The notes below the pieces were generated by a model. The model worked only from the letters and a program-made list of their open reading frames with translations, had not been told where the DNA came from and ran no database searches. A program made the position numbers and the translations under genes. 58,284 bases of DNA from positions 1 through 58,284 of the forward strand of contig JADHWK010000012.1 in NCBI GenBank assembly GCA_016783505.1, given 5' to 3'. Source of the DNA: Candidatus Zhuqueibacterota bacterium (GTDB lineage Bacteria > BS750m-G25). Below, one piece after another: positions 1 to 58,284 of the stretch; positions within the stretch are counted from its first letter, which is position 1; each line of letters opens with the position of its first letter.

Positions 1-90
1 ATTTTTATCAAATTTTTTTGTATATTTAGGCCAATTATTAACAAAAGATGCGGTGAATTAATGATGATTAATTGGATGAAGGGTTAGGAA

Positions 91-951
91 ATGGAATCGG
101 ATGTTATTATAGATACTATTCCAAGAATTCTGGAGAAGCATGATGGGAGTCGGGGGGGGCTCATCTCAATGCTTCAGGACATCCAGGCTAAGTATGGCTA
201 TCTTCCTGTAGATGCGCTAAAGATAATGGCTGAAAGGACGGGTCGTTCTCTGGTTGACATATACGGGGTGGCAACCTTCTACAAGTCCTTCAGCCTGACC
301 CCTCGGGGCAGGCACCTTGCTTCGGTCTGTCTGGGCACGGCCTGCCACGTCCGCGGCGCACCTTTCATCGCTGAGGAGTTCGAGAGACAGCTGGGCGTCA
401 GTGCCGGCGGGACAACTTCGGATAAGGAATTCACGCTGGAGACAGTGAACTGCCTGGGTGCCTGTGCGCTGGGGCCAATCGTTGTCATAGATGGCCATTA
501 TTTTTCAAACGTTAAGACCGTAAAGGTAAAGCAAATACTGAAGAAAGCCCGCGCTGGGCTCGACAAGGTCGAAGTCAAGGCGGACAAGCGAATCTTCCCC
601 GTTGAGGTCAGCTGTCCCCACTGCAACCACAGCCTGATGGACCCGAGCCATCTTGTTGATGGTTACCCATCAATCCGGGTGACGGTATCTTTCGGGCGCA
701 AGCACGGCTGGCTCAGGTTATCCTCACTGTACGGCAGCTACAATATCGAATCAGAGTACGAGATCCCTATGGATACCATAGTTCACAATTTCTGTCCCCA
801 TTGCCATGCGGAGCTTGTTCGGGCCTCAAGCTGCCCGGAGTGCGGTGCGCCGATGGTTCCGATGATCGTTCGCGGGGGGGGCATGGTGGAGATCTGCTCG
901 CGCCGCGGGTGCAAGAGTCATAGGTTGGACCTGAACGGCGTAAATTTTTAA
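91..951 (+). CDS. nuoE: NuoE/HydC-like [2Fe-2S] diaphorase subunit with C-terminal Cys-rich (Zn-ribbon-like) extension
   Basis: GVATFY, CLGTACHVRG and NCLGACALGP NuoE motifs; extra ~120 aa tail with CPHC..CPHC..CPEC..C..C. Confidence 0.85.
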   Translation: MESDVIIDTIPRILEKHDGSRGGLISMLQDIQAKYGYLPVDALKIMAERTGRSLVDIYGVATFYKSFSLTPRGRHLASVCLGTACHVRGAPFIAEEFERQLGVSAGGTTSDKEFTLETVNCLGACALGPIVVIDGHYFSNVKTVKVKQILKKARAGLDKVEVKADKRIFPVEVSCPHCNHSLMDPSHLVDGYPSIRVTVSFGRKHGWLRLSSLYGSYNIESEYEIPMDTIVHNFCPHCHAELVRASSCPECGAPMVPMIVRGGGMVEICSRRGCKSHRLDLNGVNF

Positions 952-958
952 CTGAACA

Positions 959-2809
959 ATGAAAAGACTAAAATCTATAGATGATTTCAAGGCACTTCAG
1001 GGGCTAATAATTGCTGACCGGGACCCCAGTATTTCCACCATCGTTATTCCGGCGGGGACCTGCGGGCAGGCGAGCGGTGCCAATGATCTCATGCGCATAA
1101 CGAAGCGTGAGCTTCTGGCCAAGGGACTGACCGATAAAATTCATCTGCGCATCACCGGCTGCCATGGATTTTGTGAGATGGAACCGTCGGTACTCATCGA
1201 ACCCCAGGGAACCTTCTACCCGAAAGTAAGCATTGAGGATATGGTGCGGATCGTCGAGGCCATTGAAAAAGGGGAGGTTCTTGAAGATTTGTTCTTCGTA
1301 GACCCGGAAACCGGGGTGGCGGTGGAAAAGCAAGACGACATTCCTTTCTTCAAAAAGCAGGTTAGGACCATCCTGGCCCGCAACGAGAGAGTTGACCCGA
1401 TTCGTATTCATAATTACATTGAGAGCGGCGGTTATTCGGCCTTGGCTGGGGTGCTTACGAATGGTAAACCCAAATGGGTGGTGGAGCAGGTCAAGTCGTC
1501 CGGGCTGCGCGGCCGCGGGGGGGCTGGTTTCTCCACTGGCCTGAAGTGGGAGATGCTGGCGGGGCAATCGAATGGGCATGGCAAATTCCTCGTGTGTAAT
1601 GCAGACGAGGGCGATCCCGGTGCCTATATGGACCGCAGCGTGCTCGAGGGCAACCCGCACTCAATCATCGAGGGAATGATCATAGGTGCCTATGGGACTG
1701 GAGCGACGGAGGGGGTGGTTTACGTCCGCAACGAGTATCCGCTGGCTATCAAGCACCTGGTCATCGCCCTCGGTCAAGCGCGTGGTCTGGGGCTCCTGAG
1801 TGATGACATCCTGGGAACCGGATTTTCCTTCGACATCAAGATCGTGAGGGGGGCTGGTGCGTTTGTGTGCGGTGAGGAAACGGCGTTGATCAGGTCCATT
1901 GAAGGAAAGATGGGCGAGCCGCGCCAAAGACCCCCTTTTCCCGTGCAGAAAGGTATAGATGGTAGGCCTACGGCGATTAACAACGTGGAAACCTGGGCCA
2001 ACATTCCCATCATCATCGGGGATGGCGCCCAGCAGTTTGCGAAGATCGGAACGAAAGGGAACTCCGGCACCAAGATATTCAGCCTGGTCGGAAAGATAAA
2101 GAACACCGGCTTGGTTGAGGTGCCAATGGGCATCACCATCGGCGAGATCGTCTATGACATCGGCGGCGGTCCAGTGGACAAGGCGAAGATCAAGGCGGTG
2201 CAGACGGGGGGCCCCTCCGGCGGCTGCATCCCGGCTCAGAAGTTTGACCTGCCCATTGACTACGACAGCCTGATCGAGGCGGGATCAATCATGGGTTCCG
2301 GCGGCATGATCGTCATGGACGAGAACACCTGTATGGTTGATGTCGCCAAATACTTCATGAACTTCCTGAAGGATGAATCCTGCGGCAAGTGTCTCACCTG
2401 CCGCAAAGGCACGCAGCGGATGTACGAGATCCTCGACGACATATCAAAGGGGCAAGCGACGCTCGAACACTTAGAGCTTCTTGAAGAACTAGCGGAAGTA
2501 GTGAAGGACACCACGATGTGCGGCCTGGGGCAGACGGCGCCGAACCCCGTTCTATCCACGATACGGTACTTTCATGATGAGTACATCGAACACATCAAGA
2601 ACAAGCGGTGCCCGGCGGGCGTCTGCAAGGAACTCATCACCTACTTCATCAACGAAAACTGTACGGGCTGCATGGTCTGCCTGCGGGATTGCCCGGAGGG
2701 GGCCATAACCGGCGAGAAAAAGGAATTACACGTCATTGACCCCAGCAAGTGTATTAAGTGCGGGGTTTGCAAGAGTGTCTGCAAGTTCGATGCCGTGGAC
2801 GTTAATTAG
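959..2809 (+). CDS. nuoF: NuoF/HydB-like FMN/NAD-binding diaphorase subunit (616 aa) with N-terminal 2Fe-2S and C-terminal 2[4Fe-4S] domains
   Basis: GLRGRGGAGF, CNADEGDPGAYMDRS, GAGAFVCGEET, GGPSGG, ESCGKCLTCR..CGLG, two C-terminal CxxCxxCxxxC motifs. Confidence 0.92.
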   Translation: MKRLKSIDDFKALQGLIIADRDPSISTIVIPAGTCGQASGANDLMRITKRELLAKGLTDKIHLRITGCHGFCEMEPSVLIEPQGTFYPKVSIEDMVRIVEAIEKGEVLEDLFFVDPETGVAVEKQDDIPFFKKQVRTILARNERVDPIRIHNYIESGGYSALAGVLTNGKPKWVVEQVKSSGLRGRGGAGFSTGLKWEMLAGQSNGHGKFLVCNADEGDPGAYMDRSVLEGNPHSIIEGMIIGAYGTGATEGVVYVRNEYPLAIKHLVIALGQARGLGLLSDDILGTGFSFDIKIVRGAGAFVCGEETALIRSIEGKMGEPRQRPPFPVQKGIDGRPTAINNVETWANIPIIIGDGAQQFAKIGTKGNSGTKIFSLVGKIKNTGLVEVPMGITIGEIVYDIGGGPVDKAKIKAVQTGGPSGGCIPAQKFDLPIDYDSLIEAGSIMGSGGMIVMDENTCMVDVAKYFMNFLKDESCGKCLTCRKGTQRMYEILDDISKGQATLEHLELLEELAEVVKDTTMCGLGQTAPNPVLSTIRYFHDEYIEHIKNKRCPAGVCKELITYFINENCTGCMVCLRDCPEGAITGEKKELHVIDPSKCIKCGVCKSVCKFDAVDVN

Positions 2810-2840
2810 CGGTTTGGATTGGAAACAAGGTCAGGATACA

Positions 2841-3518
2841 ATGATCAATCTTACCATCAATAGCTTGAATGTTTCGGTAGAGGAAGGCACAACCCTGTTA
2901 GAAGCGGCAAGATTTCTGGGATTTCATATCCCCACCCTGTGCTACATGGATGGGCTTTCGCCCTACGGGGCCTGCCGACTGTGTGTGGTGGAGATCGGGG
3001 AGGGTCCCAAAGCCAAACTGGTCTCATCCTGCACCTATCCTGCTGAGATGGGACTAAATGTACGGACGGCATCGTCGCGTGTTCGCCGGGCCCGTAAGAT
3101 GATCCTGGAGCTCTTATTAGCCTCATGCCCGCAGTCAAAGACCATCCAGGACCTGGCTGCGGCCCACGATGTACGCCAGCAGCGCTTCAAGCAGGAATAC
3201 GAGGACTGCATCCTCTGCGGTCTGTGCGTGCGAATGTGCGAGGAGCAGATGATGGCCAAGGCCATCGGCTTTCGGGGGCGTGGGGAGAACCGAAGTATTG
3301 GCACCCCGTTCGACATCACCTCGGATGTCTGTCGGCAATGCGGCGGTTGCATGTATGTTTGTCCTGCCTGTCAGCTCAGGTGTACATATACCGAGCCGGA
3401 AAAGGCCGTCTGCGGTGGCTGTGCGAACCTGAGCCCGCCCTGCCTCCAAAAGGAACAGTTTGACGATATGATGTGCTACATGGATCCCTGTGTAGCTTGT
3501 GAGATAAAGAAAGATTGA
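2841..3518 (+). CDS. Short NuoG/HydA N-terminus-like Fe-S protein (no catalytic domain)
   Basis: IPTLC..GACRLCVVE..SSC 2Fe-2S motif, CILCGLCVRMC, CRQCGGCMYVCP; start moved to ATG 2841 (MINLTIN) after AAGG/AGGA. Confidence 0.85.
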   Translation: MINLTINSLNVSVEEGTTLLEAARFLGFHIPTLCYMDGLSPYGACRLCVVEIGEGPKAKLVSSCTYPAEMGLNVRTASSRVRRARKMILELLLASCPQSKTIQDLAAAHDVRQQRFKQEYEDCILCGLCVRMCEEQMMAKAIGFRGRGENRSIGTPFDITSDVCRQCGGCMYVCPACQLRCTYTEPEKAVCGGCANLSPPCLQKEQFDDMMCYMDPCVACEIKKD

Positions 3519-3536
3519 AGAAAGGAGTATAAAACC

Positions 3537-5120
3537 ATGTCATTCTCGAGAGTAAATACTTCAGCGGCCACCCTTACCAAAAATAGGACCGAAGGTTCGG
3601 TAACGCCAATATCGGGTATGTGTGTAACCTGTGTGGACGGTTGCATTGGCATGTGCGAGATCGGCAAGTCAGCTTACCGGGGCCACGAGGTGATCTACCC
3701 GCAGCCGTTTGGGGTTATTACCACTGCTGCCGAAAAGGTATATCCTGTTGACTATTCACATTTCAATATCATGGGTACCGCCGTGGGCGCCCATGGCGTC
3801 AAGGCTGACAGCGATAAGGCCATCTTTCCGGCCGTGAAGCTTGAGGTTGCCTTCGGGCACGATAGGGGGATCAGGTTCCGTTATCCATGGGTTATCCCCG
3901 GTATTGGCTCCACCGACATTGCCAAGAACAACTGGGAAGGGTTGGCCATAGGGTCGGCGCTGGCGGGTACCGGTCTGACCATCGGTGAGAATGTGGTCGG
4001 TATGGACCCCGAAGCTGAGATAAAGAGAGGTCGGGTGGTGGATACGGTGGATTTGAAGCGTCGGGTGAAACTCTATAAGGATTACCAGCGTGACGGTTAT
4101 GGCGCCATCATCGTGCAGGCCAACATCGAGGATACCCGTCTGGGCGTACAGGAGTATGCCATCGAAAAACTCGGTGTTGAATGCGTGGAACTAAAGTGGG
4201 GCCAGGGCGCGAAGGACATCGGTGGTGAAGTCAAGATAAAAAACCTGAAGAAGGCCCAGATGTTGTATGATCGGGGCTACATAGTGATGCCCGACCCAAC
4301 CAATCCGGATGTGATCAAGGCATTCGAGCGGGGGACGTTCAAGGAGTTTGAGCGACATTCACGTATAGGTATGGTTACTGAAGAATCTTTTGCAAAACGG
4401 GTTGAAGAGCTGCGTAAAGCCGGTGCTAAATATATCTTCCTCAAGACCGGGGCTTATCGCCCGGCTGACCTGGCTCGGGCCATCCTGTTTGCATCCAAGT
4501 ACAAACTGGATCTTCTCACCGTTGATGGTGCCGGTGGAGGAACGGGCATGAGTCCCTGGCGCATGATGAATGAGTGGGGAGTGCCGCCGGTGGAACTCCA
4601 CTCCCTACTGTATCAATATGCAAAGCGTCTTGCTGACAAAGGAGAAAACGTGCCAGCATTGGCGTTGGCTGGTGGATTCACCTTCGAGGATCAAATCTTC
4701 AAAGGTCTGGCTCTGGGTGCCCCATTTGTGAAACTCATAGGAATGGCCCGGGCTCCGATCGCAGCCGCAATGGTAGGCAAGACGATCGGGATGGCGATCA
4801 AAAACCATCAAGTTCCTGTGTATATCGAGCGCTTCGGTAATTCGAAGGATGAGATTTTTGTGACCGCAGGTTCGCTGCGCAAGGAATTGGGCGACTCAGA
4901 ATTCGAGATAATACCAACCGGTGCCATCGGTCTGTATACCTATTATGAACGGCTGGCTCAGGGTCTACGCCAGCTCATGTGCGGCAGTCGGAAGTTTACA
5001 CTGGAGCACATATCACGTGATGATATAGCGACTTTGACCAGGGAAGCAGAAGAAATCAGCGGCATCAAATACATTATGAATCTGGATCGAGAAAAGGTGG
5101 ATCAGATTCTTGAGGGATGA
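3537..5120 (+). CDS. Stand-alone FMN-binding glutamate synthase family protein
   Basis: ELKWGQGAKDIGGE, TVDGAGGGTG, ALAGG, ALALGA-like FMN-barrel motifs; no amidotransferase domain; SD AAGGAG. Confidence 0.85.
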   Translation: MSFSRVNTSAATLTKNRTEGSVTPISGMCVTCVDGCIGMCEIGKSAYRGHEVIYPQPFGVITTAAEKVYPVDYSHFNIMGTAVGAHGVKADSDKAIFPAVKLEVAFGHDRGIRFRYPWVIPGIGSTDIAKNNWEGLAIGSALAGTGLTIGENVVGMDPEAEIKRGRVVDTVDLKRRVKLYKDYQRDGYGAIIVQANIEDTRLGVQEYAIEKLGVECVELKWGQGAKDIGGEVKIKNLKKAQMLYDRGYIVMPDPTNPDVIKAFERGTFKEFERHSRIGMVTEESFAKRVEELRKAGAKYIFLKTGAYRPADLARAILFASKYKLDLLTVDGAGGGTGMSPWRMMNEWGVPPVELHSLLYQYAKRLADKGENVPALALAGGFTFEDQIFKGLALGAPFVKLIGMARAPIAAAMVGKTIGMAIKNHQVPVYIERFGNSKDEIFVTAGSLRKELGDSEFEIIPTGAIGLYTYYERLAQGLRQLMCGSRKFTLEHISRDDIATLTREAEEISGIKYIMNLDREKVDQILEG

Positions 5121-5166
5121 TTCAGGAGAGTCATCAAATGGGACCTTTTTTAAATATTTGGGTAAA

Positions 5167-5190
5167 GAGGGGTGGCACCGGCCACCCCTC
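5167..5190. terminator. GC-rich hairpin downstream of the nuoEFG-gltB-like operon
   Basis: Perfect 10 bp stem GAGGGGTGGC-accg-GCCACCCCTC; poor U-tract on + strand. Confidence 0.55.
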
Positions 5191-5244
5191 ACAGTTAAAA
5201 AAAGAATGTCCCTTGTTTATTAAACTTGACATAATGGATAAAAG

Positions 5245-7032
5245 ATGTTAAATTTAAATAAAATTTTATCATTTTTTTATGCGGGGCGGCGATTGCAGAC
5301 CATTTCCAGAAATTATACTCAAATTTACCGAAGGCTGAGATTAACCCTCTTTTTCCTTCTGATGGCGGTATTCATTTTTGCGCTGGTGTTTATGACCTTT
5401 CTTGTCCTGAACAACTCTCAGAATATAATGACCGAGAAGGTAAAAGAAAACCTCTCCGGCATAGCCCTGAATAAGGCCATAGCCATTGAAAATTGGCTGG
5501 CTGAGAGGATATCGGACGCCAAGGTGCTGACGGGGATGGTTGATGTTCGCAAGATAGTTAAGAACTTGATTGATACCCGCATCAGTGAGTATTCCAAGCG
5601 TAACCAAGGTGCGATCATTCGGGATTTGTTTACCCTGATGATTGAAAAATATGGGTGTTATGAAGAGATCTTTATCCTGGGGTCGGGTGGAGAACTGCTG
5701 GTCAGCTCTGGGGACGGAAATGGTCCTCGGGACTACCGGAAATTGTGGAATGATACCCCGAAGACCGGGGTTGAGATTACGGACATTTATCGGTCAGACA
5801 TTTATGATAAACCGATGATGCGGGTTTCTGCCCCCATCTATGATCTCGATGGATTCCTGATTGGGCTTTTGTTCGCGATGGTAAAAACGGACGGGATTAA
5901 GGACATCGTTAGCCAAATTGATCTGGGCGAAACGGGGGAAGCTTATCTTATAAATCAAGAGGGTATCTTCTTAACTGATTCCAAATTTGAACCGGGTTAT
6001 ATTCTATCAAAGAGGATTCATCCAGACGGAGTAGAGGGTTATCTAGGGGGAAAAGAATGGGTTGAAACCTATCAAGATTATCGCCAACGTGAGGTTTTAG
6101 GGGCTCACAGAAAAATCCCTGGGTTAAATTGGTTTCTGATCGCAGAACAGGATGCCCAGGAAGCCTTCAGAGAGGTCCACAGCCTTAGAATGAAAATCTA
6201 TCTGATCAGCATAGTGATTGTTATCCTGACGATTATTACCTCGGGTGAATTAGCCCGTAGGGTTTTCCGTCGTTTGAAGTCCGCTGACAGGGAGCTTGAA
6301 AACAAAAACGAAGAAGTTTTACGCTCTGGAAAGCTGGCCGCTGTGGGCGAAATGGCCGCGGGGATAGCCCATGAGGTAAATAACCCCCTGACTACCATTA
6401 AAACGCTAATTCAGTCTATCCTTGCCGATGCTAATGTTGATGATTTGATCCACAAAGATTTGGGAATTATTCAGAATGAGATTGACCGGATTAACCGCTT
6501 AATGTTAAGGTTTCTCCAATTTGCCCATCCCAATCCCCCGGAATTTGAAACCACTGAGATCAATCAGATTATCAGCCGCATCGTGTTATTACTCGAACAT
6601 CAGATGACCAAAGGGGGAATCCATTTTAAAGCGGCTTACGATAGATCCATTCCCAAATTAATGGTGGACCCTCACTTGTTTGGCCAGGCCTTTATGAATC
6701 TCCTGCTGAATGCCATACAAGCTACTCCGCGTGAAGGGGAAATCGAGGTGGCCACCGGGATAAATGGACAATACAAATTCGGGTCCACCAAGACCATAAA
6801 AGTAACCATTAAAGACACCGGTTGTGGAATACCCGATGGAATAAAGGATAGAGTCTTCGAGCCTTTTTTTACGACCAAACCTTCCGGAACAGGGTTGGGG
6901 CTTTCTATCTCTAAGAGTATTATTGAAAAACATGGAGGTAGTGTCGCCTTCGGTAGAAACGAGCGGGGGGGAACGATTTTTATCATTGAAATGCCCGTAG
7001 AGGAATTCGATGGAAAAGATTCTGATCGTTGA
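5245..7032 (+). CDS. Sensor histidine kinase with extracytoplasmic dCache domain
   Basis: Two TM segments around Cache-like region (GETGEAYLIN, YQDYRQREV); H-box AHEVNNPL, N-box NLLLNA, DTGCGI, FFTTK, GTGLGL. Confidence 0.9.
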   Translation: MLNLNKILSFFYAGRRLQTISRNYTQIYRRLRLTLFFLLMAVFIFALVFMTFLVLNNSQNIMTEKVKENLSGIALNKAIAIENWLAERISDAKVLTGMVDVRKIVKNLIDTRISEYSKRNQGAIIRDLFTLMIEKYGCYEEIFILGSGGELLVSSGDGNGPRDYRKLWNDTPKTGVEITDIYRSDIYDKPMMRVSAPIYDLDGFLIGLLFAMVKTDGIKDIVSQIDLGETGEAYLINQEGIFLTDSKFEPGYILSKRIHPDGVEGYLGGKEWVETYQDYRQREVLGAHRKIPGLNWFLIAEQDAQEAFREVHSLRMKIYLISIVIVILTIITSGELARRVFRRLKSADRELENKNEEVLRSGKLAAVGEMAAGIAHEVNNPLTTIKTLIQSILADANVDDLIHKDLGIIQNEIDRINRLMLRFLQFAHPNPPEFETTEINQIISRIVLLLEHQMTKGGIHFKAAYDRSIPKLMVDPHLFGQAFMNLLLNAIQATPREGEIEVATGINGQYKFGSTKTIKVTIKDTGCGIPDGIKDRVFEPFFTTKPSGTGLGLSISKSIIEKHGGSVAFGRNERGGTIFIIEMPVEEFDGKDSDR

Positions 7033-8434
7033 TGATGACGAGAATATCCGCTATTCCTTCAGGCGGATGTTGAAAGATAAAGATTACCGGATTCTGGAGG
7101 TATCCACAGGGGAGGAGGCTATTAGGATAATATCAGAGGAATCTATAGATTTGGTCATCATGGATGTTCGACTCCCAGGAATGAGCGGGATAGAAGCCTT
7201 AAGACAAATTAAGGAAGGCCGTTCAAAATTACTTATTATCGTAATCACGGCCTATGGAACTACTGATCTGGCTATTGAAGCCATGAAGCGGGGGGCTTTT
7301 GATTATCTTCTGAAGCCCTTCGACATTGAAGAGATGAAGGATCTTATTGAGAAGGGATTGAGGATAAACCGGTTAATGAGGGACAGGGTCACCTTTCCGC
7401 TGGATGGTCAAAAAAAGGCAACCGGGGAGATGCCCATTATCGGGAAGAGTCGGAAGATGCAGGAGGTGTTCAAGACCATCGGACAGGTGGCGCAAAGCGA
7501 TGTGACCGTGTTGATTGAAGGGGAAAGCGGGACTGGAAAGGAATTAATAGCCCGGGCTATTTATCATCACAGCAACCTCGCCGATGGTCCGTTCTTGGCG
7601 GTTAATTGTGCAGCCATTCCGGAAACCCTGTTAGAGAGCGAACTCTTCGGCTACGAAAAGGGGGCCTTCACCGGGGCCACTTCTCTGAGGATTGGGAAAT
7701 TTGAACAGTGCCACCGGGGGACTATTTTCTTGGATGAAATAGGGGATATGAGCCCTTTGACCCAGACCAAAGTCCTGCGGGTACTTCAAGAACGTAAATT
7801 CGAACGGGTGGGTGGAAATAAAACGATTGAAGTGGATGTTAGGGTTATCGCAGCTACAAATCAAAATCTGTTGAAGGCTATCAAGGAAGGCAGATTTCGA
7901 GAGGATCTGTATTATCGGTTGAACACAGTGAACATCAAGCTCCCTTCCTTACGGGAGAGAAAAGAGGACATTTCAGAACTGGCCCAATTCTTCCTGGGAA
8001 AATACAATCAAGAATTTTGTCGAAACGTATATAGTATTTCAAAAGCGGCGTTAAGAAGGTTAAAAGCCTATTCCTGGCCGGGAAATGTGCGTGAATTGGA
8101 AAATGTCATTAAACGCTCGGTGTTGATGGCCAAGGGCGATACCCTCCTCCCCGACGATATAATGCTGGAGGAAGGGGATGTACCGTTGGTCGAAGAGACC
8201 CAGATTTCATCCCCAAAAGAGACTTTAGAATCACTAATTAAGAAATTTACTTATCTAGGGGATAAAGGTTCAAGGGGCCCTCTACTCCCTACCATAGAAA
8301 GACTTCTTATCATCCATGCTTTACGAGAGACCAACGGGAATCAGGTCAGGGCGGCAAAGCTACTGGGGATCAATCGGCATACCCTGAAGTATCGCATAAA
8401 AAAATACGGTATCAAAATGGATTTTAATATCTGA
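7010..8434 (+). CDS. Sigma-54-dependent response regulator (NtrC/AtoC family)
   Basis: REC domain, GESGTGKE, ESELFG, GAFTGA, WPGNVREL, Fis-type HTH; overlaps kinase stop. Confidence 0.95.
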   Translation: MEKILIVDDDENIRYSFRRMLKDKDYRILEVSTGEEAIRIISEESIDLVIMDVRLPGMSGIEALRQIKEGRSKLLIIVITAYGTTDLAIEAMKRGAFDYLLKPFDIEEMKDLIEKGLRINRLMRDRVTFPLDGQKKATGEMPIIGKSRKMQEVFKTIGQVAQSDVTVLIEGESGTGKELIARAIYHHSNLADGPFLAVNCAAIPETLLESELFGYEKGAFTGATSLRIGKFEQCHRGTIFLDEIGDMSPLTQTKVLRVLQERKFERVGGNKTIEVDVRVIAATNQNLLKAIKEGRFREDLYYRLNTVNIKLPSLRERKEDISELAQFFLGKYNQEFCRNVYSISKAALRRLKAYSWPGNVRELENVIKRSVLMAKGDTLLPDDIMLEEGDVPLVEETQISSPKETLESLIKKFTYLGDKGSRGPLLPTIERLLIIHALRETNGNQVRAAKLLGINRHTLKYRIKKYGIKMDFNI

Positions 8435-8527
8435 CCCCTTTTTCACCCCGAAAACTTCTCCTACCAATTGCCCACCTTTTAACCACCCCTGGATTTCCTT
8501 AATTACTAAGATGCAGCTTGGTACCAT

Positions 8528-9568
8528 TTATCGGGTAGCGATCGTCCCGAATGCAAGCCCGCTCAGGGTGGCCATTATCACAACCAATGCAATATACGTC
8601 AGGGTTTTCTTCGTTCCCAGAACACTTCTGATGGCCAGCATATTGGGAAGACTAAGGGAGGGGCCAGCTAAGATAAGGGCCAAGGCGGGTCCCTTTCCCA
8701 TCCCCAGCTCCATCAGCGCCTTGATAATGGGGACTTCGGTCAAGGTGGCAAAATACATTAGCGACCCGAACAGGGAAGCAATGAGGTTAGCCCTGAGGGA
8801 GTTGCCGCCCACCCAGCCGGTGATGAGGTCTTGGGGCAGAACCACCCGGAGCATCCCGGCCATAAATACCCCACCCAAAAGCCAGGGGATGATCTGTTTT
8901 ACGAAGGTCCAGGTGGAGGTGAGCCAGTCTATGCGGTCAGATCTCCTGAACCAGAGAATTAGGATTAATGTCAGCATGCCCAGTAAGCCTACGGCGATTC
9001 CCCAGCGTTTGGCGGCTCCGAAGATAAGAATGCCCACCAGGACCAGGAAGAAGAGAAGCCGCTTGGAGGCCGGGATGTCATCCCCCTCAGCAAACCCCAC
9101 CGTCAGCTCTTCGGGGGTACGTTCCTTTTCCTCCTGGCCGAACAGGAGGGTCATGATCAGGCCGATGATGACGGAAAAAAGGATGGCTCCCCCGGCCCTG
9201 GCGGCCCCGATGTCATATCCCAACAGGCGGGCCGAGTAGACGACAGCCAGGATGTTAATTGCGGGTCCCGAATAGAGGAAGGCCACCGCTGGGCCCAATC
9301 CGGCCCCCCGTTTATAGATGCCGGAAAACAGGGGCAGGACAGTGCAGGAGCAGACGGTGAGAATAGACCCGGAAACCGAGGCCACCGAATAGGAGAGCAC
9401 CTTTTTGGCCTGGGCTCCGAAATATTTTATCACCGCCCCTTGGGAGATGAAGACCGAAATGGCCCCGGCGATGAAGAAGGCGGGAACCAGGCAGGCCAAA
9501 ACGTGGGCGGAGAGGTAGTCCAGCAGGGCTGAAAATCCACCTTTGAAGAGATCAAGAATCAGGTTCAT
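8528..9568 (-). CDS. ArsP/DUF318-family permease
   Basis: HVLACLVPAFFIAGAI, TVCSCTVLPLF, SGPAINI, YFATLTEVPI; ATG 9568 overlaps upstream stop (ATGA). Confidence 0.88.
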   Translation of the reverse strand: MNLILDLFKGGFSALLDYLSAHVLACLVPAFFIAGAISVFISQGAVIKYFGAQAKKVLSYSVASVSGSILTVCSCTVLPLFSGIYKRGAGLGPAVAFLYSGPAINILAVVYSARLLGYDIGAARAGGAILFSVIIGLIMTLLFGQEEKERTPEELTVGFAEGDDIPASKRLLFFLVLVGILIFGAAKRWGIAVGLLGMLTLILILWFRRSDRIDWLTSTWTFVKQIIPWLLGGVFMAGMLRVVLPQDLITGWVGGNSLRANLIASLFGSLMYFATLTEVPIIKALMELGMGKGPALALILAGPSLSLPNMLAIRSVLGTKKTLTYIALVVIMATLSGLAFGTIATR

Positions 9569-9810
9569 ATCTGTGCTGCCGCCTCCTGAAACCACCGCTT
9601 CAGCGTGGATGGGGAGGGGATCTTGCCCTGGGAAAAGAGCTTCCCGTTGATTAACAGCCCCGGGGTCATCATCACCCACTTTGAAATTTCATTTCGGTCG
9701 GTGACTAGCCGAACATCAGCGTCTATCCCCAGTTCAGCCAGGGCGTCAACGGTCAGTTGCTCCAGCTTGTGGCAGTTGGCACAGCCCGGTCCTAAAATTT
9801 TGATCTCCAT
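9565..9810 (-). CDS. Small thioredoxin-like redox protein (MTH895/TM0996 type)
   Basis: IKILGPGCANC, MTPGLLING; typical ars-cluster member. Confidence 0.88.
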   Translation of the reverse strand: MEIKILGPGCANCHKLEQLTVDALAELGIDADVRLVTDRNEISKWVMMTPGLLINGKLFSQGKIPSPSTLKRWFQEAAAQI

Positions 9811-9935
9811 ATTCACTAGCTTTCACCTGAATAATACTCTTTTTACTCCCATCTCCTCCACCAGATGAGAGGAAACCCCATTTAAAATATCTTGTTTTCC
9901 CCCTTCCTTGATGGCTAACTAATACCCCTCCACTT

Positions 9936-10005
9936 AAATCCCCCTTTGAATCCCCCCTTTTATTCCCCCCTTTAGAAAAGGGGGGTTAGGGGGGATTTAG
10001 AGGGT
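9936..10005. repeat. REP-like C-run/G-run palindrome
   Basis: Three tandem TCCCCC(C)TTT units followed by AAAAGGGGGG-TTA-GGGGGGATTT; folds into a hairpin. Confidence 0.55.
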
Positions 10006-10143
10006 TAAAGATGTGGGTATTAGTTAGTGTTTGTAGAAGATAACTATATTTTTATGCTCCTTGGTCCCGAAAGTTGGGGATGATTGTTTCATTCTCTTTC
10101 ATGCAAGATCAAACCTAGCCGCAGACTTCATGTCTGCGTATAG

Positions 10144-10638
10144 TTACTTCGGGGAAGCGTCCCTGATCCATTCCCTCAGTTTCTCCTTAACCGGCACACG
10201 GCCGGAGGAGACCAGCTTTCGGTTAATCACCAGGCCCGGGAGGGGCACGACGCCGTGGCCGGCGATCTCGGTGGTGTCAGTGACATGAATCAGGTCAGCC
10301 CTGACATTAAGTTCCACCAAGACAGCCTGTATGTCCCGGAAGAGTTTATCGCAGTTGGGACAGCCGGGGCCCAGCACCCGGATGGTCAGCCCCTCCGCTT
10401 CTTCATCCACCGATTCCCCCAGGAACCGCCGGTATTCCCGGAACAGGGCTTTTTTATACGCTTTTTCCAAACTGGTAGGGACGTAATTGCCCTTTTTCAC
10501 CCCGTCCAGTAACCTTTGCTTTAAATTGTCCTCGCTGGGTGGATTTTCTGAATGAATGATCTCCAAGATGTGGTCAAGGCCGATGATGCCGACGGGAGAC
10601 CCAGCTATTGAGATCTGTTTGATCTTTCCTGTAGACAT
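10144..10638 (-). CDS. Thioredoxin-like protein (MTH895-type C-terminal domain with N-terminal extension)
   Basis: IRVLGPGCPNC, PGLVIN..SSGRVP. Confidence 0.82.
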   Translation of the reverse strand: MSTGKIKQISIAGSPVGIIGLDHILEIIHSENPPSEDNLKQRLLDGVKKGNYVPTSLEKAYKKALFREYRRFLGESVDEEAEGLTIRVLGPGCPNCDKLFRDIQAVLVELNVRADLIHVTDTTEIAGHGVVPLPGLVINRKLVSSGRVPVKEKLREWIRDASPK

Positions 10639-10640
10639 TA

Positions 10641-10817
10641 TTATTTATCCATCTCATTTAAAAAACTGAGAATCTTTTCCCGAATAATATCCCTGATTTT
10701 TCGAAAAAAAGCCAGCTTTTGCTCTTTAGTTCCCCTTATTCAAATCATACTGGTTGGGCAGGGAAATAGTGTATGATCTGGAATTTTACGATGGAATCAC
10801 CAGATTTTGTGACTCAT
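10641..10817 (-). pseudogene. arsC: Remnant of LMW-PTP-type arsenate reductase (C-terminal fragment only)
   Basis: Minus strand 10739-10641 reads IRGTKEQKLAFFRKIRDIIREKILSFLNEMDK*, matching the ArsC C-terminus pattern; ATG 10817 follows the acr3 stop but CxxNSCRS is absent and two TGA intervene. Confidence 0.65.
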
Positions 10818-12005
10818 TTAGTTTATCCTCAGGGCGCTTTCTCCGGGAAACCAACCCCGGGTCCTCAGACAGATCTTCACCAGCATCAGCATTACCGGCA
10901 CTTCGATCAATACCCCTACCACCGTGGCCAGGGCCGCTCCAGAGTTGAGGCCGAATAACATCACTGCAGTGGCAATAGCTACCTCAAAATGGTTACTTGC
11001 CCCAATCATTGCTGAAGGAGCTGCATCCTGATAGCGCAATTTTATCAACTTAGCTAATCCATAAGTCATCCAAAAGATCAGGTTTGTTTGAATAAAGAGC
11101 GGAATTGCTATCCAAAGTATGGTAAGTGGTTGGGTCAGGATAGTATCTCCTTTAAAGGAAAAGAGTAAAATGAGAGTAAACAACAGAGCAATAATTGACA
11201 CTGGTGTTAGCAAATGTAAAAACTTTTCCTTGAACCATTTCTCGCCTTTTGCCTTTATTATCCATTTTCTGGAAAAATATCCGGCAACCAAAGGTAGTGC
11301 GACATAGATACCTATAGAAAGTAATAATGCCTCCCAGGGAACAGGCAAACGCCCAACCCCAAGGAGAAATCCGCCTAACGGTCCATATAAAAACAACATC
11401 GTTAAAGAATTAATCGCCACCATAACAAGGGTATGTCCATCGTTGCCTTTTGCCAGGTATCCCCACAAAAGCACCATAGCGGTGCAGGGGGCAATTCCCA
11501 GGAGGATACATCCAGCAAGATAACTCCTCCAGAGTGGAATCTCAAACATTTTCAATCCGTTATGCAGCACAACTGTCCCTGCACCTTGGACTGTTCCCAC
11601 GGCCCAGTCAGCGCCAGGAGGAAGTTTTACCAAATCAGTTGCATCAATACCAATGAATTTTTTGAAGAGAATTCCTAGAAAAAAAAGTGATATGGCATAC
11701 ATAGTGAACGGTTTAACTGCCCAATTGGCGAATAGAGTTAAAGCCACTGGTTTGGGAGTTTTCCCTGCTTTGACAATGCTGGCAAAATCTATCTTAACCA
11801 TAATCGGATACATCATAGAAAATAAACAGACTGCAATTGGAATGGAAACCACCGGCGCTTCCTTAACATAAATTGCCAGCCCATCCAGAAATTTCGCCAT
11901 ATTCGGTGCGACTTTACCAATAATAATGCCCGCCCCAATGCATAACAAAACCCAGACAGTAAGATACTTCTCAAAAACATTCAGTTTTTTTTCTTCTTTA
12001 ACTAT
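10818..12005 (-). CDS. acr3: ACR3-family arsenite efflux transporter
   Basis: [57 protein letters not shown]; codon after SD AAGGAG is ATA (12005). Confidence 0.92.
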
Positions 12006-12017
12006 GACTGATCTCCT

Positions 12018-12188
12018 TTATGCTATCCAAATTATATATATTCCACCAAGAATGACAAGAACCCCACAATTTTTTTTAAGAATTATCGCTCCCTTAGATT
12101 TTTCGTTCCAGTTTAAAAAATGCTGAACAACTTCTGTAAAAGTCCCTGCAAAAACAATTACGGAGCAATGACCAACATGGTAAAGGGC
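12018..12188 (-). pseudogene. ccdA: C-terminal remnant of a CcdA-type cytochrome c biogenesis/thiol-disulfide membrane protein
   Basis: Reads ALYHVGHCSVIVFAGTFTEVVQHFLNWNEKSKGAIILKKNCGVLVILGGIYIIWIA* with in-frame TGA upstream and no start codon; stop overlaps acr3 SD. Confidence 0.65.
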
Positions 12189-12252
12189 TCAACTGCCCAA
12201 TTAATAAAAATCCCCAAAGGGGCTAAATTCTAATTGGAGCGGCCTTGGTTTT

Positions 12253-12621
12253 TCATTGAACTTTCTGAGGCATCGGAATGCTGACGCATTTTCCGCCCGC
12301 GATGGCCTTATTCAGGGCGGTTCGATCCTTTTCAAAATGAGGATGCTGAGCAAAGGCGGTTTGTAGATATTCTTTAAGAAGGGAGAAAGATTCCTGGTCC
12401 AGTTTGGCCAGGGTATAAATGATCCACAGCCCCTCCCTTCGGTCTTCCACCAGCCCCGAGTTTTTCAGGTAAGCCAGGTGCCGGGAGACCTTGGGCTGAC
12501 AATAACCCAGGACACGCTGGATGTCACAAACGCAGATCTCCCCTGCGGTCATGATGAGGTTCAGTATCCTGAGCCGGGCTTCATCGGAGAGGGCTTTAAA
12601 AACCTGGGCTAATTCTTTCAT
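12253..12621 (-). CDS. arsR: ArsR/SmtB family metalloregulator
   Basis: FKALSDEARLRIL, EICVCDI, KVSRHLAYLK. Confidence 0.92.
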   Translation of the reverse strand: MKELAQVFKALSDEARLRILNLIMTAGEICVCDIQRVLGYCQPKVSRHLAYLKNSGLVEDRREGLWIIYTLAKLDQESFSLLKEYLQTAFAQHPHFEKDRTALNKAIAGGKCVSIPMPQKVQ

Positions 12622-12631
12622 CTCTGTAACC

Positions 12632-12692
12632 TATATTTACTAATATGAATATATGCATAAACAAATATAATGAATAAAAAAATAAAAGTCAA
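12632..12692 (-). promoter_or_regulatory. Sigma-70 promoter and probable ArsR operator
   Basis: Minus strand TTGACT-N17-TATATT (12692-12664); imperfect inverted repeat TATATTTA-N6-TGAATATA (12632-12653) just downstream. Confidence 0.6.
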
Positions 12693-12750
12693 GAGAAATT
12701 CTAAAAGGCGTGTATTCCAAGCGATTAGCTAGGAGCCAGTTTACCCTAAA

Positions 12751-13161
12751 TTATGATTCTATCTTCATTTCATAGCTAAATTCACAGACTTGCCTTAACA
12801 TAATAGATACGGCGCAATATTTTTCTTGGGAAAGATTAATCGCTTTTAATAGTTTATCCTCTGGAAGATTTTTCCCTTTAAAAATATAAATCAGTCTGAT
12901 TTCAGTAAATACCTTTGGATGTTCCCCAGCCAATTCGCTTTCAACCCTGATTTTTAGATTGAAGTTTTCCACCCTCATCTTTTGCAGAATAGAGACGACG
13001 TCCATCCCGGTGCATCCGGCTAATGCGGTTAATAGCAGCCCTTTGGGGCGGGGGCCTAAATCTTTCCCACCGAATTCAGGATTAGCATCGAGCGTTATTT
13101 CATGTCCATCCTGAAGGGCTTCAAATGCCATTCCCCCCTTCCAATTCAGTTCAGTTAACAT
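12751..13161 (-). CDS. OsmC/Ohr family (YhfA-like) protein
   Basis: GPRPKGLLLTALAGCTGMDV, PKVFTEI, EKYCAVS. Confidence 0.9.
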   Translation of the reverse strand: MLTELNWKGGMAFEALQDGHEITLDANPEFGGKDLGPRPKGLLLTALAGCTGMDVVSILQKMRVENFNLKIRVESELAGEHPKVFTEIRLIYIFKGKNLPEDKLLKAINLSQEKYCAVSIMLRQVCEFSYEMKIES

Positions 13162-13269
13162 GATCCTCTCCTTAATAGATTTGTAAGATGAACATTATTG
13201 ATTTTCAAGTTAAGAAACCACAGCCTAAAATTCAAGAGAAAATTATGTTATCGGGAATAATTTTTTCCG

Positions 13270-13298
13270 TTGACATACACTTAAAAAATGTTTAAATT
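13270..13298 (+). promoter_or_regulatory. Sigma-70 promoter of ECF operon
   Basis: TTGACA-N17-TAAATT. Confidence 0.55.
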
Positions 13299-13311
13299 GT
13301 TTTGGTTGTGA

Positions 13312-13340
13312 TTCAAACAATTGGCGAAGTTATTCGTATC
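13312..13340 (+). promoter_or_regulatory. Putative autoregulatory ECF promoter
   Basis: TTCAAAC-N16-CGTATC, SigW-like; near-identical motif at 16789-16817. Confidence 0.55.
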
Positions 13341-13357
13341 ATAAACGAGACCTCCTG

Positions 13358-13927
13358 ATGTCGAAACGGGAGATAGACCCCGGGGTCATACGCCGGGCCC
13401 AGGATGGGGATAGGCTCGCTTTCCGAGAACTGTTCGAGCACTATCGGGAGGATGTGGCCCGGGTGGCCTATCAGATGGTGGGGAATTGGGAGGATGCCCG
13501 GGATATCGCCCAGGAGGTCTTCATAAAGATTTTTCGCTCCCTTAACCAATTCGATCCCCGGAGGCGGTTCTTTACCTGGCTGTATCGGCTCACCGTGAAC
13601 GCCAGTATTGACTTCCTGCGAAGGAGGAAGCGGCATCCCGAATATAGTTCCCTGGAGTCAGCCGGCAATGGGCCCCCGACGGTGGGGGAAGCGGCCGGAT
13701 CTTTAGAGAGTCGGGAGATGATGGATATTTTTAAAGGACTGGCTCAGAAGCTGAACCCCAAACAACGATCGGCCTTCGTACTCTGTGACCTGGAAGGGTT
13801 TTCCCCGGCCGAGGCGGCGGGGATCCTAAGAGTTCCCCGGGCGACCCTGCGTTGGCAGCTTCACCAGGCCCGAAAACGATTAAAAGATGGGATCATCAAA
13901 AAATATCCTGAATATTTGCCGGGTTAA
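13358..13927 (+). CDS. ECF sigma-70 family sigma factor
   Basis: AFRELFEHY, DARDIAQEVFIK, FFTWLYRLTVN (region 2); region 4 HTH. Confidence 0.93.
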   Translation: MSKREIDPGVIRRAQDGDRLAFRELFEHYREDVARVAYQMVGNWEDARDIAQEVFIKIFRSLNQFDPRRRFFTWLYRLTVNASIDFLRRRKRHPEYSSLESAGNGPPTVGEAAGSLESREMMDIFKGLAQKLNPKQRSAFVLCDLEGFSPAEAAGILRVPRATLRWQLHQARKRLKDGIIKKYPEYLPG

Positions 13928-13965
13928 GCTGTAAAATTACATTAATCAGGGTGAAGGATTTTGCT

Positions 13966-14067
13966 ATGAAAATGAGAATAGTTTTAGTCATTCTGTGTCT
14001 GATTGCGTTCGGTTCTTCGGCTAAAGATCAAGCTAAAATTGTTCAATATTTTCAGGATACAAATTAG
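13966..14067 (+). CDS. Small ORF (33 aa) with signal-peptide-like N-terminus; possibly a truncated gene
   Basis: MKMRIVLVILCLIAFGSSAKDQAKIVQYFQDTN*, SD GAAGGA upstream. Confidence 0.3.
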   Translation: MKMRIVLVILCLIAFGSSAKDQAKIVQYFQDTN

Positions 14068-14112
14068 GTCATTACGAATAAATGATGATGACAAAATTAC
14101 CGTATAAATTGT

Positions 14113-15024
14113 ATGGGGTTTTCTAAGAAAATGAAGCATCCTCACAGACCTAAAATCAGGGATTCCTTAGATCATCTACATGAATATAGAAGGGTTGAGA
14201 GGAACAAGCTGAAGCTTACCATGGCCATCACTGGGAGTGTAATGGTCATTGAAGTAATTGGTGGCATTCTAACCAATAGTTTAGCCCTACTCAGTGATGC
14301 CGGTCACATGTTTACCCATTTTTTTGCCTTAGGGATTAGTTTTGGGGCAATTATTATAGCTTCCAAAGATCCTTGTCATCATAGAACATTTGGGTTTTAT
14401 CGGGTAGAAATCCTTGCGGCCCTTTTTAACAGTCTCTTCCTGTTTGCGGTGACCGCATACATACTTTACGAAGGAATCGAACGACTTATTCATCCTGAAT
14501 CCATTTTAGGACTTCAGATGTTCCTTGTAGCGGTAGTCGGTCTTATTGTAAATGTAATAAGTGTGTTAATTTTGCGGGGAAGCACAAGGGATGATCTCAA
14601 TGTCAGAGGGGCTTTTCTCCATATGTTAGCAGATACGGTTTCCTCTGTCGTAATTGTAATTGGGGCAATTATCCTTTATTTTACTAATTGGTATATTATT
14701 GATCCTTTGTTAGGCATTGGTATTTCATTGGTAATTTTTATGTGGGCGTGGGGTCTTTTTAGGGATGCTATTAATATTCTATTAGAAGCGGCACCTAGAG
14801 GAGTTAATATAGATGTTGTAAGCGCTGAACTTAAAAAAGAAGTCCCCGAGATTCAAGGTATCCACGATATGCACATCTGGGTGATTACCTCAAATATGTA
14901 TTCATTGACAGCGCATATAGGCATTGGCGAAAACCGGAGGAAATCAAAAGAAGTTCTTAAGAGAATAAATAGATTGTTGAATGAAAAATATGACATTGAA
15001 CATACTACAATTCAGTTTGATTAA
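14113..15024 (+). CDS. czcD: Cation diffusion facilitator (CzcD/ZitB-like Zn/Co/Cd exporter)
   Basis: SLALLSDAGHM, TFGFYRVEILAALFN, NVRGAFLHMLAD, HDMHIW, EHTTIQ; start could be 14131. Confidence 0.9.
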   Translation: MGFSKKMKHPHRPKIRDSLDHLHEYRRVERNKLKLTMAITGSVMVIEVIGGILTNSLALLSDAGHMFTHFFALGISFGAIIIASKDPCHHRTFGFYRVEILAALFNSLFLFAVTAYILYEGIERLIHPESILGLQMFLVAVVGLIVNVISVLILRGSTRDDLNVRGAFLHMLADTVSSVVIVIGAIILYFTNWYIIDPLLGIGISLVIFMWAWGLFRDAINILLEAAPRGVNIDVVSAELKKEVPEIQGIHDMHIWVITSNMYSLTAHIGIGENRRKSKEVLKRINRLLNEKYDIEHTTIQFD

Positions 15025-15042
15025 ATTGAGGGGGTAACAACA

Positions 15043-15630
15043 ATGGGTTGTCGAAAAGGTAGGCGATTGATCCAGCGTCATCTGGACGGTGACCTGAAGC
15101 CCGAGCGGAAAGCTTGGCTAAAGGCCCATCTGAAGGATTGTCCCGCTTGCAATCGGGAATTCCGACAACTGTCGGGCGCCGTTCAGTTAATGAGGAAAGC
15201 AGCTTCAATCCGGCAGACGCCGGATTTCGGGGAGGCCCTCTGGGCGGGGGTTTTGGATGGGCTGGAAAAGGAATCCCTTGGGGAGCGATGGAAGAGGCGC
15301 TGGTGGGAGTTCTGGGGTGAAATTCCCATTCCCTCCCTCCGGTTCATACCCATCCCCGCCCTGGCGGGTGGAATAGTGGTGTTAGCGGTTGTTCTGCTCC
15401 TTTCGTTGCTCCCCCGGACCGACAGGTGGGTTCCCGCTTATTCGCCCGGGGAACTGGTGATTGGGTTCCCCCAGCTCTTGGCATCGGGAACCGATGACCG
15501 AGGCTCAGTTTTGTATTACAGCTCTGGGGTAGGTGTGGAAACCCGCTATCCCCTGGAGACCCTCGACCCCGCCAAGGTCAATTACCGCCTTGTTCCGACG
15601 TCTACCATAGAGGTATTAGAATTGTTCTGA
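15043..15630 (+). CDS. Zinc-finger (zf-HC2/ZAS) anti-sigma factor, single TM
   Basis: C..HLDGDL..HLKDCPAC, one TM helix, short periplasmic tail. Confidence 0.85.
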   Translation: MGCRKGRRLIQRHLDGDLKPERKAWLKAHLKDCPACNREFRQLSGAVQLMRKAASIRQTPDFGEALWAGVLDGLEKESLGERWKRRWWEFWGEIPIPSLRFIPIPALAGGIVVLAVVLLLSLLPRTDRWVPAYSPGELVIGFPQLLASGTDDRGSVLYYSSGVGVETRYPLETLDPAKVNYRLVPTSTIEVLELF

Positions 15631-15640
15631 GGAGGGATTC

Positions 15641-16687
15641 ATGAAAAGGATGTTCTGGGTCCTGTTGGGTGTTGTCTGGGTGGTGGCCGGTTGTGGGAGG
15701 GGGAGCGGGGACCAAGTGGTGGTAGTTCTGCAACAGGGCATAAGGAAAGCCGTTGAAGGGTCTAGGGGGGCAGTAGTCTCCTTGATGGTAAGACACGATC
15801 CCTGTCACTGCAGGGGCGAATGCACCTGCCCCCGGGCAGTGGGTTCCGGGGTGCACGTGGGGGATGGGTATATCGTGACCACTGAAGGATTACTGCACGA
15901 CGCTATGGGGGTTACCGTTTCCCTGCAGGATGGGGCTCAGGTGCCCGGTCAAATAGTGGGTAAAGATTTTGAAACCAATCTGGGGCTGGTGCGGGCGGAG
16001 AGGACTGATTTTCCCGCCATCCCCTGGGGAAATTCAGACCATGTCCACCGGGGGGATCTGGGCATTCTGGTGGGTAATACCTATTATTCCCTGGGGGTGG
16101 CAGCTTCGATGGGCATGCTGGGCCGGACCTGGATCGGTGGTGATGATGGATACGATGAACCCCTGCTGGTGCTTCATACGGCTTTAAATCAGGGCCAAAG
16201 CGGTGCCCCAGTGTTGACCATCAACGGGGAATGGGTGGGATTGGCCGATGGGAAAATCCAGGATAATGATAACGTTTGCACGATCATTCCAGTTAATACT
16301 ATCCGTAAAGTTTTTCCCTTGCTTAAAGAAAAGGGCGGGATCGCCCGGGGCTGGTTGGGCATAAAATCGGAGTTCCTCTGCGAGGATGAAAGACTGCGGG
16401 GAAAGGTGGAGGAGTGGAAGGATAAGGGGATAGTGGTGCTTGAGGTCATTCCCGATGGCCCCGCCGCCCGCGCCGGGCTCAGGATCGGGGATGTGATCGT
16501 AGAGATGGAGGATCATGAGATCTCCAACCTTGCAGACCTAAGGCCCAGAGTTACTACGATGCTAAAAGGAAAGACCGTAGAATTACAGATCCATCGTGAC
16601 GGTGAAGAAATGAAAATAAGGGTCACCTTAGGGGATCTTCGTCCGGAAGAAGACCGCATGAGGCGCTGCGGCAGCCGCTCTGTTTAA
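15641..16687 (+). CDS. HtrA/DegS-like trypsin + PDZ lipoprotein, catalytic triad degenerate
   Basis: Lipobox VAGC; GSGV, GKDFETNLGL, NQGQSGAP, RGWLGI, GPAARAGLRIGDVI. Confidence 0.85.
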   Translation: MKRMFWVLLGVVWVVAGCGRGSGDQVVVVLQQGIRKAVEGSRGAVVSLMVRHDPCHCRGECTCPRAVGSGVHVGDGYIVTTEGLLHDAMGVTVSLQDGAQVPGQIVGKDFETNLGLVRAERTDFPAIPWGNSDHVHRGDLGILVGNTYYSLGVAASMGMLGRTWIGGDDGYDEPLLVLHTALNQGQSGAPVLTINGEWVGLADGKIQDNDNVCTIIPVNTIRKVFPLLKEKGGIARGWLGIKSEFLCEDERLRGKVEEWKDKGIVVLEVIPDGPAARAGLRIGDVIVEMEDHEISNLADLRPRVTTMLKGKTVELQIHRDGEEMKIRVTLGDLRPEEDRMRRCGSRSV

Positions 16688-16731
16688 GCTTTAAATTAGT
16701 TAACATAAAAAATGTTGTCAGATATCTCTGC

Positions 16732-16762
16732 AAAAGGCATCGCATCACTCGGTGCCTTTTTT
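16732..16762 (+). terminator. Rho-independent terminator after ECF operon
   Basis: AAAAGGCATC...GGTGCCTTTTTT stem with U-tract. Confidence 0.65.
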
Positions 16763-16788
16763 GTTTCTGCAAGAATGCCCATAATCTT

Positions 16789-16820
16789 TTCAAACGCTCT
16801 TATGCGATTTTACGTATAAT
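16789..16820 (+). promoter_or_regulatory. Putative ECF promoter of the cusCBA-like operon
   Basis: TTCAAAC-N17-CGTAT (overlaps a TATAAT). Confidence 0.5.
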
Positions 16821-16895
16821 AGGTGGAAAGGTTAATGGTTGGAATGTTAATTTGGGTAGTTTTCATTCAGTCAGTTAATGTAAAAAGGGAACACA

Positions 16896-18194
16896 ATGAG
16901 GAATCTAAAGCCATTCGTCATTTTATTTTTCAACATTATCTTCTGGACGATCTTAGGTTCGGTTTCCCTGGCCTTGTCACCAGAGGATCATGGTAACGGC
17001 AGGGCGGTACTAGAAAGATACATTGAGGAAGCCCTGGAAAAGAACCCTGAAATAAAGGCCCTGGAGAGGGACCGGGATGCCTACCAGGCTCGGGTGCCCC
17101 AGGCCGGAGCCCTGCCCGATCCCCAACTGGGGATCAGCCTGATGAACCTGCCTGTCAACTCCTTCAGCTTCTCCCAGGAACCCATGACGGGCAAGGTCCT
17201 CACCGCCATGCAGATGGTCCCCTTTCCCGGCAAGCTGGACCTAAAGGAGAAAATAGCGGAAAAGGAAGCCCTGATTGCGGATCGACTCTATGAGAATAAA
17301 AGAAATGAGATCATAAGAAAGGTGAAAGAAACCTACTTTTACTTATACTTCATACGAAAAGCCATTCAGATTACTGAAAAGAACAAAAACCTGATGGCCC
17401 AGTTCGTTCAGATCGCCCAGACCAAATACGGTGTAGGGACTGGTATTCAGCAGGATGTCCTTCGGGCCCAGCTGGAGCTGTCCAAGTTTACCGATAGGTT
17501 GATCACCCTGGGGCAGAAGGAAAAGGCGTTAAAGGCCCGGTTGAACACCCTGCTTAACCGACCCCCAAGATCTGGGGTCAGTGATTTAGGGGAACTTGAA
17601 CCGACCCTTTTTGAACATACCCTCGATGACCTTGAGGGGCTGGTGATGGCGGATAACCCCATGCTTCAAGCCGCAAAGACCATGGTTGAAAAAGGGGAGA
17701 AGGGCTACCGTCTGGCTCAGAAGGATTATCTGCCAAACTTTGGCTTTTCTTTTAGTTATAATCAACGGGAGGAGATAGCCGGAAAGAGCGAAGGAAATGA
17801 CTACTTCTCGGGGATGGTCATCCTGAATATTCCCCTCTACTTCTGGCGGAAGCAGAGAAAACACGTGGAGGAGACCCAATTAAAGTTGTCCGCCGCTGAG
17901 GAGGGCTATCAACATTTAAAAAACGAGTTATCTTTCAAGATCAGCGATCTTTTTACGGATGCCTTAAAAGGGTGGGATTTGTTGGAACTATACAGAACGG
18001 GGATTATCCCTCAGGCAAGCCAGTCCCTGAATTCCACCCTGGCCGGCTATCAGGTCAACAAGGTGGATTTTCTGACCCTTTTGAACGGACAGATGACACT
18101 TTTTAAATATGAAGTCGATTACTACCGCATCCTGGCCGACTACGAGAAGGACCTGGCCGCCATTGAGATGGTGGTAGGAAAACGATTGTTCTAA
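16896..18194 (+). CDS. TolC-family outer-membrane factor (CusC-like)
   Basis: Signal peptide, ALEKNPEI, AGALPDP, QMVPFPGKL, IPLYFWRKQ; first gene of RND triad. Confidence 0.9.
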   Translation: MRNLKPFVILFFNIIFWTILGSVSLALSPEDHGNGRAVLERYIEEALEKNPEIKALERDRDAYQARVPQAGALPDPQLGISLMNLPVNSFSFSQEPMTGKVLTAMQMVPFPGKLDLKEKIAEKEALIADRLYENKRNEIIRKVKETYFYLYFIRKAIQITEKNKNLMAQFVQIAQTKYGVGTGIQQDVLRAQLELSKFTDRLITLGQKEKALKARLNTLLNRPPRSGVSDLGELEPTLFEHTLDDLEGLVMADNPMLQAAKTMVEKGEKGYRLAQKDYLPNFGFSFSYNQREEIAGKSEGNDYFSGMVILNIPLYFWRKQRKHVEETQLKLSAAEEGYQHLKNELSFKISDLFTDALKGWDLLELYRTGIIPQASQSLNSTLAGYQVNKVDFLTLLNGQMTLFKYEVDYYRILADYEKDLAAIEMVVGKRLF

Positions 18195-18217
18195 GAAAAA
18201 TTTTTCCGGAGTTCGAC

Positions 18218-19744
18218 ATGAAGCCGATTAATATTAAAAGGTTTTGGTTGCCCATCCTCTTTTCCGTTTTGGTTCTCAGCCTGGCGGGCAATATCTGGTT
18301 GTTCTGGGGTAAAGGCTCAAGAACCCAGACTGAAGATAGGGAAATGACCCTTTCCGCTTCCCATCAGCATGAAGAAAGTGGAAAGCAACTGTATTCCTGC
18401 GGCATGCACCCCCAGGTTATTATGGACAAACCGGGCAACTGCCCCATCTGCGGGATGAAATTGACCCCGATCAAGGGAACGGGGGGGGAGGGGTCAAGGG
18501 CGACTAAGGAGAGGAAGATCAAATACTGGGTAGCCCCTATGGACCCCACCTATATCTCGGACAGACCGGGGAAATCCCCAATGGGGATGGACCTGGTTCC
18601 CGTCTATGAGGGCGAGGCGGAAGAATCAGGATCAATTATTCGTATAGATCCGGTTATAGTGCAGAACATGGGGGTGAAGACCCAGCGAGTCAAACGGATG
18701 GATCTGCGACGGAAGATTCGCACCGTGGGCCGGGTGGATTATGACGAGAAAAAGCTATATCGGATCAACACCAAGATCAGCGGCTGGCTCGAGAAGTTAT
18801 ACGTGAACTACACCGGTCAGGTGGTGAAAAAGGGAGAACCCCTGCTGGAGATTTACAGCCCCGAGCTGGTCACTACCCAGGAGGAGTTTTTGCTGGCGCT
18901 GAGGAACCGGGAACTATTAGGACCCAGTTCCTTCAAAGAGATCAGCCAAGGGGCTCAGGAGTTGCTGGAGTCCACCCGGCGGCGGCTAAAATATTGGGAC
19001 ATCCCCGATGAACAGATAAAACAGCTCGAGGAAGGGGGAAAGATCAGCAAGACCATGACCCTGGTAGCCCCGGTTACCGGTGTGGTGGTGCATAAGAACG
19101 CCGAAGAGGGGCTGCACGTCATGCCGGGAATGGACCTCTACCGCATCGCCGACCTTTCTACGGTCTGGGTATATGTGGACATTTACGAATACGAACTGCC
19201 CTGGGTCAAGGTGGGTCAACGGGTGGAAATGGAGCTTTCCTACACCCCAGGAAAGGTCTACCGGGGAAATGTTATTTACATCTATCCTTATCTGGACCCA
19301 AAGACGAGAACAGCCAAGGTCCGGCTTGAATTCGCCAACCCGGGGATGCGTCTAAAACCGGATATGTACGCCAATATCAAGATTCAACCGGTGGCTGCCA
19401 GGGATGTGGCGGTCGTTCCCGAAGAAGCGGTCATTCATTCCGGGGAGCGGACCCTCGTTTTCTTGGCAAAGGGGGAAGGCCGGTTCGAATCCCGGGATGT
19501 CACCCTGGGGCTGGAGGGGGAGGGGGGATATTATGAAGTGCTTGAAGGGCTGGAAGAAGGGGATGTGATTGTCACCTCAGCCCAGTTCTTACTGGATTCG
19601 GAGAGCAAACTCCAGGAAGCCATTCAGAAAATGCTGGCGGCTAAAGGGGGACACGGACAACAAGGGCACGAAACCATGAAGATGGAGGAGAGCCCGCCCC
19701 CAACAGGGTCTGTTAAACCCCCGGAATTGGTGCGTGAACAATAA
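18218..19744 (+). CDS. cusB: Heavy-metal RND periplasmic adaptor (CusB-like)
   Basis: YSCGMHP..CPICGM and YWVAPMDP..SPMGMDL metal-binding domains; YSPEL, IADLSTVWV, SAQFLLDSES. Confidence 0.9.
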   Translation: MKPINIKRFWLPILFSVLVLSLAGNIWLFWGKGSRTQTEDREMTLSASHQHEESGKQLYSCGMHPQVIMDKPGNCPICGMKLTPIKGTGGEGSRATKERKIKYWVAPMDPTYISDRPGKSPMGMDLVPVYEGEAEESGSIIRIDPVIVQNMGVKTQRVKRMDLRRKIRTVGRVDYDEKKLYRINTKISGWLEKLYVNYTGQVVKKGEPLLEIYSPELVTTQEEFLLALRNRELLGPSSFKEISQGAQELLESTRRRLKYWDIPDEQIKQLEEGGKISKTMTLVAPVTGVVVHKNAEEGLHVMPGMDLYRIADLSTVWVYVDIYEYELPWVKVGQRVEMELSYTPGKVYRGNVIYIYPYLDPKTRTAKVRLEFANPGMRLKPDMYANIKIQPVAARDVAVVPEEAVIHSGERTLVFLAKGEGRFESRDVTLGLEGEGGYYEVLEGLEEGDVIVTSAQFLLDSESKLQEAIQKMLAAKGGHGQQGHETMKMEESPPPTGSVKPPELVREQ

Positions 19745-19873
19745 GGGTAGGAAAAATTTGTAAAGGTTTATAAAACCGCTTTATAAAATGTAATCTTAAC
19801 CAGAACCTTATCTTCAGATAGGTTAAGCGTAGCAAAGATTCCCTTCAGCGGACGTTCAGTTGGGAGAATAAAA

Positions 19874-22800
19874 ATGCTGGAAAAAATAATTGAAGCTTCG
19901 GTCAGGAATAAATTTCTGGTTATCCTGTTTACGATAATCGTTGTCATTCTGGGGTTGGTTAGCATGTTTCGCACCCCGGTGGATGCCATCCCCGACCTCT
20001 CCGACGTTCAGGTTATCATATTCACCGAATATCCGGGACAGGCCCCCCAAGTGGTGGAGGATCAGGTGACCTACCCACTGACCACGGCTATGCTGGCAGT
20101 GCCTTATGCTAAAGTAGTGCGGGGCTATTCCTTTTTTGGATTTTCTATGGTGTATATCATCTTTGAAGACGGCACTGATCTTTACTGGGCACGGAGCCGG
20201 GTGCTGGAATACCTGAATTACGTATCCGGCCGTTTGCCCAGAGGGGTAACCCCATCCCTGGGCCCCGACGCCACCGGGGTGGGCTGGGTGTACGAATACG
20301 TGCTGGACGGGGGGGACAAATATGACTTGCAGGAACTCCGCTCCATCCAGGACTGGTACCTGCGGTATGAATTGACTTCAGTCCCCGGGGTGGCCGAGGT
20401 GGCCTCCATCGGGGGATACGTGAAACAATATCAGGTAGTGGTGGACCCCAACAAACTGGTGGCCTATAACATTCCCCTGAGTAAGATCAAGATGGCCATT
20501 CAACGGAGCAATAACGATGTGGGGGGAAGGCTGCTGGAGATGGGGGAGACGGAATTTATGGTGCGGGGGCTAGGCTACATCAAGTCGCCGGAGGATGTGA
20601 AGAACATTCCCGTTGGTGTGAGCAAGGAGGGGACCCCCATCCTCATAAAGCACATAGCCCACGTGCAGATTGGCCCCGAGCTGCGGCGGGGGATCGCCGA
20701 CTGGAACGGTGAAGGGGAAGTCGTCGGGGGGATTATTGTAATGCGCTGGGGGGAGAACGCCCTGGAGGTGATAAAAAACGTGAAAAAGAAGTTAGAGGAC
20801 CTGAAATCGGGTCTTCCCGAAGGGGTAAAGATCAAGACCGCCTACGACCGGTCGGGGTTGATCCGGCGGGCTATTGAAAATCTCAGCTATAAGTTGCTAG
20901 AAGAGCTGGCGGTGGTAGCCCTGGTGTGTATCTTCTTCTTGCTCCATCTCCGCAGCGCCTTTGTGGCCATCTTCACCCTGCCGGTGGGCATTTTGATCTC
21001 TTTCATTGTCATGTACTACATGGGGATTAATGCAAATATTATGTCGTTGGGTGGTATCGCCATTGCCATCGGGGTCATGGTGGATGCGTCCGTGGTGATG
21101 GTGGAAAATGCCCATAAACACATCGAAAGGCAAAAGCTGAATCCGAAGGGTGAAATTTCCGACTTGGAACACGAGCAGATTATTCTGCAAGCAGCAAAGG
21201 AAGTGGGGCCGGCGTTATTCTATTCATTGGTGATTATTACGGTTTCTTTTCTACCAGTATTTAGCCTTCAGGCCCAGGAAGGGCGATTATTCAGTCCCTT
21301 GGCCTATACCAAGACCTTTGCCATGGCCGCCTCATCAATTCTGGCGATCACTATTATACCGGTGTTAATGGTTTTTTTCATACGGGGAAAAATTAGGCCG
21401 GAGGGAAAAAACCCCTTAAGCAGATTTTTCATTTTCCTTTATAGGCCCTTTATTAACCTAGTTCTTCGCTTTCCCAAAATAACGGTTATGTTGGCTTTGG
21501 TAATATTAATAGTCACCGTTTTTCCCTTTATGCAATTGGGATCGGAGTTTATGCCCCCCCTCAATGAAGGGGATCTGCTGTATATGCCCACTACCGATCC
21601 CGGGATTTCCATCACCAAGGCCAAAGAACTGCTACAGCAGACGGACAGGATCATCCAATCGTTCCCTGAAGTGCACCACACCTTTGGCAAGATCGGCCGC
21701 GCCGAGACGGCCACCGATCCGGCCCCGTTGTCCATGATCGAAACCACCATCATGCTGAAGCCCGAGGAAGAATGGCGGCCGGGGATGACCATAGAAAAGC
21801 TTACCGAGGAGCTGAATAATGCCATTCAGTTTCCGGGATTGACTAACGCCTGGACCATGCCCATCAAGACCCGGATTGACATGCTGTCCACGGGCATCAA
21901 AACCCCGGTGGGGATTAAACTGATGGGTCCCGATTTGGAAGTATTAGCGGATCTGGCCGAACAGATTGCCAGCGTTATGCGTCCCCTGCCGGGAACCCTG
22001 AGTGCCTTTCCCGAAAAGACGGTGGGCGGGAATTATTTTGATTATGTGATCAATCGGGAGGAAGCAGCCCGCTACGGTCTCACCGTCCAGGACATCCAGG
22101 ATGTCATCATGTCAGCAGTAGGGGGGATGAATGTCACCTACACCGTTGAAGGGCTGGAGCGGTATCCCGTCAACATCCGTTACAGCCGGGAACTGCGGGA
22201 TAACCTTTATGATTTAAAGAGGATTTTGATACCCACCCCTACCGGAGCCCAGATTCCCATCGGTCAGGTGACGGATATTCGGATCAGCAAGGGACCCCCA
22301 ATGATCAAATCTGAGAATGCCCGCCGCACCGCCTGGATCTACGTGGACCTTACCACCAGGGATGTGGGGGGATACGTCAAAGGGGCCAAGCAGGTGGTCA
22401 GCGAGAAAATAAAATTCCCCCCGGGCTATTCCATCGTCTGGTCGGGACAGTATGAGTATATGGAGCGAGCAGCGAAGCGATTAAGATTGGTTGTTCCTAT
22501 AACCATCGTGATCATTTTCCTTTTGCTATTCTTCCACTTTAAGAATTTGACTGAAAGCACGATCGTAATGGTTTCTCTTCCATTTTCCCTGGTTGGAGGG
22601 GTATGGCTAATGTATATCAATCATTTTAACATGAGTGTAGCGGTAGCGGTGGGCTTCATTGCTTTGGCCGGTTTGGCCGCTGAAACCAGTGTGGTTATGC
22701 TAATATATTTGGACGAAGCATTCGGACGATTTAAGAATGAGGGACGCATGAAAACCTGGGCAGATCTCAAAAGGGCCATCGTTGCAGGGGCGCTTATGAG

Positions 22801-23011
22801 GGTGCGGCCAGTGTTGATGACGGTGGGCACAACCCTGATGGCTCTTTTGCCAATCATGTTCGGTACTGCCACCGGTTCCCAGGTGATGAAGCGTATTGCT
22901 ACTCCCATGGTTGGCGGATTAATTAGTGCCACTATCTTAACCCTGGTCATAACCCCAGCAATTTATGCTTTATGGAAGAGAATAGGATTGCGAAAAATAT
23001 TTGGAGATTAA
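19874..23011 (+). CDS. cusA: CusA/SilA-type heavy-metal RND permease
   Basis: [55 protein letters not shown]. Confidence 0.95.
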
Positions 23012-23045
23012 AATGCGCTGTCCATAATAAAAATTGGAGGATATT

Positions 23046-23390
23046 ATGAAGACCTTAAAGAAGCGGACCATCTTAGTTAGGGGTTTGACCTGTGGGGATT
23101 GTGAAATTAAATTAGAGAGCGCACTTGGTGCTTTTAGGGGGGTCAAAGCGGTGGAGGTCAATCCCCAAAGGGGGGAGGTATGGGTGGAACACGACCTCGG
23201 TCTGGTTACCCTTTCTGAAATCGAGAAGGAAATTTCAAATCAGGGGTTTGAACTGGGTGTTGGAATGTTTGACCGGATAAGAAGGGGATGGGTTCACTTT
23301 ACAGAGGAAAACGAGAAGGGAAATCTGGAAACCGTGCCCACCAGTTGCTGTTCCAACCCCAAGGATATTTTGGAAAAAGCGGGCAAGTGA
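23046..23390 (+). CDS. HMA-domain (CopZ-like) metal chaperone with C-terminal SCC tail
   Basis: GLTCGDC motif; GGAGG SD before ATG 23046. Confidence 0.8.
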   Translation: MKTLKKRTILVRGLTCGDCEIKLESALGAFRGVKAVEVNPQRGEVWVEHDLGLVTLSEIEKEISNQGFELGVGMFDRIRRGWVHFTEENEKGNLETVPTSCCSNPKDILEKAGK

Positions 23391-23399
23391 GGGGATACC

Positions 23400-24122
23400 A
23401 TGGTAACGAACATATCGTTGATGCGGGTTCTGGCGATTATGGGGTTTACCCTTTTAGTTTTAGCCCCCTCCCTGAATGCTCAGGTGGAGAGGGTCATACC
23501 GGGGGACACCACCGCTGTTGATCCGGTGTGTGGGACGGTGGTGGAAAAAGCCCGGGCGGCGGGGATTACCGAGGTGGAGGGAGTCCGTTATTATTTCTGC
23601 TCCAAGACTGATCAATTAAAATTTGCTGAAAATCCCCTGAAATATATCAAACAGCTGATAACCCATCGCCCCATGATCAAAGGGGGCCCGGGGCGGGTTA
23701 AGGATTGTGGAGGGGGAGATTTTAAGCCGCAGAAAACCCCCTCCGCTCATCCCCTAACTTTAGATAAAAAAACTGGAGGACAAATGAAGATCAAAATCAA
23801 GTCCATTGAATTGCAATACTTTTCCGATTGCCCGAACTGGAAAAGGGCCCTTTCGGGCTTGAAAAAGGTGCTAAAGGGGCTGGGGATAGGGACCCCCATT
23901 CAGGTGACCCTGATCAAAGATGAGGCCGAGGCGGTGGCAAGAATTTTTTTGGGATCGCCCACCATTAAAATTGACGGGCAGGATATTGAAAGGGTGGGGG
24001 GGGAGCCCTTCTTTAGCTGTCGTATCTACCGATTCGAAGGAAAAAATTATGGCTATCTCCCACCCAAAATGATCCGGGAGTTTCTGCTTCACTTAAATAA
24101 TCGCAAGATCCAAAAAGCATAA
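23400..24122 (+). CDS. Secreted YHS-domain protein fused in frame to a thioredoxin-like (DUF2703-like) domain
   Basis: DPVCG..YYFCS..F..NP; C-terminal YFSDCPNW..GSPTIKIDG..SCRIY; internal SD and ATG at 23784. Confidence 0.7.
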   Translation: MVTNISLMRVLAIMGFTLLVLAPSLNAQVERVIPGDTTAVDPVCGTVVEKARAAGITEVEGVRYYFCSKTDQLKFAENPLKYIKQLITHRPMIKGGPGRVKDCGGGDFKPQKTPSAHPLTLDKKTGGQMKIKIKSIELQYFSDCPNWKRALSGLKKVLKGLGIGTPIQVTLIKDEAEAVARIFLGSPTIKIDGQDIERVGGEPFFSCRIYRFEGKNYGYLPPKMIREFLLHLNNRKIQKA

Positions 24123-24147
24123 GCAGCAAATTAGAAAGGAGAGAATC

Positions 24148-24372
24148 ATGCATTGGTTGGGTTGGGGGGGCGGTTGGTTTATGATTGCGATTTGGTGGGC
24201 GCTCATTATCGTTGGCATATTTTTCTTGGTCAAATGGGTCAATACCCAGAGATCACAGTCAACAAAAGCGGACTCTGCTTTGGAGATTCTCAAAAAGCGG
24301 TATGCGCGGGGAGAAATTACCCAAGAAGAGTTCGAACAAATAAAAAAGGATATAAATGACTTGGAGGGATGA
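24148..24372 (+). CDS. SHOCT-domain membrane protein
   Basis: One TM helix then SALEILKKRYARGEITQEEFE. Confidence 0.88.
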   Translation: MHWLGWGGGWFMIAIWWALIIVGIFFLVKWVNTQRSQSTKADSALEILKKRYARGEITQEEFEQIKKDINDLEG

Positions 24373-24944
24373 TGTTAGATATTACTTTACTCCATCCTAA
24401 AGTGGTGCACTTTACCATTGCCCTGTTTGCGATGGCGGTATTACTCGATCTTTTAGGGTTGATAATTAAAAACGAAAGGTTCCAAGGTGTGGCCTGGATC
24501 AATTTAATCTTTGCCGATGCGGCTGGGGTGGTGACTGTGATTACCGGTTTACTGGCGGCAAGCAATGTCCCCCACGCCGAATCCGCCCACCAGATCATGG
24601 AAATCCATCAAACCCTGGGATACATCGTGCTCGGGAGCATTGTCCTGTTGCTTATCTGGCATATCTTGTTAAAAGGTAAATTTCCCGTAAAAGCGGCTTT
24701 TCTTTATATTATCATTGGATTAGTAGGGGTTGGTGTTATGTTCGCCGGTGCCTATTATGGCGGAGAGATGGTCTATACCCACGGCGTGGCAGTAAAAGCC
24801 CTACGGGTTAGCGAAGAGGAAGCAGGACATCATCATGCCGAAGACAGAGAAGCCCATATAACCCGAGAAACGGAAAAAGTCGAGCATTATCACCAAGGCG
24901 ATCATGATCATCGGCATATTCAAGGCGAAGAAATGAATGAATAA
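24369..24944 (+). CDS. DUF2231-like membrane protein with His-rich C-terminus
   Basis: HPKVVHFTIAL, TGLLA, GGEMVYTHG, His-rich tail. Confidence 0.8.
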   Translation: MMLDITLLHPKVVHFTIALFAMAVLLDLLGLIIKNERFQGVAWINLIFADAAGVVTVITGLLAASNVPHAESAHQIMEIHQTLGYIVLGSIVLLLIWHILLKGKFPVKAAFLYIIIGLVGVGVMFAGAYYGGEMVYTHGVAVKALRVSEEEAGHHHAEDREAHITRETEKVEHYHQGDHDHRHIQGEEMNE

Positions 24945-25025
24945 AAAGGTCGAAATAATCGATCTGGTAGATTTGATTCTCATGTCCCAAGATCGTTTCC
25001 CAAGACCCTTCGGGCCGAAAATTTC

Positions 25026-25054
25026 TTGCATAATTCCCTACTTTTGGCTATATT
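25026..25054 (+). promoter_or_regulatory. Sigma-70 promoter
   Basis: TTGCAT-N17-TATATT before DUF302 gene. Confidence 0.55.
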
Positions 25055-25083
25055 AACGCTGAAAAATAAAAGGAGGTTGTAAA

Positions 25084-25479
25084 ATGGAGAAGACCGGCTA
25101 CGGAATACGGAAGGAATTGACGTTGCCCTATGAAGAGGTTGTCGCAAAGGTGAGGAAGGCATTGGCCGAGGAGGGTTTCGGGGTGCTGACCGAAATTGAT
25201 GTAAAGGAGACGCTGAGAAAGAAGCTGGATGTGGATTTCCGGAGGTACATTATCCTGGGGGCTTGTAATCCGCCGTTTGCCTACCAATCCCTTCAGGCCG
25301 AGCGGGACATTGGTCTCCTTTTACCATGTAACGTCATCGTTTATGAAGATGACAAAGGCCAGGCGGTAGTGGCCGCCATCGATCCGGAAGCGGCTATGGG
25401 GATGATAGACAATCCACAACTGACGGCCATTGCCTCCCAGATTAGGGAGAAATTGGAACGGGTTATCGAAAAGGTTTAA
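25084..25479 (+). CDS. DUF302 domain protein
   Basis: GFGVLTEIDV, YIILGACNP, IGLLLPCNVIV. Confidence 0.92.
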   Translation: MEKTGYGIRKELTLPYEEVVAKVRKALAEEGFGVLTEIDVKETLRKKLDVDFRRYIILGACNPPFAYQSLQAERDIGLLLPCNVIVYEDDKGQAVVAAIDPEAAMGMIDNPQLTAIASQIREKLERVIEKV

Positions 25480-25544
25480 TCAAACATCAGGCTAAATGGT
25501 CAGAAAGTGGTTAGAAAGGTGTAAAGTCTAAAAGGGAGGGCAAA

Positions 25545-25841
25545 ATGAGAAAATGGATGATTTTCTTGGTAGGTTTGTTGATGCTGGGGGTCACTCTGGG
25601 ATGTACCAAGAAAAAAGTAGAGGAAAAGCCGGCCACCAAAGAGGAGGCGGTGGCGGCTATGGTGACCGACCCTGTCTGTGGTATGAAAATCGAGGCGGAA
25701 AAGGCGTTCAAGACGGTTGAATACCAAGGTCATAAATATTACTTATGCTCCGAGGATTGTGCCACTATGTTTGAAGAGGACCCTGGGAAATACGCGGCTA
25801 AAGGAGAAGTCCCGATGCCGGAAGGAATGCATCAAATGTAA
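25545..25841 (+). CDS. YHS-domain lipoprotein
   Basis: Lipobox TLGC, DPVCGM, YYLCSEDC..F..DPGKY. Confidence 0.85.
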   Translation: MRKWMIFLVGLLMLGVTLGCTKKKVEEKPATKEEAVAAMVTDPVCGMKIEAEKAFKTVEYQGHKYYLCSEDCATMFEEDPGKYAAKGEVPMPEGMHQM

Positions 25842-25940
25842 CTCATTTCTCCCAGGGGAAAAATCAGGGGATATCTTTATTGGGTTCACAAAAAGTGTAA
25901 CAGCTCAGCGGGTACTCATCTAAATGTAAAGGGGTAAACG

Positions 25941-28580
25941 ATGCCCATTGATCCCATATGCGGCATGGAAGTGACCGCGGGTGAGGCCGTCGGTCGCTCC
26001 ACCTTTCGGGGTGAGGATTACTTCTTTTGTTCCGCATCCTGTAAAGAGAAATTTGACCGTAACCACGAGGATTACGTCACTCCCAGGGGTCATGTTGTGG
26101 CTGAGAGCACAGCAGAACCTACATCCCAGGTTGTAGGGAAGAAATCTCAAAGGATAGATCTGCCCATCAGCGGTATGTCCTTTGCTTCCTGTGCCCTGAC
26201 CATCCAGAGGGGAATAGGGAGTCTGGAGGGAGTGCAGAAGGTCAGCGTGAACTTCGCCAGCTCCCAGGCCACCGTCCACTACGACCCGGGACACGTTTCT
26301 AATTTAGATATGATTAAGAAAGTGAAGGAAGTGGGCTATGGGGTGGGAGCCGCCAAGGCCCGATTTAAGATTGGGGATATGCACTGTGCCTCCTGTGTGC
26401 ATAAGATCGAAAAGGCCTTAAAAGGCCTGCCTGGGGTGCTAAAAGCGGGTGTAAATCTGGCCGCCGAGGAGGCCCAGGTGGAGTACTTTCCTTCCCAGGT
26501 CACCCTGGCGGATATGAAGAGAGCGGTTCAGTCCACTGGTTATACTTTTCGGGAGATCGAAGGGGCGGCGGAAGAGGATATTGAAAAACAGCAACGAGGA
26601 CGGGAATATCTCCTGCTGAAGAGGAAATTAATTGCTGCCTTTATCCTGGCGGTCCTTATTTTCATCGGCTCCATGGGGCATTGGGTTCCTGGCCTGAAGG
26701 AGATTCCCCGCTCCTGGACACATATCATCCTCTTTCTGCTGACGACCCCGGTTCTGTTCTGGTGTGGGGGTCAATTCTTAAGGGGGGCCTGGGCTTCTTT
26801 CCGCCACCGGTCGGCGGACATGAACACCCTGATCGCGGTGGGAACCTCATCGGCCTATCTCTATAGCGGGGTGGTCACCTTTTTACCGGGCGTAGTGGCG
26901 GGTGCCGGTCAAAGCCCGGCGGTCTACTTTGATACCACCGCCTTCATCATCGCCTTAATCCTTCTGGGTCGCACGCTGGAATCCCGGGCCAAGGGACGAA
27001 CCTCCGATGCCATTCGCAAACTGATGGGGCTTAGGGCCAAGACGGCCCGGGTGATCCGGAACGGTCAGGAAATGGATATTCCGGTGGAAGAGGTACTGGT
27101 GGATGAAGTGGTAGTGGTGAGACCTGGGGAGAAGATCCCCGTTGATGGAGTGGTTACCGATGGGAGGTCCACTGTGGACGAATCCATGGTCACCGGGGAG
27201 AGCCTTCCGGCCGAGAAGCACCCAGGGGATGGGGTCATCGGGGCCACCATTAATAAGACGGGTAGTTTTAAATTCAGGGCCACCAAGGTGGGCAAGGACA
27301 CCCTTTTAGCCCAGATCGTGCGGCTGGTGCGGGAGGCTCAGGGTTCCAAAGCCCCCATTCAGCGGTTGGCCGATGTAATCTCTGGATATTTCGTGCCGGT
27401 AGTTATGGCAATTGCCATTGCCACCTTCATGATCTGGTTTGACCTGGGACCCCAGCCGGCCTTCACCCGAGCCTTGATCAACTTCGTAGCGGTGCTGATT
27501 ATTGCCTGTCCCTGTGCTCTGGGACTGGCCACCCCTACGGCCATCATGGTGGGCACCGGTCGGGGGGCGGAGAACGGAATTCTCATTAAAGGGGGGGAGA
27601 GCCTGGAAACGGCCCACAAGTTGACTACCATAGTTTTTGATAAGACGGGAACCCTGACCAAAGGGGAACCCGAGGTTACCGATGTCCTCCCCTTAAACGG
27701 ATTCTCCGGGGATGAGCTTCTCAAGTTTGCCGCATCCGCCGAGTCCGCCTCGGAACATCCCCTGGGGGAGGCGCTGGTCCGCCGGGCCCGGGAAAAGGGG
27801 ATCGAACTTTTGGAGCCAAAAGATTTTCAGGCCCTGGCCGGCCACGGCATCGAGGCCACCCTGAACGGGCGGAAAATCCTGGTGGGAAACGCCAGGCTGC
27901 TACGGGGTAATGGGGTTGACATAAAGGACCTTGAGGGTTATTTTGCGACCCTGTCGTCCCAGGGGAAGACCCCGATGTTTCTGGCCGTGGACGGGGTGTC
28001 CGCCGGGGTACTGGCGGTGGCTGATACCCTGAAGCCTGGATCCAAGGGGGTCGTGGAGCAGCTGCACCGGATGGGACTTGAGGTGCTCATGATCAGCGGG
28101 GACAACCGCCGCACCGCCGAGGCCATCGGAAAACAGATCGGGATTGGCCTGGTGCTGGCTGAGGTGCTTCCTGAAGATAAGGCCTCAGAGGTGAGTAAAC
28201 TTCAAGGGGAAGGGAAGGTGGTGGCCATGGTGGGGGATGGCATCAACGATGCTCCCGCCCTCGCTCAGGCCGACGTGGGGGTGGCCATCGGAACGGGGAC
28301 CGATGTGGCTATGGAAGCCTCGGACATTACCCTCATCAAGGGTGATCTTAGGGGGGTGGTGACCGCCATCCAGCTATCCAAACGAACAATGCAGATCATT
28401 AGACAAAACCTATTCTGGGCCTTCGCCTACAACACTGCCGGTATCCCCATTGCTGCCGGGATTCTCTATCCTTTCTTCAGCATTCTGCTTAGCCCGGTCA
28501 TCGCCTCGGCGGCCATGGCGGCATCATCGGTCTCAGTGGTTACCAACAGCCTCAGATTGAGGAGATTTAAGCCATTATGA
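25941..28580 (+). CDS. copA: Cu(I)-translocating P1B-type ATPase with N-terminal YHS and two HMA domains
   Basis: [34 protein letters not shown] and MAASS signatures. Confidence 0.95.
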
Positions 28581-28954
28581 ACCTAATGCAAGTACTTGTA
28601 ACCCTGGGTGGTGTCCTGACAATTGGGTGGGTGATCTGGTTTTTTCTGTTGGCAAAAGGGGAATCAGCCCGGGCCCAGGCGGATACTTCAGGAATTCAAG
28701 AAGTGAGGGTGAGCGTCAAGGGGGGATATTCCCCGGACATCCTGGTGGTACAGAGGGGTAAACCGGTAAGGATTCATTTTTACCGCGACGAGACGGCGGA
28801 GTGTTCTGAGCGGGTGATCTTCAGCGATTTTGGGATTAATCAATTTCTGCCCGCTTATCAAACCACAATGGTGGATTTTACCCCGGACCGCCAGGGGGAG
28901 TTCGACTTCCACTGCGGTATGAACATGCTCCGGGGAAAATTAATAGTGGAGTAG
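28577..28954 (+). CDS. Membrane-anchored cupredoxin-domain protein (CupA-like)
   Basis: N-terminal [19 protein letters not shown]. Confidence 0.88.
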
Positions 28955-28961
28955 ACATATT

Positions 28962-29414
28962 ATGGAAGAAGAGATCGGAACAATCGTTGAGGTGAAAGGG
29001 AATCAGGCGGCGGTGGAGATGGAGAAGGGGGGATATTGTAATCATTGCGCCGCAAAGACCGCCTGCCAACCCATGGGGGAAACCCGGCGTCGAGTTATGG
29101 TGACCAATACCCCAGGAGCCCAGGTTGGTGATCGGGTGGCCTTAAGCTACCAGGCCAAATCCAGGCTTATGGCAGCCTCAATAGTTTTTTTATTACCTAT
29201 CATCTGTTTGTTTCTGGGATATTTTCTGGGAAATTCCTTGTTTCAGGGCGAGGGCGTAAAAGTAATCAGTGCCCTGGTCGGTCTGGCGGTCGGGTTTTTG
29301 ATCCTAAAGGTTTTGAATACCCTGATGGCGGGCAGATCCGACCTGGCTCCCCAGATCATTCGGGTTGAACAGAGAGGACGCAGAATTCCTCAGAGGACGC
29401 AGAGAAAAGATTGA
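28962..29414 (+). CDS. rseC: RseC/MucC family membrane protein
   Basis: CNHCAAKTAC, GAQVGDRV, two TM helices with FLLP. Confidence 0.85.
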   Translation: MEEEIGTIVEVKGNQAAVEMEKGGYCNHCAAKTACQPMGETRRRVMVTNTPGAQVGDRVALSYQAKSRLMAASIVFLLPIICLFLGYFLGNSLFQGEGVKVISALVGLAVGFLILKVLNTLMAGRSDLAPQIIRVEQRGRRIPQRTQRKD

Positions 29415-29544
29415 ATGAATTCCGAGTTCTTTGGGGAGGTTCTGAGCTTCTGTGTCCCATTTTTTGAACGATCAGACCAACAAAAGCAATTTCTTCAAAG
29501 AACAGATTGAAAAGAATATCAAGGTTTAAATTAAGGATTGAGGG

Positions 29545-31371
29545 ATGAAATCTTTGCCTCTTATCAGAGTCTTTTTAGTTTTCACTTCCCTTTGGGGCGG
29601 TTTTCATTCGCCCTCATGGGGTCAAGGGTTTCCAGATGACGCACAGGGTGTTGTCCAGGTAGAAACCCTGCTATCCTTTGATAAGGTCCATCCCGGCAGT
29701 CAGTTAAAGATCGCCGTAATCGCTCATATATCCCCGGGCTGGCACATCAACTCAAACCTGCCCCTGGATGAATTTCTTATCCCCACTGATCTTCAGTGGG
29801 AAGACGACCCCTATGTCAAGATACTGGATACCTTCTATCCAGAATCGGTTTTGAAATCCTTTTCTTTTACAACCCAGGAAATGGCCATTTACGAGGGTAA
29901 GGCGGTAATCGGCATTTTGACTGAGATTGATAAAAAAACCCCTTCGGGCCTTAGGAAACTCTCCGGACACCTCACCTATCAGACCTGTGATGATAAACAA
30001 TGCCTGGCCCCGGTTTCACTGAAGTTTTCTGTGCCCCTCGAGATGGTTGGCTTCGAAGTGCCCGTTAATCTGCTTCATGCAGAAGTTTTTTCTAAGATGA
30101 TCTTCAAATCCAGCCCCGGGGAGAGTGGGGATACTGGGGGGGGTCTGGGGGACTTAATCCGGGGAAAGGGGCTTTTCTTGGCCTTCATCCTTATCTTTGT
30201 TGGGGGCTTGGCATTGAACCTGACCCCGTGTGTGTATCCCTTAATCCCCATCACCGTCTCCTATTTCGGCGGTCAGGCGGGGGGAAGAATTGGAAAGATG
30301 TTCTCTCTGGCCTTAATTTACGTCCTGGGAATGGCCATTACCTATTCTGTTCTGGGGGTTATCGCCGCCCTAACGGGTGGTCTTTTGGGGGCGGCACTGC
30401 AAAACTCCCTGGTTTTGACCTTCATTGCCCTGGTGTTGGTAGCTCTCTCTTTGTCCATGTTCGGTCTGTATGAAATTCGGGTCCCCGCCGCCCTGGTCAG
30501 GATTAGCGGGGGGGCGAAGGGGGGCTATGGGGGGGCTCTGTTTATGGGACTTACAGTGGGGATCATTGCCGCCCCCTGCATCGGTCCTTTTGTATTAGGG
30601 TTGTTCCTTTACGTAGGAGAGACGGCCAATCCATTGCTGGGTTTCTGGATGTTCTTCGTCCTCGCCCTGGGGTTGGGGGTGCCGTTTATCCTGTTGGGGA
30701 CCCTCTCCGGCAATATCCACCGGCTGCCCCGATCAGGGGAATGGATGGTGTGGGTGCGAAAGATCTTTGGGTTCGTGCTGGTGGGAATGGCCTTTTATTT
30801 TCTGAGGACCCTGTTCCCGAGATGGGTTTACTGGTTGGGGATGGGCCTTTTAGCGGTAGTAGCCGGGGTATATCTGGGTTTTATCGATCGGACGGGAAAG
30901 AAAGCGATCCTCTTTCCCAAGGTTAAACTAACCGTGGGGATCCTATTTCTACTTCTGGCCCTGTGGCTCCTGGGAACACCGGGTCATCTCTTTTTAGCCA
31001 AAGCGCAAAAACCCGGACCCCAATGGCAACCCTACAGCGATGTCCTGATTCAACAGGCTCAGCAGCAGGGGAAACCGGTGGTCATAGACTTCTACGCCGA
31101 TTGGTGCATCCCCTGCCAGGAGCTAGATTATGTTACTTTTTCCGACGCCCGGGTGGTGGAAAGGATGAAGGGTGTCCTGCCCTTGAAAGCCGACTTTACC
31201 CACCCACTGGAACCATTGGTACAGAAACTAAGGGAGGAATATGGCATTGTGGGGGTGCCCACCATCGTTTTTTTGAACCGCTGGGGTGAGGAAATCCCGG
31301 GAATACGGGTTGCGGGTTTTATCAAGGCGGGCTCTTTTTTGGAAAGACTAGAAACGCTTTTAATAGAGTGA
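29545..31371 (+). CDS. dsbD: Thiol:disulfide interchange protein DsbD/ScsB
   Basis: N-domain CDDKQC, TM LTPCVYP and AAPCIGP, C-terminal DFYADWCIPC. Confidence 0.92.
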   Translation: MKSLPLIRVFLVFTSLWGGFHSPSWGQGFPDDAQGVVQVETLLSFDKVHPGSQLKIAVIAHISPGWHINSNLPLDEFLIPTDLQWEDDPYVKILDTFYPESVLKSFSFTTQEMAIYEGKAVIGILTEIDKKTPSGLRKLSGHLTYQTCDDKQCLAPVSLKFSVPLEMVGFEVPVNLLHAEVFSKMIFKSSPGESGDTGGGLGDLIRGKGLFLAFILIFVGGLALNLTPCVYPLIPITVSYFGGQAGGRIGKMFSLALIYVLGMAITYSVLGVIAALTGGLLGAALQNSLVLTFIALVLVALSLSMFGLYEIRVPAALVRISGGAKGGYGGALFMGLTVGIIAAPCIGPFVLGLFLYVGETANPLLGFWMFFVLALGLGVPFILLGTLSGNIHRLPRSGEWMVWVRKIFGFVLVGMAFYFLRTLFPRWVYWLGMGLLAVVAGVYLGFIDRTGKKAILFPKVKLTVGILFLLLALWLLGTPGHLFLAKAQKPGPQWQPYSDVLIQQAQQQGKPVVIDFYADWCIPCQELDYVTFSDARVVERMKGVLPLKADFTHPLEPLVQKLREEYGIVGVPTIVFLNRWGEEIPGIRVAGFIKAGSFLERLETLLIE

Positions 31372-31455
31372 TATTTAGGGGGTGTCGGTAAGTTCCCTAA
31401 AAGGGACATTTTTAACCTACAATTTCTGTCGGATAGTTTAGCGAAAGGAAAAAAG

Positions 31456-32028
31456 ATGTTCAAAAAAAATTTTTCCGGGAATAATGCATTGCTTGGCGTG
31501 GTTCTTTTGGTGATGTTCCTGGGGGGATGTCAGGAAAAGAAAGGAATAGCCCAGGGTAAGGGGGAAGCAGCCGGCGCTAAGGAGGGGACCTCTACCATAA
31601 ACCTGACCGATTTGGTTACCGCCCCCGATTTTATCCTCAAGGATTTGAACGGTAAAGAACACCGGCTCTTGGATTATCGGGATAAAGTGGTGATCTTAGA
31701 TTTCTGGGCCACCTGGTGTGGACCCTGTCGGATGGAAATCCCCCATTTCATCAATTTGCAAAAAGAGTTTGGGGATAAGGGCTTCCAGATGATCGGCATC
31801 GGTCTCGATAAAGGGGGAAAAGAGATATTGGCCCCTTTCGCCAAGAAGAAGGGGATCAATTACCCCATTCTCATTGGGGATGAAAGGGTGGTTAAAGATT
31901 ACGGGGGCATCCGGGGCATTCCCACCACGTTTGTGATAAGCCCACAGGGAAAGATATTTCGGAAATACGTGGGCTACCGGGGAAAATCCGTCTTTGAGAA
32001 CGACATCAAGACCCTGTTAGATTTATGA
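31456..32028 (+). CDS. TlpA-family thiol-disulfide reductase lipoprotein
   Basis: Lipobox LGGC, APDF, DFWATWCGPC, GIPTTF. Confidence 0.9.
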   Translation: MFKKNFSGNNALLGVVLLVMFLGGCQEKKGIAQGKGEAAGAKEGTSTINLTDLVTAPDFILKDLNGKEHRLLDYRDKVVILDFWATWCGPCRMEIPHFINLQKEFGDKGFQMIGIGLDKGGKEILAPFAKKKGINYPILIGDERVVKDYGGIRGIPTTFVISPQGKIFRKYVGYRGKSVFENDIKTLLDL

Positions 32029-33359
32029 CCGTTCAAGATATTATCGTTAAAAAGAGGGACGGGGGGGAGCTCTCATCGGCTGAGATTGACTTTCTGGTGA
32101 ATGGCTACTCAGAGGGGAAGATCCCCGACTACCAGATGGCGGCTTTTCTGATGGCGGTTTATTTTCAGGGGATGAATTTTTCTGAGACGGTGGCCCTTAC
32201 CCGGGCCATGATCGGGTCGGGAAAGACGGTGGACCTGGGGTCCATCCATACCCCCAAGGTGGATAAACATTCCACCGGTGGGGTGGGGGATAAGGTGAGC
32301 CTGGTGGTGGCCCCGTTGGTGGCCGCCGCCGGGGTAGCAGTGCCAATGATCTCGGGACGGGGGTTAGGTCATACCGGGGGGACCCTGGATAAGCTGGAAT
32401 CAATCCCGGGCTTTCGGTCTGACCTTTCGATTTCCGAATTTAAATCCGCTATCCGGAGGATCAGACTGGCTATCATCGGTCAGACCGACTCGTTGGTCCC
32501 CGCAGACCGGAAAATCTATTCCCTGCGGGACGTGACGGGGACGGTGAAATCCATCCCCTTAATCTCAGCCAGCATCATGAGCAAGAAGATTGCCGAGGGG
32601 ATTGACGCCCTAGTGTTGGACGTAAAAGTGGGGAAAGGGGCGGTTTTTCAGGAGTCCCTGAAGGCCCTGAAGCTGGCCAAAAACCTGGTGGCCATTGGGG
32701 AGGAATTTGGTAAGAAAACCGTAGCCCTGCTCACCCGGATGGATGAACCCTTGGGGTATGCAGTGGGGAACTGGGTGGAGGTCAAAGAGGCGGTGGATTG
32801 TCTGAAAGGGGCTACTGTTTCCGACCTGATGGAGGTTAGCTACGCCCTGGGGGCCCAGATGCTATTACTTGGGGGTAAAGTGAAATCCATCCCTGAGGGA
32901 TATCAGAGGTTGAAAGGATGCCTAGAGACCGGCGAGGCCCTCAAGAAGTTTTTAGAGTTTGTGGAAAACCAGGGGGGGGATACCTCCTATTTAGGGGGAA
33001 CCAGGGAATATCCGACGGCCAAACATTCGATTGAGGTGGGTAGCTCCCGGGAAGGAACCATTGCCGGGATTGACGCCGGCCTCATCGGGAGGATAGCCAT
33101 CTCCCTTGGTGCAGGGCGTAGGGAAAAAGAAGATGAAGTTGACCCCAAAGCGGGGATCATTCTTCACCGGAAGACCGGCGACTGGGTGGGGAAGGATGGG
33201 TTGCTGGCCACCGCTTTCACCGATCTTGATTTGGACATAGAGGAAATAAAGGAAAAAATTCTATCAGCCTTTAATTTTGGGGAGTCTGTACCCGGGGGAA
33301 AGGGCATGATCCTGGGGGTAGTGGACCGAGAAAGGGTTCGTGATTGGATTGTTACATAA
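32025..33359 (+). CDS. pdp: Pyrimidine-nucleoside (thymidine) phosphorylase
   Basis: KKRDG, DKHSTGGVGDK, SGRGLGHTGGTLDKLE, SIMSKK. Confidence 0.93.
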   Translation: MTVQDIIVKKRDGGELSSAEIDFLVNGYSEGKIPDYQMAAFLMAVYFQGMNFSETVALTRAMIGSGKTVDLGSIHTPKVDKHSTGGVGDKVSLVVAPLVAAAGVAVPMISGRGLGHTGGTLDKLESIPGFRSDLSISEFKSAIRRIRLAIIGQTDSLVPADRKIYSLRDVTGTVKSIPLISASIMSKKIAEGIDALVLDVKVGKGAVFQESLKALKLAKNLVAIGEEFGKKTVALLTRMDEPLGYAVGNWVEVKEAVDCLKGATVSDLMEVSYALGAQMLLLGGKVKSIPEGYQRLKGCLETGEALKKFLEFVENQGGDTSYLGGTREYPTAKHSIEVGSSREGTIAGIDAGLIGRIAISLGAGRREKEDEVDPKAGIILHRKTGDWVGKDGLLATAFTDLDLDIEEIKEKILSAFNFGESVPGGKGMILGVVDRERVRDWIVT

Positions 33360-33375
33360 AGAATTTGGCGATTTG

Positions 33376-33410
33376 AAAAAGGCGACACTTGTTAAAACGT
33401 CGCCTTTATT
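33376..33410. terminator. Bidirectional terminator between convergent pdp and PBP1A
   Basis: AAAGGCGAC...GTCGCCTTT stem flanked by A/T runs. Confidence 0.65.
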
Positions 33411-33411
33411 A

Positions 33412-35601
33412 TTATAAACCAAAGGTTCTCTTTTTCTTTTTTTTCTGAATCACCCCGGTGTGCACGTCGCATCTTTCGGTGGGCATGTATTTGCGGTTGA
33501 AGATCTCTTTGACGGTGTTGGGACAGTAGCCGGTGGCGATCTTTTTGGTGTCCTTGCAGATCTCCAGTTCAACCACTCCCCCGGGTCGTTCGAAATCGGC
33601 CCATTTCCACTTCAGAGAATCGTAGGTCATCTTCATGAACCGGGCCCAGACCGGCAGAGCCGCCCGGGCTCCCTCCTGGTGCTCCCCTAAGGTTTGGGGA
33701 TCATCCAATCCTACCCATATGCCGGCCACAATTTGGGGGGTAAAGCCGATGAACCAGGCGTCGGTAAAATCATTGGTGGTGCCCGTCTTGCCCGCACAGG
33801 GGCGGTAGAACCCGAACTTCCATCGGCTGGACCCCCCGGTTCCCTCGGTCACCACACTCTTTAGCATGTCAGTCATGATGTAGGCCGTCTCCTCGCTTAA
33901 GGCCACGTACTGCTCGGGGGTGTTTTCATGAAGCAGGTTTCCGTACCGATCTTCAATCCTCAGGATGGCCACCGGCTTGACCCAGACCCCCTTGTTGGGA
34001 AAGACCCCGAATGCGGATACGATCTCTATGGGGATGACGGACGAAGCCCCCAGGGCCAGGGCGTCGTAAGGAGCCAGGGGGGTGGTGATCCCCATCCGCC
34101 GGGCATATTGAATGACCTGCTTTGGGCGGACGATCTCCTGGATCAGATGAACCGCAATCAGGTTTAAGGATTTGGCTAACCCCACCCGCAGGGTAGTGCG
34201 ACCCCCCCGGGATCGGTCGTAATTCTGGGGGGTCCAGCGGGTGCCGTCCTCCATGATGATTACCACATCTTGGTTCAGCAACTCATCGTAGGAAGGGGCA
34301 TAGCCGTTGTCCACGGCGGCGGTATACAGGAAGGGCTTGAAGGCCGACCCGGGCTGGCGCCGGGCTTGAACGGCCCGGTTGAATTTGGACTTGGCAAAAT
34401 CTCGCCCCCCAACCATGGCCCAGATATGGCCGTTTTGGGGGTTCAAAGCTACGAAAGCTACCTGAACGGTGGCATGTGCGTCAATGAGGGAATCCACAAA
34501 CTCAGAGTCGGCCAATAGGGAGTCTATCCCCACCGAATCAATGAGGCTGGAGTCAATGACGGAGATTATTTTTCCGCTCCCGATAAAATTTTCCTGAACC
34601 TTTTTTTGAAGCTCTGGTAGATGATCTTCAATAGCTTCCTCAGCAAACCGCTGTAGTCGGGCGTCGAGGGTGGTATAGATGGAAAGTCCCTCTCGATAGA
34701 TGTTTACGCCCAATTTCTTCTGCATGACCTCCAGTTTCTGCCGCACGTACTCGTCAAAGTAAGGGGCGATTTCCCCTTCTCTCTCGGCCTCCTTTAATAC
34801 TATAGGCATTGATTTCGCCAACCCATAAGCATCCCGGCTGAGGTATTCGAATCGGTACATGTTATAGAGGATCAGGTTTCTCCGGCGCAGGGCCGCCTCT
34901 GGACGGTAGAACGGGGAATAATGGGTGGGGGATTTCAACAAGGCCACTAACAAAGCTGCTTTCTCCGCAGAAAGATCCTCTACATTTTTATCGAAGTATG
35001 TCCGGGCGGCGGCCTGCACCCCGTAAGCCCCGTGGCCGAAATAAGACTGGGTGAGATACATCTCCAGGATCTCCCGTTTGGAATAGGTCCGCTCAATCTG
35101 GATGGCGGTAAGAATCTCCTTAAGTTTGCGGGTGATGGTCTTTTCCTGAGTGAAGTAGAGCATTTTGGCCAATTGCTGAGTGATGCTACTGAAACCCTCC
35201 CGGTAGCTTAAACTGCTGAGGTTGACTAGCACCGCCTTGAAAAATCGTTTCAGGTCCACCCCCCAGTGAAGGTAAAACCTTCGATCTTCGGTGGCGATCA
35301 CCGCCTGTTTTAATACGTTGGGCATTTGATCCAGGGACACATACACCCGTCTCTGGGTATAGATCTCCTTCAAAATTTCCCCATCCGAGGAATATATTCG
35401 GGTCACCAGCCGGGGGTCATATTGCTCCAGCCGGGTCAGGGAAGGGAGATCCTGGCGCAGATGGTTTAAAAAGAGTCCAAAAGCAACCATTCCCCCGATA
35501 GTCAGAAGCAAAACTATCAGGACAAACCGCAGATGGTGGGTTCTTTTTGGCGGGGGGTTTTTTACGCTTCGACGTCTCATCCTTCTTGACCTATACTTCA
35601 C
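33412..35601 (-). CDS. mrcA: Class A penicillin-binding protein (PBP1A family)
   Basis: TEDRRF, SSITQQLAK, RKLKE (transglycosylase); SAFK, SLN, KTG (transpeptidase); start GTG 35601 or ATG 35580. Confidence 0.92.
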   Translation of the reverse strand: MKYRSRRMRRRSVKNPPPKRTHHLRFVLIVLLLTIGGMVAFGLFLNHLRQDLPSLTRLEQYDPRLVTRIYSSDGEILKEIYTQRRVYVSLDQMPNVLKQAVIATEDRRFYLHWGVDLKRFFKAVLVNLSSLSYREGFSSITQQLAKMLYFTQEKTITRKLKEILTAIQIERTYSKREILEMYLTQSYFGHGAYGVQAAARTYFDKNVEDLSAEKAALLVALLKSPTHYSPFYRPEAALRRRNLILYNMYRFEYLSRDAYGLAKSMPIVLKEAEREGEIAPYFDEYVRQKLEVMQKKLGVNIYREGLSIYTTLDARLQRFAEEAIEDHLPELQKKVQENFIGSGKIISVIDSSLIDSVGIDSLLADSEFVDSLIDAHATVQVAFVALNPQNGHIWAMVGGRDFAKSKFNRAVQARRQPGSAFKPFLYTAAVDNGYAPSYDELLNQDVVIIMEDGTRWTPQNYDRSRGGRTTLRVGLAKSLNLIAVHLIQEIVRPKQVIQYARRMGITTPLAPYDALALGASSVIPIEIVSAFGVFPNKGVWVKPVAILRIEDRYGNLLHENTPEQYVALSEETAYIMTDMLKSVVTEGTGGSSRWKFGFYRPCAGKTGTTNDFTDAWFIGFTPQIVAGIWVGLDDPQTLGEHQEGARAALPVWARFMKMTYDSLKWKWADFERPGGVVELEICKDTKKIATGYCPNTVKEIFNRKYMPTERCDVHTGVIQKKKKKRTFGL

Positions 35602-35623
35602 GCGGTCATAATTTGCACTTTTT

Positions 35624-35706
35624 TAACCACAGATTACACAGATTATCACAGATAGATTTCAAAGTATAATTCTTTTAATTTTTGTGGAATCAGTGAAATC
35701 TGTGTT
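35624..35706. repeat. Short tandem/inverted intergenic repeat
   Basis: ACCACAGATTACACAGATTATCACAGAT ... ATCAGTGAAATCTGTG complementary arms. Confidence 0.55.
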
Positions 35707-35774
35707 TTTATTCGTAAATCAATTAGAAGTGTAGCTTATGACCGTTTTGAGTATAATTTCTCTTGGCTAAATAA

Positions 35775-36497
35775 TCACCACCATTTTAATGAGAGCTGGC
35801 CCCCATCCAACTGACCGTAGCTGAAATGGGTCATCCAATCCCCCAGGTTGAGATAGACCTTCTTTCCGACCCTCTTTTCAAAAGGGCGGTGGGTATGACC
35901 CAGCACGACGCAGTCAAAACCCTGTTCAAACTGGACCCGGGCCAGCCTAAAAAATTTGAGGTCATCCTGAAAGTTTTGGTAGGTGGTATGCCGGCGGCTG
36001 ATGCGGGAGATAACCTCGGCCAGTTTCATACCCCAGTCGGGATGGAGGTGCTTGAACAGGGCGATGCTCACCGGATGTTGCATAATCCTTCGGTTTAGCT
36101 GATAGCCCCAATCCTCCGGGTCCAGGCCATCCCCGTGGGAGATGAAGAACCTCTGGCCGTTGAGGGTGACGTCCAGGGGGTCGGATTGGGTCAGGATGCC
36201 GATCTCTAATCTCAAAAAATCGGCTAAGTAAAAATCGTGATTTCCAGGGACATAATGGACGGATACCCCGGCCCGGGAGAGCGATGCCAGTTGACACAGG
36301 ACCCGGAAATACTTTTTGGGGATCACTTTCCTCCACTCGAACCAGAAATCGAAAAGGTCCCCGACGATAAACAGAGACCTCGCCGAGGCCTTGATGGACC
36401 CAAGGAAGGAGCATAACTTATCCACTTTAATCCGCTCAACGGGGGGGGGATCGCAACTCAAATGGGCATCAGAAATGAAATATATTAATTTAGTCAT
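35775..36497 (-). CDS. lpxH: UDP-2,3-diacylglucosamine hydrolase
   Basis: SDAHL, GDLFDFW, GNHD, SHGD, GHTH metallophosphoesterase motifs. Confidence 0.85.
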   Translation of the reverse strand: MTKLIYFISDAHLSCDPPPVERIKVDKLCSFLGSIKASARSLFIVGDLFDFWFEWRKVIPKKYFRVLCQLASLSRAGVSVHYVPGNHDFYLADFLRLEIGILTQSDPLDVTLNGQRFFISHGDGLDPEDWGYQLNRRIMQHPVSIALFKHLHPDWGMKLAEVISRISRRHTTYQNFQDDLKFFRLARVQFEQGFDCVVLGHTHRPFEKRVGKKVYLNLGDWMTHFSYGQLDGGQLSLKWW

Positions 36498-36570
36498 TAG
36501 TTCACTTGGTTATTATTTTAACTTTCAAATATAACAATTAATCCCTGAAAAAGCAAATGAATTTTAGCCC

Positions 36571-36599
36571 TTGACAAAGTGAAAAAATTTTTGTATTTT
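36571..36599 (+). promoter_or_regulatory. Sigma-70 promoter (a divergent TTGCTT-N17-TATATT promoter for lpxH lies just upstream)
   Basis: TTGACA-N17-TATTTT. Confidence 0.55.
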
Positions 36600-36631
36600 G
36601 AAATAAGTTCAAATTTAACTCTTAAGTTAAC

Positions 36632-37030
36632 ATGTCGCCATCGAAGAAAGCACACAAGGATCGGTTCCGTTTTTTCAAAAAATACTGGAAACTCCTTTTG
36701 GTGTGGGTCATCATCATCGTCTTTGTGGAGATGGGGATCTTGCTGGGCTGGGATAAGAAGGTGATCGGGCTGGTGGTGGCCTTATTCGGGATTATCACCA
36801 GTGCCTTTACCGGTATGGTGGCCATCATCGGGCTGGTTCCCTTGGTAGGCCCGCTGGTAGCCAAGGTGCTAACTATCCCGATTATCTGGATCCTGAATGC
36901 CCTGGGCTATTTCGTCTCCATAATCGCTATTAAAAAGGGGTTCAAAAAGGAGGTGTTGGACTATCGGGTGTTAACGGTGAGCCTCCTTACCGGCGTCGTC
37001 ATTGGATATGTATTAGGAAAGTTAATTTAG
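36632..37030 (+). CDS. Hypothetical membrane protein
   Basis: Several hydrophobic helices; abuts next gene. Confidence 0.75.
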   Translation: MSPSKKAHKDRFRFFKKYWKLLLVWVIIIVFVEMGILLGWDKKVIGLVVALFGIITSAFTGMVAIIGLVPLVGPLVAKVLTIPIIWILNALGYFVSIIAIKKGFKKEVLDYRVLTVSLLTGVVIGYVLGKLI

Positions 37031-37861
37031 ATGGATAAACTTTATTTTGGAACAGCAGGGATACCCTTAAGCGCCAAGGGGAAGGATCCCGTCGCTGGGA
37101 TAAAGAGGGTGCGGGAGCTCGGACTCGGTTGTATGGAGCTGGAGTTCGTCTACGGGGTGAGGATGTCCCCCCAGACTGCGGTTGGGGTGAGACAGGCGGC
37201 AGAGGAGACCGGGGTCATGCTGAGTGCCCACGGACCCTACTACATCAACCTGAGTTCTCAGGAGGTCCCAAAACGCGAGTCCAGCCGGGAGCGTATCCTG
37301 ACCACTGCCAGGATCGGCCATCTCTGCGGTGCCCGCTCGATTACCTTCCACGCCGCTTTCTTTCAAAAGCAAGACCCGGAAAGTGTGTATGGGACGGTTA
37401 AGGAAGAACTGAAGGACATCGTTGCCATTTTGAGGAAAGAGGGGAATTTCATCTGGGTGAGGCCGGAGCTGACCGGAAAATCCAGCCAATTCGGTTCCCT
37501 TGAGGAGATCATCCGGCTGTCTGGAGAACTGGAAGGGGTGATGCCCTGTGTGGATTTCTCCCACCTTCATGCCCGCACCGGGGGGGATTATAACAACTAC
37601 AAAGAATTCTGCTCTATCCTGGAGGCCGTTAAAAACGGACTCGGTGGACAAGCCATGGATGACATGCACATCCATGTCTCCGGCATTGAATACACCCCCA
37701 AGGGGGAGAGGAAGCATCTGAACATCTCCGATTCCGATTTCAATTATCCCGAGCTGCTTCAGGCCCTGAAGGAGTACGATGCCAGGGGGCTTCTGATCTG
37801 CGAAAGCCCCAACCTGGAGGAGGATGCCCTGCTGCTTCAGGAGGAATACATCAAATTGTGA
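37031..37861 (+). CDS. nfo: Endonuclease IV-like TIM-barrel protein
   Basis: HGPYYINL, TFHAAF, PELTGK, DFSHLHAR, HIHVSGI, ERKH, ICESP. Confidence 0.8.
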   Translation: MDKLYFGTAGIPLSAKGKDPVAGIKRVRELGLGCMELEFVYGVRMSPQTAVGVRQAAEETGVMLSAHGPYYINLSSQEVPKRESSRERILTTARIGHLCGARSITFHAAFFQKQDPESVYGTVKEELKDIVAILRKEGNFIWVRPELTGKSSQFGSLEEIIRLSGELEGVMPCVDFSHLHARTGGDYNNYKEFCSILEAVKNGLGGQAMDDMHIHVSGIEYTPKGERKHLNISDSDFNYPELLQALKEYDARGLLICESPNLEEDALLLQEEYIKL

Positions 37862-37898
37862 GAGTGTTAATTATCAACTAAAAATAGGAGGCGATGCC

Positions 37899-39011
37899 AT
37901 GAAAAGGAATTGTAAATACTGGTGTATTATTCTTATCCTGGGTCTGGTCGGTTGTTTTCTGGTCGGCTGTGGGGCCACGGTGAGGGTTAATGTGCTAAAG
38001 CCAGCCGTAATCAACGTGGGGCCAGTCAAACGGCTGGCTGTGATGGACTTCGACGTGCCCGAAGGGGTGGATCCTTCGGTAGGTTTTGGGGTGGCCGAGA
38101 AGTTGACGGCTAAGCTGGTGGAGAACGGTTTCTACGACGTCATCGAGCGTAGAAAGCTGGAGGAGATCTTAAAAGAACATAAGCTGAGCTTGTCCGGGGT
38201 TGTGGACCAATTCCAGGCCCAGGATATCGGGGAGTTGGTTGGGGCAGATGCGTTGGTGTTTGGTAGCGTCAATACCTATTCCACCACCGATGGGGGTGGG
38301 GTAAAGGATTTCTCTTACTACAGCAAAAAGGAAAAAAAGAAGGTGGTGAATAAGAAGTACGAGATGGTGCGCACCGCCAACGTGACCATTACCTTCCGGG
38401 TATCCGATGTGAGGTTGGGGATGGTAGTGGCCTCTAAGTCAAATACCGCCACCGCCCGAGATCGGGCCCGAGAAAACATTGATACTTCAGCAGAGGAGGA
38501 GACCCGAAAGGCGGGCCTATTAGGGGTGATCGTGGATGCGGTATTGGATAAAAAAAAGGTCTCTCCTGAGGAGAGGGCCAAAAGGGCGGCCACCTCCAAG
38601 CTGGTTGACCCCAAGTTCTTGCTGGATAAGGCGGCGGACAAGATCTTGGACTCCTTCGTTCGCCAGATTGCCCCTCACTACGTGATGGAATATCGAAATG
38701 TGGAGTCGGGGAAGCATCCTATGATGAAATCAGGTCTGGAATACGCCAAGAGGGACATGTGGCCTGAGGCAAAGGAAGCGTGGGATGAAGTTTTGAAAAC
38801 CCTGGAGGCCAGGAAGGACCATCCCGTCGCCCATTACAATTTGGGTATCTATTATGAGATCAACGGTGACCTAGACCGGGCCGAGGAGGAGTTTACCACG
38901 GCGTTTAAGGCCACCGGTAAGAAAAAATACTTAGACGCTAAGGCCCGCATCCAGCGGAGGAAGAAGGAACAGGAGAAGCTGGAAGAACAGCTTAAAGAGA
39001 AAGGAGAATAG
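37899..39011 (+). CDS. CsgG/HfaB-like lipoprotein with C-terminal TPR
   Basis: Lipobox LVGC, AVMDF, VIERRKLEEILKE, GADALVFG, AHYNLGIYYE; SD AGGAGG before ATG 37899. Confidence 0.75.
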   Translation: MKRNCKYWCIILILGLVGCFLVGCGATVRVNVLKPAVINVGPVKRLAVMDFDVPEGVDPSVGFGVAEKLTAKLVENGFYDVIERRKLEEILKEHKLSLSGVVDQFQAQDIGELVGADALVFGSVNTYSTTDGGGVKDFSYYSKKEKKKVVNKKYEMVRTANVTITFRVSDVRLGMVVASKSNTATARDRARENIDTSAEEETRKAGLLGVIVDAVLDKKKVSPEERAKRAATSKLVDPKFLLDKAADKILDSFVRQIAPHYVMEYRNVESGKHPMMKSGLEYAKRDMWPEAKEAWDEVLKTLEARKDHPVAHYNLGIYYEINGDLDRAEEEFTTAFKATGKKKYLDAKARIQRRKKEQEKLEEQLKEKGE

Positions 39012-39023
39012 GGGAAATTACTT

Positions 39024-39125
39024 ATTGCCAAATAAATTTCAAAGAGTTCAAAGATTGCCTAAATTTCAAAAATTATATTATAAAAATCTTTGAAATTTTT
39101 GAACTTATGGCAATTTTGGCGATTT
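39024..39125. repeat. AT-rich palindromic intergenic repeat, copy 1
   Basis: 39034-39066 equals the reverse complement of 50784-50816 with one mismatch in 33 nt. Confidence 0.7.
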
Positions 39126-39173
39126 ATAAGCTTCTTAGCATCATTGTGACCTACTGATGATATAACAAGGGAG

Positions 39174-40493
39174 ATGGGATTTGTGGAACTCGTTGAGAAG
39201 ATCAAAAAGAAAGAGGCTTTGCTGGGAGTGGTGGGGCTTGGCTATGTAGGATTACCCCTGGTAAAAGAATTCCTTGCCGCCGGTTTTCGGGTGCTCGGCT
39301 TCGACACGGATAAGGGTAAGGTAGAGACTCTAAATGCTGGTGAATCATACATTTTAATGCTCCCCCCTGAACTAGTAAAGGCCTGGCGGCGAAGGGATCG
39401 CTTCGTAGCCACTACAGATGCAGCACGTCTCTGTGAGCCCGATGTCCTCCTGATTTGTGTGCCCACGCCCCTGAATAAGACCCGTGAACCCGAGCTTTGC
39501 TATGTCCGCCAGACCGCCGGGGACATCGGGCGTGCGCTCCGCCGGGGCCAGCTTGTGGTCCTGGAAAGTACTACCTATCCCGGAACCACTGCTGAAGTAA
39601 TGCAACCCTGTCTGGAATCCTTATCAGGACTGAAAGTCGGGGATGATTTCTACGTTGCCTACTCACCCGAGCGTGAAGACCCCGGCAACCAGAACTTTGG
39701 CTTGGGTACCACCCCGAAGGTTATCGGTGCTGATGACGAGGACAGCCTGTCTGCGGCCCTGGCGTTGTACGGGCAAATCGTACCGCACACCATAGAAGTT
39801 ACAAGTACGCGGGCGGCAGAAGCAGTCAAGCTGTTAGAGAACATCTTTCGGGCGGTGAACATTGCCCTCGTGAATGAATTAAAAATGATCTTTGATCGCA
39901 TGGGATTAGATGTCTGGGAGATTATTGAGGCGGCCAAGTCCAAACCCTTTGGTTTTATGCCATTCTATCCAGGACCCGGGCTGGGGGGACACTGCATCCC
40001 CATTGATCCATTTTACTTAGCTTGGAAAGCCCGGGAGTACGGGATGTCTACGCGGTTTATCGAGCTGGCCGGTGAAATCAATATCAGTATGCCCCGCTAT
40101 GTCCTGTCCCGGCTCCGGGAGGCACTCAACGACAAGGGGCAACCCGTGAAAGGCTCCAACATACTCGTCCTCGGGATTGCCTACAAACCCGACGTTGATG
40201 ACGCCCGGGAGTCACCGGCCCTGGGGATAATAGAGCTTTTGCTCAATGATGGCGCTCAGGTTGACTATCACGATCCCTATCTTCCCCATATGCACGGGTT
40301 CCGTAGCCACGATTTACATCTCGACTCGGTACCACTAACGCCGGAGACCCTGGCCGGTGCCGACTGCGTGCTCATCGTTACCAATCATTCCTGTATTGAC
40401 TATCAAATGGTGCTGGATCACGCTTCCTTGATCGTAGATTCCCGCAATGCATGTGCGGGACTTACAGGAGAAGCACGGGTCGTCAAGGCGTAG
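39174..40493 (+). CDS. Nucleotide-sugar dehydrogenase (UDP-GlcNAc/ManNAc 6-dehydrogenase, WbpA/WecC family)
   Basis: GLGYVGLP, ICVPTP, ESTTYPGTT, SPEREDPG, GPGLGGHCIPIDP. Confidence 0.92.
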   Translation: MGFVELVEKIKKKEALLGVVGLGYVGLPLVKEFLAAGFRVLGFDTDKGKVETLNAGESYILMLPPELVKAWRRRDRFVATTDAARLCEPDVLLICVPTPLNKTREPELCYVRQTAGDIGRALRRGQLVVLESTTYPGTTAEVMQPCLESLSGLKVGDDFYVAYSPEREDPGNQNFGLGTTPKVIGADDEDSLSAALALYGQIVPHTIEVTSTRAAEAVKLLENIFRAVNIALVNELKMIFDRMGLDVWEIIEAAKSKPFGFMPFYPGPGLGGHCIPIDPFYLAWKAREYGMSTRFIELAGEINISMPRYVLSRLREALNDKGQPVKGSNILVLGIAYKPDVDDARESPALGIIELLLNDGAQVDYHDPYLPHMHGFRSHDLHLDSVPLTPETLAGADCVLIVTNHSCIDYQMVLDHASLIVDSRNACAGLTGEARVVKA

Positions 40494-40567
40494 TTAGGCG
40501 CTATCGCTCATTTTAAAATGTAAAATGAATTAGTAAAGAAATTAATGTCATAGTAAAAGGCTTGCTA

Positions 40568-40864
40568 ATGATTACTGAAGATAAGGTGATGGAATCCCTG
40601 AAGGAGGTGATTGATCCCGAGCTGGGGTTGAACATTGTGGATTTGGGCTTGATCTATGATGTGAGAATTGGGGGGGATAAGGTGGCCGTCAAGATGACGC
40701 TGACCGCCCCCGGCTGTCCCCTGTACGAGACCATATCCGGCTGGGTGAGAAGCAAGTTGGAGGGCCTAAAAGGGGTCAACGATGCTAAGGTTGAGGTGGT
40801 CTGGGATCCGCCTTGGCATCCGACTATGATGGCCGAGGAGGCCCGAAAACGGTTCGGATATTGA
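40568..40864 (+). CDS. Metal-sulfur cluster assembly factor (DUF59/SufT family)
   Basis: VIDPELGLNIVDLGLIY, MTLTAPGCP, WDPPW. Confidence 0.92.
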   Translation: MITEDKVMESLKEVIDPELGLNIVDLGLIYDVRIGGDKVAVKMTLTAPGCPLYETISGWVRSKLEGLKGVNDAKVEVVWDPPWHPTMMAEEARKRFGY

Positions 40865-40866
40865 GG

Positions 40867-41406
40867 ATGAATAAACCTAAGTTGTTGCTTCATATCTGCT
40901 GTGCCCCCGATGCCACCGTGGTCTTTGAAAGGTTGATCCCCAATTATAATCTAACCGGCTACTTCTATAACCCCAACATCCATCCCCGAGAAGAATACGA
41001 AAAACGCCTGAAAGAAATGCAGGCACTGGCCTCAAAACTCAGCCTTCCCCTGCTGGTGGGGAAATATGACGATCACCGGTGGTTCAATCTGACCCGGGGT
41101 TATGAAAATGAAGAGGAGGGGGGGAAGCGATGTCCCATCTGTTTCACCTTGAGGCTTAGGGAGACAGCCCGATCGGCCAAGGAGGGGGGGATGGATTTTT
41201 TTGCTACGGTGCTGACTGTCAGCCCCCATAAGGATGCAGCCCTTATCAACACCATAGGAAGGTCCATTTCAGAGGAATTAAGCATCCCTTTTCTTGAGGC
41301 CGACTTTAAGAAAAAGGATGGGTTCAAACGGAGTGTGGAACTTAGCCAGAAGTTCGGCCTCTACCGACAGAATTACTGCGGTTGTGAATACAGTCGGAGG
41401 AAATAA
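40867..41406 (+). CDS. queH: Epoxyqueuosine reductase QueH
   Basis: LLLHICCAPD, YNPNIHP, RCPICF, YRQNYCGC; start at ATG 40867. Confidence 0.92.
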   Translation: MNKPKLLLHICCAPDATVVFERLIPNYNLTGYFYNPNIHPREEYEKRLKEMQALASKLSLPLLVGKYDDHRWFNLTRGYENEEEGGKRCPICFTLRLRETARSAKEGGMDFFATVLTVSPHKDAALINTIGRSISEELSIPFLEADFKKKDGFKRSVELSQKFGLYRQNYCGCEYSRRK

Positions 41407-41623
41407 ACCTTTCCTTGATTTGTTAAAAAATCTTTTAAGAAAAGGGATTGTGAAAATATCTAATCTTGGATAAATGGATAGTTGGATAATGGGAAAAGTG
41501 GTAAGAAGGAGGCGATGGAGAAATGAAAAAATCAAAAGTAAAAAAAACCCTCTGAAGAGATGTTAGCAAGAATTCAGGCACTTAGGGGGATGAGAAGAAT
41601 ATGAGAACTTTTGGGGAGTTCAG

Positions 41624-42856
41624 TTGAAAACCATATATCTGGACAACAGCGATACCACCGCGATGCTGGACGAGGTGGTTGCGGCCATGTTGCCCTATTT
41701 TGGTCAAAAATATGGCAATCCCATCTCCCTTCACTCACTGGGCCTGGAGGCTGAGGAGGCCGTTTCCGCATCCCGGGAGAAATTGGCTTCATTCATCGGC
41801 GCAGGGGAAGAGGAGATCATCTTTACGGGCAGCGCCACCGAGGCCAATAATCTGGCGTTGTTCGGGGTGGCCCACGCCTATCGGGAGCGGGGAAATCATA
41901 TTATCAGCACCTCCATTGAACACAAGTCGGTACTCAATCCCTTGAGAAGGCTGGAGAGGGAGGGCTTTCGGGTGACCTATCTACCCGTGGACGTAGAGGG
42001 TTTTGTTGATCCTGACGATCTAAAAAAGGCCCTGTCCGACGAAACGATTTTAGTGTCCATCATTCACGCCAATAACGAGATCGGCACCCTACAGGATCTG
42101 GAGACCCTGGGAAAAATTTGCAGGGAGAGGGGGGTTCCCTTTCATACGGACGCCGCTCAGAGCTTCACCCGGGAAGAGCTGAGCGTCACAAAGCAAAACC
42201 TGGATTTGGTTTCCATCAACGCCCACAAGATCCACGGGCCCAAGGGGGTAGGGGCTCTCTACGTTCGGCGGGGAATTAGATTGGATCGATTGATGGAAGG
42301 GGGTGAGCAGGAGAGGAACCGGAGGCCAGGGACGGAGAATGTGCCCGGCATCGTGGGGTTCGCCAGGGCGGCGGAGATTGCAATGGATAGATTTGAGGAT
42401 AATCGCCAGCACATGCGGGAGCTCAGGGACCGGCTGGCCCGGGGTCTGCTCGCCATCGATCACACCTGGCTGAACGGTCCCAAGGGAAAAAATATTGAAA
42501 AAAGGTTGTGTAACAACGTCAATATCACCTTTCATTACATTGAGGGCGAGGCCATCTTGATGCACTTGAGCCTGCGGGGGGTTTTGGTTTCTTCGGGATC
42601 GGCCTGTTCCTCAAAGGACTTAACGCCCAGCCATGTGCTCACGGCCATCAGCCTAAAGCATGAGCAGGCCCACGGGGCCATCCGCTTCTCCCTGTCCAAA
42701 TTGAACACCGCTGACGAGGTAGATCGCACTATTGAAATTGTCAAGGAAGTGGCGGCTAAGCTTAGGGGGATGACTGCTTTTATTCCCGAAGAACATTCGG
42801 AGCTGGTCTCTAAAAAGGCAAAGACCTTTTACAAACCCAGGGGGGGTAGGGGATAA
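41624..42856 (+). CDS. iscS: Cysteine desulfurase (IscS/NifS)
   Basis: YGNPIS, ANNEIGT, HTDAAQ, AHKIHGPKG, SSGSACSS; TTG start. Confidence 0.93.
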   Translation: MKTIYLDNSDTTAMLDEVVAAMLPYFGQKYGNPISLHSLGLEAEEAVSASREKLASFIGAGEEEIIFTGSATEANNLALFGVAHAYRERGNHIISTSIEHKSVLNPLRRLEREGFRVTYLPVDVEGFVDPDDLKKALSDETILVSIIHANNEIGTLQDLETLGKICRERGVPFHTDAAQSFTREELSVTKQNLDLVSINAHKIHGPKGVGALYVRRGIRLDRLMEGGEQERNRRPGTENVPGIVGFARAAEIAMDRFEDNRQHMRELRDRLARGLLAIDHTWLNGPKGKNIEKRLCNNVNITFHYIEGEAILMHLSLRGVLVSSGSACSSKDLTPSHVLTAISLKHEQAHGAIRFSLSKLNTADEVDRTIEIVKEVAAKLRGMTAFIPEEHSELVSKKAKTFYKPRGGRG

Positions 42857-42914
42857 GGGGACAGGCTGTCAAGGTGACGAAGCGAATATGCCATTTTCCC
42901 TTTATGGAGAGATC

Positions 42915-43559
42915 ATGGCCATAAAATATACCCAAAAGGTCATTGAGCATTTCGTCAATCCCCGCAACGTTGGTGAGCTGGCGGATGCTGACGGCATGGC
43001 TACCGAGGGAAGCCCGGCCTGCGGGGACATGGTGACCTTTAGCCTCAAGGTTAATCCCAAGACCCGGGTCATTGAGGATATCAAATTTCGCTCTTACGGT
43101 TGTGCCTCCAATATTGCCACCGCCTCCATCGCCACCGAGATGGCCATCGGTAAGACTATTGATGAGGTCAAGCGGATGAAGGCCGGCCAGCCCGCCCGGG
43201 AGCTGGGGGGATTGCCCCCAGTCAAGATGCATTGTTCGGTGCTGGCCATCAATGGGCTGAAAGCGGCCATCGAGGATTATGAGATTAGGCAGGGACTGAT
43301 CAAGGAAAAGGTAATCAGGCTTTCGGAAGAGTTCATCCACCGGGAGCTTAAGAAGGTCATCAATCCCGAGATCGGAATCAACATCGTGCGATTGAAGATG
43401 GTCCGGGAGATCAAGATTAAAAAAGGGGTGGTGTTCGTCCGCATTTCGCTGGGGAATACCGACGAGATGTATGCCCAAGCCATCAGCCAGGAGATTATTG
43501 ATCAATTAGAAGGGATCAAGGGCGTTAGACGGGTGCATGTGGAATTTGTAGAAAAATAG
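42915..43559 (+). CDS. iscU: IscU/NifU scaffold fused to C-terminal DUF59-like domain
   Basis: HFVNPRNVG, ACGD, GCAS, LPPVKMHC; then VINPEIGINIV. Confidence 0.88.
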   Translation: MAIKYTQKVIEHFVNPRNVGELADADGMATEGSPACGDMVTFSLKVNPKTRVIEDIKFRSYGCASNIATASIATEMAIGKTIDEVKRMKAGQPARELGGLPPVKMHCSVLAINGLKAAIEDYEIRQGLIKEKVIRLSEEFIHRELKKVINPEIGINIVRLKMVREIKIKKGVVFVRISLGNTDEMYAQAISQEIIDQLEGIKGVRRVHVEFVEK

Positions 43560-43571
43560 GGGATTGGGTTT

Positions 43572-43934
43572 ATGTATTCCCAAAACTATCTGGGTCACTT
43601 TCAAAACCCCCGGAATATCGGTGAACTCGAAGATGCCGATGGCATCGGAGAAGTGAAGCATGAAGGGGGCGGGTGTTTCGACTGGGTGAAGGTTTATATC
43701 CGTACCGATGGGGACCGAATTTCCTTGGTGAAATACAAGACCAGGGGTTGCTCGGGGACCATCGCCGCCTGTTCGTTGATGTCCGAACTGGCCACTGGCC
43801 TTGTCCTTTCAGAACTGGATTCCCTTAATGACAAAAGATTGATAGATGAACTCAATCTGCCGGAACGGAAATTTCATAGTGCCGAGCTGGCTGTAAAAGC
43901 CCTGCGGAATGCGGTGGAAAAAGTGAAAAGGTAA
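43572..43934 (+). CDS. Second IscU-like scaffold protein
   Basis: HFQNPRNIG, GCFD, GCSG, LPERKFHS. Confidence 0.85.
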   Translation: MYSQNYLGHFQNPRNIGELEDADGIGEVKHEGGGCFDWVKVYIRTDGDRISLVKYKTRGCSGTIAACSLMSELATGLVLSELDSLNDKRLIDELNLPERKFHSAELAVKALRNAVEKVKR

Positions 43935-43959
43935 CAAATATTACTTGGAATATATTTAT

Positions 43960-43987
43960 GCTCGTCGAGGATGTTATCATCCTCGAC
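43960..43987 (+). repeat. REP-like hairpin (family A)
   Basis: GCTC-GTCGAGGATG-TTAT-CATCCTCGAC perfect 10 bp stem. Confidence 0.7.
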
Positions 43988-43998
43988 AGACTTGGGAA

Positions 43999-44493
43999 AT
44001 GAAAATGAAGCTCAAACTGAATCTATTTCTGTTGATAGTAGTGTTGTTTGCTATCGCTTTTGCAAATTCTGGCTGTGCAGACAAAACTCCAACGGATTCC
44101 AATGAGGAGGATGAAATCACAATAACCTGGCAACAAACAAATGGACCCTATGGTGGAATTGTCTATTCCCTTACCATCAATTCCAATGGCATCTTTGCAG
44201 GTACTAATGGTGGTATTTTTCGTTCCACTGACGATGGTGTCAACTGGACACAAACCGGATTGATGAATTATGATGTTTGGTCTCTGACCATCAATTCCCT
44301 TGGTCTCATTTTTGCTGGGACTTATGGTGACGGTGTTTTTCGTTCTACAGACAATGGAGAATCCTGGACTCAAATCAATACCGGGCTAACGGATACTTAT
44401 GTCCCATCTCTTGCCATCAATTCAAGTGGGTACATTTTTGCCGGGACTGGGGGTAGCGGCGTTTTTCGCAGTGTACAGTCAACAACCGGCTAA
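43999..44493 (+). CDS. Small lipoprotein with BNR/Asp-box beta-propeller repeats
   Basis: Lipobox NSGC; repeats IFAGT.GG.FRSTD.G.SW; AT-rich. Confidence 0.75.
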   Translation: MKMKLKLNLFLLIVVLFAIAFANSGCADKTPTDSNEEDEITITWQQTNGPYGGIVYSLTINSNGIFAGTNGGIFRSTDDGVNWTQTGLMNYDVWSLTINSLGLIFAGTYGDGVFRSTDNGESWTQINTGLTDTYVPSLAINSSGYIFAGTGGSGVFRSVQSTTG

Positions 44494-44602
44494 ATTGACG
44501 ATATTTCTTTATCGTTTGAATGGGTAAAAGTATCTGTATGGGTAAATCCGACGTGAAAGGGTTAAAACTGTGACTCTTCAATGAAGTAATCTAAAATTTC
44601 TC

Positions 44603-44631
44603 TTGAAAAAGATGAAAAAATAACGTATATT
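44603..44631 (+). promoter_or_regulatory. Sigma-70 promoter of rib operon
   Basis: TTGAAA-N17-TATATT immediately before riboswitch. Confidence 0.65.
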
Positions 44632-44633
44632 TA

Positions 44634-44782
44634 GGTGTCTTCGGGGCGGGGTGGAAGTCCCCACCGGCGGTGAAGCTATCACTAAGTGACGGCGAAGCCC
44701 GCGACCCCTCCGATATATTGTCGGGGGATTGAACCGGTGAGATTCCGGTGCCGACGGTAAAAGTCCGGATGGGAGAAGACAT
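44634..44782 (+). ncRNA. FMN riboswitch (RFN element)
   Basis: GTCTTCGGGGCGGGGTGGAAGTCCCCACCGGCGGT...AGCCCGCGA...GAACCGGTGAGATTCCGGTGCCGACGGTAAAAGTCCGGATGGGAGAAGAC upstream of ribD. Confidence 0.97.
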
Positions 44783-44850
44783 AAAATACAGTTGTCAGTT
44801 ATCAGTAGGCGGTGATCAGTAAAAGATAACTGATTCTGATAATACAAATA

Positions 44851-44882
44851 GAAGCCCCGAAGATCAATCGGGGTTTTTTATT
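44851..44882 (+). terminator. Riboswitch terminator/sequestrator hairpin
   Basis: GAAGCCCCGA-agatcaa-TCGGGGTTTTTT directly before the ribD ATG. Confidence 0.8.
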
Positions 44883-45971
44883 ATGACAGATGACGAATTA
44901 TTTATCCGCCGAACCCTCAGGTTAGCAAAAAAGGGAAAAGGAAAGACCAGTCCCAATCCCCTGGTAGGGGCTATTTTAGTTAAAGATTGCAACGTGATTG
45001 CCGAAGGTTATCATAGGGCCTGGGGTGAGGATCACGCCGAATTGATGGCACTGAAAATGGCTGGGAAGAGAGCCCAGGGAGCCACAATTTATGTCAACCT
45101 GGAGCCCTGCTGTCACCACGATAAAAAAACCCCTCCTTGTGTTGATCGTATCCTGACTTCAGGTTTAAAAAAGGTGGTAGTAGGTTCCGAGGATCCCAAT
45201 CCCCAGGTATCGGGAAAAGGTCTCGGGATTTTAAAAAATCATGGTATAGAAGTCGTTTCGTGTGTCCTTGAAGATCAATGCCGAAGGTTAAACGAGGTCT
45301 ATTTCAAAAATATTCAAACCGGTCTTCCTTTTGTAACCCTGAAGATCGCCCAGACCCTGGATGGACAAATCGCCACCCCTACGGGGGATTCCCAATGGAT
45401 CACATCTGACCGGATGCGTAGGCTTGTCCATCGGCTGCGGGCGGAAAGCGACGCCGTCTTAGTGGGAATTGGGACGGTGAAGGCCGATGACCCCGAACTC
45501 ACGGTGAGATGGGTCAAAGGGAAAAATCCCGTTCGGGTAGTGCTGGATAGCCACCTGTCCATTCCCCTAACGGCTAAGGTCCTGAACGGAAAGGATCCGT
45601 CCAACACTATTCTGTTTACCGCCACCGATATGATTCCAAGCAGAGCCGATCCCGTCAAAAAGCAGGGGGCTCGGGTCTTTTCCGTACCCACCGTTGACGA
45701 TGGCCGGTTGAATTTAAAAGAAGTATTGGTCCGATTGGGGAAGGAGGGGATCAATTCTTTGCTGGTGGAAGGGGGAAGGGAAGTGTTCACTTCCTTTGTT
45801 AAATCCCGTTTGTTTGACAAGATGATCCTGTGTATTTCACCAAAAGTTATCGGAAAAGGTCTCGGGTCTCTGGGTGACCTGGGCATTAGTCGAGTTGGGG
45901 TAGCGGTCACCTTCTCCGGGGTTCACTACCGCAGATTGAGAGATGAAATGATAGTAGAGGTCTGGAAGTAG
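44883..45971 (+). CDS. ribD: Diaminohydroxyphosphoribosylaminopyrimidine deaminase/reductase
   Basis: TSPNPLVGA, HAE, LEPCCH..TPPC, AQTLDG, LLVEGG. Confidence 0.95.
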   Translation: MTDDELFIRRTLRLAKKGKGKTSPNPLVGAILVKDCNVIAEGYHRAWGEDHAELMALKMAGKRAQGATIYVNLEPCCHHDKKTPPCVDRILTSGLKKVVVGSEDPNPQVSGKGLGILKNHGIEVVSCVLEDQCRRLNEVYFKNIQTGLPFVTLKIAQTLDGQIATPTGDSQWITSDRMRRLVHRLRAESDAVLVGIGTVKADDPELTVRWVKGKNPVRVVLDSHLSIPLTAKVLNGKDPSNTILFTATDMIPSRADPVKKQGARVFSVPTVDDGRLNLKEVLVRLGKEGINSLLVEGGREVFTSFVKSRLFDKMILCISPKVIGKGLGSLGDLGISRVGVAVTFSGVHYRRLRDEMIVEVWK

Positions 45972-46030
45972 AACGCAGTGGAGCGAGGGAGCAGAGGGGA
46001 GGGGGAGACTAAAGAAGGGGTTATTTGCTT

Positions 46031-46681
46031 ATGTTTACCGGTCTTATTGAGGAAATTGGCCTTATCAAAGAAAGGTCCCCCATTCGGGAGGGCTTCCGGT
46101 TCACCATCGCTGCCCAGAAGGTTTTGGAAGACCTGAAAGTGGGCGACAGCATCTCGGTGGATGGCGTCTGTTTGACGGTCACCAATCTGTTCGGAGCTGG
46201 TTTTCAAGCAGAAGTGGTAGGAGAAACCCTGAGAAAGACCACCCTTCAATACGTTTATGTGGGAGATCGGGTAAACCTGGAAAGGCCTGTAAAGCTTACC
46301 GATCGCCTGGGGGGTCACTGGGTACAGGGGCACGTGGACGGGATCGGAAGGCTGGTTTCCGTCCGTGCTAAAGGCGAAAGTTTATGGATTAAGATAGAAA
46401 TCCCTTCCGAATTGATGGTTTACGTGGTCCCCCAAGGTTCGATAGCCGTGGATGGGGTCAGCCTCACCATAGCCGGGATTGAAAGCCGTCTCTTGGGTGT
46501 TTTCTTGGTTCCCCATACCTTGAAGGCAACAACGCTGGGCTTAAAGAAAGCAGGTGATCGGGTAAATATCGAAACGGATGTGGTGGGAAAGTATGTCCAA
46601 GGTTTTTTGTCGGGGTCTCAGAAGGAGTTGACTAAGAAATGGATTTTTGAGCGGGGATTCGATCTAAGTAACCAAACTTGA
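46031..46681 (+). CDS. ribE: Riboflavin synthase (alpha chain)
   Basis: MFTGLIEE, GDSISVDGVCLT, GGHWVQGHVDG, GSIAVDGVSLT. Confidence 0.95.
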   Translation: MFTGLIEEIGLIKERSPIREGFRFTIAAQKVLEDLKVGDSISVDGVCLTVTNLFGAGFQAEVVGETLRKTTLQYVYVGDRVNLERPVKLTDRLGGHWVQGHVDGIGRLVSVRAKGESLWIKIEIPSELMVYVVPQGSIAVDGVSLTIAGIESRLLGVFLVPHTLKATTLGLKKAGDRVNIETDVVGKYVQGFLSGSQKELTKKWIFERGFDLSNQT

Positions 46682-46737
46682 TAAATTTTGAGATGTTCCA
46701 GAGACACCGTTACGAATCAATCAGGCGCCTGACAGAA

Positions 46738-46890
46738 GCACGAAATCCGAAATCCGAAGATCGAAACAAATAAAAATGACCAAAACATAAAATTCGAAAC
46801 TATATGATTTAAACGTTTTGAATCCGCCTGCGGTGGAATATTTGAATTTTGAGTTTGTTTCGGATTTCGATATTCGAATTTCGGATTTAT
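46738..46890. repeat. Long imperfect palindrome (MITE/REP-like) inside rib operon
   Basis: CGAAATCCGAAATCCGAAGATCGAAACAAA ... TTTGTTTCGGATTTCGATATTCGAATTTCGGATTT arms. Confidence 0.7.
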
Positions 46891-46979
46891 TTGATTTTGA
46901 ACTTAGAACATTTGTCCTGAATACAACAAATTTATTATCCCTAAAACGGATAATTCTGTAGGTATTTTTAGGAGGAGCT

Positions 46980-48179
46980 TTGTTTAGCACCACTGGAGAG
47001 GCTATTGAGGCGATCCGGAATGGGAGGATGGTCATCGTAGTGGATGACGAGGACCGGGAGAACGAGGGGGACTTCATTATGGCGGCCGAGAAGGTTACCC
47101 CGGAGACCATTAACTTCATGGCCCACCACGGCCGGGGGTTAATCTGTGTTGCCATGCTCCCCGATCGGTTGGTACAGTTGAACCTGAAGCCCATGGTAGA
47201 GGATTCCACCGCGCTGCACGGCACGGTGTTTACTGTTTCGGTGGATGCGGCTCGCAATACCACTACGGGTATTTCCGCCCATGATCGGGCTGAGACCATT
47301 CGGGTGTTGATCAACCACAAAAGTCGTCCGGATGATTTGGTGAAACCGGGTCATGTTTTTCCCCTGATAGCCAGGAAAGGGGGGGTGCTTCGTCGGGCGG
47401 GACACACTGAAGCTGTCGTTGACTTGGCCAGGTTGTCCGGGCTTTATCCCGCCGGGGTCCTATGCGAGATCATGGACGAGGACGGCCATATGGCCCGGGT
47501 GCCCAAATTGGCCGAACTTGCCCGAAGGTTCGATCTGAAGCTGATCACCATCAAGGACCTGATCGAATACCGCCAGCGTTCAGAAAAGCTCATCGAGCGC
47601 CGGGTCGAGGTGAACCTTCCCACCCGGCACGGAAGGTTCAAATTATTTCACTATGTAAGCATTCTGGATGGACGAAACCATCTGGCCATGGTGAAGGGTC
47701 GCGTGGACGACGGGCGCCCGGTGTTAACCCGGGTGCATTCGGAATGTCTGACCGGTGATCTCTTCGGTTCCCTGCGCTGCGATTGCGGGGAACAACTCAA
47801 CCGGTCCTTAGACATGATCGCCCGGGAGGGCCGGGGTGTGTTTCTGTATATGAGGCAGGAGGGTCGGGGGATCGGCCTGGCCAATAAGCTTCAGGCCTAC
47901 AAGCTTCAGGACGAGGGCAAGGATACAGTGGAAGCCAATGAAGCCCTGGGGTTTAAGGCCGATCTCAGGGACTATGGGATCGGGGCCCAGATTCTGGTGG
48001 ATCTGGGGGTCAAAAAGCTGCGGCTGTTGACCAACAATCCCAAGAAGATCATCGGGCTGGAGGGGTATGGACTGGAGGTGGTGGAGAGGGTGCCCATTGA
48101 GGTCGGACCCACCGTGGACAACCGGGACTACCTGAAGACGAAACGGGATAAATTGGGACATTTAATATTGAATCATTAA
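46980..48179 (+). CDS. ribBA: Bifunctional DHBP synthase / GTP cyclohydrolase II
   Basis: [43 protein letters not shown] start after AGGAGG. Confidence 0.96.
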
Positions 48180-48272
48180 TGACTTTCCGCAATTGCTGTA
48201 AATTAAGGGACTTGTTTTTTGAACCGCTCTAAAGGGACGGTTCTGGATGAAAGATAGGCAAAAGGAGGCAGA

Positions 48273-48743
48273 ATGAGTGCTGAACTGAAGGGAAGGTTAA
48301 AGGCTGAGGGTTGGAAATTCGGTATCGTCGTCTCGAGGTTCAACGAATTTATTGCAAAGGAGATGCTGGCCGGGGCGCTGGATTGTCTGGGACGGCATGG
48401 GGGGCAGGAGGAGAATATCCAGATCGCTTGGGTGCCGGGATCATTTGAGATCCCCATGGTGGCAAAGCGGATGGCCCTGACGGGCCGATATGACGCCGTT
48501 ATCTGTCTGGGGGCCATCATCCGGGGGGGAACTCCCCACTTCGAATATATCGCCTCGCAGGTGACCAGGGGCATCGCCCAGGTGGGATTGGAGACCGATG
48601 TGCCCACCATCTACGGGGTAATTACCACCGACGATTTGGAACAGGCCATCGAGCGGGCCGGAACCAAGGCGGGCAACAAAGGCTGGAATGCGGCCGAATC
48701 GGCAATGGAAATGGTTGACCTGTTCAAACAGATGGAAAAATAA
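48273..48743 (+). CDS. ribH: 6,7-dimethyl-8-ribityllumazine synthase
   Basis: VSRFN, VPGSFEIP, IRGGTPHFEY, GNKG. Confidence 0.96.
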   Translation: MSAELKGRLKAEGWKFGIVVSRFNEFIAKEMLAGALDCLGRHGGQEENIQIAWVPGSFEIPMVAKRMALTGRYDAVICLGAIIRGGTPHFEYIASQVTRGIAQVGLETDVPTIYGVITTDDLEQAIERAGTKAGNKGWNAAESAMEMVDLFKQMEK

Positions 48744-48838
48744 TCACCCACAAAAGGCGGAAGGATTTTGTTCTTTACGCTTTTCAGGGCAAACCAAGCA
48801 GGAGTTGGATTCAGGGGCATTCGGATAGGTTTTTGTTG

Positions 48839-48867
48839 TTGACACTCTGGGCTTTTTTTATTATATT
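48839..48867 (+). promoter_or_regulatory. Sigma-70 promoter upstream of recN
   Basis: TTGACA-N17-TATATT. Confidence 0.7.
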
Positions 48868-48947
48868 AAATTCACAACTCTTGCTCCCGGTGGATGTTGC
48901 CCTACGGGTGGGCCATACGTCTGGATTCTTGGAGGGGCGATATAATA

Positions 48948-49002
48948 GTCGAGGATGACCTGCCTGCCGATCTTTGGCGAGCAGGCAATATCCTCGGCGA
49001 GC
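48948..49002 (-). repeat. REP-like hairpin (family A) with nested hairpin in its loop
   Basis: GTCGAGGATG-AC[CTGCCTGCC..GGCGAGCAGGC]AA-TATCCTCGGC-GAGC. Confidence 0.6.
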
Positions 49003-49037
49003 ATGGGGGTCCCAATTTTTAAATGTTTTTTTGATTC

Positions 49038-50738
49038 ATGCTACAAAGTCTTACCATAAAAAACTATGCCCTATTAAGGGATGTAACCGTCCACTTTGAG
49101 CCGGGACTGAACATTCTCACCGGGGAAACCGGAGCCGGGAAATCCATCCTTGTGGGGGCGTTGGGGATGATTCTGGGGGGTCGCACTCCACCGGAGACAG
49201 TGGGAAAATACGGGGACAGGACGGTGGTGGAGGGGGAATTTTATCCCGGAAACAGCGATCGGTTTTTATCGGTTGCCGCTAAGCTGAAGTTTAATCTCGA
49301 GGGGCCCCTGCTGGTGCGTCGGGAGATAAGGCGTAACGGTCAGGGCCGCTGCTTCATCAACGATTCTCCGGTCACCCTAACTGTCCTGCGAGAAATCGGG
49401 GTTGTCCTGGTTGACCTCCATGGCCAGCATGAACATCAGTCCCTGCTTTCTCCGGCAAGTCATCTGGAATACCTGGACGGGAGCGGGGATTATCAGGGGC
49501 TTCGCCGGAGGGTGAGGGAGCTGTTCTATCAGGTTCAAACAAAGAAGTCCGATCTGAACAAATTGGAGGAAAAAGGCCGCCTGGCCCAGGAGAAAAGGGA
49601 ATTGCAGGAGTTTCAGCTTCAGGAAATCAAGGGGGTCAATCCTCAACCCGATGAAGAGGGGGAATTGGAAAGGGAAAGAATTCTGTTGGAAAATTCCGAG
49701 AGGCTGTCTGATCTTACCCATGAATTGGTGGACGGGCTTTATGAAGGGGAGGATGCCCTTTACGACCGCTTGGTCCGAATGGAACGGCTGTTTGAAGAGC
49801 TGAAAAATATTGACGGCCAGTTTGGAGATCCCTGGAATGAAATCCAGAACGTCAAGATTTCCCTGCAGGAGGTGGCCCGTTTTGTCCAGAACTACCGTGA
49901 GAGGATCGAATTTGATCCCCAGCGGCTGGAGGATGTCCGGGAACGGCTGGGGGCCTTTGCCCGGTTGAAGAAAAAGTATGGGGGATCCATAGATGGGGTT
50001 CTTCGACATCGGGACTATCTCCGGGATCAACTGGCACTGGTGGAAAACTTAGATGATGAACTTAGTAAGCTTCAAGCCGAACTGGAGGACCTTTGCCAGG
50101 AATTATCGGAAAAGGGGGGGGAATTGTCGGGGAAGAGGGAACAGGCGGCGGCCCAGTTCGAGAGAGCCTTGATTCAAAATCTGGGGGAATTGGGAATAAA
50201 AAGGGGTAAATTTAAAGTTTCCATTACCCATACTGAAAGCCCAGACGGTTTGGTGTCTTGGGACGGGGAAAGGGTGCAGGCTAAGGAAACGGGGATTGAT
50301 GCGGTTGAGTTTTTGATCTCCACTAACGTGGGCGAGGAGCCCAAACCCCTGGCCCGGGTGGCCTCTGGGGGAGAGATCTCCAGGATCATGCTGGCCTTTA
50401 AGTCCATCCTGGCGGGAAAGGATGCTATTGATACTCTGATATTCGACGAGATTGATATTGGCATCTCGGGCCGCATTGCCCATATCGTGGGCCAGAAGCT
50501 AAAAGCCCTGGCCCAGCACCACCAGATTATCTGCATTACCCACCTACCCCAGATCGCCTCCTTAGCCGACCGCCATTTTGCGGTGGAAAAACGGGTCGTC
50601 AAGGGGCGATCGGAAACCCAAGTTAAGGAACTGACCTTTGAAGACCGGGTGCTGGAGGTCGCCAAGCTGATCGGGGGTGAAAGGGTGACCCCTACCAATC
50701 TCCAGAGCGCAAGGGAAATGCTGGAGGATAGGGGGTAA
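49038..50738 (+). CDS. recN: DNA repair protein RecN
   Basis: TGETGAGKS, HGQHEHQ, ASGGEISR, FDEIDIG, ITHLPQIA. Confidence 0.97.
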   Translation: MLQSLTIKNYALLRDVTVHFEPGLNILTGETGAGKSILVGALGMILGGRTPPETVGKYGDRTVVEGEFYPGNSDRFLSVAAKLKFNLEGPLLVRREIRRNGQGRCFINDSPVTLTVLREIGVVLVDLHGQHEHQSLLSPASHLEYLDGSGDYQGLRRRVRELFYQVQTKKSDLNKLEEKGRLAQEKRELQEFQLQEIKGVNPQPDEEGELERERILLENSERLSDLTHELVDGLYEGEDALYDRLVRMERLFEELKNIDGQFGDPWNEIQNVKISLQEVARFVQNYRERIEFDPQRLEDVRERLGAFARLKKKYGGSIDGVLRHRDYLRDQLALVENLDDELSKLQAELEDLCQELSEKGGELSGKREQAAAQFERALIQNLGELGIKRGKFKVSITHTESPDGLVSWDGERVQAKETGIDAVEFLISTNVGEEPKPLARVASGGEISRIMLAFKSILAGKDAIDTLIFDEIDIGISGRIAHIVGQKLKALAQHHQIICITHLPQIASLADRHFAVEKRVVKGRSETQVKELTFEDRVLEVAKLIGGERVTPTNLQSAREMLEDRG

Positions 50739-50824
50739 ATTTCAAAAATTGCCAAAATTGCCTTAGCTTCAAGTGAGTTCTTAAAATTTAGGCAATCTTT
50801 GAAATCTTTGAAATTTAGGCAATT
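50738..50824. repeat. AT-rich palindromic intergenic repeat, copy 2 (inverted relative to 39024)
   Basis: AATTGCCAAAATTGCC and AAATTTAGGCAATCTTTGAAATCTTTGAAATTT shared with copy 1. Confidence 0.7.
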
Positions 50825-50908
50825 CGATATAGTCTTGACTGATTGTGAGGCACTGATGATTAAAAGTGAATTTAACAAAATGTCGAACATTAACGTTGAG
50901 GTATTCCC

Positions 50909-52168
50909 TTGGACAAAATTGTCATAAACGGCGGCCGGAGACTTCATGGTCGGGTTGAAATCAGCGGTGCCAAGAACGCCGTTCTCCCGATGATGGCAGC
51001 TTCTCTGTTGGCCCCGGGAAAATATACCATCGAGAACTGCCCCGACCTCCGGGATGTGAAGACCATGTCCCACCTCCTACGGATCATCGGGGCCAAGGTG
51101 GAGCTTTCCGATCACACCCTCAATATTGATACTGAAAGCTCTAATTTCTTCGAGGCCCCTTATGAGTTGGTGAAGACTATGCGGGCCTCCATATACGTGT
51201 TGGGGCCTCTATTGGCGCGGCACGGCCAGGCCAGGGTATCCCTGCCCGGGGGATGTGCCTGGGGCCCCCGGCCGGTGGACCTGCACCTGAAAGGTTTGGC
51301 CCGAATGGGGGCTTCCATCGAACTGGAGGGGGGGTATGTTATCGCCAGGGCCCGTAGGCTTAAGGGCAGTCGGTTAAATTTTGACATCTCAAGCGTGGGG
51401 GCCACAGCCAACCTGTTGATGGCGGCTACGCTGGCCGAAGGGACCACCGTGATCGAGAACGCCGCCCAGGAGCCGGAGATCGAAGCCCTGTCACGATTCT
51501 TGATCAATATGGGTGCCAGGATTGAGGGGGTGGGAACAAGGCGGCTGGTGGTGCAGGGGGTAGACAATCTGGCTCCCACCACCATGGAGAACATCCCCGA
51601 CCGCATCGAGGCGGGTACCTTCCTCATCGCCGGGGCCATTACTCGGGGTGAGGTGGAGCTGGAAGGGGCTGAGCCAGATCACCTGAGCGCTCTGCTGGCA
51701 AAGCTTGAGGAAGCAGGGGCGGGTGTAGAGATAGAGGGGAAAAAGGTCGGGTTGAAGGTGGAGAAAAGACTCCAGTCTGTAGATATTACTACCGCCATCT
51801 ACCCGGGGTTTCCCACCGACCTTCAGGCCCAGTGGATGGCCTTGATGGCCCTGGCCGATAGAAGCTGTCTGGTAACCGATACCGTTTTTCTGGACCGATT
51901 TACCCACGTGGCTGAACTTAAACGACTGGGGGCCGACATCCGGATGGATAAGAACACCGCCCTGGTGACCGGACGTGAGAAGCTGAAGGGAGCCCCGGTA
52001 ATGTCCACCGATCTCCGGGCTTCCGCCTCTCTCATTTTAGCCGGCCTGGCCGCCGAGGGCCGCACTGACGTCTCCCGGGTCTATCACATTGATAGGGGCT
52101 ACGAGAAGATCGAAGAAAAATTGAAAGCCCTGGGGGCGGACATCCGGCGGGAAGGAGAGACATCGTAA
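50909..52168 (+). CDS. murA: UDP-N-acetylglucosamine 1-carboxyvinyltransferase
   Basis: SGAKNA, MRAS, PGGCAWGPRP, PDRIEAGT, PGFPTD, DLRA; TTG start. Confidence 0.97.
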   Translation: MDKIVINGGRRLHGRVEISGAKNAVLPMMAASLLAPGKYTIENCPDLRDVKTMSHLLRIIGAKVELSDHTLNIDTESSNFFEAPYELVKTMRASIYVLGPLLARHGQARVSLPGGCAWGPRPVDLHLKGLARMGASIELEGGYVIARARRLKGSRLNFDISSVGATANLLMAATLAEGTTVIENAAQEPEIEALSRFLINMGARIEGVGTRRLVVQGVDNLAPTTMENIPDRIEAGTFLIAGAITRGEVELEGAEPDHLSALLAKLEEAGAGVEIEGKKVGLKVEKRLQSVDITTAIYPGFPTDLQAQWMALMALADRSCLVTDTVFLDRFTHVAELKRLGADIRMDKNTALVTGREKLKGAPVMSTDLRASASLILAGLAAEGRTDVSRVYHIDRGYEKIEEKLKALGADIRREGETS

Positions 52169-52214
52169 AACCGTATGGAATAATGGAAGGTTTGAAGATC
52201 GGAAATAATCTTAA

Positions 52215-52276
52215 GCTCCAGGCGGATGTTATCATCCGCCGAAATATAGTTGGGGAAGACAACTTCCTCGACGAGC
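52215..52276. repeat. Inverted doublet of family A REP-like hairpins
   Basis: GCTCCA-GGCGGATG-TTAT-CATCCGCC followed by reverse copy GTTGGGGAAG-ACAA-CTTCCTCGAC-GAGC. Confidence 0.65.
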
Positions 52277-52329
52277 TGGGTTGTGCAAAATAAGATTTGG
52301 CCATAACATGTTTATATAAGAAAGCTACC

Positions 52330-53349
52330 ATGAAACAAAGGGCATTATTATTAGCTATACTGCTATTAGTGTTTATTGTTATTGGGGTTATTCCTTTCGC
52401 ATCGAATTTGGGAAATATCAAGCATATAACACAAAAATCAAATGCTTCACTTATTGTTGAAGAATATAGGATTATCTCTCAGGATTTTGATACCCCTGAT
52501 CATCTGGAATTCTGCGATAAGATAGATTCCAAAATTTTGGAAAAAAGAAAAAAATGGCGAGAAGCAGGAATTCACAAGGACAAAATGTCCTGTATAAATG
52601 AAGAACTGGGTGTATTTAAATACAAACTGGTTAGAAATGAGAAACCGTCAAGATTTCAGCCTTCTTATAATATTTATTATGATCAAGATTTAATATTGCC
52701 TGCCATTAGTGGTATTCGATGCTTCAGAATCACTAAAAAAAGAGATAAGTTTTTGTTTGTCGCTTCCCAACCATTGGAAAACGGTCCACCTTATGGTCGT
52801 GATTTATTGTTCCTTAATGGAGAGATTCAAGAATGGAATAATTGGGAACATGACTATACTTGTCCTATTTTTGTTGACGATACCTTAATGACTGTTGATA
52901 GATTAACAAAAGAAAGAAAGAAAATGCCTCCTCATGGGATATATCAATTTGCTGTGAGAAAGGGGTCTCAAACTGTCTATTCTTTTTCCGCTAAAGAAAT
53001 TACAGATAATGCTGTTAAATCATTTTTTGCATGGGATGACGATTGGATTTTAGAATATCAAGATATTGTTATTATTAGTCGTGTCAACATTGGAGAGAAG
53101 AATAATTACTCGAAGGTATTTTACTATCGGAAATTAAAAGGGAAACCTTTCTATTTCTTTGAACAAAACAAGAAAATTCATATTTCATATGACGATGAAG
53201 TCTTACCCTATAAGTATGATGAAGTAATACACAATAGGTGCTGCGGGCCCGCTGCTTTCAATATTAGAGGAAATGAAAATATGATTTGGTTTTATGCTTC
53301 AGAAGATGGATTCTGGTATTATGTAGAAGCTGGAATTTATAAAGAATGA
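52330..53349 (+). CDS. AT-rich hypothetical exported protein
   Basis: Long ORF with N-terminal signal/TM; much lower GC than flanking murA and dnaE; no family recognised. Confidence 0.7.
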   Translation: MKQRALLLAILLLVFIVIGVIPFASNLGNIKHITQKSNASLIVEEYRIISQDFDTPDHLEFCDKIDSKILEKRKKWREAGIHKDKMSCINEELGVFKYKLVRNEKPSRFQPSYNIYYDQDLILPAISGIRCFRITKKRDKFLFVASQPLENGPPYGRDLLFLNGEIQEWNNWEHDYTCPIFVDDTLMTVDRLTKERKKMPPHGIYQFAVRKGSQTVYSFSAKEITDNAVKSFFAWDDDWILEYQDIVIISRVNIGEKNNYSKVFYYRKLKGKPFYFFEQNKKIHISYDDEVLPYKYDEVIHNRCCGPAAFNIRGNENMIWFYASEDGFWYYVEAGIYKE

Positions 53350-53466
53350 CTATGTTTAGCGCCTTACATTCGCACAACACCTGAATCTGTCGAAAAATCC
53401 ACTATTTCTGGTATTATTTCCCATTGTAGAAATCTGCCATTTTCTAAGTTGTTGTTTTTCGGATAT

Positions 53467-53503
53467 GTCGAGGGTTTTTTTAATAGGATGACAACATCCC
53501 GAC
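53467..53503. repeat. Degenerate family A REP-like hairpin
   Basis: GTCGAGG...GGATG-ACAA-CATCC-CGAC. Confidence 0.5.
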
Positions 53504-53545
53504 CAATTCTGTCTCAACTAATAATCTTCCAATCAATCTTACGCT

Positions 53546-56500
53546 ATGACCGATTTCGTCCACTTACATAATCATACCCATTACAGCATCCTCGATGGGG
53601 CCATAAGGATTCCGGATATGGTGGCTGAGGCCAAAAAGCAGGGTATGAAAGCCCTGGCCATCACCGATCACGGATGCATGTTCGGGGTGATCGAATTCTA
53701 CCAAGAGTGCCTCCGGGCGGGAATTAAACCCATCGTGGGGATGGAGGTCTACCTGGCCCCGGGGAGCCGGCTGGATAAAACCACCAATAAGGGCCCATAC
53801 GAAGGGGCTTATCACCTGACCCTTTTGGCCAAAAACATGGCCGGCTACCGAAACCTGATGAAGCTTTCCAGCATTGGGTATCTGGAGGGTTTTTACTACA
53901 AACCCAGGATTGATAAGGAAGTGCTGACCCGCTGCCATGAGGGGTTAATCTGTCTCTCAGGGTGCTTAAAGGGGGAATTAGCCCAGGCGCTTAAGGCTGG
54001 TAAGGGCAAAAAGGCCCGGGGGATAGTAGAGGAATTCCAAGGCATTTTCGGGGAAGACTACTACATCGAGGTGATGAATCACGGGCTGGACGAAGAGGTC
54101 ATGGTCGGGGAACGATTGGCAGATATGGCCGCCGGGATGGATTTAGAGCGGGTGGCCACCAACGACGTCCATTATCTCAAACATGAACATGCCCAGGCCC
54201 ACGACATCCTGCTCTGTATTCAGACGGGGAAGGACCGGGAGGATCCCAAGAGGCTACGGTTTAACACGGATCAGATATACTTTAAAAGCCCCCAGGAAAT
54301 GGCTCAGGCTTTTCAGGGGAGCGAGGATGTATTGGCGAACACCTTGAAGGTGGCTGAGAATTGTAATCTGGTGTTGGATTTTGGGGAGAGGCACTTTCCT
54401 CATTACTTACTTCCTGAGGTGGAAACAGCCCGGGATTTGAACGAATATCTGGGGAAACTGGCCCGGTCGGGGCTGGAGAGGCGCTATGGGTCACCCAGTT
54501 TGGGGATGCGGGACCGGCTGGAATATGAATTGGGGGTGATCGGCCGCATGGGTTTTGCCGGATATTTTCTCATTGTAAAAGATTTCATTGACTATGCCAG
54601 AAGCCAGGACATTCCGGTAGGGCCGGGAAGGGGTTCGGCGGCCGGGAGCTTAGTCTCCTACTGCCTGGGGATCACCAATATTGATCCCATTAAATTCGAT
54701 CTTCTTTTTGAACGGTTCTTGAACCCGGAGCGTTTGTCCCTACCGGACATTGACATTGATTTTTCCGACGCCGGACGGGACCGGGTGATTGACTATGTAC
54801 GTCAGAAGTACGGGACGGGCAACGTGGCCCAGATCATTACCTTCGGCAAGATGCTGGCTCGAGGGGTGATCAGGGACGTGGGTCGGGTGCTCAAAATTCC
54901 CTACGGGGAGGTGGACCGGCTGGCCAAGCTGATCCCCTTTGGTCCCCAGGTTTCCCTGACCCGGGTCTTAAAAGAAGTGAAAGAGTTTCGGGAGGCTATT
55001 GAGGATAACGAGATCTATCAACAATTAATTGAGCACGCCTTGGTTTTGGAGGGGTTGAACCGTAATGCCTCTACCCACGCCGCCGGGGTGGTCATGGCGC
55101 CATCCGAGCTGATTAATTTCGTTCCCCTGTTTAAGCCTTCCAAGGGGGAAGAGATCACCACCCAGTATGACATGGACGCCCTGGACGAAATCGGACTTTT
55201 GAAGATGGATTTTTTAGGCCTCCGCACCCTGACGGTGATTGATGAAACACTGAAAATGCTTCACCACCGGGGGGTTGACCTGGAGATTGACAAAATCCCA
55301 ATGGATGATACCCGAACCTTCCAGCTTTTTTCCAACGGGGAGACGGTGGGTATCTTTCAATTTGAATCCAGCGGTATGAGGGATTGCCTGCGAAAGCTCC
55401 AGCCGGAGAGGTTGGGTGACCTCATCGCCCTGAACGCCCTCTACCGCCCCGGACCCATGATTCACATTGACGAGTTCATCCAGCGCAAGCACGAGACCAA
55501 GGATATTAAATATCCACATCCCCTGCTGGAGCCTATATTGAAGGAGACCTACGGGATCATCGTCTATCAGGAGCAGGTGATGCGGATCGCCTCTGATTTC
55601 GCCGGCTTCAGCCTGGCCAGGGGGGATATTTTGCGAAAGGCGATGGGCAAAAAGCAGACGCGGGTGATGAAATCCCTGGAGGCTGAGTTCATCGCCGGGG
55701 CGGCGGCAAAAGACATTGATGAGGAAACGGCCCGGAAGGTGTTTGACCTCATCTCCCGGTTTGCCGAATATGGGTTCAACAAATCCCACTCAGCTGCCTA
55801 CGCCCTGTTGGCTTACCAGACAGCCTACCTGAAAGCCCATTACCCGGTCGAGTTTATGGCGGCTTCCCTCTCCAGTGAAATGGATTCCAGCGATCGGATT
55901 ATGGTTTTGTTGGATGAGTGTCGGCGAATGGACATAGTGGTGCAACCCCCGGATGTCAACCAGGGATTTTATAAATTTACGGTTGTGGACGGCAAGATAG
56001 GATTTGGGCTGGGAGCCATCAAGAACGTGGGCCAGGGGGCCATCGAATCCATCATCCAGGCGAGGGAGCAAAAGGGCTCCTTTCATACCTTGTTTGATGT
56101 GGTGGAGGGGGTGGATACCAGGTTAGTCAACAAAAAGGTGCTGGAGAGCCTGATCAAGGCTGGGGCTATGGACTCATTGGAAGGCCATCGGGCCCAGCTT
56201 TTAGCCGGGGTGGAGATGGCCACCGCCTACGCCCAGGGCTTTCAAGAGGATCGGGAGTTGGGGCAGACCAGTATCTTCGACCAGGGCCACGAAGCGGGAG
56301 GGACTTTTGGACGCCACCAGCCCCACCTTCCCGGGGTGGACCCCTGGACGAAAACCGAATCCCTGTCCCGGGAGAAGGAACTTCTGAGTTATTACATTTC
56401 CGGACACCCCCTCAACAAATTCCGTGATGAGGTGGAGGCTTTTTCTTCCTTCAAGTTCGATGATACCGATTCCGTCAAGGATGGGCGGTTGGTGCGGGTG

Positions 56501-56983
56501 GGGGGGATTATTACCAGGGTAAAGACCCATCAGGCCCGAAACGGCCGTATGGCTTTTGCCACCCTGGAGGATTTTACCGGAACAATCGAGCTTTTGATCT
56601 TCTCTGATACCTATCAAAAGTTCCGCCGGCTGGTTCGGGCCGACTCCATGGTAATGGTCATCGGTCGTGCCTCTACAAAGGAAAACGAGAGCATAAAGGT
56701 TATCGCTGAGCGGATTATCCCCCTGACAGAGGCCCGAAGCAGGTTGGCCAAACGGGTCTGCCTTTCCCTGTCCACTCAGGGCCTGGGCGGGGAAACACTG
56801 AATGAAATTGACCGCATCCTGGGACAGCACGGGGGAAAATGTGCGGTAGTCATGAAACTTAAGACCGAATCAGGGGAGGAGCTGTTCATCAGATCGGACA
56901 AATATAGGGTGGACCCCAGCCATGGGTTGATTGATGAACTGAAAGACATCCTGGGCCGAGAGAACGTCTGGATTGAGGGATAG
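53546..56983 (+). CDS. dnaE: DNA polymerase III alpha subunit
   Basis: [12 protein letters not shown] domain, [28 protein letters not shown] fold; no intein. Confidence 0.98.
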
Positions 56984-56988
56984 TGCCG

Positions 56989-57426
56989 ATGAGGGTTGTT
57001 CTTCAACGGGTGAAGGGGGCTTCTGTTTCGGTTTACGGGAAGGTGGTGGGAGAGATCGGGAGGGGATTGGTGTTGCTGATGGGGGTAAAGGAAGGGGATG
57101 GTGAAAAACAGGCCTTGACTCTGGCGGAAAAATGTTTGAACTTAAGGGTTTTCGAGGATGAGAAGGGGAAGATGAATCTCTCTGTCCGGGATATAGGGGG
57201 TGAAATCCTGGCCGTCTCTCAGTTTACTCTTTATGGGGATTGTCGCAAGGGGAGAAGACCCAGCTTCGTGGAAGCGGCTCCTCCCCAAGTGGCCGCTTTT
57301 CTTTATAATAAATTTATAGAATGCCTTAGTGAAAGCGGGTTAAGGGTAGAAAAGGGGGTCTTCGGGGCCAAAATGCTGGTAAACATCCAAAACGATGGGC
57401 CGGTGACTTTGGTGCTGGAAAGTTAA
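56989..57426 (+). CDS. dtd: D-aminoacyl-tRNA deacylase
   Basis: [25 protein letters not shown]. Confidence 0.95.
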
Positions 57427-57736
57427 AAATTTATTTTTGACCTCATCGGGTAAGACCACCCCATTTTTAGTTTGGCGTCTTTGTTGGAGCAGTTGTTTTG
57501 GGTAGATCCGACAGGTGCCTGACCGATAGGTTTCCGGTGCCATAGGTTCTCGTAGTTTTTTAGGGATCAAAAGAACCATACAAATTCATTTGTGCAAGCA
57601 GAAAATGCAGTTCTCCAGGACTAATCCACAGGATTTTTCTGGGGCGGAATGAATTTGTCCGAAGCGCCCTAGGGGATTACGGCATAAAGGTGGGGAGGTT
57701 TTTCCGGACCCCTCCAAAGTTGCGTTCTAAAATAGC

Positions 57737-57765
57737 TTGATTTTTATCCTTTTGTTCCGTATATT
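57737..57765 (+). promoter_or_regulatory. Sigma-70 promoter of hutH
   Basis: TTGATT-N17-TATATT. Confidence 0.55.
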
Positions 57766-57807
57766 TTTATTCAAAGTTAGAAATTATTCCCAAAAGAGCG
57801 AGCACTG

Positions 57808-58284
57808 ATGAAGAACGTGAGTATTGATGGAAAACATCTATCAGTTAATAAACTGATGAGGGTAGCTGTAAAGAAGGCCGGCCTCAGTCTGGCGAAATCG
57901 GTTGTTCAGCGTATCGGGCGGGCTCGGGCAGTGGTGGAAAAGGTAATTGAAAGCGGAGTGGTGAAATACGGGATTAATACCGGGTTCGGTAAGCTTTCTG
58001 AGTTGATCATCACTGGGGATCAGATGGATCAGCTTCAAGAAAATCTAATCCTCAGTCATGCCAGTGGGGTGGGAAGTCCGCTTCCAGAGGAGATCGTACG
58101 GGCGATTATGGTTCTCAAGGTACACAACCTGGCTGCCGGATATTCGGGATGTCGGCTTGAGGTGGTCAAGACGTTAGTGGATATGATCAACGCCGGGGTC
58201 CATCCCATTATTCCAGAGAAAGGGTCGGTGGGCGCCTCGGGGGATCTGGCCCCCCTGGCCCACATGGCGCTGGTAATGATCGGT
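57808..58284 (+). CDS. hutH: Histidine ammonia-lyase, 5' part (runs off window; missing from ORF track)
   Basis: Manual translation MKNVSIDG..YGINTGFG..QENLILSHASGVG..GSVGASGDLAPLAH (MIO-forming ASG). Confidence 0.93.
   Translation, partial: MKNVSIDGKHLSVNKLMRVAVKKAGLSLAKSVVQRIGRARAVVEKVIESGVVKYGINTGFGKLSELIITGDQMDQLQENLILSHASGVGSPLPEEIVRAIMVLKVHNLAAGYSGCRLEVVKTLVDMINAGVHPIIPEKGSVGASGDLAPLAHMALVMIG

Follow-up and report, generated by a model that had tools for sequence, protein, structure and literature searches.

The closest described systems to the locus analyzed here are bifurcating enzymes of the Bfu (HydABC-type) family, namely, the NiFe-Bfu hydrogenase HydABCSL of Acetomicrobium mobile (7t2r/7t30), type 2 Bfu (9mqx) and the StnABC and NfnABC (Nfn-Bfu) transhydrogenases, along with the synthase domain of glutamate synthase (GltS; GltB and Fd-GltS). 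According to the available part of the HydABCSL report (Schut et al. 2022, PMC9304861), from which the residues defining BfuB and its B2 site were taken, almost every BfuB keeps the B2-site His, whereas homologs that do not bifurcate lack it.

The window, that is, the entire 58,284-nucleotide stretch of DNA under analysis, is a whole contig in which only 90 nt precede the first gene of the locus, so that the promoter region falls outside it. Four tightly packed, co-oriented genes occupy positions 91–5120 of the + strand (ORF list and Pfam), with spacers of 7, 31, and 18 nt: a BfuC/NuoE-like subunit (gene 1, 91..951, 286 aa), a BfuB/NuoF-like subunit of the short canonical form (gene 2, 959..2809, 616 aa), a small BfuA/HoxU-like Fe-S subunit (gene 3, 2841..3518, 225 aa), and a putative catalytic FMN-type TIM barrel, hereinafter the FMN protein (gene 4, 3537..5120, 527 aa). 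The start of gene 3 was set at the ATG at 2841, where all 11 aligned homologs start, in place of the TTG at 2736 in the ORF list. A perfect, GC-rich 10-bp hairpin, read directly from the + strand (5167..5190), follows 47 nt past the gene 4 stop, with arms GAGGGGTGGC (5167–5176) and GCCACCCCTC (5181–5190) and the loop ACCG; no T-run (U-tract) was found 3' of it on the + strand, and it is absent from the list produced by a terminator scan of the window. The layout described in the sequence-only reading, four tightly packed co-oriented genes closed by a hairpin, is borne out. We give roughly even chances to the possibility that the four genes encode one soluble Fe-S flavoenzyme of the Bfu (HydABC-type) family, with glutamate/2-oxoglutarate + NH4+ as the leading candidate for the third couple.

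The FMN-barrel subunit and its candidate substrate

Among Pfam families, PF01645 (Glu_synthase) alone recognizes the FMN protein (residues 279–400 against profile positions 185–303 of 369, 56 bits), with neither FMN_dh nor IMPDH matching; no NCBIfam match and no PDB sequence match were found. Residues conserved in alignment A1 include the motifs QGAK (223–226) and DGAGGGTG (330–337), and an N-terminal Cys4 motif, C29-x2-C32-x3-C36-x3-C40, is present. Against the FMN domains of canonical GltB, hhalign yields probabilities of 51–67% (E 5e-5 to 1.5e-4), covering the half of the barrel that binds the FMN phosphate, and, at a lowered threshold, a low-confidence alignment pairs ELKWGQGAK with IQIKVAQGAK of E. 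coli GltB; as read from the sequences, an Arg lies 20 residues past the QGAK Lys in both proteins. The basis of this QGAK...R correspondence with GltS is the motifs and the low-confidence alignment.

In a fold search with the AF2 model (pLDDT 82.9), the predicted structure appears closest to IDI-2 (Z 26.3) and mandelate dehydrogenase (Z 25.9), with GltS (6s6s_A) scoring Z 20.3 in an alignment of 339 residues; by Z, IDI-2, mandelate/lactate oxidases, and IMPDH all rank above GltS, and in Foldseek, alpha-hydroxy-acid oxidases, type-2 IPP isomerase, and GltS are tied at E about 1e-9. To judge from its sequence, the FMN protein is a distant relative of the GltS synthase domain, the similarity being remote. 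The label 'GltB-like' is weaker than the sequence-only reading implied: in its fold, the protein is no closer to GltS than to IDI-2 and alpha-hydroxy-acid oxidases. A true glutamate synthase is ruled out for this subunit: three GltS domains (amidotransferase, central, and GXGXG) are absent, as are the [3Fe-4S] ligands.

The fourth protein would act on a third substrate, most likely through an amino acid / 2-imino acid / 2-oxo acid + ammonia couple, with glutamate / 2-oxoglutarate + NH4+ as the leading candidate; the reaction would use free ammonia without glutamine, resembling the synthase half-reaction of GltS. The substrate identity is our guess from genomic context. Among the best 80 of 594 relatives, 8 loci contain a co-oriented ELFV-family dehydrogenase gene, located by tblastn, directly adjoining the operon. 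Three of these adjoining ORFs, scanned by Pfam, are GDH-size (441–462 aa) with both ELFV domains, and in a Scalindua locus (L023), the dehydrogenase (listed at 496 aa) lies between a small Cys ORF and nuoE; in this window, no GDH gene adjoins the operon. The presence of GDH in or beside the operon in 8/80 loci is circumstantial support for glutamate/2-oxoglutarate/ammonia chemistry, to which the neighbors of paralogs (48–53% identity) also point, that is, ELFV dehydrogenases in three loci and a RidA-family imine deaminase in one. GDH adjacency, seen in only 10% of the loci, counts against the glutamate reading.

The same complex could act on a different substrate of the FMN subunit, such as another amino acid, an amine/imine, a 2-hydroxy/2-oxo acid, or another small molecule reducible by FMN hydride. 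We regard this as rather unlikely, given that PF01645 is the sole Pfam match, without FMN_dh or IMPDH, that the QGAK motif and the +20 Arg agree with GltS, and that the measured ELFV ORFs beside the true operon are GDH-size (the three scanned, along with the longer listed one in L023). Nevertheless, alpha-hydroxy-acid oxidase/dehydrogenase and type-2 IPP isomerase folds score Z 25–26 vs 20.3 for GltS, Foldseek yields the tie noted above, the ELFV dehydrogenases next to paralogs include 373-aa ones, a length that fits Leu/Val/Phe dehydrogenases better than GDH, and the RidA neighbor takes many imines.

For the preferred couple, 2-oxoglutarate + NH4+/glutamate, E0' is about -140 mV. If ammonium is in the micromolar range and the ratio of glutamate to 2-oxoglutarate is high, this potential would move to roughly -350 mV, which would fall between NADH and ferredoxin, in the range of reversible Bfu operation.

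The Bfu-type core and its proposed electron coupling

In sequence, NuoE, NuoF, and the small NuoG together show the features that mark the Bfu (HydABC-type) family, as the sequence-only reading had proposed, and the best solved relatives of all three proteins are Bfu subunits. The NuoF-like protein consists of an N-terminal thioredoxin-like domain, the FMN/NADH site, SLBB, NADH_4Fe-4S, and a C-terminal 2x[4Fe-4S] ferredoxin-type domain (Pfam Complex1_51K, SLBB, NADH_4Fe-4S, and two Fer4; the SLBB match, at 24.5 bits, is under the 27-bit cut-off). It aligns in full length with 7t2r_B, the NiFe-Bfu B subunit (residues 28–613, E 1.5e-222, 743 bits), with further alignments to the solved chains 9bov_B, 7q4v_B, NfnB 9n5u_B, and 8a6t_B; 9mqx_B and 9mqx_C also match the NuoF-like and NuoE-like subunits. 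The B2-site residues are C458, S496, H545, C551, and C556. The motifs GAYMD, GGPSG, and ENTC/IEH/KRC/GVC, picked out in the sequence-only reading, are all present, the last set comprising C458, H545, C551, and C556, which align with C438, H525, C531, and C536 of 7t2r_B. The N-terminal domain contains three Cys only (C35, C68, C72), which counts against the leading explanation.

In the NuoE-like protein, a thioredoxin-like [2Fe-2S] domain (residues 12–153; Pfam PF01257, 2Fe-2S_thioredx, E 1e-44) with invariant C80, C85, C121, and C125 is followed by a family-specific C-terminal extension (about residues 155–286) in which eight Cys and one His are invariant (C175, C178, C235, C238, C248, C251, C269, C274, H277; alignment A4, 12 sequences, for both regions). 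The best solved relatives, the HydC/BfuC chains 8a6t_C, 7t2r_C, and 7p5h_C, match residues 7–152 only. The small BfuA, with 9mqx_A, a 247-aa 'NuoG-like' chain, as its best solved relative (E 7e-35), contains the N-terminal [2Fe-2S] Cys (C34, C45, C48, C64), two CxxCxxCxxxC motifs (C123–C133 and C164–C174), and an invariant Cys-rich tail (C177, C181, C191, C194, C201, C212, C217, C220); its mean column identity is 87% (alignment A2, 12 sequences). Pfam detects only Fer2_4 and Fer4_7 in it and no catalytic domain, in line with the earlier claim for the third subunit.

The short NuoF of the window, that is, the canonical Bfu form with a ferredoxin-type C-terminus, is shared by 14 of the 69 classifiable loci; in the other 55 (long form), a GltD-like NAD(P)H module replaces this domain, so that ferredoxin coupling is not constant across the family. 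The two forms interleave on the NuoF tree, the C-terminal domain having been swapped at least five times. Such swaps fit a flexible electron entry port, as in a non-bifurcating NAD(P)H-dependent reductase where NuoEF would be a mere diaphorase (cf. HoxFU, NAD-dependent formate dehydrogenase) and the ferredoxin-type domain an internal wire; this is improbable, given that H545 is the B2-site His that non-bifurcating homologs lack (PMC9304861, available part) and that the top solved relatives of NuoF and NuoE are all bifurcating enzymes, NuoF and FdsB of the non-bifurcating type scoring far lower.

Returning to the proposed single bifurcating enzyme, we infer a physical complex with ferredoxin coupling, in which NAD(H) would be oxidized or reduced at the FMN of NuoF/BfuB, the C-terminal 2x[4Fe-4S] domain of NuoF would exchange electrons with ferredoxin, NuoE/BfuC would supply the [2Fe-2S] switch cluster, and the Fe-S chain of the small BfuA, with its Cys-rich tail, would link this core to the fourth protein, at its N-terminal [4Fe-4S] and its FMN.

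Conservation and genomic context

Among the best 80 of 594 relatives, 61 loci extend 4.8 kb or more upstream of the FMN gene, and in all 61, nuoE, nuoF, and bfuA precede it on the same strand and in the same order, so that the co-conservation of the four genes, named in advance as a point on which the sequence-only reading could fail, held. By record titles, the related loci (best 80 of 594) span many phyla, and the gene set is widespread in uncultured anaerobes. Across these loci, the FMN protein is 81–86% identical and synonymous sites are saturated: between the window and nine loci, pS is 0.72–0.87 and dN 0.09–0.13, with omega of 0.03–0.04 in the three pairs with computable dS, which is undefined by saturation in the other six. 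Because pS is near saturation and omega is low, the high identity reflects constraint and not recent transfer; purifying selection is strong. BfuA, at 78–91% identity, is as conserved as the FMN protein.

FMN-protein orthologs (60–62% identity) stand alone, without nearby nuoEF, in eight Planctomycetota loci, and so the FMN protein does not always depend on a dedicated Bfu core. These loci would fit two co-regulated enzymes without stable contact, a stand-alone BfuABC-like NADH:ferredoxin oxidoreductase alongside an FMN/Fe-S enzyme that depends on ferredoxin drawn from the pool, an explanation made improbable by the invariant gene order, the 7–31-nt spacers, the 61/61 co-occurrence, the conservation of BfuA, whose invariant 8-Cys tail would be roleless in a stand-alone diaphorase, and the inference of single enzymes from such sandwiched arrangements by Schut et al. 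(PMC9304861, available part).

Nor does the operon behave like a substitute for canonical GOGAT, which counts against the leading explanation. Of 201 genomes in the phylum of genome G001, 0 have the GXGXG domain, with or without the operon (present in 86); the complete genome G208 carries the operon alongside a canonical GltB of 1553 aa, and in its phylum the negative association is weak (3/25 vs 53/176, Fisher p 0.09, uncorrected for relatedness). The operon does not track the absence of canonical GltB.

Downstream of the hairpin, the + strand of the window encodes a sensor histidine kinase (5245..7032, 595 aa; HisKA, HATPase_c) with a periplasmic dCache_1 domain and an NtrC-type sigma-54-dependent response regulator (7010..8434, 474 aa; Response_reg, Sigma54_activat, HTH_8), the two genes overlapping by 23 nt. 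A histidine kinase and an NtrC-type sigma-54-dependent regulator are encoded upstream of the operon in 35 and 38 of 54 related loci, respectively, and exact sigma-54 promoter consensus matches precede nuoE in 11 loci. None of six scanned upstream kinase ORFs (three of them short, 296–395 aa) contains dCache; one has GAF and five have no recognized sensor domain. The sensor kinase of the window is a possible regulator of the operon.

Comparison with known systems

Literature searches turned up no published description of such an enzyme, matching the sequence-only reading, which knew of no characterized enzyme of this composition. As in type 2 Bfu (9mqx), the window combines BfuC, full-length BfuB, a BfuA of roughly 225–250 aa without a catalytic domain, and a separate catalytic subunit; it differs in that the catalytic subunit is a TIM-barrel protein of the FMN/[4Fe-4S] kind in place of a tungstopterin enzyme, and in two additional Cys-rich segments, an invariant 8-Cys tail on BfuA and an 8-Cys extension on BfuC. 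HydABCSL (PMC9304861, available part) provides the closest solved BfuB, and the B2 His/Cys ligands and the ferredoxin domain are kept in the window, whereas the hydrogenase subunits are absent, the B2-site position C476 is Ser in the window NuoF, and the N-terminal C11 of 7t2r_B is missing.

With the GltS synthase domain (PF01645; 1ofd, 1llw, 6s6s), the FMN protein shares the FMN TIM barrel, the DG(x)GGTG phosphate-binding region, and IK..QGAK with an Arg 20 residues on, and this domain gives the longest structural alignment, 339 residues. However, the part of the FMN protein that aligns with the [3Fe-4S] Cys stretch of GltS contains no Cys, the Cys4 motif being N-terminal instead, and the Pfam match spans only a third of the PF01645 profile. 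Finally, StnABC and NfnABC (PMC12018979; 9n5u) resemble the 55 long-form relatives in joining a Bfu core to a GltD/NfnB-like module; in the long form, however, this module is fused to the BfuB C-terminus, replacing the ferredoxin domain, and not to BfuA, the window lacks a GltD-like module, and the Nfn enzymes lack a GltB-like subunit.

A Bfu-type core within a four-gene operon

The window carries, at 91–5120, four co-oriented genes that are tightly packed (spacers of 7, 31, and 18 nt), so that the feature described in the sequence-only reading is real and was correctly observed. The first gene (91–951, +) encodes a NuoE/HydC-type thioredoxin-like [2Fe-2S] protein of 286 aa (PF01257, E 1e-44), and the second (959–2809, +) encodes a long NuoF of 616 aa, the shorter of the two forms discussed below, with Complex1_51K, SLBB, NADH_4Fe-4S, and two Fer4 domains. 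The third gene, which starts at ATG 2841 (+), the start in all 11 aligned homologs, encodes a small BfuA of 225 aa with Fer2_4 [2Fe-2S] and Fer4_7 domains and two [4Fe-4S] motifs; as had been proposed, Pfam detects no catalytic domain in this subunit. The fourth gene (3537–5120, +) encodes a 527-aa protein, hereafter the FMN protein, in which the only Pfam match is Glu_synthase, at residues 279–400. The hairpin that was thought to close the operon is present at 5167–5190 as a perfect 10-bp hairpin; no T-run comes after it, and it is absent from the terminator scan output. The window is a complete contig, which begins 90 nt 5' of the first gene and belongs to a metagenome-assembled genome that is 60% complete (G000); a phylum-level search around G000 in the species set returned this genome alone, so that relatives at phylum level seem to be missing from that set.

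The best solved match of NuoF is 7t2r_B, subunit B of the NiFe-Bfu hydrogenase (NuoF residues 28–613; E 1.5e-222), ahead of 9bov_B, HydB 7q4v_B, NfnB 9n5u_B, and HydB 8a6t_B; complex I NuoF and the beta subunits of formate dehydrogenases give half the score, with both ends missing. Matches to PF01512, PF10589, and two copies of PF00037 are above cut-off and that to SLBB (PF10531) reaches 24.5 bits against a cut-off of 27 bits, these being the Pfam accessions that we take to correspond to the InterPro entries defining BfuB. Those entries, as given in the main text of Schut et al., are the Nuo51 FMN domain, SLBB, NADH 4Fe-4S, and 4Fe-4S ferredoxin-type domains (IPR011538, IPR019554, IPR019575, and IPR017896; PMC9304861). 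The same text lists C438, C476 (or Thr), H525, C531, and C536 as the residues of the B2 site of NiFe-Bfu, reports that BfuB conserves them and that non-bifurcating homologs lack them, and gives Thr at the C476 position in about two thirds of BfuB (PMC9304861). In the alignment with 7t2r_B, C458, H545, C551, and C556 of the window NuoF correspond to C438, H525, C531, and C536, and Ser496 stands at the C476 position. All the motifs that had been read in NuoF, namely GAYMD, GGPSG, and the set ENTC/IEH/KRC/GVC, occur in the translation, and the last set supplies these four B2-site residues. In the N-terminal domain, which in BfuB holds a [2Fe-2S] cluster (B5), only three cysteines are visible (C35, C68, and C72), with C11 of 7t2r_B aligned to Pro31; the NCBIfam 2Fe-2S ferredoxin models match residues 31–111 weakly, and the solved chain 9bov_B has the same single-Cys first motif.

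The solved chains closest to NuoE are HydC/BfuC, and C80, C85, C121, and C125 are invariant among 12 homologs. The thioredoxin-like [2Fe-2S] domain by which BfuC is recognized (IPR002023, in the main text of PMC9304861) is the domain found in NuoE. We also observed a C-terminal extension of NuoE of ~130 residues (about 155–286; window 553–951), in which eight Cys, arranged as CxxC-type pairs, and a single His are invariant among the same 12 homologs. The extension has no matching solved chain and is missing in the solved HydC/BfuC; the AF2 model of NuoE that includes it (pLDDT 63) is too poor for a fold search.

For the small BfuA, the closest solved chain is a 247-aa 'NuoG-like' protein (9mqx_A; E 7e-35), the alignment with which stops at residue 194 of 247. 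The tail of the small BfuA (residues 177–225; window 3369–3518) is invariant and holds eight more Cys beyond the two [4Fe-4S] motifs, which would be enough for one or two additional clusters. According to the main text of PMC9304861, BfuA contains at least a [2Fe-2S] and a 4Fe-4S domain, and Type 2 enzymes combine a short BfuA with one or more extra catalytic subunits. The operon combines a short BfuA with an extra subunit, to which the third substrate is assigned, and by composition its product is thus a predicted Type 2 Bfu enzyme as defined there.

The FMN protein

The current annotation of the fourth gene is simply 'FMN-binding glutamate synthase family protein'. Its match to PF01645 scores 56 bits (cut-off 20.4) and covers only profile positions 185–303 of 369, and there is no NCBIfam match. 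PDB searches with the FMN protein, either as a single sequence or as a profile, retrieved only designed TIM barrels, plus glutamate synthase (GltS) at E 0.19. The AF2 model (pLDDT 82.9, good except for the N-terminal 66 residues) predicts an FMN-type TIM barrel. When this model was compared with solved structures using VIA-align, type-2 IPP isomerase came out on top (Z 26.3, 318 residues), followed by mandelate dehydrogenase 1huv_A (Z 25.9), lactate oxidase 7f20_A (Z 25.2), and IMPDH (23.6), all above GltS 6s6s_A (Z 20.3), which nevertheless gave the longest alignment (339 residues, chain residues 789–1190). In Foldseek, flavocytochrome b2, GltS 1ofd, and IDI-2 are tied at E about 1e-9. PF01070, the family of FMN-dependent alpha-hydroxy-acid oxidases and dehydrogenases, has no match in the FMN protein at E ≤ 0.001.

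In hhalign comparisons against the FMN domain of Escherichia coli GltB and against a nine-sequence profile of canonical FMN domains, probabilities were 51–67% and E values 5e-5 to 1.5e-4, with the alignment spanning the FMN-phosphate half of the barrel. Once the hhalign threshold was lowered, the motif E-L-K-x-x-Q-G-A-K of the FMN protein aligned with I-Q-I-K-x-A-Q-G-A-K of canonical GltB, and an Arg 20 residues past the Lys of QGAK is shared by the FMN protein and all nine canonical GltB sequences; these Lys, Gln, and Arg are presumably the residues that hold 2-oxoglutarate in GltS. The remaining architecture differs. The class II glutamine amidotransferase domain (PF00310) and the GXGXG domain (PF01493) were found neither in the FMN protein nor in the 60%-complete genome, and the central domain (PF04898) is likewise not in the FMN protein according to Pfam. 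The Cys stretch that binds [3Fe-4S] in canonical GltB (C328, C334, and C339, invariant in the GltB alignment) aligns with a Cys-free stretch of the FMN protein family, which has a nearly invariant N-terminal C29-x2-C32-x3-C36-x3-C40. Given that the amidotransferase, central, and GXGXG domains and the [3Fe-4S] ligands are all missing, the FMN protein is not a glutamate synthase by membership. The earlier interpretation holds up for the most part, the label 'GltB-like' being weaker than it suggested.

A second PF01645 match in the window genome (C10), considered as a possible paralog, was rejected as an IMPDH-like protein. Complex prediction for the small BfuA and the FMN protein returned a score of 0.00, which counts neither for nor against binding.

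Conservation, NuoF forms, and regulatory surroundings

Relatives of the FMN protein number in the thousands: all 8000 scored candidates pass E 0.001, and the best 120 are 84–88% identical, with sources that, judging by record names, include Ignavibacteriae, Thermodesulfobacteriota, WOR-3, Planctomycetes, Zixibacteria, and Acidobacteriota. The family is small when clustered at 50%: 1088 clusters pass E ≤ 0.001, and few of the divergent members are full-length. In the collection of species-representative genomes, 594 stretches encode a relative, and the best 80 of these were covered by the locus analyses. In 61 of the 80 loci, at least 4.8 kb is available upstream of the FMN gene, and in all 61, nuoE, nuoF, and bfuA are located upstream on the same strand, so that the gene-neighborhood check bears out the proposed co-conservation of the four genes. 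Between the window and nine related loci, pS is 0.72–0.87 and dN 0.09–0.13, with omega of 0.03–0.04 in the three pairs with computable dS (undefined in the other six); given that synonymous sites are saturated and dN is low, the cross-phylum identity reflects strong constraint, not recent spread. The FMN protein gene is present in 86 of the 201 sampled genomes of one phylum (that of genome G001) and in 33 of 201 of another. Eight loci carry an ortholog (60–62% identity) that stands by itself next to MoxR/DUF58/VWA genes, so the FMN protein can evidently function without a dedicated Bfu core. In a Bacteroidota locus (L052:10450-15815), a second, more distant NuoE/NuoF/NuoG-like set, 31–51% identical to that of the window, is found ~1 kb downstream of the operon.

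Two forms of NuoF are represented among the best 80 loci. The short form, found in 14 loci, is the 616-aa protein with a ferredoxin-type C-terminus, as in the window, whereas the nuoF region of 55 loci exceeds this by about 1.5 kb; the other 11 loci were too short to classify. The long form in these 55 of 69 classifiable loci was called by gene length. In L003, the long NuoF (1058 aa) contains Fer4_20 and Pyr_redox_2 right after NADH_4Fe-4S, replacing the ferredoxin-type domain, which by its domain content would be a GltD/NfnB-like NAD(P)H module. Pfam finds no such FAD-NAD(P)H module, the hallmark of the Stn/Nfn-Bfu enzymes, in the window, which carries the canonical, ferredoxin-type Bfu version. 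In the tree of the NuoF core (63 rows, with 18 loci lacking a complete core or FMN gene excluded), short and long forms interleave, with a minimum of eight changes, at least five of which are forced by well-supported branches. The interleaving indicates that BfuB has changed its low-potential end again and again, a ferredoxin port giving way to a pyridine-nucleotide port or the reverse. Such exchange of ferredoxin for NADPH fits a low-potential partner of either carrier type; it fits just as well an enzyme that does not bifurcate and whose entry port is flexible.

No further gene is conserved to a comparable extent except for a histidine kinase (upstream of the operon in 35 of 54 loci) and a sigma-54 response regulator (38 of 54). 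In the window, both are located downstream of the operon, not upstream, and the kinase contains a dCache sensor. The sensor was dropped as a clue to the ligand, as the six upstream kinase ORFs scanned elsewhere (three of them short) showed no dCache; what we take to be the amino-acid motif, of the RxWY type, is not visible by eye in the window dCache. The sigma-54 regulator gene is followed in the window by a gene for an ArsP_1-type permease (383 aa; 8528–9679, −), which is overlapped by a 242-aa ORF without a family (8511–9239, +) that is probably spurious.

An exact sigma-54 consensus precedes nuoE in 11 related loci and is absent from the 90-nt upstream stretch of the window. An Rfam scan of the long leader in 8 related loci found nothing, and the conserved leader proved to code for a small protein; in most related loci, its ORF occupies the interval from the sigma-54 promoter to nuoE. 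This ORF contains one or two repeats of C-x2-C-x5-C-x(7-10)-(V/I)W-H-C-E-E-Y, a motif present in 47 of 81 sources (L003:2886-3182, L005:4102-4443, L019:2814-3095, and 44 others), and scores above threshold against neither Pfam nor NCBIfam. NuoE of L009 and of L012 carries one such repeat as an N-terminal fusion, which suggests that the product of this twin-Cys ORF is part of the complex. The ORF was found neither in the window nor anywhere in the assembled genome, and the window's copy may lie beyond the contig end.

Candidate substrate and relation to known enzymes

In 8 of the 80 loci, an ELFV-family dehydrogenase gene directly adjoins the operon in the same orientation (tblastn), either upstream, where it separates nuoE from the promoter or small ORF (L009, L021, L023, and L034), or just 3' of the FMN gene (L014, L015, L036, and L051). 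The three of these eight ORFs that were checked with Pfam are of glutamate dehydrogenase (GDH) size, 441–462 aa, and contain both ELFV domains. The eight loci comprise both short and long NuoF forms, and in L009 and L023, the small twin-Cys ORF precedes GDH inside the operon. In two additional loci, the ELFV gene is farther off, on the opposite strand. Paralogs of the FMN protein, with 48–53% identity, adjoin ELFV dehydrogenases in L087, L100, and L102, and those in L099 and L101 have their own NuoE, NuoF, and BfuA.

Two of the paralog loci are described here individually. One (L087:6144-18694, genome G235) contains, on one contig, a full short-form operon and a second paralog of the FMN protein (51% identity), encoded just upstream of the operon's dCache kinase and regulator and preceded by a 105-aa ORF and a 373-aa ELFV dehydrogenase. 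The other (L088:7000-13482, genome G340) is a separate sigma-54-controlled cluster with, in this order, a PAS kinase, an NtrC-type regulator, a hemerythrin, a Haem_oxygenas_2-type iron enzyme, a paralog (53%), and a RidA-family protein.

RidA proteins hydrolyse 2-imino acids. Taken together, the gene contexts with GDH, ELFV dehydrogenases, and RidA point to chemistry of amino, imino, and oxo acids with ammonia, glutamate being the first candidate. In the mechanism that we propose, NAD(H) would react at the FMN of BfuB and ferredoxin at its C-terminal clusters, with BfuA and its Cys tail relaying electrons to the fourth subunit, that is, to its N-terminal cluster and its FMN. The reaction in this subunit would be the reduction of a 2-imino acid, which the 2-oxo acid forms with free ammonia, and it could also run backward. 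The E0' of the 2-oxoglutarate + NH4+/glutamate couple is about −140 mV. By hand calculation from this value, the couple moves by about −207 mV, reaching about −350 mV, when ammonium is at 10 µM and oxoglutarate:glutamate at 1:100. This potential is between NADH and ferredoxin, the regime of reversible Bfu operation.

We consider it possible, if rather doubtful, that the complex works reversibly and without ATP as an ammonia-dependent glutamate synthase, or bifurcating glutamate dehydrogenase. Such an enzyme would confurcate electrons from NADH and reduced ferredoxin (NADPH in the long form) to aminate 2-oxoglutarate reductively when ammonium is only micromolar, a concentration too low for NADH-GDH, and in reverse would produce reduced ferredoxin from glutamate. 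Many anaerobic phyla would then have, in addition to GDH and GS-GOGAT, a third way to assimilate ammonium.

The operon does not appear to be a general replacement for canonical GOGAT. In each of the five closed genomes that carry the operon, GXGXG and a canonical PF01645 match are missing, and GDH and glutamine synthetase are encoded, which by itself would speak for replacement. However, none of the 201 sampled genomes of the G001 phylum, 86 with and 115 without the operon, has GXGXG, and this absence from operon-free genomes removes the replacement signal; furthermore, the complete genome G208 combines the operon with a canonical GltB of 1553 aa. In the phylum of G208, 3 of the 25 genomes that encode a close ortholog of the FMN protein have canonical GltB, versus 53 of the 176 that encode none (Fisher p 0.09, uncorrected for relatedness). 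In the window genome, glutamine synthetase was found and neither GDH nor canonical GltB was, which at 60% completeness is only a hint.

That no characterized enzyme of such composition is known, as stated in the sequence-only reading, is supported by full-text literature searches, which yielded no description of NuoEF/Bfu with a GltB-like subunit. The main text of PMC9304861 contains none of the terms 'glutamate synthase', 'GltB', and 'GltD'; its supplementary tables may list these genes. In that text, 17–18 of the 57 BfuB clades have no assigned third substrate (clades 1–17; Schut et al., PMC9304861).

Bfu enzymes, which bifurcate electrons, are abundant and have been recognized as a class only recently. 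Should glutamate/2-oxoglutarate prove to be the substrate, anaerobes would have a direct connection between the central nitrogen node and their NADH and ferredoxin pools, and metagenome reconstructions of nitrogen assimilation and amino-acid fermentation would change accordingly. Within the known Bfu family, the operon stands as a new, widespread, and unstudied catalytic variant, which would bring a non-metal, flavin-based catalytic module into this family.
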